From NCBI GenBank assembly GCA_965637545.1, contig OZ281498.1, positions 7,440,001 through 7,504,000 of the forward strand: DNA of 64,000 bases. The letters run 5' to 3'. Below, piece after piece: positions 1-64,000 of this stretch. The translations under genes and the position numbers were made by a program. The notes under the pieces were generated by a model. That model made no database searches. It was not told the DNA's origin and saw only the letters and a program-made list of their open reading frames with translations. Positions within the stretch are counted from its first letter, which is position 1. Every line of letters starts with the position of its first letter. The DNA is from Phallusia mammillata. Taxonomy: Eukaryota.

Positions 1-3000
1 ATCTTCGTTAAAACGCCTTTGTCGGCATCAAAACTGCTCGCTTTATAGCATGAAGTAGGTTATCCGGCAAACCCGCAAAATCAAGTGTTACCAAATATTG
101 TGAAAGAAAGCCATGTCAACATAGGCGATATTTACAAAACGCGACTTTTCGACTAATCATAGTTACCCCATGTTTCACTGTGACAGCAGTTGCAATTGTG
201 ACTATTCCCCTCTACGATGTACCACTTACGAATGAGTAACTACTGTCATTAGAGGCAGTAAACTAAACTGCTTCAGAAAGGCACTGGTGATATTCTAACC
301 GGTAGTAAAAAACGTTATTTAAAGACTACAAATCCTATATTAAGCCATCGTTAAAAGCAAGGGTCATAAAGTATAAGCCAACACGCTTATCTGAAAAACG
401 TCCCCTGAAGCTACGCAAAGTGGACTACAAATGAATTATAATTGTCTCGTAAATCAGCAATATGAAAATGCAAATCAAATAAATGTAAGACCTTCTAGAA
501 CAACTGTTTTCAGGTGTAAAAAGGTGTCATGAATACGCACCGTGCATTTAACCGTAACAAATTTGGTTCCGAACAAAAAAATAACATTATTACTGCACCC
601 TGTTGTGCTCAACTAGTAATATTAAACCATGCTACATTACCAGAGCTACAGAAAATCGTGAGGGTAGAGCGATATGTGAAACTCCACGATCACGTTTCGT
701 TGGTGAAAGGGAAAGTTGCCAAACGCTTTTGGATCCGTGCGGCGTATTTCAGTGCGTTGACGGACAAAATTCCTCGGTATAGGCCTATAGGATCATATAA
801 GCCCTAGCTATAAAGTTAATCTGAAAAATTGACCGCATAAGCGTTTGACATCTGTCAACATGCGACCGCAGACCATCATCGAAAACTTGGAGCGTTTGCA
901 GAGGCCGGTTATACCAACACCCTTATATAAGCAATACGGGGGCGAATCGACGGGAGCAATATGCAGTACTTATATGGCAAGAGGGCAAGGCTAACACGCG
1001 ACGGTTTGCTAAGGGGTAACCACACACAAGCATGGGGTCGCGCTTAGTGCTAACTAATCCGTAAGCCCTTGCGGCGGTAGGTTATAACCTCTTTCTGGGA
1101 GCTCAAAAACCGTCTTTTTGTTACATAAGCTACATATTAGTGTCAAACCGTGTTACGTTGCGCATTTAGGGCCAATATAACACTGACATGGTTTTTAGCA
1201 TTTAAACTGCAAGTATTTGGGTAGAAATGGTTGTTGTTTTTTTGTTTTTTACATGGACATACAGATTTTTTAACATGGACATTTTTTTGAACGTATTGAC
1301 TTTAAATGGACATATTGCCTTTTGTTGAGAATGTAAAGATGGCCAACTTGAATTGGTACATTGATGTGTAACAGCTACAACCAAGCTTGATTGTTTTACA
1401 ACCTCAAAGGTATGTTGCGGTTGTTTTCAACATTTTTTTAACAAGCAGCAAATATTCAAACGTGTATCGGTAATCATATTGAGCAGCCACAAAACGCGTG
1501 GTTCAGGGACTCGAAGTGACTGCAGAAAACGAGATCGCATCGATAATGAAACGTACACCGCTTTTCGTGTTAACAGTTAATTGTTTGCAGGCCGGATCAT
1601 TTGCCAAGGTTTCTGAGGGCAAACCGCACCACGCACGGGAATGTTGGGCTTTTAGTTTTATAGAAAGATAGAAACAGGTAACCACAATTCCTATCGCTTG
1701 AAAGGTATGGAATGCGTCAATCAATCCTTCCTAATAATTCGGTCACGTTCCATGCGTATTTTAACGCGGTTAGCGCGCTGAAAGGCGTCCTGCCGTTTGA
1801 AGGCCGCCAACAACCCGGTCCATTGACGTCATAGCCTCGTCTATTCAAGTCCTGCTGATGGACGCAACTGTACAGCGCACTTCTCAGTCAGTATGTAGGT
1901 ATGCTGTCTTAGCGGTGCGCTATGCCTTGCTGCACACCACGCACGCAATATTTGGTCCACGCGTATATTAGATCGCTACTTTTGCTTACAAATCCCTGAG
2001 ATAACACCTTGGCAGCGGTCTCCTTGAAATCCACCTGACCTGTTTGAGTAATCGCCTCTTCAGCGTTACGATTTGCACCCTGGAGTGCTCAGGATTGGTT
2101 CGAGGGTTCCCGGGTAATCCCGGATTCGTTGAACTGCGTCAGACGCGCGCCATTTGGCTTCTGCGCCCGCAATTCACGCTTCCGCATTAAGGGATTCTGG
2201 TGCAATGTTGAGGATCCGTGCTCAGTGGGTCAGCAATAAGTACTAGCGTATTAGAGCTTCGTGCTCATGTAATTGTCCGCATTTCCGCCAGCCATTGACA
2301 TTTCTAACACTTAAAACATATACCGTAAAATTGGACTAAGGTGTTGCTTACTGTAGACACTTGCTGCGTAATAGTATGAGAATATTTCATAAGGTCCAAA
2401 GTCATTTCATTATTCATGCGTTTAGCACTAAGTCGACTCATTAGAAGAATTTTTAGGACCATAAACCTGCGATAAACCAACGCTTTACTACCAGTTATAG
2501 TTTTTTACACCAGCAAAACTGAATGCAGCAACACATAACAATGTATGTAAAGTGACATTGGGTCTCACGCAGCAAATTATACACTTTACGGAGGTTTTCA
2601 AAGAAGCGGTTTTCCCCAAAGTACCGTTTGTGAACAACAGATAACGGCCGAAGAGTGCTATATTGTTAATTGCTAACATCCGACAAATCACCTAAAAGCG
2701 GCGTAATACCATCAGGTGCAAATTTTGTATTGCAAGATGGACACCTACCTCTTCGGAAGCGCCCCGCTGTTTACTTAATGCTTGTCAAGGGGAAGGGTTG
2801 GGCAGCAATTAACGCAAAGACGATGCAAGGTGCTGCAACCGACAGAAGGGTCAACTCCCGCCAGGGCGCCGTCCGCGCACAAGTAATTATCGCTAACAAG
2901 GGATCTGCAAAGCATTGATGAGGCGACAAGTCGAATCGCATTGGCGAACCGTTTTAGCCATATGCCGCTATATTTAGTAGGTCAGAATGCAGTGAAGAAC

Positions 3001-4459
3001 ACCGGGTTATCAATTTCGTACCAGAGGCGGTTCACCTGTCTATATTGCGGCCATTTGTAGAGAATATCAATCTGTCAGCAAATGTTCATTACAAACTCCA
3101 GTTAAGGGAGAGATAGGAAACATAAAAGAGGTTTTGAATTTTGACCCAAACCACAAAATATCATATTTTGACGAAGAGGGTTCACTTGCTTTGAACTGTA
3201 AACAGTTCATCTTCGTTTGCAAGGTTGTAAAAATAAAAGTGTGTGCTTAAAATTGTATATTTTTAGTCCATTCTTCCACCTAGTTTCGCAACCAGTAACG
3301 AAATATTCCCGACTTTCGGTGTTGCTGCAAGTTGTGAAAGCGAAAACAACGAAATTCTAGTGCCGCAGATCTTGTTTTCTTAGTGCAAATCGGTTAACGA
3401 TGATCATTGCAACGCGAGAAGCGTGCCCGGCTATTGTTTCGCCAGCTGATTGTGCCACGGTTGTGGGTCAACTGTATGGTTTATGGCGTAGCACGGAGTT
3501 GCAACGCCTACCCCTGTTCTATTTACGCCGCTTGCAGCCGCCGACAAACGATCACCGTTATACAAACAATATAATCGAGAGTTTGATTCCGATTGATTGG
3601 TGGCTGTTTTGACAGAACTAGGCGGACGCCGGCAAAACAAATGGCGCGTCGCAAGATTGGGCCTTCGGGCAAATTCGCCGCAACAATTGGGAAGCGGGCA
3701 ATTAGAATTAGCACAATCAATTAAAATCTTACAAACACATTACGTACGAGCAAATACACGCATTTTTGAAATATGGGTAGTGAGGGGGTTTAGAAGTCGC
3801 CCGTAGGAAACACAACACACGGCGCGCGCAAGCAGTTTGCAACACATGCCTCGTTACGACGAAAAAAGCTGTCATATGAAACGCTATACGTCCGTCAAAT
3901 GCTAAAGGTTAGAAGGTGTGAGGGGAGTCTAATACGCATGATGCAATAAATTTTCTGTCTGACGGAATTAAAAACTAACATCCGGTGGCAATAGGGTTTG
4001 TAGTCAAGGATGGAAAAAGTTCGCATAGGGACACGAAGAAAAAATGTATTCAACTGATTTCGCGTGTAGTAAGTCCTGGTTTGGTTCAACAAAGTCTTGT
4101 ATGCACCAGGAACGCGTTTAAACAAGTCATAAGGGATTGCCAATACGTTTAGAGCTTAGTATAATTCGCCCGCGAAATTCCTTAAAAATGAACGTCAAAC
4201 TTTTTTTTTTGCGCAAAGAAGGATTGAAACAAAAACGTGTATATCGTTTTTTTTTATGCACAATGTGTGTAAAACGCTTTTAAAACATGATTTGAAACTG
4301 ACTGTTAAATTTGGGGAGAATTGTATAACGTTAGACCTTCCACGAAGAAACGTTGCTGGGTTGATTCTTTTCCAAAGAAATGACCACAAGGCACGGCCGA
4401 GGGGGCTTCGTATCGCGAAATTGCACTTTGTGGGCCCAAATCGGTGCGATTAGCGCTGT

Positions 4460-4866
4460 CGGGATCGCGCGTTTACATGCGATTAAAAACAAAGGCAGTT
4501 GTTCGCCCTTTGCCGTTGCCTCGCTTCTGCGACGACCGCGGTCTTACAGCGAAATCCTGATAAAATTGCCAAGGCAGTGGACGCGAGAAGCCCCTGCGCC
4601 GCGATTGGGCGAAAGAGAAAAAACGCAAATCGCGCGACGAGCGAAGGTTTCAACGGGACGAGAAAGAAAAAAAGGGCAGCCAAGAATCGTTTAGGGCTCA
4701 GCTCCTTCGTAAAATCAGTTCAGCAGAGCACGGTTTACGAGTGGCGACGTAGAATGTCGTAGCTGCGTAACACGGCGACATAAGCTGACCCCAATCCGAC
4801 TGCGAAGACGGACGGCGTCGTCAGTTATCTGAAATTCTTCAATCGATTAGATATTGGGGGTGCGAG
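4460..4866 (+). promoter_or_regulatory. CpG-rich putative promoter / non-coding first exon of the RASSF gene
   Basis: CpG-rich stretch ending in donor GAG|GTAAGG (4867); candidate acceptors at 5010 and 5103 lie upstream of the ATG. Confidence 0.35.
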
Positions 4867-5169
4867 GTAAGGCTTATGGATGTTCCCGTGAGGGTATTAG
4901 GGCGATTGCGGACAGCCATCAAAAGAAGGAGGACGGTTAAGCAGCTTGGCCCCATGGCCGTTGCTTAGAGCATGAGAGACTAGACATCAGGTGGTCTGCT
5001 TTTTGTACAGTAAATCTGTCTACATAATAAAGCGAACAATTACGAGGCAGGGCTTGCAGCATAGTTTGTTCAAAATAACTTACAATTGAAGTTTTGTGTG
5101 CAGGTTTCAAACTTGTTGTATTTAAAAGTAAATCAAATATTAGAGAACACTACAAACATTTGTGCAGCC

Positions 5170-6934
5170 ATGGCTACCATCACCGTCCGCATGGGACGCG
5201 AAGAAAAGGAGATATCAGGACTTACACGAAGAACCACATGCTCGGATGTACTGCAAGCTTTGCTTAAAGACAAAAAGATCGACAACAATAACGAAGCAGG
5301 CACAAACAACGATGACCTTGCCTCCTGTGATTCTAAGTCCCTCAAAGAAATAGCACAGAGTTATGTTATAGTTGAAACATGGAGGGGTTGCGAAAAGCCT
5401 TTGCCGCCGCGGACAAGGATCCTAGCCGTCTGGCAGGCATGGGGAAAGGAGCAATGCCATGTGAAATTCTCGCTTAAGAAGAGCCGACATATCAGGTTCC
5501 GTGAGTCAGAAAATAAGGAACAAGTGAATAATCAGTATAATTCAATGATTGCAAAGATGAGCATGCAGCATCCTGAGGCAATTTCATTCCTGCACAAACT
5601 CTCGCATGGGCAGAAACGACGAATCAGGCGCAACATTATGCAGTACCAACGCGCCGTGCTCATTCAACACACCAAAGAAACCACTGTGGATAACGGCGCC
5701 CCCGCCGACGCGCCTCTGCGGCACTTTAACCTCGATGACAACGCGATTGATTCCGCGGCCAATAAGTGCGGAAAACCCCGCGGAAAGCAACTGGACAACG
5801 AGCGTGTGACATTAAGTGAAGAAAAGTTTGTTGATGGAGTAGTGACCGGGCCTGATTGCTTGCTTCACCACAGTGGAAAAAGCAAGTTTATTCAAAGTGC
5901 TTTGGATAACAAAGACTTCAACCGTGAATATTGCAACTACCGAAGGCGCAACCACCACAGGCGGCGTTCTTTTATGTTGGACGACTCTGACGGACATTCA
6001 GACCAGAATGACCTACTTTCACCGACCCACCACAGGCACAACATCAGCCACTACCCTTACTGCCAGAAATCAAGAAGGCGTTCGCGATCTTCAAGTAAAA
6101 GACGGCGGAGGTCAAAGACCAGGCGACAAGGCGGAGTTTCAAAGTCTTCTCGGGGTCGACATGGTAGATTGCACAACCGGGTTAGCACTGATGACACCAC
6201 GACATCAACTGGTACAGCGACCAGTACTGAGGCCGAGGTTGAGTGTGAAGACTCGCATAGCCCTGGTGAAGACGCTGACGATGAAAAGTCAATCAAGGCG
6301 GAATATGGAAGCACCCCGGTCCGCAAAGTCCTACCTTACCCGACCGTGCTACTTTCACCATGTAGTGATAGCTACAGTAGTGGTACCGCAACTGCAACCA
6401 CTGCAACTGACTCTAGCAGTGGAACCACAACTTGTAGTGAGACTTCAAACACCAGTGGAAGTAGCCTTAGTGGAACAAGCAGTAGCGAAATGTCGAGCAG
6501 CACAGAACATTGGGAAGCAGCGTTTTTCGCCTCACGCCTTGCGGCCCCGAAACCGGCTCCCGTTCCCGCAAAACCAGCGGTCCCGGAAAAGACCAGAACC
6601 CCTGGCAACAACAGCAGTGCAGCGAAGTTGTTCAGGAAAGTGCCACAGGGCTTAATAGGCTCTTTCCGCAAAAAGAAGAGATCAACACCCCAGCCTACAG
6701 AAAACAGTAGCACCAAAGCGAACAATGCCAAGACCACTGGAAAACGCACAGTTACTTTTGCGGCTTCGCCACCTACGCACAAAGACCGCAACAGTACGAC
6801 AAAGGAGCGCAGCGACAAAGGTGTGACCACAACTTACGACAGCAGCGCCTCCAAGGCTGATACCGGAGTATCGACAGTGGAGAAGGAACCTCAAACACAG
6901 GACAACCCTGCAACGGAATCGAAGCATGAAAGTG
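5170..6934 (+). CDS. RASSF10: RASSF9/10-like coding exon 1 (RA domain plus long Ser/Thr/Arg-rich region)
   Basis: ATG at 5170 within ORF 5086..7011; donor AGTG|GTGAGT at 6935, phase 1. Confidence 0.85.
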
Positions 6935-9900
6935 GTGAGTGCGATTTGTGTGGATCATTACCTCTATGGCAACAGCGCTTTTATCTCGTTAAGCCACATC
7001 TTTTCTTTTAAACCGTACGTAATAGGCAAGGTAGACAGCCAAAACCGCCGCTTAGCCGAGTTGGTAATTGGTGCTGTTTGCAAATTGACGAAAGCTAGAG
7101 GCGCTCCTAATTGATTGTTATCTCTTTCATGGTGCAAGAAAGTGCGCAGTCTTTCAATTTGTAGCAAACTCCACAAAAATACGGGCAAGGCGGCAGACAG
7201 TTACCTGATTATCATTTTCGTTTTAATGGTTTAATCACTTTCGTCCGCGGCACTCGATGGGGACAATAGGGGCAAGAGTGGTGCGGTGCAGGCCTGACGT
7301 AACAAAGGGCATTGTCTGGCGCTGGCGGGAGCCCTAGTACCTCTAAAAACGCAATTGTTATGAAATCGGCAGCCGCCAATGCATAATCGACCGAGCGTTG
7401 GACCATCTATTGAAAGTGGCAGATGGCACTGCAGCAAAACGCACGTGTCTGGTTTAAATGTCGCGACTTAATGTTTATCACCCGTCGACAGGAATTAAGT
7501 ACTTTTAGATAGTAGGTCTTAGTAGAAATGCATTGTCAGAAAATGCAGCCACCCAAATGTACACGGGTGTCTGTTTCAGGCACAATGTTTACCAACCAAA
7601 TTTGCCACTTTAGGATAAGCACAAAGCCGGTGTGGACACAAAACAAAAACGAGTCGTTTTGCAAGCCGGTAAAAAAGCACGCTTGTTGAGGAAGCACTGC
7701 TTCTCCGCAACATGGTGTCTGTCTTCCATCTACAGCGCAGCAGTGCATAGTTAGTAGCCCCTGACGGCCTGTTATATTGGATTACCCTCTCTGGTCACCA
7801 CGCTAAGCGCCAGGGCTTAACGCAGCCACTAAACGCGACAGAGCGACGTCTGCCTTTCACAACGGCGTGTCTTTGTTCATCAAACTCTAATGCACCAAAG
7901 CAAACCATTTTCCACGCTTATAATGCTGCGTGTGTGGCTTAAAAATTGACAGAAACACAACATGCAACGCATGCCAAGCTAAGCTTTTGTTTTGGCCTCA
8001 TCCTTAGCGCCATCTAGCGCAACGTTTTGTAAACACGCGATCGCTTTGGTCCAGCTAAAAGTAGATACAGGCACGCAGTGAAATCGGAACTTAAGTCAAC
8101 ATATGGGGGCAAGCTTTTCTGCCTTAGATCTCACATCTCTTAGCAAACGAAGTAAATAGAAAAATTGCCTAAAATAGTTTTAACGCAGCTTAGAGCCTAA
8201 AGGGTGAACAAACGGGTACACTAACAGAAACCAGGACAAATATAAATGTATGGAAATCCTGATTACCAAACAAACCACTTCGTAAATAGCTCAACCGTAT
8301 ATGCGCCTTAGCAGTAATCCTTGTGCTCTGCCAATGGTATCAGTTGTCGTTGCGGGAAAGGAGGCTTGGGTACTTGTACTCCGGAGCCGAGCGTGTATCT
8401 GATTACGGGATCCAACACCACGTACCGATCTAATCCTCTTTTGGCGCGAGGCCACCTTCCCCTGCAGCCGTGATTGATGCCCTACTTTGACACTTCGGGT
8501 CAACACCGCCTCCGTCATACCGAATTTCTAAGAACCCAATCTCAAAACGTCATTATCGATCACGTGATAGGGTGAACGCGTTAGGATGCGACATCTTTGG
8601 ACGTGTTTTGGAGTTAAACAGCGCAATTCATCTGTCAATGTTAACACGACGTTTTTCCCACGCTTGCCATTTTCACAAGTCACGGTCATTGCCCTGCGCA
8701 TGCGCACAACGCGCGCGACTGAAATGTGTACTGCGACGGCAAAGCTCTCGCCCCTCACTTCGATAACGCCGTGACATTAGGCCGCTGGAAATGAGTTGCG
8801 CAAAAATGTGAAGACCGTAGTGATATCATCTTATTGGCCATTAACCGAGCAATGTTGGAAAAGCCATGTGGTACTTGTGTTGCCTGCGTCGTCAAAGCAA
8901 ACCGCCCACTCCTGTTGCCACTACCGCTTGTGCATGACGTCATTCTGCTGCGGAACTACGTGGAAATCGCTTTCCACTCTGGATCCATCGTCGCTTCGCA
9001 ATAAAGCTTACGATTCTCCACACTGGGTGGACATCAAAAGCCCTTAGCCGCCGCATAAGCCACAAACTGCTGTGTCCAGTATTAAAGTGCGTGGGGTCAG
9101 TTTATTAGCCATTCAAGTTTGCTCTATACCCGATTTTCGCGGTTTAATAACTTTCATCGGGATTTTGTCCCACCCGCGCCTGCCTACGCGCAAACGAAAG
9201 TCCGACGACGCACTTGTGACTTCGAGAGCAGGCGTCTCCCCGGCAGTTATGCGTTTGATGTTACGTACTTGACTGCGGCCGCCTTCGACAAGTGTTTAGC
9301 ATGCTCGATGTCGGTTTTAGACCGTTGCACTATCGCACTTTCTCATAATGCGCTCATCAAACGGCACTTTGCTCTGTCGACATAGAGCCCCTGGACTCAC
9401 ACAAAAAGTTGTCTAACCAGCGCTACCCCATTCACACATTCCTTATCTTGATACCTGTCAAATCAATAACAAGACTTGGTAGGGTCCATGCTTTATCTCT
9501 GTCCAGTTTATACACAACCGAGTCAATATTTAACGCAGCGTTAAACGGGGGGATCATTGACCTAAATATGCGAGATGACACTACGCAGCGTTTGGTGAGA
9601 AGATTCGCAATCACTGCCAAATCGCGATTGGCACGGTAGGGCTTATCTAAATTTTCTCGGCGCCAGAACTGCTTCAGATCTCATACAACACCCATGGCCA
9701 GTCTGTGCAATAACACAGTACACTGCTCTCACAAAGTGTAGTGGCGTGTTTTTTTAATAATAACGCCTTGTTACCAGCAAACAAACATGCCCACAAAGGT
9801 AACACTGCCATTGTATCGCGCCTACGCTTCCGAAGATGACAAAACCCCGTGATATAAGTCAACAATATTACTCACTTTGACAAGTAGCGTTCATAACCTA

Positions 9901-12900
9901 GAAAAAACACGCACGTTTTGGTAACAATGCAAGGGCCCGGCGCCCCCGTGTTTTGGCTGCGTCCCGCGCGGTTTCAATTCACGGCCAATCTTCACCCGTC
10001 AACAAGCATGTTGTGAGGTGAAACAGCTTCCCGGCGCCTGCTGCGCTACCTTCTCAAGTGCAGGACTACAAAACCCGATACCTAAGTCCAGTGTCAACCG
10101 TTTAAGGTGCCAATTATCGTGCAAGCAGTACAAAACACCGGCTCGAAGTCCATGCGCTTTTGTTTCGCTGTAATTGTATCGTTCCCACCTCCCGTTAAGC
10201 TATCAGTCGAGCATAGGAAGAAATGTGGTCGATTCTGAAACCGCCTGGGCAAAAACCTTGTACTTCCCACACACTCAATTTAGCGCGAACAGGATTCCAA
10301 AAATTCCTGGGTTATCTACGCTTTCGTGTATTTTGACCGCAGTTACATTGAAAACCTGGACTGGGCAAGCGAACCGAAAGCTAGAGTAAGTGTTATGCCG
10401 TGTCGTAGACTTCCCGTTATAAATACAAGGGGTTCTCTTTTACCGAACCCGAGCCGGTGTTTCCTATCCGCCCTGGTTTAATATTAGCCTCCACCGGTCG
10501 TGTTCGATAGTTTGCGGGCGATAAGGGCCTCGAACTGCTCTGAGTCAGAGATAAGGCGACTGGCATTTCACACAAGGCGCAAAGTACAACTGTTATCGCT
10601 ACTTTTCTGCGTGCATGGAAGACAATCACCCTCATAGGAGGCTACATCATAAAATTTGGACACATATTAAACTTCAGAATCGCTTGAAACTACTTGTTCT
10701 CGCCTTAAGCCACGAAAATTCACACATGTTACAGATTTAACGATTCTTACGTATTAACGTTTGTGTCGGTACCACGCGCACTAATAGTTAATAATTTACC
10801 GCACAATTAATGCCAAGAATTTATGCTGTGATATGTAAACACAAGTTAAATTGCTATAAAAATTCCATAGACGCGCAAGGGGTGCGGCGCCTAAAAATAA
10901 CGACATGATATTAAATACAGAGTATGATACGTAACGCACGCAATTATCTATCGACAGACAATTTGATCTCCCTTTTGTGGGTCAGAAACCGTTGCAAAGG
11001 AGGTCATGAATGTCATGCGTTTGTATAGATTGGGGTTCGATTCAAAGTCCCGTGTCGAGACCTCTACGATTTTGTGTGGGTAATTTGGGGTGGCACCGTG
11101 ACCACCAAGGGGTAAAAAAGTAGCGCTACTAAACTCGTTGGTTGGCGGTGTTTGTTGACATTATTGGGTGCGGTTGCGTTGCGTGGAAGGGCATGTGATT
11201 CGAAATTGGATAATTTGTTTGAGGGTAAGCCGCGCTGCACGCTACAGCCCCCGATTACTAGGGACCATCACTCCTAAGCCGGCGCAAAGCTGAGCAAAAA
11301 TCTTAATCGCTGTATTCGATACATGCTGCTAAATGATTGACAGATGGAGCTCCAGCTTGAATTGAGCGGTCATACAATCTTTATCCCTCTGCAAATCTAT
11401 TTTGAGCGACAATTTCATGCCTGAATCGGCCAAGCGCGTGCAAGCCAATTTGACCCACTTTCTGCCAGCAAATTTAGTCTGGCTGTTAATAACGTCCGCA
11501 TTACGATGCAACATACGATGGACAATGACCCTCTTTGTCCATGCAGTTGCAATAGACCCCTGTGCATTTAATCTAAAACCAATATCAAAGTGGTTTGCGG
11601 AGATGTAGAAACTGTATTTATGTTTTTTGGGGAAGAGACACACCCTTGCGTTTATGGGAAAAAGTTTACCTACTGAAGTTAAGGAGCGTATCGGCCGCTT
11701 CCTTTTCCGAACGACGACGTAATTTGCTTTGTAGGATCGCGCGCGGGCGTGTGTAAAGGTCGCACTGCACTTACAAGCATTCCGCCGGCGCAAATAATCT
11801 CTGGAAAACTTTACCACAAGTTCTTCCTGTTTAAGTTTTCTGCCTTAACTCCAACATAAACTACCCCATTTTACCATAACGGGACAAGGAGAGCGCTAAT
11901 GGTTCTCGGGCGAAATCCTCGGCACTGCTGGTGTTGTTAGGAATAGGCCACATTCTTAGATCGCGTGACGGGATGAATCGTGCAACATATTCCACAATGC
12001 CTAACGCCTTTGAACCACAAAACCTAAATGACATGGTTCGAACACGGCTGCGATCAAAAATTGGCTTAAATAACATGTTATGGCACTGGGTTTTGGCGAC
12101 TTTGCGGCGTTGCCAAGGCCTTAATTTTCTCAAACATCGCATAACTACACGAAACACGCGTTGGTCTGGGATGTGATTTAATGCTTTGCAGCAAAGGGGT
12201 CGTTGCTATCAAACACTCATTAGAGGAGAGACGGTGCTTTGAGCTCAGATTGCATTGATAACAGTTTGCCAAGTCGTCTCTTCCGAATCGTGTACATGAT
12301 GTTATCAAATTGCGGTGCTTCCGAGAAATCATGCAAAACAGAGCGTCTTTCCTTGCCCACACGACATAAACGAATTCCAAGATCTGAAAGGACAATCGAT
12401 TCAACTTTGGGAGCAATAGCATCAACGGTTTAACATTACAGAGTGAACTGATAACCCAGAGTCAATTACCCAAGGCGATTTTTGTGGGCACACCCTTTTG
12501 ACTTGAGGTAAACGAAAGAGCCTATAAGAAATCTTCAATCAGATACTACTTACCTGTGCATAATCGCACCCTGCACATCAGCATTGTCGTGCTAGGACGA
12601 AAGATATCTGGCCTATAATCTCAGCCACCCGCCGATATCCGACATTGATCAAGTGTCAGTGGAAATATCGCGGGCCCAGCTCGGTACCCGTATACATATC
12701 AATAGGTGCACGGTTCTACGGGTTAATCTATCGATGGCATCAAAACTCCACGACAGTTTTGGTACACGAGCAGCACGCGATGACATTTTTGCGACACGAT
12801 ACTTAAGAATAGAGTCATTGTGCGCTTTGAGGAACCGGGAACTAGCAAACAAACATTTGGCTCTGCACCGTCATTTGCAAACGCGATCAAATAGTTCGGT

Positions 12901-15790
12901 TTCGTGCGGTGTGCTGCAGTTGTTTCCCTTTTTAGCCCTCACGCTTGTCACTATGTGTGGCATTCGCATCTTTCTTTTGAACCACATCGGTCGTTGGCAC
13001 TCGAGCGTTGCGCTATTGTTACGACTGTCACGCGAGTGAAGTGACATACTCCCCTTGCAGTTAAAACTTGCACTGTAGCATTCCACCTTCAGTGTACGAG
13101 ACCTTAAAAACTCTACATAAAGTTGCCATTCTATTTGAATAAGGTTAAAATTTCATGAAAGTTTTCGTCTTTTTAACAAACGTTTTGTATTCCAGGCCTG
13201 GAAGAGAGTAAGAGCATCGAGAAATGGAAACAGATCATCTTATCCCAAGACAAACTCCTGAAGGAGAAGCAGGAAAAGGTTGCATCCACCCATGTGGACA
13301 TCCAAAAGATCGAATCCGAGGTTCACCGATGGAGGACACAGACCCACGGAAAGAATTATGTCCAGGTAGCTACACGATTCCATATTAACAGAGATTTCTA
13401 TTTTCAATCGACAAAGCATTCCAAATCACATCTACGCTTGTCAACACTTATAACATAAAAATGCGATGGGCAAATGTTTAATGAGTGTATTGCACAAGCT
13501 TCGGTCTTTAGATAATGAGAACTAAACGTATTTTTATCTTCTGTAGGACACATACCTCTCCGGAATGGAAGCACCATCAGCAGCCTCAAAGTCTCGCTTC
13601 GGTTCCAACTCACTGCGTCCACCACAGTGGCTCGCCGAATGCCAGGACGCTGTTGCTCTAAGCGAGTACGTCGACTCCTGTCAAAAAGTGGTCGAGATGC
13701 AACTTAAGATTGAAGAGCACAAACGCCAGTTCGAGATCGTCCTTCAAGACATGCAGGACGAAGTGTGGAAGGCTTCCAATGATCCAAGTGCAAAAAGCCA
13801 GGCTGTAAACCCAATTACTGCAGCAGCATCGGCACTTGGTCTTGTACCCAGCAAAGACGATGGTGATTCAAGTGACGATGAGTCTAATACCAGGCACGAG
13901 TCGTTAATGGTTTCGAGCGGAAAGCAACAAAAATCCACCACTGACAATACCAATGACCGTGAGAAGATTGCCGCCGCTGAAGCTACACTAGAGGTGGAAC
14001 GGTCTAACACTGAAATGGAGGCTAACTTATATCTGAGCCTGCGTCTCTCCTCTGAACTCCAGGAGGTGGAACAGAAGATGGATTCCTCGCAGCGCTTGTT
14101 ACAGGTAATTTGCAGCAAACCATACCTTAAATCGAATAAAAGTAACATAACTAATTCATAGTACAGTAAAAGCTAAATAGAAACTGTAGCTAACCTTCTC
14201 ATTTTCACTTTTCAGGCAAAGGGAGAGACACTCTTGGCGATGGTCCGCAATCTCGCAGAGTCCCCAGACGGAATTTCGCCCGAGCTATGGGAAGAATACG
14301 GCGACCTCCTCACAGCATACGACGCCGAAGTCTCCTTGCAACGTTACCTAGCCGCGTGCGCCGATAACAAGGACGAAACATCGGCGAGCCAGTCAGAAGA
14401 CGCCGCAGCAGATGGTACTGACGAGCCCCTCTCTTCGCCAACCACATCAGCGCTCCATCACGCTTTATCACCTTGGCTGTGGTGCGAGCACTGTAAAATT
14501 GAGCTTGAACAACAGCAAAGAGGACATGCTTTTGACGGGCAAACACCACCTGTTTCTCCACATTGGATTAGCCACTCGGGAATGCCTTTAAATCTATCCG
14601 AGTTACCTCTCCCTTCGCCAACAGCAGTGACGTCGCCGCCGCGAGCCATCGCTCCCTTGCTGCCGATGCCACCGATTAACGTATGCAACGACAGCGACTA
14701 CGAAGATTTATCGAACGATAACAAAGGCGATGCCGCTACGTCAACCATAATATCGACGGAAAACGCGATACCTCGAGGCATGGTCCTGCGGCATTCAGGG
14801 CGCCACCAAAAGGACAAGCAGCAAATCGCCGCTCAATTGAACTACCTGGCCGTCAATCGTAACAACAGCGCCAACCATACCGATGATTCCGGCAATGCTT
14901 CTGCTACCAGTAGCCTTGCGAGTTCCAATAGCGATGGCGGCAGCATTGATATGGGAAGCAGAAATAGCAGCTGCGATGGCGGTTCCCCATGTCCGGGAGC
15001 AGAGAGCCAAGACTCCGGATCGTCTTCACCGTTTTTCATTCACGGCAAGCGCAGCGGCTGGATGTCGAAGTTTCCGTTTCCTCCAAAACACAACGAGGAC
15101 GGTAGAGGCAACTCAAGGTCACCTCTGCGCTACACACAACATCGTAGCAGCTCCAATGGCCCAATGAAACCTGTTGTTCCGCCTAAACCCAACGCAACCC
15201 ACTCCAACGAGCAAAAGCGTCTGCCTCGGCCCAGCAAAGATGATATGGATAGACTGCAGCAGCAGCAAAAGCTAATCAGGCGAAACAGTGGCGGTCGTAG
15301 ACGCAACCCAGCACCGACTAACGACGACAAGCAAGCTTTCGGCCGGCGAGCAAGCAGCTTTGGCAAAGCAGGTGTCGGTGTTTTGCCCAACCGTCTCAAC
15401 GGCCTTGTAAGTCATCCAATCGTCAACAACTCGCATTGCGATTTACGCCAACGGGACTCGTCGCAAAACAGAGGTGGCCAGAATAAGGTGCGTGCCGCCT
15501 CCACGAAGCCAAACTCTCAAATCGTCAACAAGGCCAAGCACCCTATGCGCCACGCGCCGTCTCCAATTGACATCATTTCGAATGTAGGGGGCGTCGCTTC
15601 TGCCCCCTGTTCACCCCATGGCTACCAGCACCAGAAGCTGCACCCGCGTGACCCACGGCGCATCCTGAACAGCGGAGACGTGAAGCGCCGTATCCACAGC
15701 GACACTTATGACAACGATTCAGACACTGGCCTTAGCTCGTTGCACAGCGCCGATTCGGATCTTGTCATGTATTCCGAAACGCTCGTTTAG
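5170..15790 (+). CDS. RASSF10: Ras association domain family N-terminal member, RASSF9/RASSF10-like; join(5170..6934,13196..13365,13547..14104,14216..15790), ~1355 aa
   Basis: N-terminal RA domain (TITVRMGREEKEISGLTRRTTCSDVLQALL...[38 protein letters not shown]), HGKNYVQ|DTYL motif across the exon 2/3 junction, coiled-coil segment, and C-terminal DSDTGLSSLHS...SETLV. All are hallmarks of RASSF9/10. GT-AG introns join in frame (phases 1,0,0). Confidence 0.9.
13128..13143 (+). other. Exact copy of the ascidian 16-nt spliced leader (ATTCTATTTGAATAAG) followed by GT
   Basis: 16/16 match to the Ciona SL exon; followed by GTTAAA; in RASSF intron 1, 52 nt upstream of exon 2. Confidence 0.85.
13196..13365 (+). 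CDS. RASSF10: RASSF9/10-like coding exon 2 (GLEESKSIEKWKQIILSQDKLL...HGKNYVQ)
   Basis: Acceptor ttttgtattccag, donor CAG|GTAGCT; 170 nt, phase 1 to 0; not in the ORF track. Confidence 0.9.
13547..14104 (+). CDS. RASSF10: RASSF9/10-like coding exon 3 (DTYL..., coiled coil)
   Basis: Acceptor tttttatcttctgtag, donor CAG|GTAATT; 558 nt, phase 0-0. Confidence 0.9.
14216..15790 (+). CDS. RASSF10: RASSF9/10-like coding exon 4 (ends ...DSDTGLSSLHSADSDLVMYSETLV*)
   Basis: Acceptor attttcacttttcag; open to TAG at 15788-15790; conserved RASSF9/10 C-terminal motif. Confidence 0.9.
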   Translation, partial: AKGETLLAMVRNLAESPDGISPELWEEYGDLLTAYDAEVSLQRYLAACADNKDETSASQSEDAAADGTDEPLSSPTTSALHHALSPWLWCEHCKIELEQQQRGHAFDGQTPPVSPHWISHSGMPLNLSELPLPSPTAVTSPPRAIAPLLPMPPINVCNDSDYEDLSNDNKGDAATSTIISTENAIPRGMVLRHSGRHQKDKQQIAAQLNYLAVNRNNSANHTDDSGNASATSSLASSNSDGGSIDMGSRNSSCDGGSPCPGAESQDSGSSSPFFIHGKRSGWMSKFPFPPKHNEDGRGNSRSPLRYTQHRSSSNGPMKPVVPPKPNATHSNEQKRLPRPSKDDMDRLQQQQKLIRRNSGGRRRNPAPTNDDKQAFGRRASSFGKAGVGVLPNRLNGLVSHPIVNNSHCDLRQRDSSQNRGGQNKVRAASTKPNSQIVNKAKHPMRHAPSPIDIISNVGGVASAPCSPHGYQHQKLHPRDPRRILNSGDVKRRIHSDTYDNDSDTGLSSLHSADSDLVMYSETLV

Positions 15791-16355
15791 TTATTTTTGT
15801 ACACGCAATTTGTTGTCCGTACCACCTTTGCGGGGTTGTCAGGCCGCACGCGCCTGCTGCACGACCTTACGGGGTTAAGGTGTGGCGTATCAAACTGGGA
15901 TTTAATTTGTCAAATCCACACGATGTCTAATTTTAGTCGACCGCAAGTCGAAAAAAATAGATGACTTGCAAAATATTGCGGATAGATTCCGCGCCTTTTT
16001 TCCGCAAGTGTACAGCGCCAGCCCTACCGTTACCTCCAGAAAGTATTGTTTATGTCCATGTTTTCCAGCTGCAGTCAATCATGCTCGCATGTTTTCCCTT
16101 TCCTTGCGCATTTGTCTTATTCTTTCCCACGAGTGTTACTTTGGTATCGCGTGATTTCGCGGACGCATTGCTCCACCATTGTTCTCTGCTTGCGTGTTCG
16201 TTCAGTTTGCGCCAAAGATAGTTTTTTGTTGTTTCTTATTCAGTTCCATTCTGATTGGTTCATCCGCCACTCACGTGATGTTGCTTTGACCAATCGCTGC
16301 CCCTGCGGTGGTATTGCGCAATATGCAGTGTGACATTTTACTTTTTGTGTGAAGA

Positions 16356-16361
16356 AATAAA
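16356..16361 (+). terminator. Candidate polyadenylation signal of the RASSF gene
   Basis: AATAAA ~570 nt after the stop codon. Confidence 0.35.
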
Positions 16362-19300
16362 TCCAAAAATACGTAAAATTTCCAGTATTGGTCATGTGTG
16401 GAGCTATAACAAGAGCAGGGAAAAACGTAAGAGTCCACAAAGGTGGCAATTACTGTCAGATGACGTGCATAAAACCACGGGACAAATTTAGTGAGAAAAT
16501 CGCACTTAGATTCCTTCCTAGAGAGCATTAACTCAGCAAAAACATGGGTCTCAAATGGTAGTAGATCTACAGTTCGTGACCAGTCCTGCCGGAGCATTTC
16601 ATTGGACCACTGCATGGCCCTGTTTGTCACGAAAGGTTCTTATCCGCAGTTAGAGTCTATCGCTCGGTTCAAGTGCACGTGAAGAGCGCAATTAGAAGCT
16701 TAACAGGAGTTGGTCCCGAGTTGCCTTCGCCCGTGGAGGTCAACAGTCGTCCCTACTTTTGTTTTTGTGTCGCAGCTAACGCCGCAGGGCTAGAACTTTG
16801 CTAGAGTCAGATTTGCGGTGAGTGATTGCGACGATTAAGTGGCCAGGGTGATTGCGCGACCTTCACATAAATGATAAATCCATTTTTAGCAATACTTTGA
16901 TTAGATACTGGGCAGGCAACGGTAAAGCAATTACCAGGTGACTAATGCCAGTTCAGCACCGGATTCGCCTATAAAAGCATTCATGTGATATAAATAAGTT
17001 ACAAACACAATATTTCACCACTTAAACGAAATTCAAAGGCTGGCGAATTACTAAAGCCTAAAAGCACCTAATCCATGTGGAGTGGGAGAATTTAGCCACA
17101 AGAATAAAAACCAACAAACAAGGGTCTGTGTTACACCACCGAGTAAACATATTTATCCCACTTGTGCATCACGCTGTAACGAAAATAACTTGGACAAAGT
17201 TAGTTTGCGCACAACGCAAAATCTTAGTTTCAAAGTCTGCATTTTCTGAGCACCAGTCTTAAGTACTTTGCGATTTCCATTCGATTCGACATCAAACACT
17301 CCACAAGCTGTTCGACAACTCCCAAAATACGAGTCCTTCACAGCAAGTGGCTTCGTATTCAGAGCGGAATTGCTTCGAGTGGTTGCGACCGGCAAAACGG
17401 ACGACTCGTAAGTAAGGCGAGGATCTCAGCTTCTAGAACCGGAAATCCAAGACTTTCCTGGCGTAAACATAGATGCCTCTTCAGGTATCACACCGATGTT
17501 CCATCACTTTTCTCGGTTTTACACCAGTGTGTATTATACGTTTCTCAGTTTCCTCTATTGTTTGACTGTACGGCTTTCGTATGGGTTGAAACATAATTGC
17601 GGTGTCGCAAACTTGTTGTGTCGTATCAGAGATATTTTCATATTGGCAGAATCAGGGTTCACCCGAAAGCGTACAAAAAACTCCCAAACTCCAAATTCAA
17701 CCAAATTGTAGTAAATATTTTTTATAAATGAAGTCCCCTTGCAAGTAAAGCAAAGGACTGTGACGATTCAGGGTCATATATTCATAACTGTAGGAAAATT
17801 TAGAGTGAAAAACATTAAATTAAAGACTGTATTTTACTGTTTTACAAAAGAAATGCATTTCGCTTTAATTAGCACCGCCAATGTCAACCAAGCTGGTTAA
17901 AACATTAACTTAGCATGTTTAAGTTTCGTCAACACCACAAGCATATGTTTTTCGGTATTGGAATTTTCAGTCTGGTATAGAGTACATGGTATACTGTCTG
18001 GACACCATTTGCATTGTTTAATTTGCGTTTTTGCCTGATGTTGAAGTTCCAATGTGATTAGGGTTAATTTTAGGCAATAAAAAGAAATTAAACTAAAGTG
18101 TGCGGTACTGTAGAAGAGATCAACGTATGTACAGCTGGTGACGCTTATATAGGCGCCAAATTTAATGTCATCACTCTTAAAGTCAACAACATTTATTTCC
18201 ACCAGATCTGAGGTGTTGGTTTCACAATGATTACGTCGGTTTCATTTTACAACCCATTCCCCCATTACTAGCACACCGATACGCTTTCCCTATTAAACGA
18301 TACTTTTACCCCCAGAAAAACTACCTAATGCGATCGACCCTTGCGCAAAGGGTTAGCTCACCCCTAACCCCATAGCAGAAAATTAGCAGAGAAGGACCCT
18401 CATTTTTCTACCTACGCAAGTCGCCAATGTGGGATTACTTAATCGCAGGTCAGGTTGCAGACAGTCGTTCGTCCTTCTCCACTTCCCATGACAATCCTAT
18501 AGCGTTCTTTGTCGTTCTCAGATGGGTTAGGTTTCTTGACGCCCCTAGAGTCCCTTACCCTTTTCCTTGAGCATGTTGAGAGCGCGAAATCGTCCCCAAG
18601 CAGTCTTAGTTGTGAAAACATGCATTGTAATGGGAGCGTGCAAAAGTTGGTTTGCCGTTGTTTTAGCTAATCGCATTGCTTGTTGTAATCTGTCCAGCTT
18701 GACGTAAATCGTATGTCCAGTGACCTTTTGTTCCAGTTCAACAATTACTGCTCATTTGCTAGACATTGAATCAGAATGTCTAAAATCTGATTTAACGCCT
18801 TTTTTGAAAACTTGATAAAACGTACATGAAAATTTGATCAAATAGGTTGCATTGTAAATGTCGTAGTAAAGGTTTTTTAAATTTTCAAATAAAAATAAAA
18901 ATGGATTATTCCAAAGCATGGCCAAGTGCGAATTACACGTAGCCATAAAATCGTATTGTCTTGTGGAGGTTCCAACATACCACAATGGTTAAAAACCCAT
19001 CAATGCCTTTACTTGCAAATCTGCGGCAAAGACGAACTAACAAAATCAGGCCGAAAAAGCATTAAAGAAAATAAGTATCCTTAAAAGTTACCGTCCGAAC
19101 GCTGGTTAAGCTCAGACAATAGTGAGGTAATGAGGCTTTTTTCTGTACTTTATGGGGGCCCAATTACCCTGTTCGTTTTACGCTTGTCAGGACAAACAAA
19201 CAAACCTCCTTGCGTAAGTTTAAACTGGTACTGCAGAAAAATGCGAGGACTTGCGACGCTTTGATATAGAAACCGTATGGTCAGCTGTCCAGGGCTGACA

Positions 19301-19889
19301 GGAGCCTTAAATAATTCCGTATCCAGTGGTCACATGCACTTTTAAGCAAATTTTAGGCAAATGTAGCTTTTTGTGCAACTTGTTAAGTATTTGGAGAATC
19401 TTCTGTTTAGAACTGAGCAGCTATGATGGCGCGGAGTTTTGAGCTGTGGTGCGCATGACTTGTGTTCCGAGTGCACAGGGTATGTGGTTAAGTATTTGAT
19501 GAGGCGAGAAGAATAACAGAAAAGGGCATAGCTTTCTCAGTGAGTCTTTCGGAAGAATGCAATGAGTGAAGATAAGAAAACATCTCGAAAATATTTTTGA
19601 CTTTTATGTCTATCACTTTATAAATGCCCCATAAATGTTTCATTCAAACAATCCATATCCGTTTTCACATGTCTCTTTTGATAACACAATGAACCATGTA
19701 AAATAGGTAACTTATGATGTTTGTAGGCATTTGTAGTATAGGACAGTTGCGCAGATGTCGTGGTTTACTGTCTATGTTATCGTGTGTTTAGTTTATTAGA
19801 CCCTGGACCATGTCTGTCCAGCATGACCATTAACGGACTAAATGCAAATATCAACTAATAAAACAGTGTGAAAAAATATTTCTGTAAGT

Positions 19890-20200
19890 CATGAGGACCC
19901 CCAAAAAACATCTTTACAGAGCCATCTGTATTCACAGACACAGATTTAGAAACGCTGTTACATAATCTGTACCAATACACGCATAACGGTGCGCTATCTC
20001 AAACAATGACATCACCTGTCTGGCTTCTGCCCCAAGCAAACGATCCCCCATATTTTTACCGCAAAACAGATATCCTACACAGGGAGACGCAACACTAAAC
20101 ACTTTGTGACGTCAAGACTTTTGATAGCTGTCAAGCACACGGAGTGACGAGCCTTGATTCCCGCCTCTGGGATGTTTCGAAAAACCTCAATATTATCACG
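19890..20200 (+). mobile_element. Decayed non-LTR retrotransposon (RTE/L2-like) reverse transcriptase fragment
   Basis: Frameshifted RT motifs in the expected order: YRAI (cf. YRPI), LETLLHNLYQY, SGFCPKQTIPHIFTAKQI (20019-20072; cf. QAGFRPGRSTIDHIFTLRQI), FVDVKTFDS (cf. FVDxKKAFDS), GCFEK/LNII. Confidence 0.5.
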
Positions 20201-21472
20201 ATTTGTTGCCACTGTCAAGTCTATCAGCACAAGGTGTGAGCTGTTGCACCACAAAGCAAAGCGTTTGTATATTTTGAAGGCCCGGTGGTCGGGTCGCGGC
20301 CGGTGCAGCCGAATTGTTGCCCGAAGGAATTGATTTTCTGGTAGAATGAAGCGATTGTAAGGCAGCGTTTTTGCGTGCCTTGTCATATTTTGACACGTGC
20401 TACCCGGTTTCGTTGCTGATAAGATGTAATGCCGTTAGCTGACTTTTAATTAAACACATGCGTGCGTATTTCCTTTGCCAAGTGGTTAATTGGTGGATCT
20501 GTTTTGAATAGCTTGACTCCATACATTTTTCCATTTACGGTCTTTTTAAGTGGCGAGTGTGGAAATGACTCTCTGTATATCTTAAAAAATTGTCCTTTGC
20601 AGGCTTCTACCTTGACTTTTTGTGCCATGTGAGAGAAACAACAATACAAATAGGATCAATTTACAACCCAACTTATAGTTAACATTCAGCGGTGTTTTGT
20701 TTTGAATGTTTAAACAGGACTACCCCGATTGGGTCTTAAACACATGGACTAGAACAATACCAGATGAAGTATACCAGCTGAGCTATCCATAAGGATTATA
20801 CTAGCAAACACCTGTTTGTCTTATACGACAGTAGAGTTAGCCTTGCCCAAACAAACATCATAGACAATCTATAATACACCACTTAATTGGAACAAAGCGC
20901 TAAAACTGTCCAGTTCTCATTGGCTTAAAAATACACCTACATGAAGATGTTTTACCAAATATTAATTCAAATCTACAACGTGCCGGAGTCTAAACCAATA
21001 TTTTCCATATTTGCACAGAACCCTAACTATGATCTATTGCGTGGACTTTTGCTTCCCCACTTCAAACGTATGCAAAGAGTACACAGTTCAGTAATAGACT
21101 TAACAACTACAGCAACAGGAGATAACCAAACGGGCTAAGCGGTGGATGAAAAAGAAAATTACCGCAGCGCGGCACAAGGAAAGACGATTTATATGGGAAC
21201 TCAAAACCGCAGGTTTAACGCAGACCAGGACATTTTGTCACAGGCAAATACTATATCCCTGCCTAAATGAAATTGACATTTCCTTTCAAGTCTTAAAACG
21301 CTTTATATAACCCCAGTCATGATTTTATAGGATTTACGAAACACTGTCTTAATGATAAGTTGTGTATTATTCAAAAAGCATGGCAAATGCAAGGCTTATA
21401 TTTAATAACACAGCAAGGCAGACCGCCACACCGACAAACTATAACAGAGTACAAAGCGAGTAATTAAAGAGT

Positions 21473-21478
21473 TTTATT
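21473..21478 (-). terminator. Candidate polyadenylation signal of MyBP-C
   Basis: AATAAA on the minus strand ~300 nt after the predicted stop. Confidence 0.4.
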
Positions 21479-21771
21479 CACACAGTTTAAAGAGTGAGTC
21501 ACGAGTAGAAGCAAGAGTACAAGTCAGATGAAGTAAGTGTCGAGCGAGAAAGCAGATTTGTAGAAAGTGGAAAAATGTGACTCGAGATGGGAAAGAAAAC
21601 ATTCATCCTTGGGCTGTAAAGCATCAATACAAGGTAAGAATATTTTTTGCAATAAAGGTGAACAAAAAAGTTCAGCATGGAAAAGATAAAAGGTCCGCAA
21701 ACGTTTTTGGTCGCAGCATGCGTTTGCGTCTTGTTTTGAGACCCCAATCAGTAAACAAAGAATTAAAGTTG

Positions 21772-21812
21772 TTAAGAAAACATTGAAGGATAACTTTTGA
21801 TTTTTTTGCAAG
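21772..21812 (-). CDS. MYBPC: MyBP-C exon 29 (tentative terminal exon, [13 protein letters not shown])
   Basis: Best downstream acceptor (tttcttatatacatttag); phase 1; TAA at 21774-21772. Confidence 0.45.
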
Positions 21813-24800
21813 CTAAATGTATATAAGAAATATTTTATGTATTATGAAAATCAGTGTGCGATTTATAAACCACCTTGAATCTCTGAGCTCTCTCAAAATG
21901 TTGCTCAAGTTTATGCGCATTTGGCAAATTGCTTCAGTGTTTTATTTTCTATATATTGGTGTTTATAACAACTACAAATAATTCGACTTACATTTAAATT
22001 CCTTGACAGTGACTTCAGCCGAGCAAGAAGCCTCTCCGAGTTCGTTTGCAGCTGAAACTGTGTAAACTCCGGCATCGCCAGCTCTTGCACGACGAATCTC
22101 CAGCTGGACGATTCCTGTAGCATAAAAAAATACAAGCTTATACACTGCAATAGTCGCATCCCTCATACAAATAGCATAATGATAAACTCGTTGGTCGATT
22201 AAACATGCTATACCGAATCAAGCCAGTCTAGCATTCCAATATGGCAAGGCATAGACAGGCTAGAACTATGGTGGCATTTGAACCCACGACAGAAGCCTTT
22301 CTGGAACAATGATAAACTGTTTGAGCTAACAAGTTCCCAAGATTTAATAACAGTACCCTACATTGACATTTATGATAGAAACTACAAAAAAATATAAGCA
22401 TATACGGTACCGTAAACAAGACTTCGTAACTATCAGTTGAATCATACCACGTAAAACCTTTTTAAACAGGACCAGTTTATGCAGCTTTGCAAACTTACCC
22501 ATAGCTTGAGTCATCTTGTACTTGGGGTTGTCAATAATTTCCACCTTATTCTTGTACCAACGGACTTTGGGACGGGGGTTGCACTTTAAAGCACAGCTCA
22601 ATGTCCCGTTGTAATTCTCCACAATACGTCGACTGTTCAAGACCTGAGTAAACTCGGGCTTGATACGGAAATCCATAGCAGGGTAATCGGGTTTCTTGTA
22701 CACAGTTTCTAGGAACAACAAAAACAAGGATCAGATTTTTAAGACCCTTTTTTGATCTGTATTGCCATATTGTTTCTTGTGGATGAAAAATACGGTAAAG
22801 CAACTTTAAAAATTTAGTGCAAACACGGAATGTTGTGTTACCTGCAAGTGTTTTCATGACTTTTAGAAGCAAAAATTGAAATAAACGTAAAATAACACTT
22901 TAAGATGTAAGAACAGGGTATGAATCAAAAAAATCTTGTGTGTAGTAACTGTGTGTAGCAATTTAGTGATGGGTCGAGTACCCGGTATCGATGATATCGA
23001 ACGATTTCAGTGGTATCGATACTCGTACTCGGTATCGAAATATTTTGCCTCAGTTTTCGATACCAACGTTCGAGTACCGAAGGCCGATTTAGACAATAGG
23101 AATACGGGCAACTTTATGCCAATATTTGCTTCGGATAGCACAAAATCGGGAAAAAGTTCCGCCAGGTTACGTATATCTTTTTCGCTATCACGGGGAGATT
23201 ACATTTTTCGGCATGTGTGTGTGCACGCCTGTACCCCGACCATGGCAGATAAATTAGCCAGTGATATACAACTAAGTACAACACTACACCTAAGTACTCG
23301 GTAATCGTACTCGGTATCGAAGGTATATACATGTAGTACTCGTACTCGGTATCGGTACTCGCTTCAAAACCTGGTATCGTCCCATCACCATATAGTATAT
23401 TATGTAGTCTTGAACTCTTGAGTCACCAGCAAAAATTTAAACATGTGATTAAACATTCACCCCAAACCTCCGTAGTCTAGGGATTTTGAAGGTCATGTTT
23501 TATTTACAAGGGACGTTTATGTGTAAACAGTTACTGGAAATTTAATTCATCAATCAAAATCAACCATTGTGTACAGTTTGTGTCATCTCCATCGAAGTAT
23601 TTGCATTCAAAACCCAACACAATCCCCAAAGCGGCAAGCACCAATAGAGATTACTATCGTAAAAAAGTCCAGCTATGCATATGACGTAATAAAGCGCTAA
23701 AAGTTACATAAGCCCCCAAATAGTTTTCGTGCCAAAAAAGGACGAAATTCGGGTCCGAGATGTCATGGTATCAATCATGTTTAACAACGAGTGTCGGCAT
23801 TCGTGGAGATAGCATCTGTTTATTTTCGGGGGCGACGCAGTAATTTGAAGAAATTTTGTAATTGGCTGCATTGCCCAGGCTAGTTTGACCTTTGCTGCTA
23901 TTTCATGTAAATGCTTGACAGTAGCCAAACTATTTGTACAAAAATGTGTTTAAAAACGAAGAAATTTGGAGTGAAAAAGCAGCGTACACTTCGACTGAAC
24001 CTCAATATTGTCAGTTCCTTATTAAATTGAAAAGATCCGTAGAAAACGTTCTACTCTCCTAACAACCTGAATTAAGACTAAACCTTAACGACGGAAAATG
24101 TGATTAACATATATCTCAAAACAATATTTTTACAATATCAAAACAATATGATATTTATAGATTTGGGTAACTTGTGGTATTAAATAATAGATATAGTACC
24201 AAGCCCACCATATAAACTACGCAGACAAGGGAAAAACTCACATTTGAAAATAAAGGTCTAACTGTCTTATGCGTCAAACTGTAGAATATGATTGGATTTT
24301 GCTTCAAGGTCTTTGGAAACTGATTTGCCGACAGAGGTCTTTCAACAAATCATATAAATTTGCTTTGCTTTGGTAAAACAACAAATTGGCCACAACAAAC
24401 TTACTTTCTTTCGGTATGTTTGCGCCATCCTTGGTTGCGTTTGATTCTCCCACACCGACTTCGTTAAAAGCTTTCACACGGAAGTAGTAATTGTTGCCCA
24501 ACACAAGGTCGCTCACTTGACATTGCTTGTGACGTAGTTTGTCGTACACAACATACCTGTGGACATTAGAGAAGGGTGGTGATTCTATTTGAATAAGAAA
24601 AAATCCACAAAAGGCTATCAAAAAGATATATTGATTAAACCTGTAATTTAACACAAAAAAATGAGTGGATTTTAATCTTTATTTTGCTATTAGTAACTCA
24701 ACAAATAAACTTCTACATCTATTTTTGTGCATATATATAACGAACAATGTATATATGCACCTAAAAATTAGTTATATTTTAACACATGGTATATTCCCCT

Positions 24801-27800
24801 AAAGTGAACAAATGAGAATCTAATTAAACGCACGTTTGATCATCATGCTATTTATGTGTACAATACGTTTAGGACCTAAACCTAAACTTTAGGTTATCAA
24901 GATATTTATCTGCATACGTTTGTTGAGGCTATTTCAAACACAGTAGTTAAGATAAGGTTTGCTATTTACCGTAATTACACTCCTAATTGCGTTATTTATA
25001 AATTACAACTACGTAATTGTAAATTGCTGTTTCAAGTGTGAAGTGAATTGCAAGAGGGCCAAGTTTATTGCGCGATTCTTGTCTTTCAGTGGAAAACGTT
25101 TCCACATCCGAAACGCATTGCGATCTTTATTGATACGAAGAAGCGGTTTAGACACAACGCCAACGCGCCGGAAACAGTGCAAAAAGGTGCAAAGTGCAAT
25201 TTGGTTTCTTTGCAAAATCATTCCTTTATGCAAACCAAATCGGAGATATACGTCAACGATAAAAGTGATTGATCGGTTAAAATCTTGATTGTTCGCCACA
25301 AAAAAATTGGCAGCACCCTGAGGCGCGAGAAGTAATGACGTACACCGGGTTGCAAGGGCGCGTGTTGCGGCAAAGAGGGCAAGAAATGCGCGCCGGACTC
25401 TAGGGAAGATCCGGGGCGAAGATAAGCACCGACTTTTGACAAATGAGTTACACGAAAATATGCGGCCACATGAAACGCAAGGCCCGAGCCGTGGATTACC
25501 AAAAACCTTGCGCCCAGGAGGCTCTTTGGAGGAGCAGGGGGGAGAAGAAGTGGGAAGAGTGGGATGTTGAGAAGATGAGTATCGCTTTAAGGCGCCGAGA
25601 TAAGGAATTGACAGCCACATGGCGTGGTGTGCAGAGTAAAAGGTGGCGATTCTATCACCAAAGTTCCGGTCGGAAATGGATTTTTGACGACTCGATTTTG
25701 CGTTCGATATGCAGCCAAATATAGTCAAGACGCCACCCGTAGTTTACTTCATAGGCGTAGGGCTACAACTCGTATCAAAACATGTTATTCGCGACAGGGT
25801 GGCATGAGGTAAACAGGTATCAGAATACATGACCTTTAACGAAGGCGGAAGTCCTTCAGTAATGCGCACGAGTCATAGGGACAAAAATATCCCAAACTTA
25901 TCTCAACGCAACCTGATCTAGAAAACAGTAATGCATAGGAAATAGATTTGCCCTAAACGGATGCTTGTAATGCAAATAAATGCCCTTACCGGATCTGTGC
26001 ACAATACTAAAACCACGCAAGATCAGGGTTTGATAACAAATAATGCGGGGCATTAAGTAGAACAAATTTTAGATTCCTACCGACAAGCGTTTGAGGCCAA
26101 ACGACTATCGGGTGATGACCACAAAATGTTTCAAAAAATGTTTTCCCGCAAGTCGTTAAATATCATAGCAATTTGGTGAAATATTTTTAGCAATGTACAG
26201 ATAGAAGCCTTTTTTAGTCATTTTGTCTCCGCAAATAGTGACTTCACAATAAATACAGAGCCCTGGCGAAATATTTTGCAGCATTTTATTAAAAATAAAC
26301 AGTTACGCAATTAAATTGTCTTTTCATCTTTGTTGGATTTGGAAAATTAAAACAAAGATGCAAGGCGAGTTTATGGTATGGTGTGGACTCATTGACGCTT
26401 AATCTTACATGCAAAGTGAAAAATAATTAGAAGGTACTTTATATACCCCAGTTAGATTTTTCGCGATTAGCAAAACGAGCGGTTATTCGGTACTCCATCA
26501 TATAATATGACAGGCGCCCGCGGAATTCAATCACTTGTGCTCAGAATAACGACAACAAACTTTGCGGGTGCGAAACGGAAAATCGGAGAACCCGGGAACT
26601 TTTACGTTAAAAGCCAAAGCCTGAAAAGCATGTGACCTACCTTCACCTATTAACCTTACGAAGCAACGTTTTAGTTTCTTGTTTTCAATGCAAGCTTGTC
26701 GGGTTCTCCATGTAGGCGCCAAAGTTTAAGTCGTCCATCATTATTTGACCGGGAAATGGCAGGTATCAGTATACTTTAGCATAGAAGGTCGCGTGGCGTA
26801 GGACAAGCACGGTCACCAGATAATCGGATTTTGCTTCAAGCAATTTGTGCGACTCCCTGTTTGTTGCCCGGCTCGACCGGAGTTGTCAAGCGAGCAATTC
26901 ATCAAGCTTAGGAAACGGTGTTTTGAGAGCAAAGTAAGCTTTGCTATTAACTGGATAATGGTTATTGTGTCGACGCCGTAAAGGTCCTTTGACCGACATA
27001 CGTTTTTCAAGCAACAACTTTAAATGTATTTTTTGTGTTGAGACCTTTCCAGCATATCTTTGAAATCAACCCGTTTAAACAAAACAACACGGTGTATTCG
27101 AATGGGTACAAATTTAAAGCTGATGCTAAAAACTAAGTATGTGTTGCTTTATCGAGAAAAGTTTTTATTGTAAAACCAAGTGATCTTGATCTAAGACAAT
27201 GTAAGTATAGAAGTGGGGTTTCATTTTTGAATAAGTATTTCTTGCGAATATGTAAAGTAGTAGTTAATGAATGGAAAGGGTATTTTACAGAGTCATTCTT
27301 ACAACCAAATGTTTTTCATTTTAAATCCAAAATTGTCGAAATCAAACCGAATCATTCAACTGCTGCCTTAAAATATATACCGAAGTTTCAAACAAAGCAA
27401 ATGGTCAGTATTGTGTTAATGTCACAAAAAATTGGGGCTTGGCGTTAGCTCTTAGTTTTAAACGGGCGTTAAAAGGTGGAAATTAAACAAGCACGATGAC
27501 AAAAATATCGCCACAGCTGTGATGCAACTCTCAGTGGTAGAAATTTTCCGGGGAGTGCCAAAACGGATGTTGAAAAGTCGCACAAACTGCCAATTTTAAG
27601 CCATCCAATACCCATTAATCATACGTCTCGTGCTTATCAAAGAACATCTGTTGCTAGAGTGATGCGGATTCTATCTCCTACCATCGTTTACTGCCCAAAT
27701 ATGCATCCGTTTACCGACATAATCCTTTTTAATGCATCGATATTGATGTGTTTGGCGTTTACCGAGAGGCACGACCTCTAAAAATCGGTCAAAGACGCTG

Positions 27801-30800
27801 ATTGGTCGGTGAGTTGGCACGTGCCAAGGTGATCACGTGTGCTGTGTAAGCAAACAGATTAACTCCGAGCGTCAGGTGTCTAAGTTGGCCGGTAACGCCG
27901 CGCTTCTAATCATGTGTGTTTAATCGCGATTCGAAAACACTTTAGAAAAGTTACTGTAACTATATTCAAATCGGCGCTTCTAAATTGAAACCCTTCCCTT
28001 CTAATCAAACATGTTTTGCATAACGGGATTAGGGAACAGACAACCGTCGGTGCTTGTGGGCAAGTCTTGCTTCACGTCAATCATCGGCGGCTAAGCAACG
28101 TAGGTAAAACCAAATCTATAAGTGGCGATTTTCGGGACTTAAATTATGTGGTTTTTGTAACTCGATACAAGAGGCGGGAAAGACAACCTCTGCGGTGAAG
28201 TTATTTTCGTATCATTTCGCCAATTCAGCGATATCCCGAGGCCAACAGTCGAGCGCAATATTCACTTTTCCGCCAGGGAGGTCTCAAGTTAATCTCCTTA
28301 AGCCAGCTTTATAAGGCGTTTTACATCAGCAAATTTTTTTCACGCAGAACATCGTAGTTCGAAACTTGCGGTAAGTAACGAGTTGTATTGAAATCGTTCA
28401 AAATAGAAACCAAAGTCTGAAAATACCCGAATTGCATGATGTATACACAAACGGTTCATATGACATTATCCACCTTTTCAAAACATTAAGATATCAACCC
28501 CTTTAACAATTCGAAAAAACACCACAACAAAAACAAGATTGTCTTCGTAAGATTGTTTCAAAAATAGCTTTACTGTGCATTGGTTGCCAACATCAGTGTA
28601 AACTGTTGTTTTTACCCCAGAATTCTAAACAAGTTTTTCATGTGTTTTCATACACAAACCCCTCAATTGAGGACCACTGTAAGCAACCTAAGATTTGCAC
28701 GATGTGGCTTTGTACCAGTTACGGTACAGTATTGTATTTCTTGTGTGCTGGGAATAGCGGAAACTATTGAAAGGGTTGCATGAAATATTGACGTTTAGAA
28801 ATGTGCAAATTTGCTTAAAGCTGGTCACCAAGCTTGAAATAGCAAAAAAAAGGACTTTTACAAGCTTGCTACATTGAATAAGTCCATCGAGTACCAGTCG
28901 CAGAGAAACATTGGTTCTGAAGAGTTATAGAACTCTATATGAATTAGTCAAAGGTTTTCTTTTAGATTAATGTAAGGTTGTTTGGCTTGCTTGTGAACTT
29001 CAAAAACCACTGGCCAAGAAAGGTAAAAAATTGCACACGTTTTGAGTCACGAAAACCCACTTAAGGTTTTTAACGTGGCACAATTGAGATCCGCACTTTG
29101 AACGACCTGACTCGGCACGCTCTAATCCGGATTCAAATGTTACAAATTCAGCCACACGCTAATTTTACCAACGCCGCTGTTGTTTGTACGCAAACGGCAC
29201 GGGCGCTTTCAAATCATAATCACCAAATTAGTTCCACAAGAGCGAAAAGGTCATTTCAGAGGGCAACGCATGTACAGAACGCCTCGAAATCCGATTTTGG
29301 AGCTATGTAACACCCGGAGTATGCCTAAAATCGGCTTGAAAAGGCCGCCATCAAAGCATAACTGACCACTGCTGCTGATGGACCAATTTCCATGCTACGA
29401 AATAATCCAGACGGTATGATGCAAAAGGCGTATTTGATTACACTAAACAGACAGATAATGTGAACGTGCATTTGCAGCCAGTCTGGTTTGAAAACTACAC
29501 CGGATATACACAAGCAAACGTTTTGGCGTTAATCGCGTATCGCAGTTTGTGCGTAGTGGTAACGCGATATTAAGCAAAAATAAACTTTTGTTAAATAATA
29601 TCTGTTGAGGGGTTCATTTTCGCGACACCGGTTAATTGAACACGTATCTTGTGCAAATATTTTTTCTGTATGGAGAGGCTGATTTTCGAGTGAGATATAT
29701 TAAAACAACAAACTATGTATCGATGCGTCCGTTCACGTGGCGTAAAATTATGCTTTTCAACACTGTACGTCATGACTTTTTTGGCACTGTTGAGAAATAG
29801 CATCCTTGTCATATTAAATAATAAAGGCAAAAACGCTCCAACTATTCTAGATTAGTTGAATCGAATCCAGGTATTTTAAAGCAAACAATTCAAGACCATT
29901 AATTATAAATTTTGATACGTTTAAAAACTAAACGGAATCAAAATGTAGCTATAAAATCCATTATTACATAAGGATAGGATCTTTAAATGGGTGTCGTACG
30001 CCCTAAAATCAGTAGATCTTATTTTATCTATGGACACTGCAAACAAACCAACGCCATATCTGAACAAGTCATTATACGATGAGTAAACTGAAAAAGTGCG
30101 AACCAACGATACTATCAGAGACTTTACTAAGATAACATGTTGTAACACTTGGTGACAATTCAGAAAGGTTTTTATGTCTCGAATTTCAGACAGTGTGAAC
30201 GTGGAACTGAATTAGTCTTATTCGGGAGCTACGTCTAGACATTCTTATCTCGCGTCCCAGTTGATTGGAACGCGATTGGCAACGAGAGAGAAAGAAGTAT
30301 AAAAGAAAAAAACAACTCTAAGCCACTGAAAGATTGATAAAATCTGCCAAAACGTAGCAGATCGACCACAAAAGGAGAATTTACATTGCGTAGGAAGTCA
30401 AATCAGTGTCAAAAACATGTTTGTTGGCTTTCGGAGGCAAAACATCCTGGTTCGTTAGAAAACTGGCAACTTGTGAATCCGGAAAAACCATATTAGGTCA
30501 TAAAAACAATCAATCTCATTTGAATGGCCAACAAAGTTTTGTGTCTCTAGAAGTCAAAACGTTTTTTTTTTGGGTCCCGTATTTAGTGATTTATGATGAA
30601 AGATTTGAGACAGTTCGATTACAGGCCAATCCTTTCGCAAATCAAAAATCTTTTCGATATTCAACGCAAAACTGGCATCTACAAGAACAATTTACGTCTA
30701 GGATAACTTTGACAGAGCAACAATTACACTACATTCTTTTGTTGGGTTCGAACCCATTACCCTACGAATCCCATCGTAGGTAAGTCAAACGTCTTAAACC

Positions 30801-33800
30801 ATTCGGCCAAGTTCATGCACATAGTTATGTCGTCCTATAGGACGTTTGGCAATAAAAGTAAAGTAACAGTCAAATACCGAAACACACTCAGAGATATTCC
30901 TATGTTTATATCACTGGCATAATCAATCATATTTTCAACCCGAGTAAAATACACCAACACCACAGCAACATTGAAACAGACACCTACCATTCATCGCTTC
31001 TTGCATCTCTCTTCTCAACCACGTATCCTAAAATATCCGTATTCCCGTTATCGCTTGGTTCCTCCCATTTTAGCGAGGCGGAATTTCCGACCACTTCGCC
31101 CAGTTTCACTTGTCGCGGTTTCGACGGGATATCTGGTTAGGGCACAAAAGCACGTATAAGTGTGAAAACGCGGTTTGCGGACTTGTAAGGGAATATGCAA
31201 GGCTAAATTTCAAAGTCACGGTTGATATAAACCCCATACTGGATGACTGTACTGCGTTTTGCGTTGAAAATTTTAGGTTTAGTGGTCGTTTTAGGAGATA
31301 TGAGAAACATACCTATTTGCGCTATTGTTACACACAGTGTTTTTTTTAAGGTGTCAAATTTCTCCAGCGGTTTCCCAAAATTTGAATTTGGCTATTTTTT
31401 GGTATTTAAATGAAACACTTGCGGTCTCTTAAAACTACTTAGCGGTCACCCAAACCAAACCTTAAAAAAAACCTGGTTACACACATAAAAAGAGCAATGA
31501 GATTCGAAATTATATGTTTTAAATGCTAAAGCAACATTTTGCAAGCTGAGCTGTTTTGAACTAGTTAATTTGGATGCTAGCTGTAATGAAGACATGTTAG
31601 AGCTAGATTGTGATGTAAAAACGTGGCTACGGAAATCCCATAAATTACTCACACCAAAATGAGTTATATTGCCTACACCAGTGTCAATAAAAAGTGATAC
31701 TGGGGCCACCCTTGACTAATGGGTGACGTCAAATTATATTTCATTTGAGTTTGCATTGAAACTTATAGTAAAACCAGTTATATATTGCCACTCACAAGAA
31801 CCTATAAATCATATAGTGTGTGATATTTGCTTAAATTATTTTCACATATCGTATTTTGTGTGATAAAAATAGAGCCGGTGATGTTGTAATGAAACATACA
31901 CGGGTAAACAAACACGTTACAGGTGATGTGAGGTGACCTGTGCCGGAAAACGCGGTTTTGGGGTGGCATTGAACCTTTTGAGAAATGGTTCTCGTTTTAG
32001 AGGAATGCAAAGTTGGGGCATAATTAGCAAAACGAAGGTGTTTGTCGCTGAAAGTAAATAGGAATGTGCAAATAGCAAAGTTATGGGTGACATGAGGCCA
32101 CCGGCAATGTGTGGTAGTTCAGCTGCTATTAGGGTTCTGGGTAGTTTTTGGTGGGTTATGAGAAATGCCTTGTGGAGTTTGTGTTAACTAGGTCAAGTAA
32201 GAAGGGTATCGTTGGGCTACAGAATGCCATAGAGCGCTTGGTCGTAAATTAAATGTCCTGATAACTTACGTTACATTTTTTGTGTAGAAGAGAGGATGCA
32301 ATATTGTGTTTATCACATTGCCCACCGAAAACACAGACTGATTCAAGTTTACTAAAAGCTTAGTTTTGTATGGTTATGATTTAGAATCTTTCTGTATTAG
32401 GCAAACGCGGTTAGAGCCGATTTCCATACGACCACAGTCTTACCTTGAGTAATGTACTACACATAATCAAATTTATATACCACTCACGTCACACTCACTA
32501 AATATTAAGACTGAAGGGGCACATGATGTCAAAATATAATGTAAGTGGCATTTTGGAAACACTTTGTGACTTTCTTGTATTTTATTAAGATATATATGTG
32601 TATTTTATTAAACTCAGAGGAGGTGTTTCAGATGTCGCATCGTCGCGATACACATAAAGCGATCAGAGTTGTTAGTCTTCAAGCTCCACTTTTATTAAAT
32701 GGACCTGATTCTGGCCTGTCTTCACACTATAAGTCACATTTGTGTCGCAATTTGGCCTTTATAAATGGCACTTTCGGACTTAATACGACTTTGTTTTAAC
32801 AAAAATTCGGTTTCGGGTAGAGTACTTTGGGGTTTGGGTCGGGTTTCAGGCGCATATATAGTTCTATAAGCCTTATCTTACAAAACCACATCGCGCAAGT
32901 AGAACAGGGCAACAAATCTAAAGGATTTACTGCCAAGGAATCGAAATTGTCGAATATTAACTTTGCGATGACGTAAGTTTTACGTAATCTGTTTTTGTCG
33001 ACCAAAATGTCACACTACGCAAATATACGAAGTCGTTCCCTCTAACAAAGTTACTGTTTACCACTTGGACTATGATGTAATATATTTTGAAAGGCAATGT
33101 TTTGATTCAACAACTGGATACGTGTGCGATATTGACCAACCGAAAAACACTGCAATTAGCGTGACGCAAAAACATCGACCGCGGACACCAAATAGGGGTT
33201 GTCGGCAAAAAAATACAAGAGAAATCCCGAATCACGTACGGCGTGGTCGCTTTGTATAAACGCGTGTTCCGGTAAGTCATGAAGATTGGCCGCTTTTCGG
33301 GATACGATACCATTTAAAATGCATTAGGCAGGCAAGACCTAAACAAAGCGTGACAGTTTAACGCGGCTACGAAGCGTCACTGCGGATCGAATCAGGCCTC
33401 TGATCAGAGATACGGCGCCCCACAAAACGGTCGATAAAGAGGTGATTTGGTCGCGAGAAATTCAGGCAAACACACCGGGAACGTGAAAAGTGCACAATCG
33501 GCGCGGATCTAAGTGTGACGCATTCGCGACTTTTTGGTGACTTGCGACGCGGTGTTGTTGTCGCACACAAAGATTGAAAGCGCGCCGCGCGGGGTGAAAT
33601 TAAAAGTTAGCGAAACCGCTTGAGTCAGATGTTCCCCGCTTGAGTAAGGTGTGGTGCCCGGTGGTTATGCTTGAACGCACACGCTTGCGTCACTACTGAG
33701 GGCTGTTTGGACTAAAAGGCGCAAGGATTCCATTTTTTGGAAACAATTTTGCAATAGAATTTGCGGCTTTGAATAATCTATATGGCGCCAGCGTTCGGTG

Positions 33801-36800
33801 ATGCGGAAAATTACGTCCCACCCAGAGGATTATTACGGGGTTTTGATGTTTGGGTTCAAACATAAACAAGAGTGGATTTGGCGCAAAAACCGCATCGGAA
33901 GGAAATGATACGGTTTCTTGAGTCAGGTACTGAAGTTCAAAGTTACCCATTCCCGATTTGGGATCGATCCTGCTGGACTTATTACCATTGGCATAAAAAG
34001 TTAATTGAAGTTCAAAATGTGGGCCAGCTTAGTTTAATTTTTGTTCATTTTTATTTTATATTTTGGATTTTGCGAAACTAATTCTTAAGGACTTATAACT
34101 TGTTTTGTAATGCAACATATCTTCAAGACAAAACATTAAAATGTATTCCCGTATAAAAAAGCAATTTTGCACTAACTGAAAACCCCTGAATTTAAAAATT
34201 AGTATAAAAGCAGTACTTTAAACAATAATATAAAAATGTCCGACCAAATTTTCCGCTCAGCACTAACTTACCGATGACAGCCACTTCAATCTTGGAGGTC
34301 ACAATATCATCGCCGACCTTGAGTTGAAGGTCATAGACACCGGAGTCCCAACGTTCAGCTTTGCGGATGAAGAGGACGCTGGAATCAAGGGAGTTTCTTA
34401 CTGCAACGTGCTCCTCCAAAGCTTTGCCTTCCTTCGTCCATGATAACTGAGGCTTGGGGCGACCCTAGAGAAGAGAAGATAGATATGGATACCATTGGAT
34501 GTGCAAAGTATGGCCTACCAACAGGATTCTGGAATAATGTTACTATTCAACAAATGTTCTAGTTGATAACGGGAGACAGATCAAGTCGCGTGGGTTAGAT
34601 GTACTAAGCATAGAAATACAACATGACTCTTATTACTCAACAAAATATTTGAAATAACTGGTAATAACTGTCACTATTCAACAAAGATTTTGGTAATAGA
34701 TGAAATTAATTGAGTGGTTATTCCGAATCAAAGTCGCGTGGGCTATCTATATCGTCCGACGTTTTGCGCCAATCTATATTTTTTCAACAAGTGTTTTGAA
34801 ATCTGGTGTGTTTTGTTTGGAAGTTTATTACCAAGTTTTGTGGTTAAACTGCTAATAAGTCTTAATCTTGGTGCATTTTATAAACACAGCAGTTTTCGTA
34901 CACTCCCTTGCCTCCAATTTGTAAAACCAACTAACTATGCCCAATATTGAAGAATCAGGTGCAGACTAAACAACTAAGAGAGATCAAACAAGGTTTTTGA
35001 GGATAATTCGAGCAAAAGTTTCCCGAATATCAATTGTTTATACAGAGACGGTGTTGCGAAAAGCTGGAGCTTCGTTTTAAAATAACAACAGCCCAAAGCT
35101 TACGTTTTGCTCGAGCGCGTCTGAAAGAAAGGCAATTACTCTTCTTGAGAAATTAACTTAGCACCCTTTTTTCGGCTAAAATAAATGTTTCCCTATGTTG
35201 GAAAGGTTAGAGGACTTTGGAGCCGTAACTTCAAACGGTGTGATCACTAGGCTGTAAACCAATAATTTCGTCAGCCATGGTTGTTTAATTCATGTCCAAT
35301 TTTCTTCAAATAACCCAGCAAGCGTTAACGAGCTACAATTAACATAACTTGAATTGCCGTTATGTCCCTTTTAATAAACATTCCTACACCAAAGTTGGCT
35401 CTCGGTAAAACCTTGTGTTATCACCGCCAAGTACAGGAGCTCTGCTGATAAGATTATAACAGATGCCTATGCTCGGTTGGTTAATTAAAATTGCGGTTTG
35501 TTGCTCTAAATTGCGACTACTGATGATGCTAAGTTTGGTGTTGCTGGCTTAAGGATCGACGTAAGGTCAAGTCTGAGGTGAAGTTTATACTTTTTCGTCG
35601 TGGTTGGCACAGTTGTATTAAGCGGAATTAACATTTTTATGTGTGCCGGTTCGGTGGCAGAATGTTATAAATCGCTTGGCTTGCTTGAGTTTTGTTTAAT
35701 CCAAAGGCGACCGTAGGTTTAAACAGCAAGATGCTGAAACTTCAAATCTAGTCCTTTTTAACACATATTTTCTTATCAAAAGTTTGATAGAAAAATATCA
35801 CATTTTGGGGGCGAAATAACACAGGGTGCACTCGGTAAATGATGTACGTCCAACAAGAGTATTTTTGTGGTTAATTCTAAAATCTTATCAGGAATACTTT
35901 GTTTTTGTTGCAACAGATGTTTTCACAAATTTCAGATTAATTTTGTGGGTAAACAACTGCAAAAAGGAATATGGCTAAGAAATGTAGCAGCTTTCGTCGC
36001 ACCCATATTGATATCATTCGCCAATCAAGACAAAAAAGCAAACCAACAAACCTGATATGGGACATTGACGTGCAATTTGGCGCCGACCTTCACTTTAACC
36101 GGTTTCAGAAGATGACGTGGCAACACAATCTTGGCCTCCTCTGTGAAAAAAACACCCACAGATGTAAATGATTATCACGTACTACCACACCATGATGACG
36201 CATCACCGTGACGTCATGCGTCGAGGCGGCACGCGACATTCGACAACGTCACGCGACATGTCAGACGGCTTGAGGAGTTTTTAAGGCAATTAAGCAGAAT
36301 TTAAGGCGATTTTCTAGTAAATTTGTGTGTGGTGGAAAAGCTTACGTTCACTGCACAGCTGTGTATGTTATAACCACAAACAGATAACCAAGTTCAATTA
36401 AAGATAAGTATGTTGCCTGTTGTAGCTTATATAGGAGGCAATCTTTTGCTGAACCTGTTGAGTATCGTGTGTATTATAAAGCAATAGGTCTCCCTATCTT
36501 TTTTGTTGCTATGAAGTACGGTTTAATAACATTATATTTACATGTGACATTTCAATCATGACTAAATCATTCACTTTTGTTCAGAAACTCCGCCTGGCCA
36601 AAACTGTTGATTGAAAGTTAAAAAAAGTGTTCAGTACAGACAGAAAACCGCTAACATCAAAAGTAGTGGTAAAATACAAAAGCGAAAATCAGGTTTATCT
36701 CCATGTACACCAACCCGACTAGCAGCCAAAAACCAACAAACATACGCCAGGCAAATGCCCGTTCAGCCCCGCAAACGGAATTAACTTATCTTGAGCAAGT

Positions 36801-39800
36801 GGCCGATAAGGGCAAGGCGTCAAAATCTAACAGCGATAGAATCTGAATCGCCCAACGAAGTCCACGATTTTACGAACCACTGGCGCCGTTGCTCTGTCTG
36901 CAAAAACAACTTGGGCCCGGATTAGGGTCCAAGAATAGGGGCGGTCACGGTGCTATGACGTCATCGGACTGCCAAAAGCCCATTTGCGCACAGTAATTAT
37001 GCTTATTTGCACCAGTGAAAAAGTGGTTATGCATGTAGTGAGTGGATAGCCAAATTGTGCAGCTCTATAAATTTTGATGGCCTAAACTTTAAAAGTGTAA
37101 ACAACATACTTAATGTCGTAAGAACGTGTTATGCCGGAAAAACGGTTGTTTACAGGGTTTTATACCAATCTTTTTCGTTTTTCATGTTATACTAGTAATT
37201 TAACTTAATTTAGAAGCAAAAACTAATGTCCAAAAAGTTTTATACCAAGTTTATTTAAGCATTAGTTACAAAAATAGTACTCGCCAATCTATGACATCAA
37301 AGTCTCACATTTATTTCCAGGATCAAAGTTTTGTGATATTATCACAGTGCAGAGAAAACAAATATTGGTAATAGTGTGCCATAACTTAAAAGTTTTGAAA
37401 ACAAGACCATTATCGTATTTACCTTGAACAGGGTAAAGGTGAACGAAGACATGTGCATATTCTAATCAACTTAGAATTTTAATACACACATTTTACCACA
37501 AATAACATAAGCTGCAATTATGTCTTAAGTCATGTGGATTTTACGTGGACATTAGGCCCAGGACTTACGATTACCAACATTTTACATGTAAAATACTGGC
37601 AATAAAACGCAATTTTCGCCTTAGTACGGAATAACAGGCTAACTAGCAAACGTGTGAAACCCACGAAAAACGAACGACCATATTTCGTCTTGTATATCGA
37701 AGTCCAAGTAGCTTGTAACCACCAATTTCCGTCGCTCGCCTTAGCCTTGACGTCATACCGATGCTTTACATGGCAAAATCGGTATAACGCTCGCGAGAAC
37801 AAAGGCCAGTGGCGCGCAGAGTGATGGTTAAGTTGTGAAATGTGGTAATTATCATGATTCGTATGTATGCAATTTGTCGTGTGGTGTAAGTATAGAGAAA
37901 ATGCGGTATCACCAAAGACAACGGGAATGAAAATCCAACTTTTTTTCTCGTGTTAAAAGTTTTAGCTACGCAACTAGGAAATAAGCAACGCCACATAAGA
38001 TGAAAAATAATGAATGAAGCTTAATCTCTTGTCCCAAGAAGGCGATATTTTCTTGTTAAATTTGCTTTAGTGTTTTGAGCGTCCTTGTAGTTTGAAATCA
38101 CAAATCACTTAATTACTGTAAAAGTCTTCAGTTCAAACAGATTATTAAAACGTTGCGATGTACTGGTTGAAGAGGGTTGGTTGTTATAGAAATTTGCACT
38201 ATATACAAACTCTCTGGCAATTCGCAATTAGTGAGGTCCAAAAAGTGACAAGCAATATAATTCCTACAGAGTTCTTCAAAGGGACACGTCACTTTGCAGT
38301 ACGGCCTTGGGCTCAAACATTTCACTAAAGCCGTTGGACTTTCGAATGAGACGAGAACGGAACGGCGGTCGCTATGTCGGTAATTCGATGAGTATTATTC
38401 AACAGTATCCTTTAGCAGTTTCCTGTTTTTCGCACCAATTAGGCAAGATAAACGATATACGCCCATTAAACGTCGAAAAGTTACATCACAAAATCGCGTC
38501 GCAATGTGATGAGTCAAAAAAGCGATGCAAAAACATCGTGTCCGAAAAAAATCCGAGGAGCGCTTCCTAAACTCACGACCGGTGATCCGCTAACGACAAT
38601 TTGATCCGCGTAAAGATTACCCGCAAAAAAACTAAACGTCAAAAAACTTTACCGGAAGGTCAGTATCTCTTAATCCATATCCTGTTATTGCGGCGTTTCG
38701 ACATATGACAGACAACATGGAAAGTAGAAGAACCGGGTTTTAGGCCTTTCATGTGGCAGACCTCGGAAACCATGACAAATTGTTTGGCGTTAGATCAGAG
38801 ATTAAATCGTCGTCACGCATGGTTAACTATCACGTGTCACGGAGAGCGCTTTGCCCCGAGCGACGTATGATGCTGCTGGTGGTGTGTGTGACGTTTCAAT
38901 GGGTCTTTGTGACGTTAAACAGACCTCACGAGATAAAATATAGAATCTTTTTTACGAGAAAAAGGAAAAAATTACCATTGTGACAAAAGAATAAAAAAAA
39001 AATTAACTTTTGTGTCAACCACATGAATGTTTTTTTAACTGGTAGTATATTCTATTGCAAACATCAAAAGAATTACGTATTGAAATAAAACATTTAATTA
39101 AAATTGAATTAATAAAAACATTTTTAAGCTCATTGACCAAAAAGTGTTTAAACTGTAATTTCACCGCCAAAAGTTTTTTTATTTGTTGCCTGAAGTATAA
39201 AATTCAATTTAAGAATTCTCATTGGTAAGTTACTTGCGCTCCTTACGAACAAAATAGGATTTACAATACACACACTGCGCCCACATGCGGCCACACAAAT
39301 TCCTAACCTCATACGGAACTTATCTATTTCACCAAATCGAAAAAAACAACCGACGCATTGTGTAGTTCCGTGCGTAAGCGAACATAATCGACGCAGAACC
39401 ACAAATCCGCTGATTTTGTCATTAACGCCTGAACGATGCAAGCTCTTAACGTCACAGGTTTAAAGTATCACGAAGATATTACGATGTTTACCGCAGTTAA
39501 TTCCCTTTTACGTGTTTCGCACACGGCCTGTTCAACGGCCTGCGTCGTATGCGTCAATTTTTTAAGGCGTTTAAGCCATTAGCGCGGTGCTCTGCGATCT
39601 TGTGGACCGATTGCTGAAGATCGTTTACAAGACGCTGTCAGCCTGTGTGACGTCACAATCACGTATGATCTCGATAGCCGCGCATCAAACGCGACAAGTT
39701 TCGAGCTCGATCGTCGATAAGTTAATCGTATCAAACAATAACAAACATGATCGCCGGAAAACCTTGAGCATTGCACACGGGATGTTTGGGTGATGAGCAA

Positions 39801-42800
39801 AATAGTCGAGAATCTGCGCCGTTTCGTGTAAGTTCAGGACTATGCTTTTGGAACTCTTAGGTCCTAGGGTTGTATTGTAATTTTTTGAAAAATATGCAAT
39901 AAAGGATCTAGTAGGCGTAAGGTTAATGGCACAAATCGACTGAAGTTATCACTTAAAACATTTGTTAGCGCAAGTTGTTTTGAAAATCTATCAACTAAAA
40001 TAACACAATCAATTCCTCAATTTCCACATCAGTAGTCTCCCTAAATTAACCTGTTCCATGTTTTTAACCAGGCCAAAAGAAACTCACAAACAAACTACTT
40101 TTGATTAAATACGTCTAACAAATGTTTTTGTGTTGGACTTTTTTAACCGCCCCGCCAAGATATTCAAAAAAAAAACATGTCAAGCCTATACGGGAGTATT
40201 TCGATTCAACGAAGCCCTTCGTCACAATCACTATTTGTCCATCTTCGCCATTTCAAGATGCTCATTTTACAGTTTCAGCTTCCAAAAGGTCAAAGGCCGC
40301 ACGCGGGTTTGTTTTTCATGCCAGAAACGCATTTAAAATTGTGCAAAGGAGAATCGGACCTATAGCGTGATGGAGTACCCTCCTTATTTGTTGCGCGCTT
40401 CAAGATTCGTATACAGACCAAGATATGAAGATACTGCAAGTCTAAAATGTTTACAAATTCTCAGAGACCTGCTGCAATGATAAATCACTTTGCCTGATGA
40501 ATTTAATGACTTGCAGTTAATACAGCCTTGTACGTAAGTGGTGGTTGGATGTGATTAGAAGCCGGAATTTAGGTTTTTCTGAATGCGAAGTGTGTTGCGT
40601 AAACTGATGCTAACGTACTTTGTGACCTGTGCAGTGACAGATATTAATGCATATACCCATTTGACTTGGTGGGATTGCTTAGTGGTAATATGGTAACGTT
40701 TTGGTGCAAACATGCTGACGTGATATAACGCAGGTAACATGTAAAGCATTTTGATAAGTTCGTTTCAGGTCGAAAACAACTTGATATTTTCAGATAAAAA
40801 AAGTAACATTGATTTTTTCAGCAAACACAGGTAGCAACGAGATTTAATGTAATTATCTTGGTTTGTGACTGTACACTATTCAAACCAATTTTTGTAAACC
40901 GAACATTTTGCTTGTCTTTTTAACGTATTAACGATTTATGACAAAACCGAAAATGGGCATTAAAAATACTCACTGCATGTGCAAGACAGCGTGGTCTTGT
41001 TTGCTAAATGTATACCCAATCTTACAATGTATTAAAGTTGTGTTATGTAGCCACACACGAATGCCGCATATTATTTTAAAAAAGAAACTCAACGGTATTG
41101 CAGGTTACTGCTTCCTAAACACATTTAAGTAAATCAACCTTTGGCTCTTACAACAAGCATACAGTTTTTCATCTCCTAAAAGTGAACGCACTAACGGAGA
41201 ACACAGAAGTGCAAATTACGAAAACGGAGCACATAGAGGTACGTACCGACAACAGCAGCGCAGACGACGGGGCCGATCTCGGCATAACCACTTGTTCCTG
41301 CTCGGTTCAGAGCCGAAAGTCGGAAGCGGTATTTCTTGCCGGTGACAAGTTTATCCAGGACGATTTTGGTCGTCTGTCCGGGCAACAGCGCCTCCACGTG
41401 GGCAGATTTCCACTCCTCTGGTTCAGCTCCGACCAATTGTTGCTCGAGCTGAAATAAGAAAATGGATGTTAGAAGAAAAGTTGTGAAAACTATAAGAATT
41501 AATGTAAACTATATGGAAAACTTTTTTAAACTATATGAAGTTTGCTGGGCATCATTAAAAATGTATGGAATTGCTATGTTGATGCTGGCGTTGATTTTCG
41601 AAAAACGCCGTGGTTTTGGATCAATATAAATGGGTTAACACTTGTCTGACTGTTGCATATAATACTGTAAGTTTTAGGTGGCCAACAAAAGAGAAAAGGA
41701 GAGAAGCATTTTTGTCCGGAAAAAAATTAGCTACTTATTCAAATGCATGAGGCGTATTTACAACTTCAACCTGCCCCGTGTGACACGAATCAGAAACAAG
41801 GGACGTTAGATTCAATAAAACGCCATCCTTTTTCGTCAAAGAATGATGAAAAAAACTTCATAATCTTGACATTAAAAAATACTAGTTGACTCCAAATATT
41901 GACAGTTGCAAAGTAGATTAAACAGAACAACATTCCGACATACAGAAGTCACATAATTCGTTTTGTAAACAGTTGGTTAAAGAAACTACTTAAAGGAAAC
42001 TCAACATCAGTAAATCGTAAACAAGATATTTGATGTGTGCTCTACCTTGTATCCGTCCAAACCGGCCGCTCCTATTTCTGCAGGTGGAAGCCATGAAAGC
42101 TCAAGACTGTCATCAGTTGCAGATGATACCTTCAAACCAGTAGGTTCACTGCAAGGAGCTGAAATGAACAAATAAAATATTTAGCCTAAACAACCTCCAA
42201 CATTTTTTACTTAACAAACTGATATTTTGTAAAATTGAATTTACGAAAAATAAAACAGTAGTTTCGGTGACTTTGGCTTTAAGAGAAAAGCCTACTTTGA
42301 AGGGCTGTCCTTTCTTTTAACGCTTTTAATGGCATTTCCTATTCATGAGCATATCGCCCATTGATGCAGACAGATTCGCATCCTGGCGTGTGCCACGCAT
42401 AACTTAACCCAATTGGATGCTTCAGAATTTGAAAGACCACCAGCCAATCACACAACAGTCACCACCTGCCTCGCCTCGTTAACTTCCACAGGACTTGAAT
42501 GCGAAGACGCAATTAGACACGCAGAGCTTTTGTGGCGAAGTTTTTAACACAAACATGAAGTGTTGAGCGGTTGATCCCGGGTCAAGTCGCAAACAAACAG
42601 CCGAATGTCACGCCTCCAAACCCCGCCGACGCAATCAAAGGGCTTCAGGATTTCGCGTTTAATTCAGCACACCTTTTGAGTCGGCGTGTTGTAAAGAACT
42701 GGGTCGGGCTATTTTTAGCCATGGGGTCACATGGGTGAACCTGTTTGGCTTGGGGTGTTGTTTGTTGGTTACAGTGAGTCTTTGGGGGCTTGTGGGAGTT

Positions 42801-45800
42801 CGTAATCTTATCCATCAGGGAGGCAAGGACCAGTTTTTACTGCCATACATTTGCGTGCTGCAGTGTTTTTCAAACTATAGCGCCTTGGCCTGCTCAAGAC
42901 CAAACACGAAAAAATCGCGCCACCCAGCGATCAAGGTACAACCGCTCTATAGAATACTATATTTAAACTTAAATCAAAAAGGTAACTTCAACTGCTTAAT
43001 TCGACGAATTCAGTTAAATGTCGGAAAATATGAACTTATTGACCAGGGGTATGCAACCTGCGGCCCATTGATTAAAGGTTGTGCGGCCAGCAGAGACGTT
43101 TGGATTTCGAATGTACTGATGGTAAACGAGTCCCAACTATTAAATATTTTTGAGCAGAATAATGCGCTTAGTGCTATTTTTCTGAGACCTGACCATATGC
43201 GGTTAGAATTAAATGCGAATTTTACTTGATAGGCATATATGCAAATATATTTGGTATGCAACAAAGTAAAATCACCTTGTGTTATAAAAGGTGCGGCCAG
43301 CGATCTAATCATGGTAATTGTATTTGGTCCCACAGTGACAGGTATGCACATCCTGTTATTGATGATTTAAGTAATAAAAAATGAGTAGCTTGGCGGCGAT
43401 TCATACATATACATATATGATTATAATAGCGAGTTTCATCAAAATGCTAATGTCAAACCCATCAGTATAAACACAAAAACATAACAACAGAAAAAAAGGG
43501 GGACAAAAGTTACCACGTAACAGCTAAAGACTAAAAATTAAAACACGCAGTATATTTAAGACGCACCTATATTGGCGGGTGTCACTATCCAGATGGGATT
43601 TATATCGATGCAGCGAAATACGCGTGCGAACTGACGGGGTGGTGATTGCTGTCGGAAACAATTTTTCGCCCCCCTCGCGTGTAGTCTAAAGCAAACTGCG
43701 ACAACAAAACACAACTTTGTGTCACTTAACTATAGGCTGAGATACTACCCCAATTGAGTTGGCTAAATCTTGTATTTTTACGCAACAGAAGTCTAAATTA
43801 TCATTACTATGACAAGACTGGTTTGTCGACAAACGCGGTGAATGTAAAAATCCCATATACGGCCCTTAAAACAACAGTTAGGTGGCAAAATTCACTACAC
43901 TTATTCGAGAAGCGTTTAGTGTCTTACAGAGAAGTTTGATCGGTGTTTCGTGACAATTAAATTGGGATTTGTTGACAGTAGAGTTGTAAGTCGTACCGCA
44001 CTTTTCGATTCGAGTTCGGGTTTGGCTCAAAATTGGGCTTTAATTTACTAAACTAGGATTCGATTTGGGGCTGACTGCATTTGTATCGTAGTTTTGTATA
44101 CCATTGGTTTATACAACTTTCTGGCGTAATTTCGGCTTGTTTTTCTTAAAAATATTGGGCTTGTCAAAAATCACTTCCAGATACAGCCACGAACACAATT
44201 CTTTAGCGCCATATAGCGGGATATTTTAAAGTTACAGCCTTTGTTGGTAAAAAACATCTTTGCTGGTTATACCTCGATTCCCAAATTTGTAAAGTTATGA
44301 AAGAGTGTTATTTTGAATTTCGTTTACAATTGTACATTGTAATTGTACCGACACTGACACAAAACACAATAGCATGCGTGCGAGCTATTGTGCGAAAGGA
44401 AAGCGGAGATGCCCTAACAAGTGGCGCCTTGCTTTTCTACTGCCGTCCTCTTCTCTTCATGCATGCGCGGTGCAATTGCCGATGAATACATTTTAATTCA
44501 ATAAGACGTTTAATAACAAAAAGCCGCGTTTATATTGATTGTCTTACGCACAATGTATGTTTTAAAAATCAAAACCTTACTGAAGTTTAGTAGTTCACAT
44601 ACCCAGTGGTGTAAATGGAATACAGGCCTTGCTTGCTTCACCGATTCCGACTTCATTAGCGGCACGAACGCGGATCTGATATTCGGTTCCTTCGATCATA
44701 CGACGAGCCACATATTCGATGAATGGAAGCGGTTCCACATTAAGACGAATCCAACGTTCCGATTTGATCTTTTTGCGCTCAATAATGTAACCTATGCAAA
44801 GTGTGCACATTGTTGGATATTGGGTGGATTTAAAAAAGAGGATAAAACGATTGGTTGACACTTTTATTACAGAAAATGTTAAAGTTCTGTGCAGTGATTT
44901 ATTTCAAGATGAATCGAATTGTTTGGTAGTTTTCTGCCTCACAAAAGATTATGTGATAATTATCAGAAAACATAAAATGTCCTATGAGGAAGGTAAAACA
45001 AAATCGCATTTATGTATTAAAACTTAAAAACGACATTTTAAAAAATCGGTTTAAAACTACATAAACAACCAAACATTTTATCGGGATCGGCCTTTTAAAA
45101 ATTTTCATGCAGCAAAGCCCTACTTCGGAAATACGCCCTATTGAGGCCTACAGTAATTTGATTAAGAAAGCGATTTCTGGGATCTCACAATCATTTTTTG
45201 TAACAAAACACCCTGAATCTCACCTTTAATGGGACATCCCCCATTGCATGCTGGCTCTGTCCAAGCTACGTAACAAGTCTCAGCTGTGACGTCAGAGATC
45301 TTCGGCACGGTTGGAGCAGATGGGACGTCTGTGACGTTGTGATAAAATTATAAACTACTTAAATGGGCATTGTAGGTTTTTAAAAAAATCATGCAGTCAT
45401 GCAACTACAAAAGCAGTGAATGTGAAGTCACGTGAATGCATTGTATAAAAAATCCAGCTCAATACCGCCACCAAACGTCAGAATAAAATGGCAAATGTGT
45501 CAACATTTGCTTCTTTTCGTTATCTAATACAAGCTATAGCTAATGCCGGGGGTTCGAATCCCACAAGCTTGATTATCCGTGTCATAATATGAAAATTCTT
45601 GGAAAACCTGCTTGGTTCGGCTATACGCATTTAAGAGACCTGGTGTACTATGATTTAAATATCATATCAATATACCGTGACCGCTGGCATGAACGATTCA
45701 GGGCTGATAACATTTTGAAATTTAAGTGTATCAATAATCATTGCATTCTACTTAAAACGTCAAAACGCTTGCTATATGCCAGCTCGATTATCAGTTTCGG

Positions 45801-48800
45801 GTAAATTGAAATGCAATTTAAAAAAAAACGTTTGTCTTTCTCGAAAACCACACCACGCGGGAAATCCCCTCACCGAGTACTTGTATTTTAATCTGGATCT
45901 CCTGCCTTTTGATGTACTCGGAATCTGCGCCTTCGGTCTCAGCCTTATCCCAAACCAGATCACAGTAATAATCGTCACTGTCCTCCAATTTCGCTTCAGT
46001 GATCACAAGTGACGTCAAGCCGTGCTCCGCGCTTGTGTTAACCCACATGCGTTTGCCTGTTGCGGGCACAGCCAACTGCTTACCCTCCTGAAGTGATATA
46101 GGTTCGCATTGTTAGGCGTTAACATGCATTACTATCAGCTTCATGCAAGCATAAAACGCAATTGCGGTGTGAAATTTGACCTAGTTAATTGTCTATTATT
46201 TTTAACAGGACCTTTTTTTGGATAGGGCCTAAAGTTTTTGATGACGTCGTTGGGCTATGTCGTCAGTAATTTTTGGTGCCATGCCAATTTTGTTTCTGAA
46301 AGTTGATTAGTGAATTTGATAGTAAAGTAGTAAAGAAATTGATAGTAAAGTATTTCGCATTCTGGCTATCATGATGTCATCAAGCGATTATACCATCTAG
46401 AAACATCACTATGACGTCATGATGAAATCATTATAGCGCCATCTTTTATGACGCCATAAGCATTATTTCTCGGTGTTACTGTTTAATTAAGAAGGCTAAA
46501 TAAAATATGTGCGTAAACAGTGCAGTGACGACATGCGTGTACATATGTGACGTCATTCGTGCCCAGTGACGTCGCACCTATGATTTTCACATTGAAGGTG
46601 GCCGACTCGTAACCTTCGTCGCTGCTCAAGGTCAAAACGTAATCACCCGAGTCAGTTCGTCTCGATTTGCTGATAATCAGTGACGTATACTTGCCACTAG
46701 CGGCGGTATCGCACCGAACACGGTCACGACTTGAACCTTCCTCGATTCGCTAAAGGAGATCCCGTGGTTGCCGAAATAGTAATATACGATAAAGTGTTAC
46801 AGCAGGAAATAGGAATGTATAGCTTCCTGTGGGTAGGAATTTATGAATAATTTAGATTTATGAATTTGAATAGTGCAATGCAAACTGTAGTGTCGTTTCA
46901 GGGGACGTTTTTCTTCCCTGTTTTAAACTAAATTAGCTTTTACAAACAGTTACATACAAAAACGAAAAGAAGCCTAAAACGAGATTTAAAAACAATTACA
47001 TTACGAAAGTTTAAAAAAATGCCTATAACAAGAGTTATATAACTTATGTTGAATGCATTTTCGGAAAGTAACATAAGTCAAACCTTGGGTCCTTTCTTCC
47101 ATTCAGGAACGGGTGCAGGATCACCAGAAATTGGAATATCCAACTTAATTTTGTTTCCAGCCTTCACCACAATAGAACGATCCTTCATTGAGTGGTCCAA
47201 GAAAATCTTTGGTGGAACTGTGGAAAAAAGACCATGCAAGTGTCACAGGATTTTCAGTGAATGTTCACAAAAAATAAAAACAAAATAACGCTGTTGAAGG
47301 CAAAAAAAAAACTTAAACATCGTCAAATATTGAAACAGGAGAAAACAAAATTTGCTCCCAAAACTTTTCTGACAATCCTAATACCAGGGGCAATATAAGC
47401 CTCGCAGGGTCAATAAGTTTATGTAGTTCATTATCACGAAAGTACAACAACCATACATAGTAAACAATATCATGGTAAAATTTAGAAACTAACATACAAC
47501 TGGTATCACAATTTATCCCTTCATAGCTTAAACACGGGGCCATATGACACCTTCAATCATATTGTGTTGAAGCTTGATTCAACGGCATCATTAAATGCCA
47601 CTTACCCTTCTTTCGCTCCACAGTAATATGACCTCCTGTCATCTCCAGTGCAGCAGTGATAGCACATGAAGGATTATCTTCAGCAGCGAACGTGTATTCA
47701 CCTTGATCATTGTCTTGCACTTCATTGATCACCAACTTGCGTGCTTTGCCGGTCTGCAAAAATTGGTGTATTAATTGCAAATTTTTTTGATTGTAAAATA
47801 AAGTAAATTAATGTAGTGATATGAAATTATTTCCCAATCTTTGTTTTGCTTTTTTGCAACATTCTGTTCAATTTTGTTTACATGTTTGCTGCTTTAGTAA
47901 CTTGTTGCGATTTTTACACATAATATAACGATGGCAGCAACAGGTATTATATGTCAAATAACAGCCACAATTACCAAATTTAGTCTGTAACTGAGCAGTC
48001 AACACTAACAACAGCAGACGGCAATTAAGCATTTTAATCTCTACACAAAATTATTTCTTCCATGTGGGTATTCGTCCGGTTTGATCTATTTATTTTTGGC
48101 TTGAGCCGTGGCCCGCAGCTACATTTTTGTAAAATATAATTTTATTTCTTGATTTGTTTCTTAAAACACGGTTATTTTACACAGTAACTTAAGTCAAACT
48201 CAGCCAAATTAAAGAATCCATTACCATTGCGTTAGCATTATTGTAAAAGATTTTCAACTTTCGGCAAAGCAACAAATTGTGCATTTTAGGAAAAAATATC
48301 ACAACATCCGTTCTACCTCAGTGATTTTAACGCGGTCATCACCCTTGAGTGGTTTTCCGTCTTTGAGCCAATTTCCCTTGGTCTCCTCGTTGGAAACTTC
48401 GCAAAAAAATTCAGCGGTATCCTTGAAGTTTACCTTCAAACAAAATGATTTAATTGGTTAGTCTAGTACAGTGGTTCTCAACCTTTTTTCTTTCGTGGCC
48501 CACTTTCATTGCAAAAAAAAATCTGTGCCCAGTAATTTTTTAAGGTTCAGAACAAAAAACAAAACAAAAAAATTCCTTCTCAATTCCTCCCCAAGCCATT
48601 ATTCTTGTAAAATTGAGTGTAGTGACACAAATGAAAGTAAATTCTTAAAAAAAGCTTTCTATTTGGTTGGTCTGTGGCCCAATCAAAATGCTTCTATGGC
48701 CCACTGGTTGAGAACCACTGGTCTAGCAAAACCATGCAACTAGTTAAGACTGCCTCGATTAGGTTACGTGTTAGTTTAAACTGGTTTATACAGTGGTGGT

Positions 48801-51800
48801 ATTCAGCCGGTTTTGTGATAGAACCGGCTGGCAAAAAAAATGAATCCCACCACTGGGTTTATACGATGATGATCATTGTTAGATAGGAGCACCAATAGCT
48901 TTGTTTAAAGTCAAACGGGTGGCTTATACAAACAAAAGTATTTGTACGTATTTATAAAAACTATAAAACACTAAAATTAGGGTAAAAACATAAAAAATGC
49001 AAAACTATAAGCAGGAATTTGTATACGCTACAGACAGTGCACACTGTTTCGACCTGTAAGGTCCCATTAGTGCAGCTGGTGACGAGAGTTGCACTGAAGA
49101 GGCCCTACAGGTTGAAACAATGTGCACCGTCTGCAACTTATGTATTGGCTCGATGCTTTTGTGTGAGATTTTTTTATTTTCATAACATACCTTTAGATCA
49201 GAAAAAGGGCGCACAATAACAGCTTCGGGTTCTTGAACAAGCATTTCAGCGCAACTAGAGCTTCCGTTGGTAAGAAATTGATAAAATCCTTCGTCTTCGG
49301 GCGCAACCTTAAAATACAACAGCATTTGCTTACCTTTGAATATTACCTTATAAGGTAAACATATCAAATCCATGTTTTAAATGTTCAGAGGCGCACTAAA
49401 GAAACCGTAACAAATCGTTATTGGCGAAATTGTTTTATTAATTAGCGTGAGAAACCTATAATAGGCACTTCTAAATTCATTTGTGTTTACGTATGTGGGC
49501 AATTTGCAATAAATTGATTCGAAACCAACACTTTCAAAAAAAAACAATCTGCTTATGGCACAAACGCCCACACAAGTGTCACCTAAAATGTGCTGCTTGT
49601 TTATCAAATGCTTTCTGACAGGTGACAGAGTAATTTGGCAATGACAATGCGAAAATTGACGTGTATTGTAAACATACCAGGTTTAAAATACACAAATGAG
49701 CAATTAAAGGCGCCTTTAAAACCTCATTAAAACGACCAATTCGTTTGAAGGGTTAGTGTCGAATAGTTATGAAGAATAATAAGCTGTTGCTGCCACAATG
49801 TATAAAGGAGTATTGCACTTCCAGCAGTTTTATTACAAATAATCGACGTTTCGACGTCCTATAAGAGACGCCTTCTTCAGTATAATGGCATATCTAACAG
49901 TTTGACGTCGAAACGTCGATTATAAATAATTATTTGTAATAAAACTGCTGAAAGAGCGATACTCGTTCATAGCTATGAAGATATCCACAAAAGAATTTAT
50001 TATACGTCTGTAAAATATTACGTAACGACACTTGAAACATTACTTTAGCCGTTTAAGGTCTGTAGTTCAGAATAAAAAGTAGGTCGTTTACCCCGGCGAT
50101 GTTGAAAGTCACTTTAGCTCCTTCCTTCTTCACTTTAAATCTATCAGAAGATGGTAAGTCGATTCCGTCTTTCAAAATCTTGAACTTGCCATTTTCACTT
50201 GACATCTGATAAAAATAAATATAAATTTACAAGGATTCATAGTACGCAAGGATTGCTTTGAAGACCGGTTGATTCGGTACAACGTCTTCAATGGGCCTGT
50301 CGTATAAGATTTATATGTAAGAGTGCCGTGATCGCTGTCCAAATTAACGTTTCAGGGCTGATCTTAGGTATGCATAGATTAGGTATATGCGGAAATGGTA
50401 CCAAGTGGCAATAATATAATCAATGATTTAAAACAGGGTTTAAAGAAAAAAAAATACTGAACTTTTACAACAATATTATCATTGATGATTGAAAAATACT
50501 GTTTCATGACAAATTTTGAAATGAAGAAACACGTTTACACGTTTATACAAAAATATTTGAGTATATGTTGCACCCAAATGGCACCGCTATCGTCCTGTCC
50601 AAATCTAACATTAAATTACAGTAAATAGTGTCAGTTAAAAAATAAACGATTATGGGTGTTGAATTGCACGTGTCAAGTAGCAATTACGGTCATCAGCTAC
50701 GAACGCAGGATCAATTAAAATAGCCTCGAACGCCAAACCTACACAAAAAAACTTTATAATCAGTTAGAGCAATTTGTCAATTGCAGCAAGTTTTGACCAT
50801 ATACGCAAGCTTGCAGTGGGATTTTAACCCAAAACATCAACACATTTACATCCTAAGCACTTTAGCTGCAAAAGCGAGCTACAAATACGGTTGATATTTA
50901 CGCCCTGTCTGAGATAAGTTGAGACAAGGTTATCTTAGGTTACACTGACAAATGAAATGAAAAAATCTGACCTCGCATGTGAACTCAGCGTCACTTCCGG
51001 CTACAACCTGTACATCTTCGAGTCCCTTTGCAATAGTTACAGGTGGTTCTGGAAAAAATTACAACAGAATATATTACTAGGTAAAACAACGCCAGCATAC
51101 ATAAAAATTGTTAATCCGATATTTTTCGACCTATTTATATTTTAAAACAATTTTTGCTTAAAGTTAATAAGTTCTTAACAACACAACATGCAGCTTACAA
51201 TCGAGACCTATTTTAATCAAGTAAATACACAAATTATAGATAAGTTTTCAGTCCATTTACCTTGCACGAAAACTTCGCATGACGTCACATCCTTGCCGAC
51301 AACGCAAGTAAAGGTTGCGTCATCGTCCTTGGTCGCTTGGTCGATAATCAGATAACGCTTGTTGGCTGCGGTTGGAAACAAATGTTTGTCCGTTAGGTAG
51401 CGCAAAAGAAGCTTAAAATATTTAAGTACAATTTGACCATTCTCGATTGCTTTCATATAAACCAATTTCAAAGTTATGCATTTAGATTTAAGTAACTTTT
51501 TTTTCAAATTAGGTTGATACTTAATTTATTGACTTTATTAATTCATTTGTTTTAACCTTTTGTAACAATCTGGTATTGCTTTCCAGGCGTAATCTCGGCT
51601 CCGTTCTTCTGCCATTTCACGGTCATCTGTTCATTCGCAACCTCAGCTTCGAGAACAATCTTTTCACCCAAGTCCATCGACATTGTTTCGGGCAGTTTTT
51701 GAGCAAAAGCTGTAATGCAAAATCACACAGATTACGTTTTGTCCAGTGTATTCTGGTTTTTGCGGGATAAATACCCCCTGTAGAAAAGAACATTACAAAA

Positions 51801-54800
51801 ATATAGCATACAAACCCTATTGTCGCTTTAGGGTCAAATTCTTAAAAGTCGATTCAAGTCTCAACGCACTTATTGAGACTTGAGCAATAAGCCAGATTGT
51901 CTTGTATGTGAAGACATAGAAAGGCCTGCCATTATTAAGGCAAGTTGCTAATCTCCATACACATTATTTGTATTGTTTGAACATTCGTGCAATGGGCTTA
52001 TGTGCTAACCTATGTAAAAACATGTGTTGCGTCAAACAGTTGGAAATTGTTGGTACTTATTAGTATTTGGCGCTTGAAAAGCTATATTCGCAATGTTATT
52101 ATGGTTGCCCACCGGTTCAGCTTATACTGTAAGGCAATACAGGAACGGTGTCGCATATCAGCCAGTCGCTATATATTGATGTATAACTTTGCCAAATGGT
52201 TTAAATAACTTGCCCATACATGGACAGAAAAAACGGGCTTGAGTTGTGCACCCTAAAGCGATTAAAAAAATTCAGGAGTAAAAAAACAAAGACTTACATG
52301 GGCATTTCTTGTTGGCGGTTTTGCTCAGCTGGGATAGACGTCTCAACATGGATCGCATATCGTGGATCCCGAATTTAAACCCAATAGATTCGTAATCCCG
52401 AGTAGAAGCGCTTTTAAGCAACGACCATACGTCCATCTTGCCCGAAGTTTGTTTTTCCTTCTTGAGTCTCTCACTGCAAAAAAGATCCAATCATATTCAC
52501 GTAAACCGTGAAATTCGAACTCAATTGCCAGATCAAGCATTTTTTTCAGAACGGCTAACACGCACATCAAAGAAGAGCGAAAAATGAAAGTTGGGGAGAT
52601 TGGATTAGAATTTGGAAGAAAAAAGGGTATACAGTTTCTGGCTTTCATAACAAATTTGAGACGGTTTTAAGTTGTAGCAGTTTCGTTGAGTGAAGATTAA
52701 TAATACATCTAATTTATCTTGCTATTCGACAGTTAATTATAACAAGCTTAACAATAAATAATTTGGACTAGTATAGCGCTGTGTTAATGTTTGGCATTTG
52801 TCCTGCAGGTTATTTTTCCCATCGTCTAAAGAACGATTCCTAAAAACGGCAGATTTATGAACTATGTGCTTTACATGTCGATGTCGTATAAAATTGTCTT
52901 GACCAAACAAAAAATACCTTGACCGTGAAAGGGTTGTTGATGCGTAAGGGTCATTTTGCTTAGCACGTTAAAAAAATCTACATATTAGTGTTGAGAGCAA
53001 AGAGTTTAAACGTGGTGCACAATAAAAGCACCATTAACCACCTTTGTCCGACATTTAAGACCAATATTTCCATGCAAAGTCGTGCGATGTTTTTAGCTTT
53101 TCCTAATTTGACGACACGCAGACATATCATGCCAAACAAACCCGTAAATGGCATAATGGTTAAAATGGAGCGATCAAGTGCCACGATCTATAGTCACAGA
53201 AAAAGCAAAATAGCCCAAAGTATGACTCCAAACTATTGCTGTGTTAAGAGCTCGGCACGGCAAAAGAAATTCTTTCATTTTGCAGATAACGAGTAAACGT
53301 GGGTTGTTTATAATAAAACCGCTGGAAGAGCAATACTTGTTCATGCAATCTGTAATGTTCGCTATAATTCAAAGTGTTTTCAAAGACTGCGACGGCAAAA
53401 CTTTATATTGCTTAAAAAACACATGCCTCATCCGTATGTGTACCAAAAAAATCAAACAAACATATATTTTCCCATTCCAAAATTCCGTTACAAAAAGTTT
53501 TTAAACAGCACATTCTAGAATCACGCAAATTAAATGGATGGTGTAAATTAGCAAGTTTTGTCAGCTAAAATAATTAACATTTTTTTTGCAGTTTAAGGCC
53601 AGGGTTGTGGTTTAAGTAAAGCAGGTTAAGACGTAAGGGACATTGGTGGCTTTTGCATAGTTTGCCATTGCAGTCGAACAGTCGCAATAAATCTTGGGAT
53701 TTCAAATACTTACAAACAAAAGGTAACACTATAACCCGGTTAGGTTGAGGTCTGAATCTTTACATTTACCGCAAAAATGTTAAACCATAAGCTGTATTAA
53801 CAGCTCCATTTTACAAGTTTAACGGCGCTTTCGGATTCAGCAGGCATTTTTTATGTAAAATTTGTTAAAAACGACCAACATTATGTAAAAATTTAAGTCG
53901 TTATTTGCACAGTTGCAGCATGGAATTTCCAAATTAACGCAATCGTGACAATATTATCATAAAATAAACAAAACTTTGCGTGAAGTGACCTCCTAATTAA
54001 CTCAACTGGTTTAATTATAGTTCAATAATGGCCAGTGACTAAAAGTTCAATAAGGCAAAGTGACACCAAATAAGGAATACCCAATTGTGGCTTAGTTTAG
54101 CAACCGAAACTGACGTCAAAAACGCTCCTTTAAAGCCCTGTATAAACAATACACGAAGCACACACACAAAGGAAAACACATGCTGTCACAGGAAACACCC
54201 TCACACGACATAATATACCTGAAACCACCGGAACTGATGCTTTTCTGACTGTTTGAAGCAAAAATTAAAAACATAATTGATTTTTTTGCAGCTTGTTTAC
54301 TTACAAAATGTTAATGTTTCATAAATAAATGTCGTTAAAACCGTATTATTACACAGGGTTTTAAAAATACGATGGTCTTTAGATTTAATCGTACAGTTTT
54401 AAAAAGTGAGCCGCGTATGTTATGTTAGTTGACGTAAAAAACGCAGTTACTTACACTTTCTTTAGACGATTGCGGAAATCAACGTCTCTCTGAACATCTT
54501 TTTCATCACTGCAATGTTAAACAGTTGTTACAAAACACAAAGTTTTCTGATTTAAAACTATTCACATAGCACATACATATTAATGTATATACATACTCAT
54601 AGGTATAAGCAGGATTTTTTTAAGGTTTGGTTTGGGTGACCGCTAAGTAGTTTTAAGAGCCCGCAAGTGTTTCATTTAAATACCAAAAAATAGCCATATT
54701 TGCTTAAACGAATTATTTATTAGGCTACTGGCAAATTTTGGGAAACCGCTGGAGAAATTTGGGGGACCGAAACGGTCCTTAAAAAAGCACCTTAAAAAAA

Positions 54801-57800
54801 CACTGGGTATAAGTATACCATATTTATAGGTTTACGAAAACTTACGGAACGTATCCTTTCTTGATTTCAATCTTGTGCTCCTCTACTATCGGCGCTGATA
54901 AAAAAAGTTAGTGGGTTAGACAAGAAACCATGAAAAAAATATGTCATAACTCATAAGCAATGATGTTTTATAATGTAACATTTTTAACCTCACAACCAAA
55001 GACCTCATACAAGCGTGGAGGCAAAATATCATAACAGTTAAACGGTGGCAGATAGTAAGCCATGCTTATGAGTTTGCAAGTGACGTCAAAAAAGGTATGA
55101 CGTAATATCGCAGACGGCAAGAAGTGAACATGTCCATTGTCAGCAAACCGTGTGAGTAGCATTGTGCTTATTATGTCAAAAAACATGAAAAGCATTTCTT
55201 TATTTGTAGCTCCCATAAAAGGGAAAAAGATTTCGCGAAAAACACAGGTTTGAAGAGCAAAGAGCTTAACCCAGTGTGGCTAAGAAACAAGCTCGTCATT
55301 CATAAGTTTCCAGTCTAACTGTTTAAGGGTATTCTTTCATGACTATGTGACGTCATTCTGTCGTGAGGTGACGTAACTTTATAAGTGTTCCTGAAGCCCA
55401 AGCGCAAAGTTGCGTAATGTTAGTTAACGATCGTGACGTCATCGCCGGTGACGTGTCACCTACGTCCGACTTTTACATCGAAGCAGCATTCGCTTTCGCC
55501 CCGCTGTGAGACCGCCTTGATACGGTAAGTGCCGCTGTCAGATTGCTTCGGGTGTCGGAGCTTGAGAAAATGCTCGTTGGTTCGTTCGTTGCGCCACATT
55601 TCGAATCGGTCGCCTTTGCTAAGCTCGTAGAACTTGCCCTTGATCCACTTTACGTTGACAGCGTGCAAGACGTCCGCGGCCGCGACTTTCACGCGAACCG
55701 TCGCCTCGACACCTTCGCGTCACGCAGACTTGTTACGTCACAAACAAGTTGTGTTGTTCAACAGGTGGGTGACGACATGTGATTTTATGAAGGATTTAAA
55801 AGAAAGCTGTTGCTCTCGTAAGTGATGATATTGGTTTGAAAAATGATTGGGACTGCAGCTCGTTTAACATTGCAAGTTTTTGGTACTGCAGCTTTACCAG
55901 AATTTGTTTAAGTACACAGGAAACATTAAAAACGTTTTGCCGCGCGTGTTAGCTGGTAGTTTACATCAAGGGTGTGCAATCTGCAATCCATTAGAAAAAG
56001 TTTGTGCGGTCTGCGGACACTTGGATTTTATAGGTGTTTCCAGGTTAACTATTACAGTGCAATCTTATAGATTCCAAATTCTTTTTCGTTTCTGAGCAGA
56101 TTAATACGCCCGGTGTTATTTTTCTGCAACCTGAATGCAGATAGAAACACTTGCGAATTTTATTGATAATTGTTTACTGGATAGATGGGTGTTAACAACC
56201 AAGCCAACTTATGCAGAATAAAGGTGCGGCCTGATCTCATTGATCCATTTGCCCTAACACCTATGGTTGCACATCCCCAGTTTCCATAAATGGCCAATAA
56301 GATCATCGACAAATTAGTGGTTGCAAAATGTTTGCCTTTTACTACAAATAATCCACATTTTTGGAGCAGGGAATTTTTGGTTCTTAATGGTATAAAAGTT
56401 ATAGGGCATCTGTTTATTGTAGCTAAGTAGAATTTGCCATCATCAATCAAAGACATTTGACATTTCAAACCTCGATGGGTTCGGGCGCAACAACACACGT
56501 CTGGCTTATTTTAAAGTCACGCACAATGCAAAATAGGGAAGTTTTTCTGCGAATTTGTGTTGTCATGAGATTTTGAATTGCCTCGTTAATAACCTGCTTA
56601 CAATCGTTGCCAAAATTTCGGTTTGTCGTAACGTAAATACCTACACACAAATTAACGAGGGAATACCTTACCTTCGGTTGTGGAAACGTTCTCAGGCTTC
56701 TCAACAATTGTTTCGGCACCAGCTGAAACATAAAAATTTTCCACATACAGTCTTGCTTCAGCTCGTAGTATAAGGCCAAGGTTAAACCATCCTTAAACAC
56801 TATAGGCTCAAAAACGGAAAATTTGTTCTTTACTGGAAACCGTTAGAAGCAAATCTTTGTCGATTTGTTTTTCTAAATATGTGTTGCCAGGTTTGCTGAT
56901 TAGAATGCAGACAAAATCGGTCAATTGAGTGGTAATTTTCGTCTACTTGAATTTGCGCTAGATCAAAAAAACCAAAGCTCTTGGCATTTAGTATCAACAT
57001 TTGTTGCAAACAATAGCTGTTGTAATCATCTGTGCAAAATCGGTTTTACAAGTCCGAGTTTCTAAGTTCATCTGACTTTTAACGCAATGTGATACAAGAA
57101 AAAATGTTTTCCTCCCAAAAAAAACATTTCCATGATTCCACGTAACATTTCATAAAGGCCATTCACACAAAAATGAAAGTCAGTTATGGACTTCAAATTT
57201 TCCACAAACTTTTACGACATTCCTAAATCGTGATGTTTTAACATGTATCACAATCGTCCAAAATTAGAAAAACGTTTGTTTTGCGATCAAGTCGTTTGTG
57301 GCGGTGAAGCTGTCAAGCGGGTTTAGGCTTCCCACAAGGTTACCGATATACGATTGACTGTATAAGACTTTGTTGATAGCAAAAGTAATGCATGCAAAAA
57401 CACTACTGCGTGTGAAAGATTACCTGCAGTATTTTCATCCGGCTTTGCTCCATCGGTTGTTTCTTCAGTTGCCTTTTGCGGTTCTAAAACCTTCTCTGGC
57501 TGTTGTTTAGGCTCTTTAGGTTGTTCTAACAATAAAAAGACACTTTTTAAAACTTCCTTTCATATTGTGCATTGAACCAAAGTTTGTTAATATTGTAGGT
57601 TGGACAAAATCGAAATGACCAAGTTTAGACCGATCAAGCCACCTTTCAAACATTTGTTTATGAAAAAAATTATTTACCTTCTGTGAGAACAGTTATTTCA
57701 ACAGACAAAGAAGAAAAAAGGGGAAAAACAATTACAACAGTTAGTATTTATTAAAATGTTTAGACGTTCAACTATGCATTCGGTATGGGGTTAAACCGGT

Positions 57801-58308
57801 TGGTGATCAAAACAAAATTGTAATGCTCCAGTCATACAAGCACTTTTTGTTTTTAAGATTCCTAAACTGTTTGTCACGACCAACGATGCAACAGCATGTG
57901 CATATATAGCTTTAAGTGTGGCTTAACACAAGGCAAGCGTTCCGTTATTGAGACTGCCAAGAATTCCTGTGTGCCAAACTAAGAGTAGAAAACTAATAAG
58001 CGGTGAAATTTGAAACTAGGAAAAAATCCTATAAACTCAAATTAAACACAGGAATTTATAAACCGACCTTTAGGTTTTTCTTCTTGCTTAACCGGTTCGG
58101 GTTTCGGTTCCACAGCCGCGGTTTTGGCTGGCGCAGGTTCAGCTGCCGGTTCTTCCTTCTTCTTCTTGACAACTTTCTTCACCACCTTCTTCTTAATCAC
58201 TTTCTTTCCCGAAAGATCTGAGCACAAAAAATAAGATGTTCAATAACATTTTTGGGGAGGCTAAACAAAACGCGAAGGTTTCCAACCTGTTTTTCCAACG
58301 CTAGACAT
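21772..58308 (-). CDS. MYBPC: Myosin-binding protein C (C1, M-motif, C2-C10; no C0); 29 exon positions including mutually exclusive 18A/18B; ~1193 aa (18A) or ~1207 aa (18B)
   Basis: M-motif trihelix ([34 protein letters not shown]), ordered Ig and Fn3 domains (C6, C7, C9 are Fn3). Every internal GT-AG junction is phase-compatible. First and last coding exons are tentative. Confidence 0.93.
21992..22114 (-). CDS. MYBPC: MyBP-C exon 28 (C10 second half, [41 protein letters not shown])
   Basis: Acceptor ttttttatgctacag, donor GTAAGT; Ig I-set DxGxY motif. Confidence 0.9.
22499..22708 (-). CDS. MYBPC: MyBP-C exon 27 (C9-C10 linker and C10 first half)
   Basis: [21 protein letters not shown]...[13 protein letters not shown]; phase 1-1. 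Confidence 0.92.
22964..23390. mobile_element. MITE, probably hAT-like, with TAGTGATGGG...CCCATCACCA TIRs
   Basis: 10-bp TIR (1 mismatch) and many subterminal GTATCG/GTACTCG repeats at both ends; no clear TSD. Confidence 0.7.
24405..24556 (-). CDS. MYBPC: MyBP-C exon 26 (Fn3 C9 second half)
   Basis: [35 protein letters not shown]; phase 2 to 1. Confidence 0.92.
24582..24597 (+). other. Second exact copy of the ascidian spliced-leader sequence, antisense to MyBP-C
   Basis: 16/16 match, followed by A6; lies at -41 to -26 relative to the start of exon 26. Confidence 0.85.
30741..30817 (-). pseudogene. tRNA(Leu/Ser)-like relic or tRNA-derived SINE head
   Basis: A-box TGGCCGAATGGTTTAAG, variable-arm hairpin CCTACGA/TCGTAGG, B-box GGGTTCGAACCC; T-loop one nt short and no acceptor stem. 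Confidence 0.5.
30988..31132 (-). CDS. MYBPC: MyBP-C exon 25 (Fn3 C9 first half)
   Basis: [49 protein letters not shown]; phase 1 to 2. Confidence 0.92.
31335..31475. mobile_element. hAT MITE family A, 141-bp copy
   Basis: TIR CAGTGTTTTTTTTAAGG/CCTTAAAAAAAACCTG; perfect 8-bp TSD GTTACACA; inverted homologue at 54610. Confidence 0.9.
34272..34464 (-). CDS. MYBPC: MyBP-C exon 24 (Ig C8 second part)
   Basis: [13 protein letters not shown]...[22 protein letters not shown]; phase 0 to 1. Confidence 0.92.
36052..36140 (-). CDS. MYBPC: MyBP-C exon 23 (Ig C8 first part)
   Basis: [30 protein letters not shown]; phase 1 to 0. Confidence 0.9.
41247..41448 (-). CDS. MYBPC: MyBP-C exon 22 (Fn3 C7 second half)
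   Basis: ...[18 protein letters not shown]...; phase 0 to 1. Confidence 0.92.
42046..42158 (-). CDS. MYBPC: MyBP-C exon 21 (Fn3 C7 first half)
   Basis: [38 protein letters not shown]; phase 1 to 0. Confidence 0.92.
42709..42718. promoter_or_regulatory. MEF2 consensus site in MyBP-C intron 20
   Basis: CTATTTTTAG matches YTA(A/T)4TAR, inside a CpG-rich patch with an adjacent GGGTCA and an E-box. Confidence 0.45.
43044..43355. mobile_element. hAT MITE family B, 312-bp copy
   Basis: Starts CAGGGGTATGCAACCTGCGGCCC, ends CAGGTATGCACATCCTG; 8-bp TSD TTATTGAC/TTATTGAT. Confidence 0.85.
43979..44076. repeat. Fragment of a repeat shared with 60956-61144
   Basis: Both begin GAGTTGTAAGTCG and contain GGTTTGG/GATTTGGGGC(C)TGACT motifs. 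Confidence 0.35.
44603..44791 (-). CDS. MYBPC: MyBP-C exon 20 (Fn3 C6 second half)
   Basis: [18 protein letters not shown]...[20 protein letters not shown]; phase 1-1. Confidence 0.93.
45224..45328 (-). CDS. MYBPC: MyBP-C exon 19 (Fn3 C6 first half)
   Basis: [36 protein letters not shown]; phase 1-1. Confidence 0.92.
45874..46087 (-). CDS. MYBPC: MyBP-C exon 18B (alternative C-terminal half of Ig C5, long form)
   Basis: [46 protein letters not shown]...IKIQVL; acceptor atcacttcag, donor GTGAGG; 214 nt, phase 0 to 1. Confidence 0.85.
46578..46749 (-). CDS. MYBPC: MyBP-C exon 18A (alternative C-terminal half of Ig C5, short form)
   Basis: [15 protein letters not shown]...[20 protein letters not shown]...FNVKII; acceptor tctcctttag, donor GTGCGA; 172 nt, phase 0 to 1. 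Confidence 0.87.
47084..47217 (-). CDS. MYBPC: MyBP-C exon 17 (Ig C5 first half)
   Basis: VPPKIFLD...[27 protein letters not shown]; phase 1 to 0. Confidence 0.93.
47606..47753 (-). CDS. MYBPC: MyBP-C exon 16 (C4 second half)
   Basis: [22 protein letters not shown]; phase 0 to 1. Confidence 0.9.
48317..48433 (-). CDS. MYBPC: MyBP-C exon 15 (C4 first part)
   Basis: [29 protein letters not shown]; phase 0-0. Confidence 0.9.
48469..48720. mobile_element. hAT-Charlie-type MITE, 252 bp
   Basis: Perfect 15-bp TIR CAGTGGTTCTCAACC; TSD GTCTAGTA/GTCTAGCA with the TCTAG core typical of Charlie. Confidence 0.92.
49027..49076 (-). ncRNA. Type I hammerhead ribozyme-like motif with core substitutions G5A and A9G (sense to MyBP-C pre-mRNA)
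   Basis: GCTGCA-CTAATGG-GACC/TTACA/GGTC-GAAA-CAGTG TG CACTG-TC-TGTAGC: stems I, II and III all pair; GUC cleavage triplet. Confidence 0.75.
49086..49139 (+). ncRNA. Type I hammerhead ribozyme motif with intact core (antisense to MyBP-C)
   Basis: GAGTTGCA-CTGAAGA-GGCC/CTACA/GGTT-GAAA-CAATGTGCACCG-TC-TGCAACTT: 8-bp stem I, stem II with 2 G-U pairs, stem III with 2 mismatches; predicted cut after 49131. Confidence 0.8.
49191..49307 (-). CDS. MYBPC: MyBP-C exon 14 (end of C3 / start of C4)
   Basis: [39 protein letters not shown]; phase 0-0. Confidence 0.9.
49808..49964. mobile_element. Inverted-repeat relic with a minimal hammerhead core, Penelope-like terminal-repeat type
   Basis: ~51-bp inverted arms (49808-49858 / 49904-49964, one 10-nt insertion). 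The minus strand reads CTGAAGA-A-GGCGTC/TCTTATAG/GACGTC-GAAACGTC (49880 to 49845); stem I is only 4/6 paired. Confidence 0.6.
50092..50205 (-). CDS. MYBPC: MyBP-C exon 13 (C3)
   Basis: [38 protein letters not shown]; phase 0-0. Confidence 0.88.
50972..51048 (-). CDS. MYBPC: MyBP-C exon 12 (C3 start)
   Basis: [26 protein letters not shown]; phase 1 to 0. Confidence 0.9.
51261..51365 (-). CDS. MYBPC: MyBP-C exon 11 (C2 second part)
   Basis: [34 protein letters not shown]; phase 1-1. Confidence 0.9.
51557..51709 (-). CDS. MYBPC: MyBP-C exon 10 (C2 first part)
   Basis: [39 protein letters not shown]; phase 1-1. Confidence 0.9.
52298..52473 (-). CDS. MYBPC: MyBP-C exon 9 (M-motif trihelix bundle)
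   Basis: [34 protein letters not shown]; phase 2 to 1. Confidence 0.93.
54219..54248 (-). CDS. MYBPC: MyBP-C exon 8, 30-nt symmetric M-motif microexon ([10 protein letters not shown])
   Basis: Acceptor ttttaatttttgcttcaaacag, donor CAG|GTATAT; phase 2-2, open frame. Confidence 0.6.
54455..54508 (-). CDS. MYBPC: MyBP-C exon 7 (M-motif, [18 protein letters not shown])
   Basis: Matches vertebrate LDFSxLLKKR; donor GTAAGT; phase 2-2. Confidence 0.85.
54610..54805. mobile_element. hAT MITE family A, 196-bp copy (inverted relative to 31335)
   Basis: Same TIRs; perfect 8-bp TSD GGTATAAG. Confidence 0.9.
54846..54894 (-). CDS. MYBPC: MyBP-C exon 6 (start of M-motif, [17 protein letters not shown])
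   Basis: Branch ACTAAC plus ttttttatcag acceptor, donor GTAAGT; phase 1 to 2. Confidence 0.8.
55464..55712 (-). CDS. MYBPC: MyBP-C exon 5 (Ig C1)
   Basis: [26 protein letters not shown]...[12 protein letters not shown]; atypical AAG acceptor forced by an upstream in-frame TGA; phase 1-1. Confidence 0.85.
55967..56279. mobile_element. hAT MITE family B, diverged 313-bp copy
   Basis: Homologous ends to 43044-43355, same length; TSD GTTTACAT/GTTTCCAT. Confidence 0.75.
56672..56722 (-). CDS. MYBPC: MyBP-C exon 4 ([18 protein letters not shown], start of C1)
   Basis: Acceptor tttttatgtttcag, donor GTAAGG; 51 nt, phase 1-1; cf. vertebrate FIEKP. Confidence 0.85.
57424..57525 (-). CDS. MYBPC: MyBP-C exon 3 (Pro/Glu/Lys-rich linker)
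   Basis: [22 protein letters not shown]...; 102 nt, phase 1-1. Confidence 0.8.
58068..58217 (-). CDS. MYBPC: MyBP-C exon 2 (Lys-rich then Pro/Ala-rich N-terminus)
   Basis: [32 protein letters not shown]...; 150 nt, phase 1-1. Confidence 0.8.
58287..58308 (-). CDS. MYBPC: MyBP-C tentative first coding exon (MSSVGKT-G/D)
   Basis: ATG at 58308, 22 coding nt, donor CAG|GTTGGA phase 1; an acceptor with GCTGAC branch ends 3 nt before the ATG. Confidence 0.45.
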
Positions 58309-58449
58309 GTTCTATTTTAAACTCGTCAGCTTTGCCAAATCAACTTTCACTAATCCAATCCGGTGTCTTAGTCAAGTCCGGTAAATCTGAAACAACATGG
58401 TTTAAAGGTTAGTTTGTGGCACAAACATTTTAAGCATTGATAAACAGCC

Positions 58450-59090
58450 GCCTTATCTCTATGTTTAGCCTAAATATTCACTGTGCCCTTATCTCTATAT
58501 GTATAGCCTAAATAATTGTTCATTATGCATGTCTAAAGCGTCAATTGTTAAACTTATCCTAACCTAAAACGTCTTGGAAAGCTGTCCGTATTGAACGTTG
58601 AAACAAGCAGTTTCTTTCACTAACAACACTATCCTGTTTTTTAACACTTAGCCCTGCATTAAAGTTTAAAAATTGTTTCGTGTGGTTCAAATGGTCAAAA
58701 CAGCCCAGTTTTCAAACGGAAATATTTGTCTACACCACATTTACATTGTAACAGCACGAAGCAAGTTACAACCACGTAACGCCTATAGCCAACATTCAAG
58801 CGTAGTCTGCCTGTTCAACGTTGCACAAATTATCAGCGCCTTCGCCCTGCGCATTCCAGAACGATAAAACGCGTCTGCTGGCTCCACAGACGCCACTGTC
58901 CTGTTCAAGGGTTCGAGGCAGGACAGATAACACCTACGAGTTGATTGGAATGGTTTGTGGAAGAAAAAAACGCCTTGGTTTGTCACTTTGTTCAATCGAG
59001 GTCGTTCGATTGAGGTGTTAATAACAGCAGTTCAGCTGTCGACTGCCGGCTCGCTAATTTGTTTAACATAAACGCTATGCTTTTATACTG
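58450..59090 (-). promoter_or_regulatory. Putative MyBP-C muscle promoter
   Basis: TATAAAA at 59087-59081 (minus), E-box CAGCTG 59033-59038, T-box half-sites 58928-58935 and 59013-59020, duplicated GATA+MEF2-like cassette 58451-58514. Confidence 0.5.
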
Positions 59091-59696
59091 GCATGTGACT
59101 ATCAAGGAAACAGCCCCCTAGTAGAAAAAATACATTGCTACTGACTTTTGTGTTGGTCTAACTCTATAAGGAAACATATTTGAAGTAAAAGTAATGTGTA
59201 AGACACTCCAATAAACAATCATAAATGTCCAGTATAATGCGGCTTTGTACGGGACCTAAGCTTATATGAAACTGGCATTATCAAATAAGAAACCATATCT
59301 CCTTGGTTTGGACCAGTCTAATCCATTTGAGATATGAATTACAGCAATAAAAAACTAAAATAGTATCGTATCCTGGTCTGTCTGACGACATGGCAAAGTT
59401 TAATGTTCTGTGATGATTGTAATGTTAAATTAATAGGCTTTGTGGTGAAATAGTAATGATCATATGAAGGCGAAAGCATGTAGCAAAAATGTACAACAAA
59501 TACAAACACATAAAAATGAAGTTCAACGAAAAAAACGAATGCACACGCCAACTACCGCAATGGGCCATGAGCCAAAAACAAACAAAATAAAGCAATATAG
59601 CGTACACGCATTTAAATGTATACTTAGCAAGCTATAGTTACATCTGACAAATGGAAAAAAGTTTGCATATAGACAAAAGCGCTGTTAAAATAACCC

Positions 59697-59992
59697 TTAT
59701 GTGACTGTGGTTTGAAAATTGGACGACTTCTCCAACGTGGATTCGTCACCGCTCTTCGACCAATCACGTTTCGACACGTCATCAGGAGACCATCCACTGG
59801 TCGACGCTTTGTCGAGCGAGTTTCCACGGCTTCTGGCGTCATCACTAGTGACGTCATGAGTGGATGGCATGAAGTCGAGATCCGGTATTTTCGTTTCCTC
59901 GACACCCGAAAAAGCGCTATTGTGACGTCCGCTGTAGTGTGACGTCATAGATAGATTTTTGGAAGAACACACGACGCTCTCGATTTCCATAT
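59697..59992 (-). CDS. DUOXA: DUOXA terminal exon (acidic Ser/Asp-rich tail)
   Basis: Tandem acceptor GTAGTAG (start 59992 or 59995), phase 1, stop at 59699-59697. Confidence 0.7.
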
Positions 59993-62900
59993 CTACTACG
60001 TATATAATGAACTTAATTGAGGTATGAATTCATTGCGGGCACACTAAGTTCTTTTTAAAAGAGGCATAGTGGTTGCCCTGGTTACGAAATGCAAGGCTGT
60101 TTTTTTTGTATTGTATGTTCGGCCTCCCAATTTTTACAAGATATCAGTAAATCTAATATGTATATTGGTTCATGAGACCTTGAGATTTCTTTTGTGGGAC
60201 GCAAAACGCATTGGCATTTCCCAAAGAGTATGAATCCCTGGAATCTGAACGGCTTGAATGAAGAACTGGGATTCTTAGGATCTGACAGTTTTAAGCATCA
60301 AAAAGTAGGCGGATTATAGTGTTAGTGAACCGACAACACTGTGCAAAATCACATCACAAGTGTATACATTTGTGCAGGTAACACGCAATGCTTGACTGCA
60401 CAAATGTTTTTAGATTGTGCTATAACGTCGTGCGAGTATCTTGGATTTCATTTTCATCAAACAGGCTAATTTTACTTACCCAAGGAAGTACTGTCTTCTT
60501 CCAAAAGCAAGAAATGACGAAGATGTGAACGGCAAGTTTTTTCAGCCAACATCACCAATAAGCCAAGGACAAGACACAAAGAACCTGCAGAAGCAATACA
60601 ATTTCGCAAAGTTTTAGTGTACTACGGTATATATGTGACAGCATCAAGCACCGTAAAGAGGTTTACAGTCGGTTTTGACTCGTTTATGCCATGACCACTT
60701 TCAAATATAAAATTCAAACCATGTTTAATTTCGTAAACACTGTCGCAAAAAAAAACAATTCTGAAAAAGTTTTGAGTTTAACAGTAAGTTGGCAACTTGT
60801 GTGAGTGTAACAATGTGAAAACGATGTACCAAAGCAGGTAAATCATGTTCCATCACAAAAGAAATGTCAAATCTATTTCTTTTTTATTTTAACCCTATGG
60901 GGCCTTTCCCCTGGTACGATTCCTCGCCGTATGACAAAAGTTTGGCTTAGCACAGGAGTTGTAAGTCGGGGTGGGATTCTCAGGTCGGATTTGGGTTTGG
61001 TCTTGATTGGGGCCTGACTTTACACTCTAATTTCAGCCGCGATTTTATCAATTTTTGGTCCTAATTCGCGCCTTGTTTTAAAAATATCGGGATGGGGTTG
61101 TATATTCGGTTTTGGGCAGGAATTGAGACCCAATCTTACTACCGTTAACAGCTCTGTCTTAGCATTTTCATTAGTAAGTTTTTGTGATCCAAACTGTTTT
61201 AAAGTTCCGTTAATACAAACCGAATATACCAAGAAACACTGTTATGGCAACGGGGAAATTACTAAACTCACCGACAGAAAGGCAGAGCCAGAAGCTCCAT
61301 CCATATTCAGGAGTGAGAATCGCCGAGTCATCATAACCCAAGTGTATCATTAAACTTCGTCCATGTGAATTAATGCTCGTAAAGGCAAGATTGGCACCAA
61401 GCATTAAAAGACCAGTAAAGGACAAAACCATTCCCCCGTACCACATCACCGAAAACAGCATAAAGTTGGCGACGAGCCAGGAAACGAAAGCCGTCCTGTA
61501 AAAAATACTTGAGGTTGAGGATAATTTTAACAACAAACACAAAGCCAATACACGAAAAATCTGGTTATTGTCAAGCTTGTTTATGCAATTACCAGAAATA
61601 TGCGAGTAACCAGGCGATTTTCTTAACAAATGGCTGCGTTTGGGATTTACAATCCGTATGTAGTTAATACAGGTGTGCCATTAACCGGATTTGGGTTCAT
61701 ATAAAATTTCGAATAAATCATGACATTCATTTGACACTTTGAATAGTTTAAAACTATAAATCACAGTACGCCAGGCCCATTGAGGGCGCCATACCGAGTT
61801 AGCCGGTCACCAAGCATGCACAACCATACGGCAAGGCGTAGGCTGGAGAAAAACTACGACATGAGTCTGTTTTATTCTGTGAGTGTAATGATACTGTGAC
61901 AAACATTAGTTATATTTAAATGCAACGGATACCCTAATTACGTAACGAGTCTACATCATTTTTTTTCTTACTGGTTGACTTTCTTAATTTAACTTAACCA
62001 TGTGTAATTAAATTTTGTTGGACAATAGCAATAAAACAGACAAAACTAGCGAATGAAACACATGTGAAGGCAAACAGAACCAAAAAAGATTCAGTCGATT
62101 CTGAAAACAAAGCTTTATACTTGTCACACAATGCAAATCAACAACGTGACAGAAATTCGTTGGTTTGCAAAAAGTGGGTTTGCTGCAAAACTAAGATTTG
62201 TGCTTTTTTAAGCCACTTGTACGGCTCCAAACTCTGAAGAAAGTACATTATAACTATTTTTTCCTATATACCGCAAATTTTGGTTTCTAAGTGCCATGGA
62301 ACCAATTTATCCATGCAGCACCAATGTGGCTTTATTTTTATGATACACTAACTAATTGGCTACTTTAAGGTTTAGTGACCATTGTGTAATATGAACGATT
62401 GTATTGTGTACTGTAGAGTGTCATTAACGTGATGAAAAAGTCGCAAATGTGACGTAACACGTCTTGTAAGTGGTAATAACATTTCTGGAAGAGCAAACTA
62501 TTGTTTACGCAGTACGTCTGGTAGCAATAATGTATGAGTGCCAACTTTATCGACGTCAATACCCGTATGAATAATAATAATAATGGATTGGTAACATTAT
62601 TAGTGGATAAAGTAGTGCCAAATGCTAAATCAAATTTATGCCGAAAACAATCAATTTACTGCGTCATTCTGTTAATTGAGACTGATATTTACAAATAATC
62701 CCTTGATTTGGCATAAATCGATATGAAGCAGGCATCATTGCTTAGGGCTGCTGAGAGAAAAAGTGGAAAACACCCTGAGGGCCCAAAAGTGCCAAAGTTA
62801 GCATTATCCAGGATCACAGCGGGTTAAAAACCAAATTTATCTTTGCCAGGAATTCACCTAACGAGCGACTGGTTTAGCTGTGCATGGGTTATTAGAAAGC

Positions 62901-63449
62901 CCCTTCAAACGCACAATGCGCCATGTTTGAAATGGGTATTTACTCTAAACCACAAAAACCCGTTTGATGTTTTCTTGTTTCGTTCGTTTGTCTCAATTGT
63001 CTGACATGGAGCTTAAAGAATGGTTTGAAACACGAAAAAGTTGGTAGAAAACACCCGTTACAGTGGTAGGAACACACCCGCTAGTTAACAGTTAAACGAA
63101 CAGTTTGAAACTGCGATTTTTAAACGGCTTTCAGAGATAACAATAGTAGGACACAACAAAGACATAAAACTGCTTCGTTTAAATTCAATAGTTCCAATTT
63201 AAGCCTGAAGCATGCATGGTTGGGGCAAAAAAGAAGATCCAACTCACCATAGTAGATAAGTGCCATAATGTCCAGCGATCCAATACCGCCTTCCCCACAG
63301 CCACAGGGAATTCACTCGATTCACACTGAAATGTTCGACCACGTTAATAATAGGAAAGGGGAGTCCCCGTCGCAGTACGTCATCGATTGCCGCATCCGTC
63401 TCGAGAAAGTAAAATTCCTCGCTGAAGGTGAGATTACGACCGGGTACAT
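59697..63449 (-). CDS. DUOXA: Dual oxidase maturation factor, 5'-truncated by the window edge; complement(join(63449..63248,61495..61272,60584..60480,59992..59697))
   Basis: RGLPFPIINVVEHFS...WGRRYWIAGHYGTYLLW|TAFVSWLVANFML...YGWSFWLCLSVG|SLCLVLGLLVML matches DUOXA1/2; intron positions and phases correspond to those of vertebrate DUOXA. Confidence 0.9.
60480..60584 (-). CDS. DUOXA: DUOXA exon (end of last transmembrane helix)
   Basis: GSLCLVLGLLVMLAEKTCRSHLRHFLLLEEDSTSL; phase 1-1. Confidence 0.88.
60956..61144. repeat. Probable MITE related to 43979-44076
   Basis: Imperfect TIR GTTGTAAG/CTTACTAC; internal GGTTTGG motifs. Confidence 0.35.
61272..61495 (-). CDS. DUOXA: DUOXA exon (transmembrane region)
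   Basis: WTAFVSWLVANFML...TPEYGWSFWLCLSV; phase 2 to 1. Confidence 0.92.
63248..63449 (-). CDS. DUOXA: DUOXA exon (lumenal loop)
   Basis: DVPGRNLTFSEEF...RGLPFPII...AGHYGTYLLW; phase 1 to 2. Confidence 0.92.
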
Positions 63450-64000
63450 CTGAATAAATTGAAGTTCGTGTTATTTCGGGCATTTCATGTTTTTGAAAAG
63501 CTAACTTTAAAAGGCGGAAGAGCTTGATCAGCATTTTTTGCATTAAACCCTAAGTTTAGTATGGCTGGCATATGTCATGCTACGTGATACAAAAGTTGTA
63601 ATATGTTACACGCGTTTACTCACGTTTTCGCTATGTTATAAAATATACAGGTGGCTCAATGATAAAGTATTTTATACAATAATGACCCTATTACTTTCAG
63701 CCAATCTTGCTTTTTTAGAAAAAAAGGAATAAGAGGGCAACGGAAAAATATGCCTTTGTTTTTGGTTGGAGTGAAAGTTTTAAGCAAATCTTTTCCCATG
63801 TCAAACAAAATTGGGGAACTAGCGACTACATGCCAGTCTTTCCAGAGTGAAACGAACTTACTACGATCACCCTAAAACCGATTGCTTTTCCAACCAATTG
63901 TAATAATGTATAACACGCCTTTTCAGTTCGGTATGGACCTGCAGTTAACAGTTGTTGCAATCTTTATTTACAATGTAAAAACCGGCATATAAAATCCAGA

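What the first reader, a model, noticed from the sequence alone, without database searches (positions are those of the whole stretch)
24557..24603. Exact antisense copy of the spliced leader sits in the branch-point window of MyBP-C's longest intron
Seen: the plus strand at 24582-24597 is ATTCTATTTGAATAAG, so the MyBP-C pre-mRNA carries its perfect complement at -41 to -26 of exon 26, which follows the 6.4-kb intron 25. Known: this 16-mer is the Ciona SL exon that is trans-spliced to mRNA 5' ends. A chance 16/16 match in 64 kb is very unlikely (roughly 1e-4 by my estimate), and there are two, each beside the acceptor of one of the two longest introns in the window. Inference: the element could base-pair with SL RNA, either recruiting it to an internal acceptor (an SL-capped short transcript whose first in-frame Met would give a C10-only protein) or shielding a long-intron acceptor from ectopic trans-splicing. 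It could also be a neutral retro-inserted SL followed by A6.
Basis: partly seen in the sequence, partly recalled or inferred. Interest (0 to 1): 0.85.

Follow-up and report, generated by a model that had tools for sequence, protein, structure and literature searches.

The report
Stray spliced-leader copy in intron
A perfect 16-base copy of the sea-squirt spliced leader really does lie backwards just upstream of a muscle-gene exon, but it looks like a harmless, species-specific relic of a reverse-transcribed leader RNA, not a splicing control element.

Summary
ATTCTATTTGAATAAG, the Ciona spliced leader (SL), lies on the + strand at 24582-24597. That places its complement at -41 to -26 of a MyBP-C-like exon that follows a 6,431-nt intron. 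A second exact copy lies at 13128-13143. Chance predicts about 1.5e-4 exact copies per window.

The functional reading is not supported:
- RNA contigs from two runs show this acceptor spliced in cis to the upstream exon. No SL-joined form was seen.
- An SL-exon 26 mRNA would carry three out-of-frame upstream AUGs.
- The element is absent upstream of the orthologous acceptor in three other tunicates.

The copy stops exactly at both RNA ends of the SL exon (cap site and splice junction). It is followed by A6 and preceded by G, and its flanks are single-copy. It is unchanged in one independent DNA sample and present without an indel in a second.

A related tunicate holds at least 120 SL copies without a G (so no GT donor) after them. 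Most are fused to the 5' ends of repeat families, so SL-capped RNAs are often reverse-transcribed into tunicate genomes.

Best reading: a solitary, RNA-derived SL relic, probably neutral.

The scan has noted perfect SL 16-mers on other pieces of this genome (nebulin, ERG and Netrin-4 introns, LINE 5' ends).

The parts
24582..24597 (+). Exact copy of the 16-nt Ciona spliced-leader exon. Its complement lies in the MyBP-C-like pre-mRNA at -41 to -26 of the exon 26 acceptor.
   Evidence: Identity with the published SL: PMC1488885 Table 1. Identity with the other window copy stops exactly at both ends of the 16-mer.
24598..24603 (+). A6 run directly after the SL. On the gene strand it reads T6 directly 5' of the SL complement. 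It is a possible A-tail or priming site of a reverse-transcribed insert. No GT donor is present.
   Evidence: The priming role is an inference.
24581..24581 (+). G directly 5' of the SL, possibly copied from the cap.
   Evidence: G is the -1 base in 63 of 121 SL contexts in a related tunicate, and in 6 of the 7 displayed SL copies of the KH assembly (SLFinder supplementary figures). The real SL gene has C there (taaggcATTC). Suggestive only.
24557..24558 (-). Acceptor AG of intron 25, used for cis-splicing.
   Evidence: RNA contigs X6 and X7 end at 24557 and continue into the sequence at 30989-31018.
24405..24556 (-). Exon 26, encoding the second half of an Fn3 domain.
   Evidence: Joint 22708-24405 and loose end at 24557. 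Pfam fn3.
24557..30987 (-). Intron 25, 6,431 nt, GT..AG. Its sampled 3' part (24557-27800) is single-copy in DNA runs.
30988..31136 (-). Exon 25, encoding the first half of the same Fn3 domain.
13128..13143 (+). Second exact SL copy. It is sense to a + strand coiled-coil gene, followed by GTTA, and ends 52 nt upstream of a CAG|exon boundary at 13195/13196. Its flanks are unrelated to those of the 24582 copy.
   Evidence: No Sm motif AGCTTTGG nearby. SL+GTT is also seen at SLFinder KH loci 8, 12, 16 and 18.

Best explanation
The 16-mer is a solitary, RNA-derived relic of the spliced-leader exon.

Proposed origin (inferred): an SL-bearing RNA was reverse-transcribed in the germline and the short cDNA was fixed in intron 25 of the MyBP-C-like gene. 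The template was either a trans-spliced mRNA whose 5' UTR begins with A's, or an A-tailed free SL exon. Synthesis was most simply primed from the T-run of the intron's pyrimidine-rich 3' region.

What is shown:
- The copy begins exactly at the SL cap site and ends exactly at the SL splice junction.
- It is followed by A6.
- It is single-copy in context.
- It is carried by both other DNA samples laid, unchanged in one and without an indel in the other.
- It is absent in three other tunicates.

Consequence (inferred): it is a passenger. In antisense orientation it still offers a T-run and a CUUAU branch-like motif, and cis-splicing of exon 25 to exon 26 proceeds normally.

Not shown: the enzyme involved (LINE reverse transcriptase versus capture during break repair) and the exact template.
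For: (1) Exact RNA boundaries.
- The match to the SL, and to the other window copy, stops at base 1 and base 16.
- The real gene reads taaggc|SL|GT. Here the flanks are ggtg|SL|aaaaaa. A DNA fragment of the SL repeat would not be expected to break at both RNA ends.

(2) No functional SL-gene features.
- There is no GT after the SL and no AGCTTTGG Sm motif nearby.
- Rfam finds nothing relevant in 23500-32000.

(3) The flanks are single-copy.
- DNA word depth around the site is 273-302 in X2 and 30-32 in X4. The repeat at 22885-23475 reaches 1e5-1e6.
- No RNA contig at 85% likeness or more lies on 24658-24854. The RNA depth of bin 24461-24657 is fully accounted for by the exon.
- So no mRNA or element body follows the SL.

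(4) It is real DNA and fixed in the samples seen.
- A 2,167-nt contig of X2 carries the site with differences only at 23690 and 24220.
- A 7,996-nt contig of X4 carries the site with no indel there.

(5) It is lineage-specific.
- Orthologous acceptors in L001-L003, L004 and L005 (82%, 79% and 72% exon identity) lack the element.
- Those loci hold no SL match at up to 2 mismatches.

(6) The generating process is common.
- SLFinder lists 38 SL loci in the KH assembly. Seventeen have no donor, and nearly all of those are inside or beside protein-coding genes.
- 'Pseudogenes ... are rife in this organism' (PMC7986045).
- In host contigs of a related tunicate, at least 120 stretches carry an SL with no G (so no GT donor) after it.
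- Most are fused to the 5' ends of four repeat families. The -1 base is G in 63 of 121 contexts.
Against: - There is no target-site duplication. The 30-nt flanks share no exact 5-mer. A textbook target-primed insertion is therefore not demonstrated.
- The A-run is only 6 nt and may already have been in the intron.
- Only 3 of 121 SL contexts in the related tunicate are followed by four or more A's. Solitary SL+A copies are an uncommon class.
- No empty-site allele or sister-species sequence was available. The insertion is inferred, not seen.
- Both window copies lie within 70 nt of an acceptor. Under random placement this is unlikely, by my rough post-hoc estimate of the order of 0.1-1%. The model explains it only partly, through T-rich intron 3' ends acting as priming sites.
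Confidence: 0.7

Rival explanations
1. Functional anti-SL element. The 16-nt complement in the pre-mRNA pairs with SL RNA. It would then either tether the SL snRNP so that the SL is trans-spliced to exon 26, giving a short SL-capped mRNA for a C10-only protein, or mask the branch region of a slow, long intron.
For: - A perfect 16-bp duplex is possible, at -16.9 kcal/mol at 37 C.
- The element lies at -41 to -26, a usual branch-point distance, and contains CUUAU.
- The first in-frame Met downstream does open the C10 Ig domain.
- Both window copies lie close to acceptors.
- An unchecked scan note (s1-364017) reports an SL-complementary element at the same intron position in two paralogs.
Against: - RNA contigs of two runs show only the cis junction exon 25-exon 26, at full exon depth (336 and 93). 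No SL-joined form was seen. Contigs can miss rare forms.
- An SL-exon 26 mRNA would have three out-of-frame AUGs. The third opens a 31-codon frame that overlaps the in-frame Met.
- The element is absent at the orthologous acceptor in three tunicates.
- The second window copy is sense to its host gene, not antisense, so the two copies do not share a pairing mechanism.
- The local fold is unremarkable (z = -1.4).
Confidence: 0.06
2. The SL is the 5' end of a longer retro-insert on the + strand (a retrocopy of a trans-spliced mRNA, a LINE, or a ribozyme-type element). The body would extend rightwards from 24598 and is now decayed or unrecognised.
For: - This is the usual context of SL copies in the related tunicate: SL fused to repeat families.
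- It is also the usual context in the scan's notes on this genome (LINE 5' ends, retrocopies).
Against: - The sequence after the SL is single-copy in two DNA runs and draws no RNA contigs at 85% likeness or more.
- It has no ORF beyond 45 codons.
- It has no similarity to any SL-linked family in 120 loci or to anything else in the window.
- A perfectly preserved 16-mer next to a fully decayed body is unlikely.
Confidence: 0.1
3. Same RNA origin but a different route. A short SL cDNA, or SL RNA itself, was captured as filler during repair of a chromosome break (end joining), without a retrotransposon endonuclease.
For: - There is no target-site duplication.
- The insert is very short.
- The exact RNA boundaries still hold.
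Against: - Nothing positive distinguishes it from target-primed insertion with target-site loss.
- The T6 on the gene strand directly abutting the SL complement is what priming on an A-run would leave.
Confidence: 0.12
4. An orphan SL RNA gene or a DNA-level fragment of the SL tandem repeat, or a chance match.
For: - Dispersed SL RNA pseudogenes are reported for this organism (PMC7986045).
- The 13128 copy has gene-like neighbours: C at -1 and GTT at +1 to +3.
Against: - At 24582 there is no GT donor, no Sm motif and no similarity beyond the 16 nt.
- Chance expectation is 1.5e-4 per window.
Confidence: 0.02

Closest known systems
Dispersed SL copies and SL RNA pseudogenes of Ciona (Yeats et al. 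2010, as cited in PMC7986045; SLFinder Supplementary Table 5, PMC7346339)
   Same: Exact SL 16-mers outside the 264-bp tandem SL gene array. Many lack a GT donor, and most lie inside or beside protein-coding genes.
   Different: Those lists are uninterpreted. None is described as a solitary SL exon with exact RNA boundaries, or as lying antisense next to an internal acceptor.
Relict DinoSL sequences in dinoflagellate genomes (PMC5585692, PMC6050394, PMC12014239)
   Same: A genomically fixed spliced leader is the signature of reverse transcription of a trans-spliced RNA.
   Different: In dinoflagellates the SL heads a whole retrogene. Here only the leader (plus A6) was fixed, inside an intron and antisense to the host gene.
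snRNA retropseudogenes and U6/L1 chimeras of mammals
   Same: A small abundant Sm-class nuclear RNA is copied into DNA, often 3'-truncated and followed by an A-rich run.
   Different: The template here ends at the splice junction. It was therefore a spliced or cleaved SL exon, not the whole small RNA. No target duplication is seen.
Engineered pre-trans-splicing molecules (SMaRT) with an antisense binding domain against the target intron (PMC11401238 turned up in the search; not read)
   Different: This is an analogy of mechanism only. Nothing here shows that the natural SL RNA is tethered or that the acceptor is trans-spliced.

Membership tests
Functional Ciona SL RNA gene | SL exon directly followed by a GT splice donor | tested here: not met
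   At 24582 the SL is followed by AAAAAA. The 13128 copy does have GT.
Functional Ciona SL RNA gene | Sm-binding motif AGCUUUGG within about 25 nt of the donor (PMC7986045) | tested here: not met
   The motif occurs only at 15356, 34416, 35093 and 56972, nowhere near either copy.
Functional Ciona SL RNA gene | Membership of the 264-bp tandem repeat unit | tested here: not met
   The flanks are single-copy. There are no repeats around the site.
Retro-inserted relic of an SL-bearing RNA | The copy begins at the RNA 5' end and ends at an RNA processing boundary | tested here: met
   Identity stops exactly at SL base 1 and base 16. The neighbours differ from the gene's.
Retro-inserted relic of an SL-bearing RNA | A-rich 3' tail | tested here: inconclusive
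   A6 follows the SL, but it is short and may have been present before.
Retro-inserted relic of an SL-bearing RNA | Target-site duplication | tested here: not met
   The 30-nt flanks share no exact 5-mer.
Retro-inserted relic of an SL-bearing RNA | Absent from the orthologous site in relatives (empty site) | tested here: inconclusive
   It is absent in three tunicates, but their introns cannot be aligned, so no precise empty site is defined. No sister-species sequence could be reached.
Conserved cis-acting splicing element | Conservation at the orthologous position | tested here: not met
Conserved cis-acting splicing element | A detectable splicing outcome (SL joined to exon 26, or altered use of the acceptor) | tested here: inconclusive
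   Only the cis junction is seen in RNA contigs of two runs. Contigs drop rare forms, and raw reads were not available.

The most novel reading that the evidence does not exclude
Antisense SL relics that land just upstream of internal acceptors are sometimes co-opted. By pairing with the abundant SL RNA they would bring the SL donor to an internal acceptor, or mask its branch region. This would give tunicates a cheap, lineage-specific way to make SL-capped truncated isoforms (here a C10-only MyBP-C) or to tune splicing of long introns. The present data do not exclude low-level use.
Probability: 0.05. Interest if true: 0.75.

Novelty: new member of a known kind. Interest (0 to 1): 0.25.

Why it matters
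As a relic, it is one small molecular fossil. It shows that in Ciona even the bare spliced-leader exon, and not only whole trans-spliced mRNAs or retroelements, can be copied back into the germline genome. It also shows that such an insert is tolerated in the branch-point region of an essential muscle gene.

There is a practical point. Genomic SL copies next to real acceptors can mislead mapping of SL-anchored 5' ends and gene-model building.

If the unlikely functional reading were true, it would be the first natural case of a pre-mRNA recruiting its spliced leader by base-pairing.

Tried and rejected
- **Rfam.** The whole window at gathering scores gave nothing. 23500-32000 at E up to 5 gave only a chance snoRNA-like hit.
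- **Flanks of the two SL copies.** Aligning them shows no similarity beyond the 16-mer.
- **Degenerate SL copies.** At 3 mismatches there are 4 extra matches against 1.7 expected, which is not informative.
- **Target-site duplication.** The search found none.
- **Local pre-mRNA fold.** Not significant.
- **SL RNA reference sequence.** I could not obtain it. Vandenberghe 2001, Matsumoto 2010 and Yeats 2010 are not held. No paper holds the RNA spelling of the SL.
- **Orthologue of the exon next to the 13128 copy.** None found in the fetched loci (tblastn) or in the protein search. Conservation of that copy is untested.
- **Hammerhead test on the related tunicate's SL-linked repeats.** No Rfam match at gathering score in ten loci. 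One chance-level hit to an unrelated bacterial sRNA at E up to 1 in L020.
- **Sister species or empty-site allele.** The protein route returned only species with 72-82% exon identity. The sequencing runs offered were all one organism and contigs only.
- **First attempt at look-up of sequencing runs.** It failed because the service was busy.

Full report
**1. The observation**

The + strand at 24582-24597 reads ATTCTATTTGAATAAG. A G precedes it and AAAAAA follows it. This is the 16-nt spliced leader (SL) of Ciona (PMC1488885 Table 1; PMC7986045).

Allowing up to two mismatches, the window holds exactly two matches. Both are exact and both are on the + strand, at 13128-13143 and 24582-24597. Shuffles give 0.13. 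From the window's base composition I expect 1.5e-4 exact matches per 64 kb and 0.28 per 120-Mb genome.

**2. The gene context**

- RNA contigs from runs X6 and X7 join 22708 to 24405. They stop at 24557 with a loose end that maps to 30989-31018.
- Exon 26 is therefore 24405-24556 on the minus strand. Intron 25 is 24557-30987 (6,431 nt, GT..AG).
- The SL complement therefore lies at -41 to -26 of the acceptor, as claimed.
- The two exons flanking the intron encode the two halves of an Fn3 domain.
- The next exon matches cardiac MyBP-C residues 1166-1229 of 1274, the C10 domain.
- I did not verify the exon numbers or the claim that these are the two longest introns of the window.

**3. It is real DNA and fixed in the samples seen**

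- A 2,167-nt contig of run X2 (a different study) covers 23443-25609. It has two differences, both listed elsewhere.
- A 7,996-nt contig of run X4 covers 23364-27800 with 23 substitutions and two indels. All indels and 21 of the substitutions are listed, and none is at the site.
- DNA depth around the site is single-copy: 273-302 in X2 and 30-32 in X4. The repeat at 22885-23475 reaches 1e5-1e6.
- No allele lacking the element was seen.

**4. What the copy is not**

It is not an SL RNA gene.
- It has no GT donor and no AGCTTTGG Sm motif nearby.
- Rfam finds no match.
- It has no similarity to the other copy or to anything else in the window beyond the 16 nt.

It is not the head of a recognisable longer retro-insert.
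- The sequence to its right is single-copy.
- No RNA contig at 85% likeness or more lies on 24658-24854, and the depth of bin 24461-24657 is fully accounted for by exon 26.
- There is no ORF of note.
- It matches none of the SL-linked repeat families found in a related tunicate.

**5. What the boundaries say**

The similarity begins at the first base of the SL, the cap site. It ends at the last base, the splice junction.

The authentic gene reads taaggc|SL|GT. Here the context is ggtg|SL|aaaaaa. A DNA fragment of the SL repeat would not be expected to break at both RNA ends. The template was therefore an RNA in which the SL exon had already been separated from its intron part. That means either a trans-spliced mRNA or the free SL exon.

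On the gene strand the arrangement is T6 followed directly by the SL complement. A cDNA primed from a T-run on an A-run just 3' of the SL would leave exactly this. That step is inference.

The G at -1 is compatible with a copied cap. G is the -1 base in 63 of 121 SL contexts in the related tunicate. It is also the -1 base in 6 of the 7 displayed SL copies of the KH assembly (SLFinder supplementary figures). The real gene has C there.

Against a textbook target-primed event, there is no target-site duplication. The A-run is also short.

**6. How common such copies are**

- Published pipelines already list dispersed copies. SLFinder found 38 SL loci in the KH assembly. Seventeen have no donor, and nearly all of those lie within or beside protein-coding genes.
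- The SLIDR authors call pseudogenes 'rife' in this organism.
- The scan's own notes record 22 SL observations on other pieces of this genome. These include introns of nebulin, ERG and Netrin-4, LINE 5' ends, a full retrocopy, and copies fused to ribozyme-like motifs. They are unchecked leads.
- I tested the general idea on independent DNA. Nearly all are in host contigs of the same few tunicate-associated samples that also hold the MyBP-C orthologue.
- Of 123 distinct contexts, most are the SL fused directly to the 5' end of one of four repeat families. A few look like mRNA retrocopies, for example SL+AAAAATGG....
- So SL-capped RNAs are reverse-transcribed into tunicate genomes on a large scale. 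A solitary SL is the minimal product of that process.
- Solitary SL+A-run copies are a minority: 3 of 121 contexts.

**7. Tests of the functional reading**

- *Splicing.* Both RNA runs show the exon 25-exon 26 cis junction at the full depth of the exon contig (336 and 93). There is no SL-joined contig. Contigs drop rare forms, so low-level trans-splicing is not excluded.
- *Coding sense.* An SL-exon 26-27-28 mRNA has out-of-frame AUGs at positions 19, 50 and 145. The third opens a 31-codon frame that overlaps the first in-frame AUG at 201. Such a leader would translate C10 poorly.
- *Conservation.* The orthologous exon was recovered from three other tunicates: L001-L003 at 82% identity, L004 at 79% and L005 at 72%. 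None has the element upstream of its acceptor. None has any SL match at up to 2 mismatches in up to 20 kb. Their introns cannot be aligned, so this shows lineage specificity but not a precise empty site.
- *Pairing.* A 16-bp duplex of -16.9 kcal/mol is possible. The local fold is unremarkable.
- *Branch signals.* The element contains CUUAU at -41 to -37. A better CUAAU lies at -13 to -9, outside it. The true branch point is unknown.
- *The two copies do not share a mechanism.* The 13128 copy is sense to its host gene and carries a GT, whereas the 24582 copy is antisense.

**8. What remains unexplained**

Both window copies lie within 70 nt of an acceptor. By my rough post-hoc estimate this is of the order of 0.1-1% under random placement. 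T-rich intron 3' ends acting as priming sites would explain part of it. Only a genome-wide count can settle it.

**9. Verdict**

The favoured functional interpretation is not supported.

This is a new member of a known kind. It resembles the dispersed SL relics and pseudogenes of Ciona, and is analogous to DinoSL relicts and snRNA retropseudogenes. Interest is low to moderate.

Noticed in passing
window 13128-13195: Second exact SL copy. It is sense to a + strand coiled-coil gene and followed by GTTA. It ends 52 nt upstream of a CAG|exon boundary at 13195/13196. Its neighbours look gene-like: C at -1 as in the real SL gene, and GTT at +1 to +3 as at SLFinder KH loci 8, 12, 16 and 18. There is no Sm motif. 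It could be a cis-encoded leader with a 52-nt intron. No RNA data were laid there, and no orthologue was found.
   Followed up: partly
window 22885-23475: A very high-copy repeat in the intron between exons 26 and 27. DNA word depth is 1e5-1e6 against 30-280 for the flanks, with dozens of variant contigs and internal joints in all four runs. It is also present in the RNA runs.
   Followed up: no
L020:527-620 and about 55 other loci (for example L055, L057, L059, L098): In host contigs of a related tunicate, the SL is fused directly to a repeat that begins AGCTGATGATGCCTAC..GTAGGCGAAA. This resembles a hammerhead core (CUGAUGA, a stem, GAAA). A second family (L011, L063, L083 and others) begins ATGATAGGACTGACGATGCG..GTGAAA. 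Rfam gave no hammerhead match: none at gathering score in ten loci, and only a chance hit to an unrelated bacterial sRNA at E up to 1 in L020.
   Followed up: partly
L058, L069, L009, L039, L015, L076, L062, L036 (30 nt upstream of the SL): In many copies of the first family the SL is itself preceded by a shared sequence, GTGCGGCTTTTAGCAATCTTTCTGTAACAG. AG is the commonest dinucleotide before the SL overall (41 of 121 contexts). In these copies the SL lies inside a larger repeated unit, right after an acceptor-like AG.
   Followed up: no
L012:716-826 (minus strand): Two exact SL copies bracket a run of degenerate SL-like pieces separated by A-runs (SL-A6-C-ATTATATTTGAAAC...ATTCTATTGAAAAAAAC-SL). 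It looks as if SL units were copied one after another.
   Followed up: no
L041 (SL on the minus strand at 2547-2563): The SL is followed by AAAAATGGATTTTATCAATTTACTTGGACAACGG.... An AUG opens 5 nt after the leader, as expected for a retrocopy of a trans-spliced mRNA.
   Followed up: no
L001-L003: Metagenome samples filed as microbial communities hold 14-22-kb host contigs of a tunicate. These include its MyBP-C orthologue, with 82% identity in exon 26. They are a usable source of comparative tunicate sequence.
   Followed up: partly
window 49027-49139: The scan notes a pair of hammerhead ribozymes here. Rfam at gathering scores reported nothing anywhere in the window.
   Followed up: no

What the first reader, a model, noticed from the sequence alone, without database searches (positions are those of the whole stretch)
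45874..46749. Mutually exclusive duplicated exons give two versions of MyBP-C Ig domain C5
Seen: exons 18A (172 nt) and 18B (214 nt) both encode the D-G strands of C5 (TSLII...DSGDY versus TSLVI...DSDDYYC) and both run phase 0 to 1. Including both or neither shifts the frame. 18B is 14 aa longer, mostly an acidic insertion after the F strand ([18 protein letters not shown]). Known: vertebrates vary C5 between paralogues, cardiac MYBPC3 having a ~28-aa insertion encoded at the junction after the first half of C5. Inference: the tunicate gene independently diversified the same domain by exon duplication, plausibly giving heart, tail and body-wall isoforms from one gene.
Basis: partly seen in the sequence, partly recalled or inferred. 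Interest (0 to 1): 0.75.

Follow-up and report, generated by a model that had tools for sequence, protein, structure and literature searches.

The report
Two alternative exons for MyBP-C C5
A sea-squirt muscle gene (myosin-binding protein C) carries two side-by-side, evolutionarily conserved exons that each encode the second half of the same immunoglobulin domain, so only one can be used per mRNA; public RNA assemblies show the longer one in use, and use of the shorter one is still unproven.

Summary
On the minus strand, exon 18A (46578-46749, 172 nt) and exon 18B (45874-46087, 214 nt) both have AG/GT splice sites and both run phase 0 to 1. Each encodes the C'-to-G half of the Ig domain whose first half (exon 17, 47084-47217) matches human cardiac MyBP-C domain C5 (E about 1e-11). 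Including both exons, or neither, gives stop codons.

Three other genomic sources (L001, L002, L005; other species or old paralogues) keep both exons in the same order, with the same phases and lengths. Their introns do not align with the window's. Non-synonymous change is far below synonymous change in every pair (Fisher p 1e-6 to 1e-23). The motif [11 protein letters not shown], inside the 18B insertion, is identical in all four sources.

RNA contigs from four runs in three studies all join 17-18B-19-20 at high depth. 18A appears only in low-depth contigs that still carry intron sequence. So 18B is the form in use in those samples, and splicing of 18A is not shown.

The reading as a mutually exclusive pair is well supported by anatomy and by selection. 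The idea of heart, tail and body-wall isoforms from one gene is untested. This is a new member of a known kind, comparable to the FGFR IIIb/IIIc exons that encode half an Ig domain. Interest is moderate.

The parts
47084..47217 (-). Exon 17: shared first half (A to C strands) of Ig domain C5. It ends in phase 0.
   Evidence: Sequence read. A three-source profile hits human cardiac MyBP-C C5 (1GXE residues 13-54; 8g4l_bo residues 644-685) at E about 1e-11.
46578..46749 (-). Exon 18A: alternative second half of C5, 172 nt, phase 0 to 1, with a canonical sarcomeric I-set sequence.
   Evidence: It hits titin I-set domains. It is conserved at 74-75% amino-acid identity in L001, L002 and L005 with intact AG/GT sites. 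pN is 0.14-0.23 against pS 0.57-0.91. In RNA it is seen only in low-depth contigs that run into intron (46561-46760 and 46574-46794).
46088..46577 (-). Intron between 18A and 18B, 490 nt. It holds no further Ig-like open frame.
   Evidence: It does not align with the corresponding introns of L001 (306 nt), L002 (1559 nt) or L005 (176 nt). At these lengths steric exclusion of the two exons is unlikely.
45874..46087 (-). Exon 18B: alternative second half of C5, 214 nt, phase 0 to 1. It carries the F-strand motif DSDDYYC and 14 extra residues in the FG loop.
   Evidence: It is present in the high-depth spliced contig of all four runs laid, with junctions 47084|46087 and 45874|45328. It is exactly 214 nt in L001, L002 and L005, and [11 protein letters not shown] is invariant. 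pN is 0.07-0.31 against pS 0.83-0.94.
45224..45328 (-). Exon 19: start of the first Fn3 domain (C6). It enters in phase 1 and accepts either 18A or 18B.
   Evidence: Both 18A+19 and 18B+19 read through in frame.
44603..44791 (-). Exon 20: second half of Fn3 domain C6.
   Evidence: One search gives the junction. Its best single-stretch match in the PDB is cardiac MyBP-C residues 806-867 (E 4.7e-14).

Best explanation
The two exons are a tandem pair of mutually exclusive exons in a tunicate MyBP-C gene.

- **Shared first half.** Exon 17 encodes the A-C strands of Ig domain C5.
- **Two alternative second halves.** Either 18A or 18B supplies the C'-G strands and joins exon 19 in frame. 18A gives a compact, titin-like I-set half. 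18B gives a divergent half whose FG hairpin is 14 residues longer, acidic, and contains the invariant [11 protein letters not shown].
- **How exclusivity is enforced (inferred).** Both exons run phase 0 to 1, so double inclusion or double skipping creates premature stops. Such mRNAs would be non-productive and probably removed by nonsense-mediated decay. The choice between the exons is presumably set by splicing factors specific to a tissue or stage.
- **Which steps are shown and which inferred.** Shown: the anatomy, conservation and purifying selection on both exons, and 18B as the exon in the abundant mRNA of the samples examined. Inferred: 18A is spliced in another muscle type or life stage; the two C5 surfaces tune an interaction on the thick filament; the pair arose by an old tandem exon duplication.
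For: - Splice sites, lengths and phases are read directly from the sequence.
- Frame tests in four sources all give stops for A+B and for skipping both.
- RNA contigs from four runs in three studies join 17-18B-19-20 with GT..AG introns. Depth is about 400 in three runs and 35 in the fourth.
- Both exons are kept in L001, L002 and L005 in the same order. Lengths are 172 or 175 nt for 18A and 214 nt for 18B, all with AG/GT sites.
- Between the window and L001 only the exons align; the introns do not.
- pN is far below pS for both exons in every pair. dN/dS for 18A is 0.15 between L001 and L002.
- 18A and 18B are reciprocal best matches within the gene region, and a 25-nt stretch at the E strand is still 72% identical at the DNA level (D2).
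- Domain identity comes from the C5 hit of exon 17 and the residues 806-867 hit of exon 20.
Against: - No 17-18A or 18A-19 junction was seen. In the two runs that cover 18A, the contigs extend 4 to 45 nt into the flanking introns. Their depth is 4.6-6.2, about the same as purely intronic contigs.
- The runs are coded, so their tissue and stage are unknown. Contigs also drop rare variants.
- Similarity between 18A and 18B is weak (35% over 37 residues), so duplication as opposed to another origin is not proven.
- I could not retrieve an annotated full-length protein to see which isoforms public gene models contain.
- The taxa of L001, L002 and L005 are unknown. They could be old paralogues rather than orthologues.
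Confidence: 0.72

Rival explanations
1. 18A is a dead relic of an old exon duplication (a pseudo-exon) that is never spliced, and 18B is simply the constitutive exon.
For: All four RNA assemblies use 18B. 18A is seen only in low-depth unspliced contigs. The 18A donor in the window (gtgcga) is further from consensus than the 18B donor (gtgagg).
Against: 18A keeps an open frame, AG/GT sites and phase in four sources whose synonymous sites are saturated and whose introns do not align. pN is 0.14-0.23 against pS 0.57-0.91, with Fisher p 1e-6 to 1e-15. A neutral relic would no longer be recognisable at this divergence.
Confidence: 0.06
2. 18A is a functional coding exon used in a different transcript architecture. 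One example is an alternative last coding exon giving a truncated C1-C5 protein. Another is regulated unproductive splicing, where 18A inclusion together with 18B triggers decay and lowers the MyBP-C level.
For: The only 18A-containing contigs continue into intron. A+B inclusion gives a stop within three codons of 18B, which is the classic layout of a poison-exon switch.
Against: A poison exon does not need a conserved Ig-like protein sequence, yet selection on 18A is at the amino-acid level. The read-through peptide after the 18A donor is not conserved between the window and L001. The GT donor and the phase that matches exon 19 are conserved in all four sources.
Confidence: 0.12
3. The two exons are not products of a duplication. 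18B was recruited from another Ig gene or evolved independently, so the pair is alternative but not paralogous.
For: 18B matches only generic Ig E-F motifs (the antibody-like DSxDYYC) and no sarcomeric protein, whereas 18A matches titin I-set domains. tblastn of each exon against the whole window does not find the other at E up to 1.
Against: The two exons hold the same position and the same phase. Each is the other's best local alignment score among the gene's open frames. A 25-nt stretch at the E strand is 72% identical at the DNA level. hhalign gives E 2.7e-5.
Confidence: 0.1

Closest known systems
FGFR1-3 exons IIIb/IIIc (vertebrates)
   Same: Two adjacent, mutually exclusive exons each encode the C-terminal half of one Ig domain and change a binding surface, while the N-terminal half is shared (from my own knowledge of the family).
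   Different: FGFR is an extracellular receptor and its exon choice sets ligand specificity. Its tissue specificity (epithelial versus mesenchymal) and its regulators are known. Here the domain is intracellular and sarcomeric, the partner is unknown, and use of one exon is not yet shown.
Dscam1 exon 4 and exon 6 clusters (arthropods)
   Same: Mutually exclusive exons that encode half Ig domains (from my own knowledge).
   Different: Dscam has arrays of 12 to 48 variants selected by competing RNA pairing between docking and selector sites, and they encode N-terminal halves. Here there are only two variants. The only repeat search (window only) showed no docking or selector pairing, and its conservation in the other loci was not examined.
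Cardiac-specific 28-residue insert in C5 of vertebrate MYBPC3
   Same: The same domain of the same protein family is the site of isoform-specific elaboration by a loop insertion. In cryo-EM the cardiac insert is proposed to contact the folded myosin heads (PMC10937550).
   Different: The vertebrate difference is fixed between paralogous genes and lies in the CD loop. The tunicate difference is made by alternative exons within one gene, and the extra residues lie in the FG loop at the opposite end of the domain (loop assignment is my inference from the motif positions).
Mutually exclusive exons of muscle genes (myosin heavy chain, tropomyosin, troponin T)
   Same: Tandem, same-phase exon pairs in sarcomeric genes give muscle-type isoforms from one gene. 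The title and abstract of PMC3912159, seen in the listing but not read, concern such clusters in metazoan Mhc genes.
   Different: In the searches I ran, no paper reports such a pair in a MyBP-C gene. From my own knowledge, the known splicing of vertebrate MYBPC1 affects the N-terminus, the M-motif, C7 and the C-terminus, not C5.

Membership tests
Mutually exclusive exon pair | The two exons are adjacent in tandem between the same flanking exons. | tested here: met
   18A and 18B are separated by one 490-nt intron, between exon 17 and exon 19. The order is the same in L001, L002 and L005.
Mutually exclusive exon pair | Both exons have the same reading phase, and including both or neither breaks the frame. 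| tested here: met
   The lengths are 172 and 214 nt, both phase 0 to 1. A+B and skipping both give stops in all four sources.
Mutually exclusive exon pair | The exons are homologous and encode the same structural segment. | tested here: met
   Both are C'-G halves of an Ig domain. They share 35% identity over 37 residues, with pairwise E 2e-6 and hhalign E 2.7e-5, and are reciprocal best matches in the gene. The similarity is weak.
Mutually exclusive exon pair | Each exon is found spliced to the common flanking exons in mRNA, and never both together. | tested here: inconclusive
   The 17-18B-19 form is seen in four runs from three studies. No contig carries both exons. No 17-18A-19 junction was seen, and 18A appears only unspliced at depth 4.6-6.2. 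The tissue and stage of the runs are unknown.
Mutually exclusive exon pair | Both exons are maintained by selection. | tested here: met
   pN is far below pS for both exons in all pairs of four sources, and the introns do not align.
MyBP-C family | Central and C-terminal domain order: Ig domains followed by Fn3-Fn3-Ig-Fn3-Ig. | tested here: inconclusive
   Open frames on the minus strand read as Ig halves from about 55700 down to 45874, then Fn3 halves at 45328-44603 and 42180-41194, then an Ig-like frame at 36171. Only four exon peptides were scanned against Pfam. The output was cut for the C-terminal part of the gene.
MyBP-C family | Specific sequence similarity to MyBP-C domains rather than to generic Ig or Fn3 domains. 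| tested here: met
   The exon 17 profile hits human cardiac C5 (1GXE) at E 8e-12 and residues 644-685 of the full chain. Exon 20 hits residues 806-867 at E 4.7e-14 as one stretch of 55 bits, against about 20 bits per titin domain.
MyBP-C family | An M-motif between C1 and C2, and binding to myosin. | not tested
   I did not examine the M-motif. Binding cannot be tested with these tools.

The most novel reading that the evidence does not exclude
C5 may be a recurrent tuning point of MyBP-C. Tunicates would then use a conserved exon switch to swap the FG face of C5, where vertebrates fixed a CD-loop insert in the cardiac paralogue. On this reading the extended acidic hairpin of 18B, with its invariant [11 protein letters not shown], is a dedicated contact for folded myosin heads or titin-like proteins in one muscle class, and 18A serves another class. 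That would be convergent evolution of muscle-type-specific thick-filament regulation.
Probability: 0.25. Interest if true: 0.6.

Novelty: new member of a known kind. Interest (0 to 1): 0.42.

Why it matters
The role of the central MyBP-C domains, and of the cardiac C5 insert in particular, is still unclear (PMC10937550). A natural, conserved two-state C5 in a genetically tractable chordate gives a direct handle on it. One could delete or force one exon and then read out larval swimming or heart beat.

It also adds MyBP-C to the sarcomeric genes that make isoforms through mutually exclusive exons in invertebrate chordates, where vertebrates use gene duplicates. For annotation, 18B is the exon of the abundant mRNA here, so a gene model carrying 18A would not represent the abundant mRNA seen in these four runs.

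Tried and rejected
- **Exhaustive protein search.** I ran it with exon 20, hoping to get full-length tunicate MyBP-C proteins. Titin-like multi-Fn3 proteins, ranked by summed score, swamped the list. Only the fragment P0135 was useful, and it led to L002. In hindsight a C5-specific query would have been the better choice.
- **Word search with 18B alone.** It found nothing. A profile of three sequences then found P0153, which led to L005.
- **JGI metagenome scans.** The scan with the 18B profile found nothing. The scan with the 18A profile gave two spurious low-complexity hits, L003 and L004.
- **Rbfox control.** Two UGCAUG motifs lie 41 and 60 nt upstream of 18B in the window, but that placement is not kept in L001 or L002. 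I therefore dropped it as a conserved mechanism.
- **Steric exclusion.** The intron between the exons is 176 to 1559 nt in the four sources, too long for this.
- **U2/U12 incompatibility.** All four splice sites are GT-AG of the ordinary type.
- **Docking/selector RNA pairing.** The window has a few imperfect inverted repeats, mostly built on the frequent TGACGTCA palindrome. I did not test them for conservation, and they show no docking or selector layout.
- **Structure of 18B alone.** The model had pLDDT 57. It is all-beta with a long F-G hairpin, but it is too weak to lean on.
- **Structure of whole C5 variants.** I left this out. A spliced protein (exon 17 plus 18A or 18B) has no reference, and I did not type it.
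- **Which variant is ancestral.** Neither 18A nor 18B matches the second half of vertebrate C5 specifically.

Full report
**Anatomy**

The gene lies on the minus strand. Reading that strand gives these exons:

| Exon | Window coordinates | Length | Splice sites and phase |
|---|---|---|---|
| 17 | 47084-47217 | 134 nt | acceptor cacag\|, donor AAG\|gtttga, ends in phase 0 |
| 18A | 46578-46749 | 172 nt | tttag\|CGAATC ... ATAG\|gtgcga |
| 18B | 45874-46087 | 214 nt | ttcag\|GAGGGT ... CTCG\|gtgagg |
| 19 | 45224-45328 | 105 nt | cacag\|ACGTCC, enters in phase 1 |

Both alternative exons are a whole number of codons plus one base. 17-18A-19 and 17-18B-19 therefore read through. 17-18A-18B-19 and 17-19 run into stops at once. 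No other Ig-like open frame lies in the three introns.

**Which gene and which domain**

A profile of exon 17 from three sources hits the NMR structure of human cardiac MyBP-C domain C5 (1GXE, residues 13-54, E 8e-12). It also hits residues 644-685 of the full-length cardiac chain, as a single stretch. Exon 20 (44603-44791) hits residues 806-867 of that chain at E 4.7e-14, again as one stretch. From memory those residues lie in domain C6.

18A looks like a standard sarcomeric I-set second half; it hits titin domains at E 1e-10 to 1e-12. 18B matches only the generic Ig E-F motif, the antibody-like DSxDYYC. Neither variant matches the second half of vertebrate C5 specifically.

The extra 14 residues of 18B lie between the F-strand motif and the G strand, that is, in the FG loop. 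A structure prediction of 18B alone is all-beta with long F and G strands around a loop at about residues 51-57. Its mean pLDDT is only 57, so I give it little weight.

**Homology of the two exons**

The similarity is weak:
- 35% identity over 37 residues.
- hhalign E 2.7e-5 between four-source... more precisely three-source profiles.
- A 25-nt stretch at the E strand is 72% identical at the DNA level (D2).
- Each exon is the other's best local alignment among all minus-strand open stretches of window 15000-59000. The scores are 55 against 47 for the runner-up of 18A, and 55 against 33 for the best true Ig runner-up of 18B.

An old tandem duplication is the simplest reading, but it is inference.

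**Conservation**

A word search with 18A found a fragment on a JGI metagenome contig, L001. A fragment from the exhaustive search led to a 724-kb ENA contig, L002. A profile search with 18B led to a 32-kb ENA contig, L005.

All three carry 18A, then 18B, then exon 19 on one strand. L002 and L005 also carry exon 17 upstream and exon 20 downstream. Every copy has an AG acceptor and a GT donor. 18A is 172 or 175 nt and 18B is always 214 nt. The frame tests give the same result in each source.

Between the window and L001, blastn aligns only the three exons. The intron between the alternative exons is 490, 306, 1559 and 176 nt in the four sources.

Amino-acid identity to the window is 74-75% for 18A and 55-59% for 18B. 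Synonymous differences are at or near saturation (pS 0.57-0.94), while pN is 0.14-0.23 for 18A and 0.07-0.31 for 18B. Fisher tests give p from 5e-7 to 1e-23. For the least saturated pair, L001 and L002, dN/dS of 18A is 0.15. Within 18B, the eleven residues [11 protein letters not shown] inside the 'insertion' are invariant in all four sources.

Both exons are therefore maintained as protein-coding sequence. I could not name the taxa of L001, L002 and L005. They may be other ascidian species or old paralogues. Either way they are independent lineages.

**Expression**

I laid four runs from three studies on 44600-47300. All are contig sets.

- In each run, one long contig of 2.2 to 3.6 kb joins 47084|46087, 45874|45328 and 45224|44791. 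The skipped parts have GT..AG ends on the transcribed strand. This is 17-18B-19-20.
- Mean word depth is about 390-410 in three runs and 35 in the fourth.
- One run has three differences from the window inside 18B. By my own codon arithmetic from the positions, all three are synonymous third-position changes.
- 18A is covered in two runs only, by short contigs at 46561-46760 and 46574-46794. These contigs run 4 to 45 nt into the flanking introns. Their depth is 4.6-6.2, about the same as purely intronic contigs in one of those runs.
- An in-frame TAG lies directly upstream of the 18A acceptor, so these contigs are unspliced RNA or DNA, not an extended exon.
- The shares of sampled words reported for ten further or identical runs fit 'four exons only', about 0.20-0.21. 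In one study they fit 'four exons plus about one more exon's worth', 0.26-0.27. That is no more than a hint.

The conclusion is that 18B is the exon of the abundant mRNA in these samples. Productive use of 18A is not shown. Contigs drop rare forms, and the tissue and stage of the coded runs are unknown.

**Mechanism**

The intron between the exons is too long for steric exclusion. All sites are ordinary GT-AG. The inverted-repeat search of the window showed no docking or selector layout, and I did not test conservation of those repeats in the other loci. What is conserved is the frame rule: only single inclusion is productive. Decay of the other forms is inferred.

In the window, two UGCAUG motifs lie 41 and 60 nt upstream of 18B. 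That placement is not shared by L001 or L002.

**Comparison with the known**

- Mutually exclusive exons that encode half of an Ig domain are well known in FGFR (IIIb/IIIc) and Dscam. This comes from my own knowledge.
- Mutually exclusive exons are common in sarcomeric genes.
- The cardiac paralogue of vertebrate MyBP-C has a 28-residue insert in the CD loop of C5, proposed to contact folded myosin heads (PMC10937550).
- My three literature searches found no paper on alternative C5 exons in any MyBP-C, nor on tunicate MyBP-C splicing.
- One paper reports a heart-specific Ciona homologue of Mybpc3, KY.Chr1.628 (PMC8462739). Its qPCR primers are absent from the window at up to two mismatches, and from all fetched loci as exact matches. 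This may mean a second MyBP-C gene. It could also be a species difference, or primers that span exon junctions.

**Verdict**

The mutually exclusive reading is well supported by anatomy and selection, but it lacks the 18A junction. The tissue story is untested. The presumed 'standard' and 'variant' roles are reversed relative to what the RNA shows.

This is a new member of a known kind, of moderate interest.

Noticed in passing
window, whole; cluster at 46242-46567: The palindrome TGACGTCA (a CRE-like site) occurs 19 times in 64 kb, where I expect about one from simple 8-mer arithmetic. Fifteen of the 19 lie inside the MyBP-C gene span. Half-sites cluster in the intron between 18A and 18B and at 55001-55500. 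These could be muscle enhancer sites; that link is my recollection of Ciona muscle cis-regulation and was not tested.
   Followed up: partly
window 46123-46128 and 46142-46147 (minus strand): Two UGCAUG (Rbfox-type) motifs lie 41 and 60 nt upstream of the 18B acceptor. That placement is not conserved in L001 or L002.
   Followed up: partly
window 45509-45521 and 46961-46973: A perfect 13-nt inverted repeat brackets both alternative exons, one arm in intron 18B-19 and the other in intron 17-18A. Pairing would loop out both exons. Conservation was not tested, and it may be chance or the ends of a transposon.
   Followed up: no
L001 about 1350-1440: There is a tRNA-like stretch with an internal duplication in the intron between 18B and exon 19 of the related contig. 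It looks like a tRNA-derived SINE.
   Followed up: no
window 45923, 45953, 45956: One RNA run (X2) differs from the window at three positions in 18B. By my own codon arithmetic all three are synonymous third-position changes, which fits polymorphism under purifying selection.
   Followed up: partly
window, whole (primer search): The qPCR primers published for the heart-specific Ciona Mybpc3 homologue KY.Chr1.628 (PMC8462739, supplement) do not occur in this window. A second MyBP-C-like gene may exist in this genome.
   Followed up: partly
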